A stretch of 12,676 nt of DNA from Candidatus Hydrogenedentota bacterium (GCA_034408725.1 JAWXCN010000225.1:1-12676), one strand, 5' to 3'. Shown: positions 1 through 12,676, numbered from the stretch's first letter. Numbers and translations: made by a program. The notes: generated from the sequence alone by a model not told the origin.

Positions 1-1
1 C

Positions 2-1462
2 AGCGGCGCGCCGCTGTGGACGTTCAATACCATCCCGCAAGACGGCGAATATGGCCGCGACACCTGGAGCGAACTCGAGCAGGGCGCAAACTGCTGGGGC
101 GGCATCGCCCTCGACGATCAACGCGGCATTGTGTACATCGCAACCGGTTCTCCCAAGCCAAACTTCGCGGGCAACACGCACCTGGGACAGAACTTGTTCG
201 CCAACTGCGTGATCGCGCTCGATGCTGTCACCGGCAAACGTCTCTGGCACTTTCAGGACGTGCGGCACGACGTCTGGGACCTTGATCTGCCCGCGCCACC
301 GATTCTCGTAACAATTGATTGGCAAGGCCGAAAAGTTGACGCCGTCGCGCAACTCACCAAGACCGGCAACACCTACGTGCTCGATCGCGTCACGGGGGAA
401 AGCCTGTTTCCGATTCGATTGCGCAGCGCGCCCGTGTCCACCGTGCCCGGCGAACGCACGTGGCCATATCAACCCGACATCGAATTGCCTGAACCTTTCT
501 CGCGCCAGCAGTTCACGCTCGACGATGTCACGGATCGCACCGAAAACGCTCACACGCACGTCATGAAGCAATTGGCGAACGCTGCCTACGGGTGGTTTCA
601 ACCGATGATCGAAGACAAACCCGTCGCCCTGTACGGATTTCATGGCGGCGCGGAATGGACCGGCGGCTGCTTTGATCCGAAAACCGGAAGGCTGTACGTG
701 TCCAGCAATCACCTGCCGTGGATCGTCACATTATTTCGACCCGATGAAGTAAATATCGACCCCAATGAGCCGCCCACCAAAGGCCGAGTCGTCTACGAAG
801 CCAATTGCATGAAGTGTCATGGCAGCGATCGACGCGGCGTCGGCTCAAACCCCCCATTGCAAGGACTTGCGCGCCGGACGGATGACGCAAAAGTTCTCGA
901 GCTTCTCAAAACCGGGCTCAACCTCATGCCCGCCGCGCCAGAGTTCACTGAGGACGAAAAAGTCGCGCTGCTCGATTACATTTTCCTGCGCGACGTGCCC
1001 GCGTCCGCCGTGCGTCCCGCATTAAATGGCGCGATGCCGCGCTACTCGCACAACGGCTACCCAAAACTGCTCGACGATGAAGGCTACCCCGGCTGCAAAC
1101 CGCCGTACGGCACGTTAAATTGCATTGACCTCGCATCCGGCAAACTTGCGTGGCAAGTTCCGCTCGGCGTTTATCAGGACCTCGCCGACTGGGGCGACGA
1201 CCAGACCGGCGCGGAGAACTTTGGCGGACCATCGGTGACAGCCGGCGGACTCGTCTTCTGCGCGGGCGCGGCAGACCTGAAAATCCGTGCGTTCGATGCA
1301 AACACTGGCGAGGTGCTTTGGGAGCACCCACTCCCCTTCGGAGGTTATGCACCACCCACCATCTACGAAGCCGGCGGCAGACAATACGTCGTCATCGCGG
1401 CGACCGGCGGCGGAAAACTCGGCACGCCCACGGGCGATTCATATGTGGCGTTTGCGCTATGA
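2..1462 (+). CDS. PQQ-dependent (quinoprotein glucose dehydrogenase-like) beta-propeller dehydrogenase with an internal cytochrome c domain; 5'-truncated by the window
   Basis: Frame is open from base 2 (SGAPLWTFNTIP...GANCWGGIALDDQRGIVYIATGS). PQQ-propeller motifs: NLFANCVIALDAVTGKRLWHFQ, HDVWDLD, GGAEWTGG, RAFDANTGEVLWE, GRQYVVIAATGGG. CxxCH (CMKCH) at 806-820 with a candidate distal Met (LMPA). Confidence 0.9.
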   Translation, partial: SGAPLWTFNTIPQDGEYGRDTWSELEQGANCWGGIALDDQRGIVYIATGSPKPNFAGNTHLGQNLFANCVIALDAVTGKRLWHFQDVRHDVWDLDLPAPPILVTIDWQGRKVDAVAQLTKTGNTYVLDRVTGESLFPIRLRSAPVSTVPGERTWPYQPDIELPEPFSRQQFTLDDVTDRTENAHTHVMKQLANAAYGWFQPMIEDKPVALYGFHGGAEWTGGCFDPKTGRLYVSSNHLPWIVTLFRPDEVNIDPNEPPTKGRVVYEANCMKCHGSDRRGVGSNPPLQGLARRTDDAKVLELLKTGLNLMPAAPEFTEDEKVALLDYIFLRDVPASAVRPALNGAMPRYSHNGYPKLLDDEGYPGCKPPYGTLNCIDLASGKLAWQVPLGVYQDLADWGDDQTGAENFGGPSVTAGGLVFCAGAADLKIRAFDANTGEVLWEHPLPFGGYAPPTIYEAGGRQYVVIAATGGGKLGTPTGDSYVAFAL

Positions 1463-1478
1463 TGAAAACCATCACACG

Positions 1479-2654
1479 ATGAAGAAGAAAACCGCCAGAC
1501 CGGCACGAGCCGCTCCCGTAGAGGCTCAGCCCAACGGCCTTGGCCCGTTGATTGCGGAAGTTCGCGGATTGATTCAATCTGCCCGACACGCCGCCGCCAC
1601 CACCGTCAATACTCTCCAGGTACTTACCAATTTCGAAATTGGCCACCGAATTGTCGAATATGAGCAGAAGGGCGAATCACGGGCCGAGTACGGTAAAGAG
1701 CTCTTAAAGGAGCTCTCTGTGCGCCTCTCGGCGGAGTTCGGCAAAGGGTTCTCTCTCACCAATCTCAAGTTGATGCGCCAATTTTTTCTCAATAATCGGC
1801 ATCGAATTGGTCAGACACTGTCTGACCAATCGCAACCAATAAGCCAGACAGTGCCTGGCCAATTCACATTTGAGCAGAAGCCCTCTGGGAAATTGGCCCC
1901 AGTCGCCTTTTCGCGGCCACTGTCTGCTACATCGGGCTTATCTTTTGGCTTAAGTTGGTCCCATTGCGTCCTGCTCATGAGCATCGAGGAATCTGACGAA
2001 CGCAGCTTCTATGAGATTGAAGCGGATTCGGGAAGCTGGTCGCTTCGCGAACTCAAACGCCAGGTAGCGTCATGCCTATACGAACGCCTCGCCCTTAGCC
2101 GGAAAAAGAACGAGGTGCGCAAACTCGCCGCCGAGGGCCAGATTATCTCCAAGCCGGAAGACGTGCTAAAGGAACCTTATGTCCTCGAGTTCCTCGGTCT
2201 CGACGAGAAAGCCAACTATACGGAGTCCGATCTGGAGCAGGCCATCATTGACCGTATCGAGCACTTTCTGCTCGAACTCGGCAAAGGATTTCTTTTTGAA
2301 TCCCGCCAACGCCGGTTCACATTTCATGAGGATCACTATTACGTCGATCTTGTCTTCTACAATCGCCTTTTGCGCTGCTACATTCTCATCGACCTCAAGC
2401 TCGACAAAATCTCGCATCAGGACCTCGGCCAGATGCAGATGTACGTCAATTATTTCGATTTGCACGAGAAGCTGCCAGAAGAAAACCCGACCATTGGTAT
2501 AGTCCTTTGCAAGCGAAAAAAGGACGCAATCGTTGAACTCACCCTCCCACGCGACGCAAACATTCACGCCCGCGAATACAAGCTGTACCTGCCTTCCAAA
2601 GAACTGCTGAAAAAGAAGTTGATCGAATGGACCAGTCAGCAAGAAAACGAATGA
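1479..2654 (+). CDS. YhcG/DUF1016 family PDDEXK nuclease-domain protein
   Basis: Typical DUF1016 N-domain (EIGHRIVE..RAEYGKELLKELSVRLSAEFGKGFS..NL..MRQF) and C-domain (LSWSH, WSLREL, KEPYVLEFLGL, ESDLEQAII, FLLELGKGF, VDLVFYNR, GQMQMYVNY, PTIGIVLC). ATG at 1479 chosen because the 1287 extension overlaps the PQQ gene. Confidence 0.92.
   Translation: MKKKTARPARAAPVEAQPNGLGPLIAEVRGLIQSARHAAATTVNTLQVLTNFEIGHRIVEYEQKGESRAEYGKELLKELSVRLSAEFGKGFSLTNLKLMRQFFLNNRHRIGQTLSDQSQPISQTVPGQFTFEQKPSGKLAPVAFSRPLSATSGLSFGLSWSHCVLLMSIEESDERSFYEIEADSGSWSLRELKRQVASCLYERLALSRKKNEVRKLAAEGQIISKPEDVLKEPYVLEFLGLDEKANYTESDLEQAIIDRIEHFLLELGKGFLFESRQRRFTFHEDHYYVDLVFYNRLLRCYILIDLKLDKISHQDLGQMQMYVNYFDLHEKLPEENPTIGIVLCKRKKDAIVELTLPRDANIHAREYKLYLPSKELLKKKLIEWTSQQENE
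1806..1893. repeat. Tandem degenerate 25-nt palindromes inside the DUF1016 linker
   Basis: Perfect 12-1-12 palindrome ATTGGTCAGACA-C-TGTCTGACCAAT at 1806-1830. Degenerate copies at 1839-1863 and 1869-1893. They encode IGQTLSDQ, ISQTVPGQ and FEQKPSGK. Confidence 0.75.
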
Positions 2655-3232
2655 CGATCGAAACTACGCGACTGCGTTTGCCGTTAATTTCGCTTCGGTT
2701 ATTCGATGCGTGCATCGCGGGCGACCGCGAAACGGCGGAGCAACTCGCTGGAGTCGCGATTCCCGACGATTGGTTGCAACGTCCCGAATACGCAAAAATG
2801 CGCCGTGACCAGTTGATCGCCGATCCTGTCTATGCGCCATGGTGCGTGCGAATGATCGTGTTGAAGGAAACAAACACCATGATCGGCCACATCGGTTTTC
2901 ACGCCCCTCCGAACCCTGAAGGGTTGCGCGCAATCGCGCCCGGCGGCATCGAATTTGGTTACACCATCTACGAACCACACCGCCGTCGCGCATACGCGAC
3001 CGAAGCCGCGATAGGGCTGATGCGCTGGGCGGTCACGGAGCATGGCATCCCGTCGTTCGTTGTCTCCGTATCGCCGCAGAACGTTGCATCGCAGGCGATG
3101 GCAAAAAATCTCGGATTCATTAAAGCCGGCGAACAAATGGACGAAGTGGACGGACTGGAAGATGTGCTTGTGCTCCGCGGAGAGCCATTGGAATTCATCA
3201 CCAATACAAGCGTCACCAGGAAGATTAGATGA
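2651..3232 (+). CDS. GNAT N-acetyltransferase, RimJ/RimL-like
   Basis: Motifs IETTRLRL, MIGHIGFH, EFGYTIYEPHRRRAYATEA and NVASQAMAKNLGF. ATGA start/stop overlap with DUF1016 at 2651-2654. Confidence 0.88.
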   Translation: MTIETTRLRLPLISLRLFDACIAGDRETAEQLAGVAIPDDWLQRPEYAKMRRDQLIADPVYAPWCVRMIVLKETNTMIGHIGFHAPPNPEGLRAIAPGGIEFGYTIYEPHRRRAYATEAAIGLMRWAVTEHGIPSFVVSVSPQNVASQAMAKNLGFIKAGEQMDEVDGLEDVLVLRGEPLEFITNTSVTRKIR

Positions 3233-3393
3233 GAGGCCGGTTCCCCCTACGCAGTGCTTTATAGTCGCCTGCAAGGATAATCATGAGGCACTAGGAGGAT
3301 CCGGCGGGGAGAATTACGAGGCGTTTCCCAGCGCTTTCGAACTGGAACCAACGCCGGCAATGCCATAACTCTTTAAGATGCCAAGACCAGAAT

Positions 3394-3521
3394 TTCCACC
3401 ACGAAGACACGAAGGTCACGAAGAAGGCAAATGCCATTCGGTTCCAATCAAAGGACCTCTTTCAATCGAATCGCTTTCATTCTTGGCATTTCTTCGTGTT
3501 ATTCGTGCCTTCGTGGTGGAA
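3394..3521. repeat. Inverted-repeat element built from CACGAA(G) units (REP/MITE-like)
   Basis: 32-nt arms at 3394-3425 (TTCCACCACGAAGACACGAAGGTCACGAAGAA) and 3490-3521 are complementary at 28/32 positions. Each arm has three CACGAA units. Lies between convergent genes. Confidence 0.8.
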
Positions 3522-3526
3522 TGTCT

Positions 3527-4417
3527 TTATGCCGTTTCGTCGTACACGATTGGGAAATCGTCGCCTTCAATGATCGCGCCTTCGTCAATCACGGGCGTGT
3601 GTTGCAGTAGCGGGTGTTTACCATCGGCGCAACGCGTTTCGGGATGCATGAAATTCAGCACCACCCCGCGGCGCGGACCATCCGATCTGTTGCCGTAAGA
3701 GCCATGCAAGGTCATCGAATCGTGAATGGAACATTCGCCTGCCTTGAGCAGCATCGGTTCCGGTTTAAATTCCGCGAGTTGTTCCGGCGTGAGCACCGTC
3801 TTGATCCCATCCATGTTCTCCAGCAACTGCAGTTTCGGCAATAACGGCCATTTGTGGCTGCCGGGTACATAGTGAATGCAGCCGTTATCAAGGGTCGTGT
3901 CATCCAACCCGATCCACACCGTCAAATGCCGCGACGGAATCGCGCGCGTCCAATATGAATAATCCTGGTGCCACGCAACGACGCCGGGATGCCGCTTGGG
4001 TTTGTAAAAGACCTGGTCGTGCCAAAACCGCACTTTTGGCGAATGCAACAGTTGGCCGACTGGCACCGCGATTGCCGGGTGATACAGAATATCGTGAAAC
4101 GCCTCATCAATGCGCCACGCGCCAAGGAAATGAAACACGTTCTGTTCCGGCGCGCTTTTCCACGCTTCGTCGATTTCGTACAGCTCGCCCAGTCGCGGGT
4201 TCTCGCCCGTGCGGATGCGTTCGAGCCCTTCCCGCAAGGCTTCGATCTGTTTGGCGTCCAGCACGCGCGGCCCTTTGATCACCCCGCGCTCGCCGAATTT
4301 CTTCACCAGCGCATCGCTGATGCGATACCGCTGTGCATCGTCCTTCGCGTTCAGCGCGGGAAAGAGCGTGCCCGCCATGCCGCGGTGCGTCCGGTATTCA
4401 ACGTGCGTCGTCGCCAT
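3527..4417 (-). CDS. Phytanoyl-CoA dioxygenase (PhyH) family Fe(II)/2-oxoglutarate dioxygenase
   Basis: HxD motif (DQVFYKP..WHQDYSYW), TVWIGLDD..NGCIHYVPGSH, and distal His in TLHGS..N.SD.PRR. GGAGGA RBS upstream. Confidence 0.92.
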   Translation of the reverse strand: MATTHVEYRTHRGMAGTLFPALNAKDDAQRYRISDALVKKFGERGVIKGPRVLDAKQIEALREGLERIRTGENPRLGELYEIDEAWKSAPEQNVFHFLGAWRIDEAFHDILYHPAIAVPVGQLLHSPKVRFWHDQVFYKPKRHPGVVAWHQDYSYWTRAIPSRHLTVWIGLDDTTLDNGCIHYVPGSHKWPLLPKLQLLENMDGIKTVLTPEQLAEFKPEPMLLKAGECSIHDSMTLHGSYGNRSDGPRRGVVLNFMHPETRCADGKHPLLQHTPVIDEGAIIEGDDFPIVYDETA

Positions 4418-4447
4418 GGCTGATTTCCTCCGTTGCCCAATCCATAA

Positions 4448-4476
4448 TTGTGCATAACGCGCGGCAGGCTTACAAT
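4448..4476 (+). promoter_or_regulatory. Putative sigma70 promoter for the hydrolase
   Basis: TTGTGC (4448-4453), 17-nt spacer, TACAAT (4471-4476), in the divergent intergenic region. Confidence 0.45.
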
Positions 4477-4540
4477 GCGGGGATTATGGGGACCTATACG
4501 ACGTATAAGATAGGCTGTAGCGATTGGGAGGAATCATCGA

Positions 4541-6805
4541 ATGATGTCACTTTTGCTCGTAGCGTGCGCTTTTGCGGCCGATCCGCAGGCGCTTGTGGGA
4601 ACCGCGCCGCTCACCATGCAGGGCGATATCCCCATGCAGATGGTCGCCGGGATCGACACCTATCTCAATCGCGCGCTTGAAGAAAGCGTCGCCAAACGCG
4701 CGGCACACTGGAACCGGGATTTCTCGTCGCACGAGGCGTACACCAAATCCGTAGAACCGAACCGTAAACGGTTCGCAACAATCATCGGCGCGACCGACAC
4801 GCGGCATGCGCCCAACATGGAAATCATTTCCACGCCGGGATCGAAGACGACACACGGAAACCTTGACGTGCGCGTGAATACCGTGCGCTGGCGCGTGCTG
4901 CGCGGTGTCGAAGGCGAAGGCTTGCTGCTCGAACCTACGGAATCCGTGATTGCGCAGATCGTCGCGTTGCCGGATTGCGACACCACGCCGGAAGAATTCG
5001 TTTCGCAGGAAAACATTGGGGACATAAAGCCCGGCGGGGGCGTGAAACATTTGGTGCAACTGGGATGTCGCGTCATCGTGCCGTCCCTAATCAACCGGGC
5101 CGACACCTACTCCGGCACGCCGGGATTGCGCATGACGAATCAGCCGCACCGCGAGTTTGTCTATCGCACTGGATACGAATTGGGCCGGCACATCATCGGA
5201 TACGAAGTACAAAAAGTGCTTGCCGCGGTTGATTGGCTTGCAGAGCGCGATCCCGGGCTTCCCATCGGCGTGTCCGGCTATGGCGAAGGCGGCCTCATTG
5301 CCTTATATGCCACGGCCATCGACACGCGCGTTCGCGCAGCCGTTGTCACCGGATATTTTGGCCCGCGGGAAGAGGTATGGGCTGAACCCATCTATCGCAA
5401 TGTGTGGTCACTGCTGGATGAATTCGGTGACGCGGAAATCGCCAGCCTCGTTGCGCCGCGCCCGCTCTATATCGCGACTCGGGAACTTCCCCGGGTGGAC
5501 GGCCCCCCGGAACCAACCGGTGAGCGGAATGGCGCGGCGCCGGGTAAGATCACGACTCCGGACCCGGCACTGGTCGCAACAGAGGTCGCGCGCGCGGCTG
5601 CACTAGTCGAGGGACTGCAACCACCGGCTGAGATTCTAGCGGTGAAGTCTTTGGGAAGCACAGACTCTCAACTCGAGCTTCAGTTGCTGCCTGGAATGGG
5701 TGTTGCAATGAGATTTAGCGGCATTTTTCGCACTACAAAGTTGGAGCTGCCCGAAAACGCGACTCGTGACAATCGCATGCAACGGCAAGTGCAGCAACTC
5801 GTTGATGACACGCAATATCTCATGCATCAGGCGGAGTTCCGCCGGAAGGAATTTTGGGCAAAGGCCGATGCGACTTCGCCGGAGACATGGGCTAAAACAG
5901 TCGGGCCGTACCGCGACTATTTCGATAAAGAAGCCATTGGCGCGTTGCCCGGAATTGAATTGCCGCCGAACGCGCGCACGCGACTCGTTTATGATCAGCC
6001 CACGTATCGCGGCTACGAAGTGGTATTGGACGTGTTGCCCGATGTGATTGGGTACGGAATCCTGCTGGTTCCAAAAGATATCGCAGCGGGTGAGAAGCGA
6101 CCCGTAGTTGTCTGTCAACACGGGCTTGAAGGCCGCGTGCAGGACGTCGCTGATCCCGCGGTGAATAGCGATTACTACCACCAGTTCGCGTGTAAACTCG
6201 CAAAGAAAGGCTTCATCGCGTACGCGCCGCAGAACCCCTACATTGGCGAAGACAAGTTTCGCGTGTTACAACGGAAAGCGAATCCGCTAAAGCTGTCGTT
6301 GTTCTCGTTCATCGTGCGGCAGCATGAACAGACTTTGAACTGGCTTGGCGCGCTGCCGTTTGTCGATGAAGAACGGATCGCGTTTTACGGACTCAGTTAC
6401 GGCGGGAAGACCGCGATGCGCGTACCCGCGCTGCTAGACGGCTATTGCCTGTCGATCTGTTCCGGCGACTACAATGAATGGATTTGGAAATGCGCGAGCG
6501 TTCATCATCCGCTCAGCTACGTCTTCACGGGTGAAGACGAAATGTGGGAATGGAACCTGGGCAACATGTTCAATCACGCCGAAATGAGCTGGCTAATTTA
6601 TCCGCGACCGTTCATGGTCGAACGCGGACATCATGACGGCGTCGGCTACGACGAATGGGTCGCCAACGAGTTCGCAAAGACAAAACGCCACTACGCGCTA
6701 CTCGGCTCCGGCGATAACGCGGTGATCGAATACTTCGACGGCCCCCACATGATCAACGGCGTAGGCACGTTTGAATTCTTGCACGAAAAACTGAATTGGC
6801 CGTAA
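4541..6805 (+). CDS. Secreted tandem alpha/beta-hydrolase (dienelactone hydrolase/esterase-like), two domains
   Basis: Short signal-like N-terminus (SLLLVACAFA-A) and GGGAGG RBS. N-domain elbow GYGEGG (5276-5293). C-domain nucleophile elbow GLSYGG (6389-6406) with C-terminal FDGPH His. Confidence 0.85.
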   Translation: MMSLLLVACAFAADPQALVGTAPLTMQGDIPMQMVAGIDTYLNRALEESVAKRAAHWNRDFSSHEAYTKSVEPNRKRFATIIGATDTRHAPNMEIISTPGSKTTHGNLDVRVNTVRWRVLRGVEGEGLLLEPTESVIAQIVALPDCDTTPEEFVSQENIGDIKPGGGVKHLVQLGCRVIVPSLINRADTYSGTPGLRMTNQPHREFVYRTGYELGRHIIGYEVQKVLAAVDWLAERDPGLPIGVSGYGEGGLIALYATAIDTRVRAAVVTGYFGPREEVWAEPIYRNVWSLLDEFGDAEIASLVAPRPLYIATRELPRVDGPPEPTGERNGAAPGKITTPDPALVATEVARAAALVEGLQPPAEILAVKSLGSTDSQLELQLLPGMGVAMRFSGIFRTTKLELPENATRDNRMQRQVQQLVDDTQYLMHQAEFRRKEFWAKADATSPETWAKTVGPYRDYFDKEAIGALPGIELPPNARTRLVYDQPTYRGYEVVLDVLPDVIGYGILLVPKDIAAGEKRPVVVCQHGLEGRVQDVADPAVNSDYYHQFACKLAKKGFIAYAPQNPYIGEDKFRVLQRKANPLKLSLFSFIVRQHEQTLNWLGALPFVDEERIAFYGLSYGGKTAMRVPALLDGYCLSICSGDYNEWIWKCASVHHPLSYVFTGEDEMWEWNLGNMFNHAEMSWLIYPRPFMVERGHHDGVGYDEWVANEFAKTKRHYALLGSGDNAVIEYFDGPHMINGVGTFEFLHEKLNWP

Positions 6806-6823
6806 CCAGCCCGTCGTTACTCC

Positions 6824-6897
6824 GGAGGGCGGGTTTTCTAACCCGCGATTGATTTGTTTTGTTCAGAAATGGCGGGTTAGAAAACCCGCCCTCCTAC
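6824..6897. repeat. GTAG-type REP doublet (REPIN-like) between convergent genes
   Basis: Perfect 23-bp inverted repeat at 6824-6846 and 6872-6894. Each arm is itself a hairpin (GCGGGTT-N4-AACCCGC). The right arm reads GTAGGAGGGCGGGTTTTCTAACCCGCC on the minus strand. Confidence 0.8.
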
Positions 6898-7868
6898 AAG
6901 ATCAACACCGGTTTCCCCAAACACTTCCGCGTCTCGATGGATTCGAGCGCGTCTGGCAATTCTTCGAGGGGATACTCGCGCGAGACCACCGGTTTGATCT
7001 TGCCGTCGTTGTACAGGCCATAGAGGATGTCTTGTGTCTCGACGACCAGCGCGGGATTCCGCGTCTGGTACGCGCCCCAGAACAAGCCAAGCACGCCGAA
7101 GTTTTTCACGAGCATGCGGTTCGCCGCGATTGTAGGGATGCGTCCCGCGGCGAAACCAATGACGATAAGGCGCCCTTCAAACGCCACGCACTTCGTGCTC
7201 GAATCAAACACATCGCCGCCAACGGGATCGATGATGACGTCCGCGCCGCGTCCTTGCGTGATGTCTTTCACTGCTGCAACAAAATCGCCGGTGCGATAGT
7301 TGATCGCGTGGTGCGCGCCGCATTGCTTGCACAGAGCGGCTTTGTCATCCGCGCCGGCCGTCGCGATGACATTGGCGCCAAGCGCCAAGGCAAGCTGTAT
7401 CGACGCCGTGCCCACGCCGCCGGCACCGCCATGAACGAGCACCCATTCGCCCGGCTTCAGTTGCGCGCGATGCACCAGCGCGAAGTACGACGTTTGATAG
7501 TTGATCGTGAACGCCGCCGCTTCCGCGAAAGACATTGCATCGGGAATCGCATACGAAACCTGGTCCAGCGCAAGCATGTGTTCCGCGAACGCGCCCATCA
7601 GATTCACCGTAACAACGCGATCGCCTACCTTAAAGCGCGAAGTTTTTCCCGACTCCGAAACGACGCCCGCCGCCTCGCTCCCCGGCACGAACGGCAACGG
7701 CGCTTTCATCTGGTAGTTACCGGAAATGTTCAACAAGTCAGCATACATCACGCCCGCGGCCTTCACGTCGATCACCGCGGATTCGCCTTCTGCCTCTGGC
7801 GCGTCGGCCTGCGCAAGCTGCAACGCCGTCTTGTACGGACCGAATTGATTGACCACCCATGCGCGCAT
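6894..7868 (-). CDS. NADPH:quinone oxidoreductase family (zeta-crystallin/MDR) protein
   Basis: Motifs GNYQMKAPLPFVPGSEAAGVV, LVHGGAGGVG (Rossmann), GRGADVIIDPVGG and GRLIVIGFAAG. ATG at 7868 (MRAWVV) chosen because the longer ORF overlaps the toxin gene. Confidence 0.93.
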   Translation of the reverse strand: MRAWVVNQFGPYKTALQLAQADAPEAEGESAVIDVKAAGVMYADLLNISGNYQMKAPLPFVPGSEAAGVVSESGKTSRFKVGDRVVTVNLMGAFAEHMLALDQVSYAIPDAMSFAEAAAFTINYQTSYFALVHRAQLKPGEWVLVHGGAGGVGTASIQLALALGANVIATAGADDKAALCKQCGAHHAINYRTGDFVAAVKDITQGRGADVIIDPVGGDVFDSSTKCVAFEGRLIVIGFAAGRIPTIAANRMLVKNFGVLGLFWGAYQTRNPALVVETQDILYGLYNDGKIKPVVSREYPLEELPDALESIETRKCLGKPVLIL

Positions 7869-7897
7869 TGCTTTTACCCCAAATAATTGGTTAGTTA

Positions 7898-8152
7898 TTA
7901 AAACTTGTCGTACCGTTCGTGCGTCCCGATCCAGAGCCAAATAAAGGATTCTCCATCGCGAAACTTGCCGATCGCCCGATAGTGCGCGCCGATCCGAACA
8001 GACCAGAGATCATCATGAATCGGTTTGAACCGCAACGATGGATGTCGGGGATTGGCCTGCCACAGGTGGAAGTTTTTATCGGCAAGCGCTCGTATTTCCG
8101 ATGGCAGCGATTTGTAAAACTCCCAGAATCGTGCGCTGGCGAGACTTTTCAC
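7898..8152 (-). CDS. RelE/ParE-like type II toxin
   Basis: 84 aa with FW..Y..LP..IR..ADKNF.LW..NP.HPSLRFK..WSVRIG..YRA.G...WLWIGTHE.YD, a pattern typical of ParE-like toxins. GTGA overlap with the upstream acidic ORF. Confidence 0.85.
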   Translation of the reverse strand: MKSLASARFWEFYKSLPSEIRALADKNFHLWQANPRHPSLRFKPIHDDLWSVRIGAHYRAIGKFRDGESFIWLWIGTHERYDKF

Positions 8153-8349
8153 GGAAACGGACGTAACTTACCGCTGTCAAAGACTTCGTCGGCTTCCCGT
8201 GCCAGATCGGCGAACCTCCCAGCGCGCGCGTCCTCCTGCATCTCGCGGTCCCATTCGTCGTTTGGCCAATTCTGGAGCCAAGCGTTCAACTCGCACCGTT
8301 CCCGTTCGGATAGCGCTTCGATGGCTATTTTAATTTCTTTGAGGCTCAT
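8149..8349 (-). CDS. Putative antitoxin cognate to the ParE-like toxin
   Basis: 66-aa ORF (EI..AIE.LS..E..EL.AW...WDREM.ED..AGR...LA.EA) translationally coupled to the toxin. The start is supported by the paralogous copy starting at the same Met (9044). Confidence 0.8.
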   Translation of the reverse strand: MSLKEIKIAIEALSERERCELNAWLQNWPNDEWDREMQEDARAGRFADLAREADEVFDSGKLRPFP

Positions 8350-8356
8350 ATTCTGA

Positions 8357-8384
8357 ATCCTATCGCTGCACTGCGTTACAGCAA
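8357..8384 (-). promoter_or_regulatory. Possible TA promoter with an overlapping inverted repeat; would give a near-leaderless transcript
   Basis: Minus strand reads TTGCTG-16 nt-TAGGAT, 7 nt before the antitoxin ATG. An imperfect IR (GCTGTA-N6-TGCAGC, 8365-8382) overlaps it. Confidence 0.35.
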
Positions 8385-8398
8385 CCCCGGCAGGGGAG

Positions 8399-8644
8399 TC
8401 AAAGCGCGGTCTGCGTCTCGTCACGCCGCACCTCTAAAGTTGAGACATATACTTCAGACCGTTGGCGGTTTACTATTTCGCTTTCGGACGCGGTTTCGAG
8501 AAAAAGTTCCATTGCTTCAGCGAGCATTTGCCGAGCCTCTTCGACGGTACCGCCTTGGCTGGCAATATCGTACTCGGGACATAGCGCGACATAACCATCG
8601 TCTTCGCGCTCGATTATTACTGTGAGCCGTTGCAACGCCGACAT
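8399..8644 (-). CDS. hicB: HicB-family (UPF0150-like) antitoxin, orphan
   Basis: Motif LTVIIEREDDGYVALCPEYDIASQGGTVEEARQMLAEAMELFLE. GAGAGGA RBS. No hicA in the window. Confidence 0.85.
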   Translation of the reverse strand: MSALQRLTVIIEREDDGYVALCPEYDIASQGGTVEEARQMLAEAMELFLETASESEIVNRQRSEVYVSTLEVRRDETQTAL

Positions 8645-8707
8645 TGGGAATCCTCTCGATTTGTGCCGTAGCGATTTTGAAGTGTTGGCTTTGCATATTC
8701 AACAAAC

Positions 8708-8739
8708 AAAAAAGGCGGACCCCATGGCGCAGGTCCGCC
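8708..8739 (-). terminator. Rho-independent terminator, copy B
   Basis: Stem GGCGGACC (8714-8721) / GGTCCGCC (8732-8739), 10-nt loop, and an A-run on the plus strand that gives a U-tract on the minus strand. Lies just after the 8760 stop. Confidence 0.8.
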
Positions 8740-8759
8740 CCGACAGGTTGTTCGCTATA

Positions 8760-8910
8760 TCAGCAGGGCAATTCCCAGCCCTTCCTGTATTCCTTGCTCA
8801 CGATTTCCTTCGCGTTACGGACATTCGTGACTTCACCCTTGACATTGTCCCATCGCAGCTTTTTGCCGGACTTCACGACAAGGTTTCCAAACTGCACCAT
8901 TTCCGTGAAC
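8760..8910. repeat. Direct repeat of the Gfo 3' end (copy B of 9848-9998)
   Basis: 151-nt ungapped alignment with 141 identities. All 10 differences are synonymous. Confidence 0.95.
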
Positions 8911-9044
8911 CTTCCCGCGCGCGCGTCCTCTTGCATTTCGCGGTCCCAATGGTCGGTCGGCCATTTCTGGAGCCACGCATTCAGTTCGCAACTCTCCCGC
9001 TCGGATAGCGCTTCAATAGCTAGCTTTATATCGTTCAAGCTCAT
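8760..9044 (-). pseudogene. In-frame chimera of the N-terminal 46 aa of an antitoxin paralog and the C-terminal 49 aa of the Gfo/Idh/MocA oxidoreductase (junction Phe shared)
   Basis: Residues 1-46 match the 8149-8349 antitoxin at 39/46 positions. The last 49 aa (FTEMVQ...GWELPC) are identical to the end of the 9848-11254 protein. Whether it is functional is unknown. Confidence 0.85.
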
Positions 9045-9059
9045 TATTGGCTTTCTTGA

Positions 9060-9656
9060 TTATTTTGGAATATCCACGGATTCCACAAGTCTTAGAATAT
9101 CAGGATTTGGTTCCTGTAGTTCTAGCGGTACATCATCACCGGGACTAATCGACGCGTCGAGCAGATCAAGCTGCTTTCCCTTACATGGTCCATTCTGAAT
9201 TTCGCCGATGACATAGACCACTGACCAACTTATTGAATGCGCCCCATGTCTAATTAGCTTCACTACCCTAAATTTTGTTCCCTTGGCTACAATTCCTTTG
9301 ATATTCGGCCATTTACGAGGCTCCTCATGGTACATTTCAAGTGTTTGGGGCACCGTAAAATGTCCCCCAGGCGGTGTGTATTGTTCCGGCGGCTCAAGGA
9401 AAAGCTGCTTCCTTCTCCAATCACTACCCTCATAAATAAAGCTATCCACCTGCAACTCATAGTCGGCGCCTACTTTATACCCACCCGCGTATGCAGCTTT
9501 CCCCGTTACATCTTCGGTGTATTCCCCGATAAGAAGAGACAGTACAAATCCGTTGGTGACGCATCCAGAGACCAAACCGTAGATGCACACTACAAGTGCT
9601 TTTGTACATATTCTAGCGAGCGTATACTTTGGAATAAATGCACATTTCGTTGACAT
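9060..9656 (-). CDS. Hypothetical AT-rich protein, probable lipoprotein
   Basis: 198-aa ORF with GAAGGA RBS, a hydrophobic stretch and lipobox-like LVSG-C (Cys32). GC is visibly lower: 21/60 at 9601-9660 versus 35/60 at 10681-10740. Confidence 0.7.
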   Translation of the reverse strand: MSTKCAFIPKYTLARICTKALVVCIYGLVSGCVTNGFVLSLLIGEYTEDVTGKAAYAGGYKVGADYELQVDSFIYEGSDWRRKQLFLEPPEQYTPPGGHFTVPQTLEMYHEEPRKWPNIKGIVAKGTKFRVVKLIRHGAHSISWSVVYVIGEIQNGPCKGKQLDLLDASISPGDDVPLELQEPNPDILRLVESVDIPK

Positions 9657-9749
9657 TGGTGTTCCTTCAGTATACTTCTGCTTTCCAATGAATAGCCGTT
9701 CACAAGTTTCGGGTTCACACAGGCTGACCCCGAGCTTCCTCCTTAATTG

Positions 9750-9778
9750 ATTCTAGTGTCCGCTAACAATCGCCGCAA
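9750..9778 (-). promoter_or_regulatory. Putative sigma70 promoter for the cargo gene
   Basis: Minus strand reads TTGCGG (9778-9773), 17 nt, TAGAAT (9755-9750), immediately downstream of terminator A. Confidence 0.5.
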
Positions 9779-9797
9779 TACGAGAGGAAACCATAAG

Positions 9798-9832
9798 AAA
9801 AAAAGGCGGGCCCTACAGCGCCGGCCCGCCTT
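9798..9832 (-). terminator. Rho-independent terminator, copy A
   Basis: Stem AAGGCGGGCC (9803-9812) / GGCCCGCCTT (9823-9832), 10-nt loop, and an A7 run (U-tract on the minus strand) after the Gfo stop. Confidence 0.85.
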
Positions 9833-9847
9833 ATCAAATTGCTTGAC

Positions 9848-9998
9848 TCAGCAGGGCAATTCCCAGCCCTTCCTGTATTCCTTGCTCACGATTTCCTTCG
9901 CGTTCCGGACGTTGGTGACTTCGCCTTTGACGTTGTCCCAGCGCAGTTTTTTGCCGGACTTCACGACGAGGTTGCCAAACTGCACCATTTCCGTGAAC
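9848..9998. repeat. Direct repeat of the Gfo 3' end (copy A, within the intact gene)
   Basis: Matches 8760-8910 at an offset of 1088 nt. Confidence 0.95.
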
Positions 9999-11254
9999 GG
10001 TCCCGCGTAGTCGAAATTCGAGCAAGCGACACCGTTGCCCTTGCATGCTTGCAGGAAGTTGGCGAAGTGGTCTTCGCCCGGAATGCGCGGAATCGAAGGC
10101 GTAGGCTTCGTGTAGCTCGCCATCTTTTCGTCCGGCACAAGACGCGGGTTGCCGCCGTATTCACCCTGCGTGACGATGCCGCTCTCTCCTATGAGGAACG
10201 ATCCATTCATGTTGTTGTCGCCGAGCACGCACGTATCGGGAATACCGGCAGGCCGCTTCGGACGATTGTAGATTTTCTCACCCGGATTCTTCGGGTCCGG
10301 CCAATGTCCGTCGTACCAGTACACATCCACTTCCGGCATGCCGCCGCCTTCCGCGAAGTGATACTTGATGGTCGAGGTCAGTGGGAAGGTCTGCTTGTTG
10401 ACGCCTTCCTGCATGACCACTTCGACGGTGAACCAGGGGCGTTCGTTGAGTTTCAGGCACATATACACCGGGTCCATGATGTGACAAGCCATATCACCGA
10501 GCGAACCGGCGCCGAAATCCTGCCATGCGCGCCAATCGTGCGGGGCGTAGGCCTTATTGAACGGTCGCCACGGCGCCGGGCCGAGCCAGCGATCCCAGTC
10601 CAGACCATCCGGGGGTGTTTGCGGCTCGAAGGGTTCCGCGCGGCCCTGATTCTTCCACACGGGGCGGTGCGTCCAGACGTGGGCTTCCTGCACGTCGCCA
10701 ATTGCGTTGCCCCAGATCATTTCGCAAAGTTCACGGCACCCGTTGTCCGAGTGGCCCTGATTTCCCATTTGCGTGGCCACGCCCATTTCGCGCGCGGTCA
10801 GTGTGAGCAGGCGCGCTTCTGCCACGGTGTGCGTAAGAGGCTTCTGCACGTAGACGTGCTTGCCCATTTTCATGGCCATGTACGCAGCCGGGGCGTGCAT
10901 GTGATCCGGTGTCGACACGTTGACGGCGTCGATTTCCGGGTGTTTTTCGAGCATGTTACGAAAGTCTTTGTATTTCGCCACATTTGGGTTCAATCCGAAC
11001 ACCTGCGCGGCACGGTCCCAGTCGACGTCGCACAATGCGACGACATTCTCGCCCAGGTTCTGAAAACCGGTGATGTCCCCCGCGCCTTTCCCGCCGGCGC
11101 CAATTGCGGCTACGTTCAGTTTTTCGTTCGGAGAAACTTTCCGCGGAACAACTTTCGCCGAATTCGGCGCGGCCGCCGCTCCGGTGAACGTCATCACCGC
11201 CGTAGTGGTCGTCGCCGCGAGAAACGCGCGGCGGCTCAACGACATCTCACTCAT
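9848..11254 (-). CDS. Gfo/Idh/MocA family oxidoreductase with Tat signal
   Basis: SRRAFLA twin-arginine motif, plus IGAGGKG, VALCDVD, STPDHMH, GKHVYVQKPL, TQMGNQG, WLGPAP and GSLGDMACH. Confidence 0.95.
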   Translation of the reverse strand: MSEMSLSRRAFLAATTTTAVMTFTGAAAAPNSAKVVPRKVSPNEKLNVAAIGAGGKGAGDITGFQNLGENVVALCDVDWDRAAQVFGLNPNVAKYKDFRNMLEKHPEIDAVNVSTPDHMHAPAAYMAMKMGKHVYVQKPLTHTVAEARLLTLTAREMGVATQMGNQGHSDNGCRELCEMIWGNAIGDVQEAHVWTHRPVWKNQGRAEPFEPQTPPDGLDWDRWLGPAPWRPFNKAYAPHDWRAWQDFGAGSLGDMACHIMDPVYMCLKLNERPWFTVEVVMQEGVNKQTFPLTSTIKYHFAEGGGMPEVDVYWYDGHWPDPKNPGEKIYNRPKRPAGIPDTCVLGDNNMNGSFLIGESGIVTQGEYGGNPRLVPDEKMASYTKPTPSIPRIPGEDHFANFLQACKGNGVACSNFDYAGPFTEMVQFGNLVVKSGKKLRWDNVKGEVTNVRNAKEIVSKEYRKGWELPC

Positions 11255-11397
11255 GAATGAACTCCCTTCCAGACCTCGATACTACGCACGGCAGCGAAGC
11301 CCCCGTGCAGCCCCGTTTTTCCCCGCCCAAGCGGAGAAATAAAACTATACTCCCGCGCGGGCTTTCCGTCCAATCGCCGCGTTCAATCCGTTCAAGA

Positions 11398-11536
11398 TTT
11401 GGACCGCGGTGGCGAAGCGGGTAGCGTAGACACCGCTTTGGCTGTTTAGGGGAGAGGGCGTCGTGCGCACAGGTAGGGGGTAGACCAACTGGGATAAACA
11501 GCCAAAGCGGCGCCTTTGGGGCCGCCGCAGTCCAAA
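11398..11536. repeat. Inverted REP-like doublet (TTTGGA.YGCGG...CCGCTTTGG type)
   Basis: Left arm is TTTGGACCGCGGTGGC..N..CACCGCTTTGGCTGTTTA. The right arm's reverse complement is TTTGGACTGCGGCGGC..N..CGCCGCTTTGGCTGTTTA. A perfect 16-bp IR lies at 11433-11448 and 11495-11510. Confidence 0.75.
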
Positions 11537-11667
11537 TAGGCTTGCTCTCGTAACGAAGCATTTACACCGAGCGCGTCCGGACCGCGATGGAGAACTGATT
11601 GCGCAAGTTCTTCACGTCACGTATTGTGAATGCGGAAAATGAGCACTACTTTCGGAGGTCTACTGCA

Positions 11668-12627
11668 ATGCTGCTCAGACGGCGTGAATTTCTAAAGTTG
11701 TCCGCGGCAGCCGCCGCGATCGCCGCCATGCCCATCCCCGCCACCGCCAAGGTTGTCAACGGCATTCCTTACCGCCGGCTGGGCAAGATTGGCATCGAAG
11801 TTTCCTTGTTGGGTATCGGCGGTGCGCATGTCGGCGGTGAAGCCCTGCCGGAAGCCGAAGCGATCAAGATCATGCGGACCGCGGTGGACGAGGGCATCAA
11901 CTTTTTCGACAATGCCTGGGAGTACCAGGCCGGCCGCAGCGAAGAGCGCATGGGCAAGGCGATGAAGGATGGGTACCGCGACAAAGTCTTTCTGATGACC
12001 AAAGTCCTCGGACGAAGCACGGAAAACGCCGAAAAGCAGTTGGAAGCGAGTTTGCGCCGCATGCAGGTCGATGTTATCGATCTATGGCAAATCCATTCCG
12101 TCGGCACGTTTGATCCCGATGACAAGGGCAAGGTGTACACGAAAGGCGTGCTCGATGTCGCGCTTAAAGCCAAAGAGCAAGGCAAGATCAAGCACATCGG
12201 GTTTACGGGTCACGTCGATCCCGAGGTACACCTGGCCGTGCTTGATGGCGGGTTCGATTGGGAAACCATTCAAATGCCGATCAACTGCCTGGATCCGCAC
12301 CGGAAAAGTTTCATCAAAAACGTGATTCCGAAAGCGCAGGAATACGATCTGGGAATCATCGCAATGAAGACGCTTGCCGGCGGGGGCGTGCTCGAGACCA
12401 AGGCCATCAACCCGGAAGACGCGTTGCGCTTTGCGATGAGCATGCCGGTATCCGTAGTCGTATCGGGCATGGATACATTCGAAAAATTCCAGCGGAATCT
12501 CGCCGTCGCACGCTCGTTCCAGCAGATGGATCCGGGGGCGGTGGCCGCGCTGTTGGACCACACGAAAAGTTTTGGCGAACAGTCCCAGTTTGAGAACTAC
12601 AAGCGAAAGGACAAGCCCGTCGCGTAA
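11668..12627 (+). CDS. Aldo/keto reductase with Tat signal
   Basis: GGAGG RBS and ATG at 11668. RRREFLK motif, plus YRRLGKIG, GINFFDNAWEY, FLMTK, IDLWQIH, GKIKHIGFTGH and IIAMKTL. Confidence 0.93.
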   Translation: MLLRRREFLKLSAAAAAIAAMPIPATAKVVNGIPYRRLGKIGIEVSLLGIGGAHVGGEALPEAEAIKIMRTAVDEGINFFDNAWEYQAGRSEERMGKAMKDGYRDKVFLMTKVLGRSTENAEKQLEASLRRMQVDVIDLWQIHSVGTFDPDDKGKVYTKGVLDVALKAKEQGKIKHIGFTGHVDPEVHLAVLDGGFDWETIQMPINCLDPHRKSFIKNVIPKAQEYDLGIIAMKTLAGGGVLETKAINPEDALRFAMSMPVSVVVSGMDTFEKFQRNLAVARSFQQMDPGAVAALLDHTKSFGEQSQFENYKRKDKPVA

Positions 12628-12676
12628 CGTGTTTCCTCAATCTCCGTTGCGATGACCGTCCAGCGCGCGCTGGACG

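Follow-up and report, generated by a model that had tools for sequence, protein, structure and literature searches.

A locus on the minus strand of a 12,676-nt stretch of DNA (the window, by which we mean the whole stretch analysed) carries a recombination scar that we attribute, with a probability of roughly 0.6, to a one-off additive integration made without a recombinase, through one illegitimate joint and one homologous exchange. In minus-strand order the locus comprises Gfo, terminator A, a lipoprotein gene, a 94-codon chimeric ORF, terminator B, a hicB-like gene, an antitoxin gene, a ParE-like toxin gene and qor (Table 1). The first-pass annotation had proposed a candidate integrase-free cassette-capture locus; this is not our reading, since a single event is visible and repeated use of the site as a slot is not supported.

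Table 1. Features of the locus; positions are counted from the first nucleotide of the window.
Feature	Position (nt)	Strand	Description	Basis
Direct repeat D1	8760-8919 and 9848-10007		160 nt, 93% identity, spacing 1088	Repeat search
Direct repeat D2	8202-8349 and 8897-9044		148 nt, 80% identity, spacing 695	Repeat search
Direct repeat D3	8708-8739 and 9799-9830		32 nt, 81% identity	Repeat search
qor, quinone oxidoreductase	6894-7868	-	324 aa; downstream flank	Pfam ADH_zinc_N and ADH_N
ParE-like toxin	7898-8152	-	84 aa	ParE_like PF24732, 31.1 bits (cut-off 24.4)
Antitoxin, full length	8149-8349	-	66 aa; stop overlaps toxin start	Family without Pfam model
Cargo B, HicB/UPF0150-like protein	8399-8644	-	81 aa	Fold likeness and sub-threshold Pfam
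Terminator B	8706-8741	-	11-bp stem, 8-nt loop, U-tract	Fold -27.2 kcal/mol, z-score -3.2
57-nt block	8760-8816	-	Identical to 9848-9904; 3′ end of both tails, to stop codon	
Gfo tail copy B, displaced	8760-8906	-	48 codons and stop; in frame behind antitoxin′	D1 repeat, 93%
Chimeric ORF	8760-9044	-	94 codons: 46 of antitoxin and last 48 of Gfo, one frame	
Illegitimate joint	8907-8910	-	GTTC, 4-nt microhomology common to antitoxin and Gfo parents	Sequence and alignments
Antitoxin′ (truncated antitoxin)	8907-9044	-	First 46 codons; 5′ part of chimeric ORF	D2 repeat, 80%
Cargo A, lipoprotein-like ORF	9060-9656	-	198 aa; signal peptide ending VSGC	
Terminator A	9796-9832	-	10-bp stem, 10-nt loop, U7	Fold -23.4 kcal/mol; D3 repeat
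Gfo tail copy A	9848-9998	-	Last 49 codons and stop of intact gene; homologous segment begins at GTTC 9995-9998	D1 repeat
Gfo/Idh/MocA-family oxidoreductase, intact	9848-11254	-	468 aa	Pfam PF01408 and PF19051

Direct repeats D1, D2 and D3 are the sole direct-repeat families of at least 25 nt in the window (3/3 families found), so they are not a product of chance. They match the earlier description of Gfo tail, terminator and antitoxin as each occurring twice, in the same order, as diverged copies. Homology ends immediately past the T-run of each terminator and resumes at the antitoxin ATG. Between these points the two spacers are no more similar than shuffled sequence (454 of 500 and 496 of 500 shuffles score equal or higher) and encode different proteins, so the cargo of the two modules is unrelated, as had been noted. 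Two inverted matches, I2 and I3, share a 10-nt core and were set aside as near chance expectation at this sequence length.

The repeated hairpins are positioned after stop codons and end in U-tracts, which identifies them as intrinsic terminators; a compensatory change from G:C to A:U separates one of their stem pairs. A simple terminator scan recovered terminator B and missed terminator A, whose loop is beyond the limit of the scan. Searches of the window found no tRNA and no match in Rfam, and a promoter scan returned 0 sites. The reported absence of an integrase or transposase is borne out for the 13 window proteins scanned (0/13), none of which has an IntI or other integrase domain. The 1,088-bp unit itself contains the lipoprotein and chimeric ORFs and nothing else, hence no tyrosine or serine recombinase gene.

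The intact Gfo gene encodes a relative of glycoside 3-dehydrogenases with a twin-arginine signal, which scores 408.5 bits against the NCBIfam model BT_2158_fam, under its cut-off of 750. Three proteins (P0002, P0003 and P0005) are at least 90% identical to it, and relatives in Hydrogenedentota MAGs are 65-74% identical among the matches listed. “Housekeeping” is too strong a label for this anchor gene, a TAT-signal member of a multi-paralog sugar-oxidoreductase family. Its tail, counted to include GTTC, is duplicated at 8760-8910 and 9848-9998 with a spacing of 1088, and the gene itself is complete, as expected from the annotation’s claim that about 1088 bp was added and Gfo left intact. At the other end of the added unit, antitoxin codon 46 is linked to Gfo codon 421, and the motif around this joint, CGCGGGAnnGTTC, matches Gfo at 11 of 13 positions. 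The microhomology join that had been placed at 8910/8911 is thus confirmed in kind and relocated to 8907-8910. The truncated antitoxin and the Gfo tail form an in-frame 94-aa fusion, a feature unmentioned in the annotation.

Both duplicated coding anchors bear the marks of independent evolution. Across 49 codons, tails A and B are separated by 10 changes, all of them synonymous (P = 1.4e-7), and encode identical peptides. Over antitoxin codons 1-46, the two copies differ by 17 synonymous and 9 non-synonymous changes (dN/dS 0.06; P = 3.7e-7), with 39 of 46 residues identical. These figures imply that each copy evolved inside a working gene, and such divergence under purifying selection indicates that the two module copies come from two lineages and did not decay in place. 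Synonymous divergence is far greater in the antitoxin (dS 1.42) than in the Gfo tail (dS 0.43), each with about 27-30 synonymous sites (Fisher p = 0.035). The modules therefore cannot simply be alleles of a single locus, and the donor was not simply a whole-locus allele. The proposal that two lineages’ versions had been stacked is therefore upheld in the separate histories and the lack of a recombinase gene, but not in the sense of two alleles. The two tails are each other’s nearest relatives (93.3% nucleotide identity, versus at most 86.7% to any of 15 orthologues), pointing to a source in a sister lineage. GC3 of the tails was rejected as a means to tell donor from resident, with too few sites.

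We found that codon differences between the tails are absent from the 57-nt block (0 of 18 codons) and confined to the region upstream (10 of 31; Fisher p = 0.008). Orthologues show no matching nucleotide constraint over the block (codon identity 0.569 versus 0.577), so the identity is not due to general constraint. The block is the likely site of homologous exchange, and exceeds the threshold of about 30 bp of uninterrupted identity that is quoted for RecA-type recombination in PMC2884548.

Under the additive integration that we favor, a related lineage would have had its own version of the locus, running from Gfo through terminator A and the lipoprotein gene into the antitoxin and beyond. 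A piece of this version of about 1.09 kb would have been added beside the version with Gfo, terminator B, hicB, antitoxin, toxin and qor, and either module could be the incoming one. The first join is the illegitimate one at GTTC, shown by the sequence, and the second would be a homologous exchange in the Gfo 3′ end. By one route, a fragment would have circularized at the microhomology, and one RecA-type crossover within the 57-nt block would have brought this hypothetical circle in, duplicating the tail around the insert. By the other, homology-facilitated illegitimate recombination (HFIR), a linear donor would have been anchored by homology further up Gfo, which could serve as a one-sided anchor upstream of the tail, and joined illegitimately inside the resident tail. 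Either route would leave Gfo whole, displace the former or spare tail downstream in frame with half an antitoxin, and need no integrase. HFIR, the route suggested by the first-pass annotation, is workable and consistent with the GTTC joint, but a single crossover of a circle fits the flanking duplication and the 57-nt block at least as well, and we slightly favor the circle.

Both routes resemble events described in other bacteria. In E. coli conjugation assays, re-circularized fragments integrated by single-crossover (Campbell-type) recombination using host homologous recombination (Amarir-Bouhram et al, 2011, PMC3240628); in 56 of 60 clones the homologous segment had been duplicated over 109-950 bp by single crossover of re-circularized donor, and 4 of 60 arose by true HFIR. 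Here as there, the insert lies between direct copies of the homologous segment (about 150 nt at our locus), no site-specific recombinase is needed, and an illegitimate event closed the circle, which is presumed in our case. That work used a laboratory plasmid, whereas our evidence is a scar left naturally in the chromosome of an uncultivated bacterium, with a homeologous segment of 93% identity. There are reports of HFIR from Acinetobacter, S. pneumoniae and P. stutzeri (see PMC6382021 and PMC3240628), with 3-10 bp of microhomology at its joints; classical HFIR usually deletes recipient DNA about equal to the insert (PMC3240628). Our locus has a microhomology joint within that range, with upstream Gfo as a possible homologous anchor on the other side, and a gain of about 1 kb of foreign DNA. 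It differs in that part of the anchor gene is duplicated and no loss of recipient DNA is visible, Gfo and the downstream module both looking complete.

The architecture also recalls the C-terminal displacement of rhs loci (Jackson et al, 2009, PMC2935791) and the effector-immunity arrays of Vibrio T6SS clusters (Kirchberger et al, 2017, PMC5361080). There, an intact gene is followed by its own dissociated 3′ fragment and the old downstream genes without an integrase, and the two routes proposed are again homologous crossover of an episomal circle and HFIR. Those loci swap variable toxin tips with cognate immunity genes in arrays that recur across strains, whereas the Gfo locus shows a single event in an oxidoreductase gene, with tails that do not differ in the peptide they encode. 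Gene flux driven by recombination can also be concentrated in hotspots that lie between core genes and lack mobile-element genes (Oliveira et al, 2017, PMC5635113; also PMC2884548), with genes exchanged via flanking homology. Similarly, small accessory genes at our locus, including a TA pair and an orphan gene, are placed between metabolic genes without a recombinase. To call a site a hotspot takes many genomes from one species, and ours is a single locus.

Integron cassette arrays and integrase-borne islands also stack cargo behind a fixed point, and islands insert in the 3′ ends of genes. Our locus shares with them the stacking of cargo behind a fixed point and the duplication of a gene 3′ end as a direct repeat; it differs in having no IntI or other integrase, in hairpins that are terminators and not attC sites, and in a unit that contains a broken gene. 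A 57-nt identical direct repeat could be an att core, and is equally a substrate for homologous exchange. The instance described here is new, and its kind already known. Additive gain of foreign DNA with a single homologous flank has been shown for bacteria in laboratory work. Clean natural footprints of such one-flank integration are uncommon, especially outside model organisms. This scar reveals no new mechanism, yet it retains diagnostic marks (microhomology at the joint, selection signatures of separate origin and a likely crossover block). It offers a worked example of telling additive integration from in-place duplication or assembly chimera by sequence alone, and adds an ordinary metabolic gene of a candidate phylum to the rhs and T6SS loci that show the 3′-end displacement architecture.

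We scanned genome contigs for Gfo relatives and found at least 77 loci, the best at 74% amino acid identity among the matches listed, and compared the 13 window proteins with 77 related loci by tblastn. In none of these 77 listed loci does qor, the TA pair, hicB or the lipoprotein gene stand beside Gfo, and none has the parental un-stacked form. Matches to qor (32%, L021, upstream of Gfo on the opposite strand) and to the AKR (25%, L038) each came from a single locus among the 77. At the level of ORF calls, the regions downstream of the 15 closest orthologues among the matches listed follow no common pattern.

The best-surviving alternative, which we regard as unlikely, is a two-step history in which an unequal illegitimate exchange at GTTC produced a tandem duplication of Gfo tail, terminator, cargo and antitoxin′, and later homologous recombination with a diverged relative replaced one copy and introduced different cargo. 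It would yield an identical joint and repeat layout, and PMC3784515 documents a precedent in the transformation-triggered tandem duplications of S. pneumoniae. It requires two rare events, however, the second of which must use the 46-codon antitoxin fragment, just 80% identical, as a flank, and it does not predict a 57-nt identity bounded 3′ by unrelated spacer.

An assembly artefact is rather improbable. Here co-occurring strains would have been chimerized or the 57-nt repeat misthreaded, the true state being an uninserted chromosome with a small circle or second locus. The contig was evidently assembled from a metagenome, every relative among the matches listed is a MAG, and a 57-nt exact repeat is unresolved at k ≤ 55. 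Moreover, Logan assemblies contain the lipoprotein, the HicB-like protein and the antitoxin and lack the chimeric protein and the exact Gfo protein, as expected if contigs break at the repeat. Against this, the joint has 4 exact nucleotides in common with its parents, and a graph assembler would need reads containing it. Records from two sources place the chimeric protein, identical over its 94 aa, on 4 contigs, although these contigs may not be independent samples. All locus proteins recur on contigs that reach 28,741 nt and so exceed the window; the 28,741-nt contig has the same protein set, so at least two assemblies thread the repeat identically. Strain switching at the repeat would also exchange terminators and not create a tandem.

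We consider it distinctly doubtful that a dedicated cassette system recurrently uses the Gfo 3′ end as a docking site for small cargo units that come and go, its core being the 57-nt block, with a recombinase acting in trans or host RecA and a cassette that carries the gene tail as its address. Such a system would be consistent with direct repeats flanking the insert and an exact core that reaches the stop codon, between whose copies RecA exchange would release a circle of 1,088 bp, leaving the plain locus behind. In two short proteins from other contigs, P0017 (on an 855,784-nt contig) and P0019, a non-Gfo N-terminus likewise gives way to a Gfo tail close to the boundary seen here, but these N-termini are too short to classify. 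Orphan tails occur in none of the 77 related loci listed, which hold more than 80 Gfo-family genes; one candidate, P0009, is identical to the end of the L016 orthologue and probably derives from the edge of a contig. No recombinase is found among the 13 window proteins, and the unit holds half an antitoxin gene and, upstream of the core, 93 nt of Gfo coding sequence that bears a signature of purifying selection, so that it resembles a torn-out piece of chromosome and not a dedicated element. A very doubtful variant treats the 1,088-bp unit as a homology-addressed cassette, with the last ~50 codons of a conserved gene as address, that loops out and re-enters through the 57-nt block by host recombination alone and so moves cargo between relatives with no recombinase of its own; P0017 and P0019 would then be footprints of repeated use, and the chimera could be a partial anti-addiction factor. 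Finally, an old in-place tandem duplication whose copies drifted apart would explain the shared order of the three anchors, but is scarcely credible given that a dead tail should show about 4 non-synonymous changes per synonymous one (observed, 0 versus 10; P = 1.4e-7) and that the cargo genes encode different proteins.

We take the intact antitoxin and the ParE-like toxin to be a probable functional type II TA module. The antitoxin gene is directly upstream of the toxin gene, whose GTG start overlaps the antitoxin stop by 4 nt, as in translationally coupled pairs, and 192 of 193 toxin candidates are homologues at E ≤ 1e-3. The antitoxin family has 444 representatives at the same threshold; no Pfam family matches the window’s antitoxin, and 3 of 54 members scanned each had one unrelated weak match. 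The antitoxin is predicted to bind the toxin, with a complex score of 0.80 against 0.00 for the best control, at least 95% of contacts agreeing between runs, and a partner pLDDT of at least 87. Of 80 solved complexes, 58 attain this mark, as do 2 of 110 mismatched pairs; these counts hold roughly, since our own alignments were used. A sequence search found no solved relative. By the predicted complex, the chimera would retain 19 of 31 toxin-contact residues. We found no full-length parent of the truncated antitoxin in the chimeric-ORF search (19 matches from 20 candidates, 2 of them antitoxins) or among the best 150 of the 444 antitoxin representatives; its nearest relatives in these two sets are the window’s own antitoxin (39 of 46 residues) and then P0029 (35 of 46). 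None of the 17 truncated or extended antitoxin relatives fetched carries a Gfo tail.

The HicB label of cargo B rests on fold likeness, its Atlas structure resembling HicB/UPF0150 clusters at TM 0.73-0.89, and on sub-threshold Pfam matches to DUF7387 (21.4 bits) and UPF0150 (17.2 bits). No HicA-like ORF occurs in the window, and 63 nt separate terminator B from the start of the hicB-like gene. A HicB-antitoxin fusion, which would mark hicB as part of the TA operon, was rejected, as 0 of 15 N-terminally extended antitoxin relatives have a HicB domain; the 9 N-terminal extensions examined look like over-called ORFs. In the downstream flank, qor scores 261 bits against TIGR02824, under the cut-off of 296.8. 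A YhcG/DUF1016 PDDEXK nuclease is encoded 6 kb from the locus.

Cargo A was the only member found for its sequence among 86 candidates, and has no family in Pfam or NCBIfam. We read the end of its signal peptide as a putative lipobox. Its Atlas model (pTM 0.67) resembles clusters of hypothetical proteins at TM 0.56-0.75. The gene is compositionally foreign, with a GC3 of 0.417 versus 0.67-0.74 in the metabolic genes, a low value that had gone unmentioned in the annotation.

On the minus strand, the locus runs in the order Gfo, terminator A, lipoprotein-like ORF, chimeric ORF, terminator B, hicB-like gene, antitoxin, toxin and qor. The chimeric ORF is an in-frame fusion, in which codons 1-46 are a diverged copy of the antitoxin N-terminus and the last 48 are the end of Gfo. 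Direct repeats of at least 25 nt fall into only three families in the whole window: the Gfo tail (160 nt, 93% identity, spacing 1088), the antitoxin N-terminus (148 nt, 80% identity, spacing 695) and the terminator (32 nt, 81% identity). Homology between the two modules stops right after each terminator T-run and resumes at the antitoxin ATG, and in a shuffle test the spacers between these points resemble each other no better than shuffled sequences do. These results bear out two proposals of the first-pass annotation, namely that the three anchors are duplicated and that the cargo between terminator and antitoxin is unrelated. The stems of terminators A and B differ by one compensatory pair, and both hairpins fold well.

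Features of the Gfo-qor locus, listed in minus-strand order
Feature	Position	Strand	Details
Intact Gfo/Idh/MocA oxidoreductase gene	9848-11254	minus	Pfam PF01408 + PF19051
Terminator A	9796-9832	minus	hairpin fold -23.4 kcal/mol
Lipoprotein-like ORF, 198 aa	9060-9656	minus	
Chimeric ORF, 94 codons	8760-9044	minus	antitoxin N-terminus copy + Gfo end copy
Terminator B	8706-8741	minus	hairpin fold -27.2 kcal/mol
HicB/UPF0150-like gene, 81 aa	8399-8644	minus	
Antitoxin gene, 66 aa	8149-8349	minus	
ParE-like toxin gene, 84 aa	7898-8152	minus	Pfam PF24732
qor	6894-7868	minus	

The Gfo gene is akin to glycoside 3-dehydrogenases (408.5 bits, below the cut-off of 750). The lipoprotein gene is compositionally foreign, with a GC3 of 0.42 versus 0.67-0.74 for the metabolic genes; its product had no relative by sequence other than itself among 86 candidates, and its Atlas model shows likeness to clusters of hypothetical proteins. 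The hydrolase and qor genes converge, and between them lies a 27-nt inverted repeat (6824-6894; 96% complementary, 17-nt spacer), likely a bidirectional terminator.

At the joint, the motif GTTC is exact in the antitoxin and Gfo parents alike and places the crossover at 8907-8910, in agreement with the junction first proposed. Over the wider joint motif, 11 of 13 positions agree with Gfo, since Ala-Gly-x-Phe happens to be encoded there in both proteins. Joints formed by homology-facilitated illegitimate recombination (HFIR) are reported with 3-10 bp of microhomology in two studies (PMC3240628; PMC6382021), and judged by its sequence the present joint is a typical illegitimate one. Differences between the Gfo tails are confined to the first 31 codons (10/31, versus 0/18 in the rest; Fisher p=0.008), and the last 57 nt through the stop codon are identical between the tail of the intact gene and the displaced tail. 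Among orthologues this stretch is under no additional nucleotide constraint (pooled codon identity 0.569 vs 0.577), and its length is that required by a RecA-type crossover. An inverted occurrence of the joint 10-mer (TTCACGGAAA, minus strand) is found where the antitoxin stops and the toxin starts (inverted repeats I2 and I3; 8133-8160 vs 8897-8924 and 9985-10006), probably by chance at such a length.

The substitutions separating the copies indicate that both evolved within working genes. Across the 49 shared codons of the Gfo tail, all 10 differences are synonymous (10/10; neutral expectation 21% synonymous, P=1.4e-7), and the 46 antitoxin codons show 17 synonymous and 9 non-synonymous differences (dN/dS 0.06, P=3.7e-7). 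This pattern is unlike that of a dead fragment drifting in place; hence the copies diverged in separate lineages and were joined later. The Gfo tails are each other's nearest relatives (93.3% nucleotide identity, versus at most 86.7% to 15 orthologues), which points to a sister lineage as the origin. At synonymous sites, dS is 1.42 for the antitoxin pair (8149-8349 and 8907-9044) versus 0.43 for the Gfo tails (8760-8909 and 9848-9997; Fisher p=0.035). The modules are thus not plain alleles, and given this gap the toxin-antitoxin copies may predate the Gfo alleles or have a history independent of them. The full antitoxin has 38/46 matches to P0029, an antitoxin relative from another contig, and 39/46 to the truncated copy, so the two are about equally close to it.

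The locus therefore combines two separately derived modules with a single illegitimate joint; a homologous exchange, with its position and topology, we infer. The structure takes the form H-insert-H, where H is the Gfo tail, as is characteristic of a circular fragment that enters via one homologous crossover: a re-circularised fragment would have entered the Gfo tail by a single exchange. The first-pass annotation had named HFIR as one route. With a linear donor whose illegitimate end landed within the resident Gfo tail, that route is topologically possible too and accords with the microhomology at GTTC, but the 57-nt identical block slightly favours the circle; the window sequence alone decides neither between these routes nor which module was resident and which incoming. 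In an E. coli assay, 56/60 clones carried a 109-950 bp duplication from re-circularised donor DNA and 4/60 were true HFIR events (PMC3240628). For rhs tip displacement, Jackson et al. propose the identical route of circle plus crossover (PMC2935791), and Kirchberger et al. invoke HFIR for T6SS arrays, whose architecture is analogous to that of the present locus (PMC5361080). Events of this kind are already known; the present new instance is a clean example from nature of additive integration that displaces a gene's 3' end and involves no recombinase.

The one real ambiguity concerns assembly, as the 57-nt repeat could have been mis-threaded. At k<=55, the stacked locus would yield the same k-mers as a free 1,088-bp circle beside a chromosome that lacks the insert. 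However, there are records of the exact 94-aa chimeric protein on four contigs from two sources, and proteins of the locus also occur on contigs that exceed the 12,676-nt window in length, the longest being 28,741 nt, so at least two assemblies agree, from samples that are maybe not independent. Moreover, a graph assembler should be unable to bridge the 4-nt microhomology without reads containing the joint. The chimeric protein and the exact Gfo protein are absent from the Logan assemblies, which fits contigs breaking at the 57-nt repeat and decides nothing.

The first-pass annotation holds in its two modules of separate origin and its lack of an integrase or transposase. Its broader reading, a dedicated cassette-capture element at the Gfo 3' end, is argued against: 0/13 window proteins are recombinases, the window has no tRNA and no Rfam match, and the synonymous divergence of the antitoxins also speaks against this reading. 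The unit holds half a gene and 93 nt of Gfo coding sequence formerly under selection, and so resembles a fragment torn out of a chromosome. A scan of genome contigs found at least 77 loci with Gfo homologues, mostly in Hydrogenedentota MAGs (best identity 74% among the matches listed). Among these matches, Gfo in each of the 77 lacks qor, the toxin-antitoxin pair, hicB and the lipoprotein gene as neighbours, no locus contains an orphan Gfo tail, and the 15 closest orthologues share nothing in their downstream regions.

Strain-level Gfo relatives of at least 90% identity do exist as proteins: P0002, P0005 and P0003, the last of which is HRK33143.1 and is encoded on a 77.6-kb contig. Five of 17 short proteins with a Gfo tail have N-termini unlike Gfo (P0017, P0019, P0032, P0023, P0018); they could represent additional displaced tails, or else genes that are frameshifted or over-called. 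The N-terminus of P0023 opens with a ParB-like GHHR stretch. In favour of a dedicated site, the change from foreign N-terminus to Gfo in P0017 (57 aa, from an 855,784-nt contig) and in P0019 falls at about the same residue as in the window chimera; should their loci be like this one, the site may be in repeated use. Gfo-family paralogues stand in tandem in seven related loci, with four in a row in L023 (5137-11356) and two each in L017, L019, L036, L043, L049 and L062; the anchor thus belongs to an expanding accessory family and is not the housekeeping gene first supposed. In L003 and L013 the Gfo terminator is closely followed by short tandem repeats, with GTAGGACTT-like units in L003 (~11470-11520) and AATTAAG-like units in L013 (~11480-11520). 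The sole nuclease-like gene in the window, a YhcG/DUF1016 PDDEXK gene (1497-2654; E=7e-51), is 6 kb from the scar, and its end overlaps the start of the next gene, a GNAT gene, by 28 nt.

The ParE-like toxin family is large (192/193 candidates match at E<=1e-3), and the antitoxin family, which has no Pfam model, has 444 representatives at the same threshold. Complex prediction supports binding of the antitoxin to the toxin, with a score of 0.80 against 0.00 for the best control, runs sharing at least 95% of contacts and partner pLDDT of at least 87. The passing mark was reached by 58/80 solved complexes and 2/110 mismatched pairs, counts that apply here only approximately, since the prediction used our own alignments; by sequence, no solved relative was found. 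In the predicted interface, 19 of 31 antitoxin residues lie within the first 46, which the chimera keeps. The HicB label is based on fold likeness (TM 0.73-0.89), and the window contains no hicA. Several further antitoxin relatives are truncated near residues 47-55. P0154 (97 aa), in which a complete antitoxin continues directly into the final ~10 residues of a ParE-like toxin, looks like a pair collapsed through an internal toxin deletion. In P0159 (123 aa), a full antitoxin homologue is fused in frame to what a weak adh_short_C2 match (E=0.0014) marks as the C-terminus of a short-chain dehydrogenase, making another gene-tail/antitoxin fusion in the order opposite to that of the window chimera.
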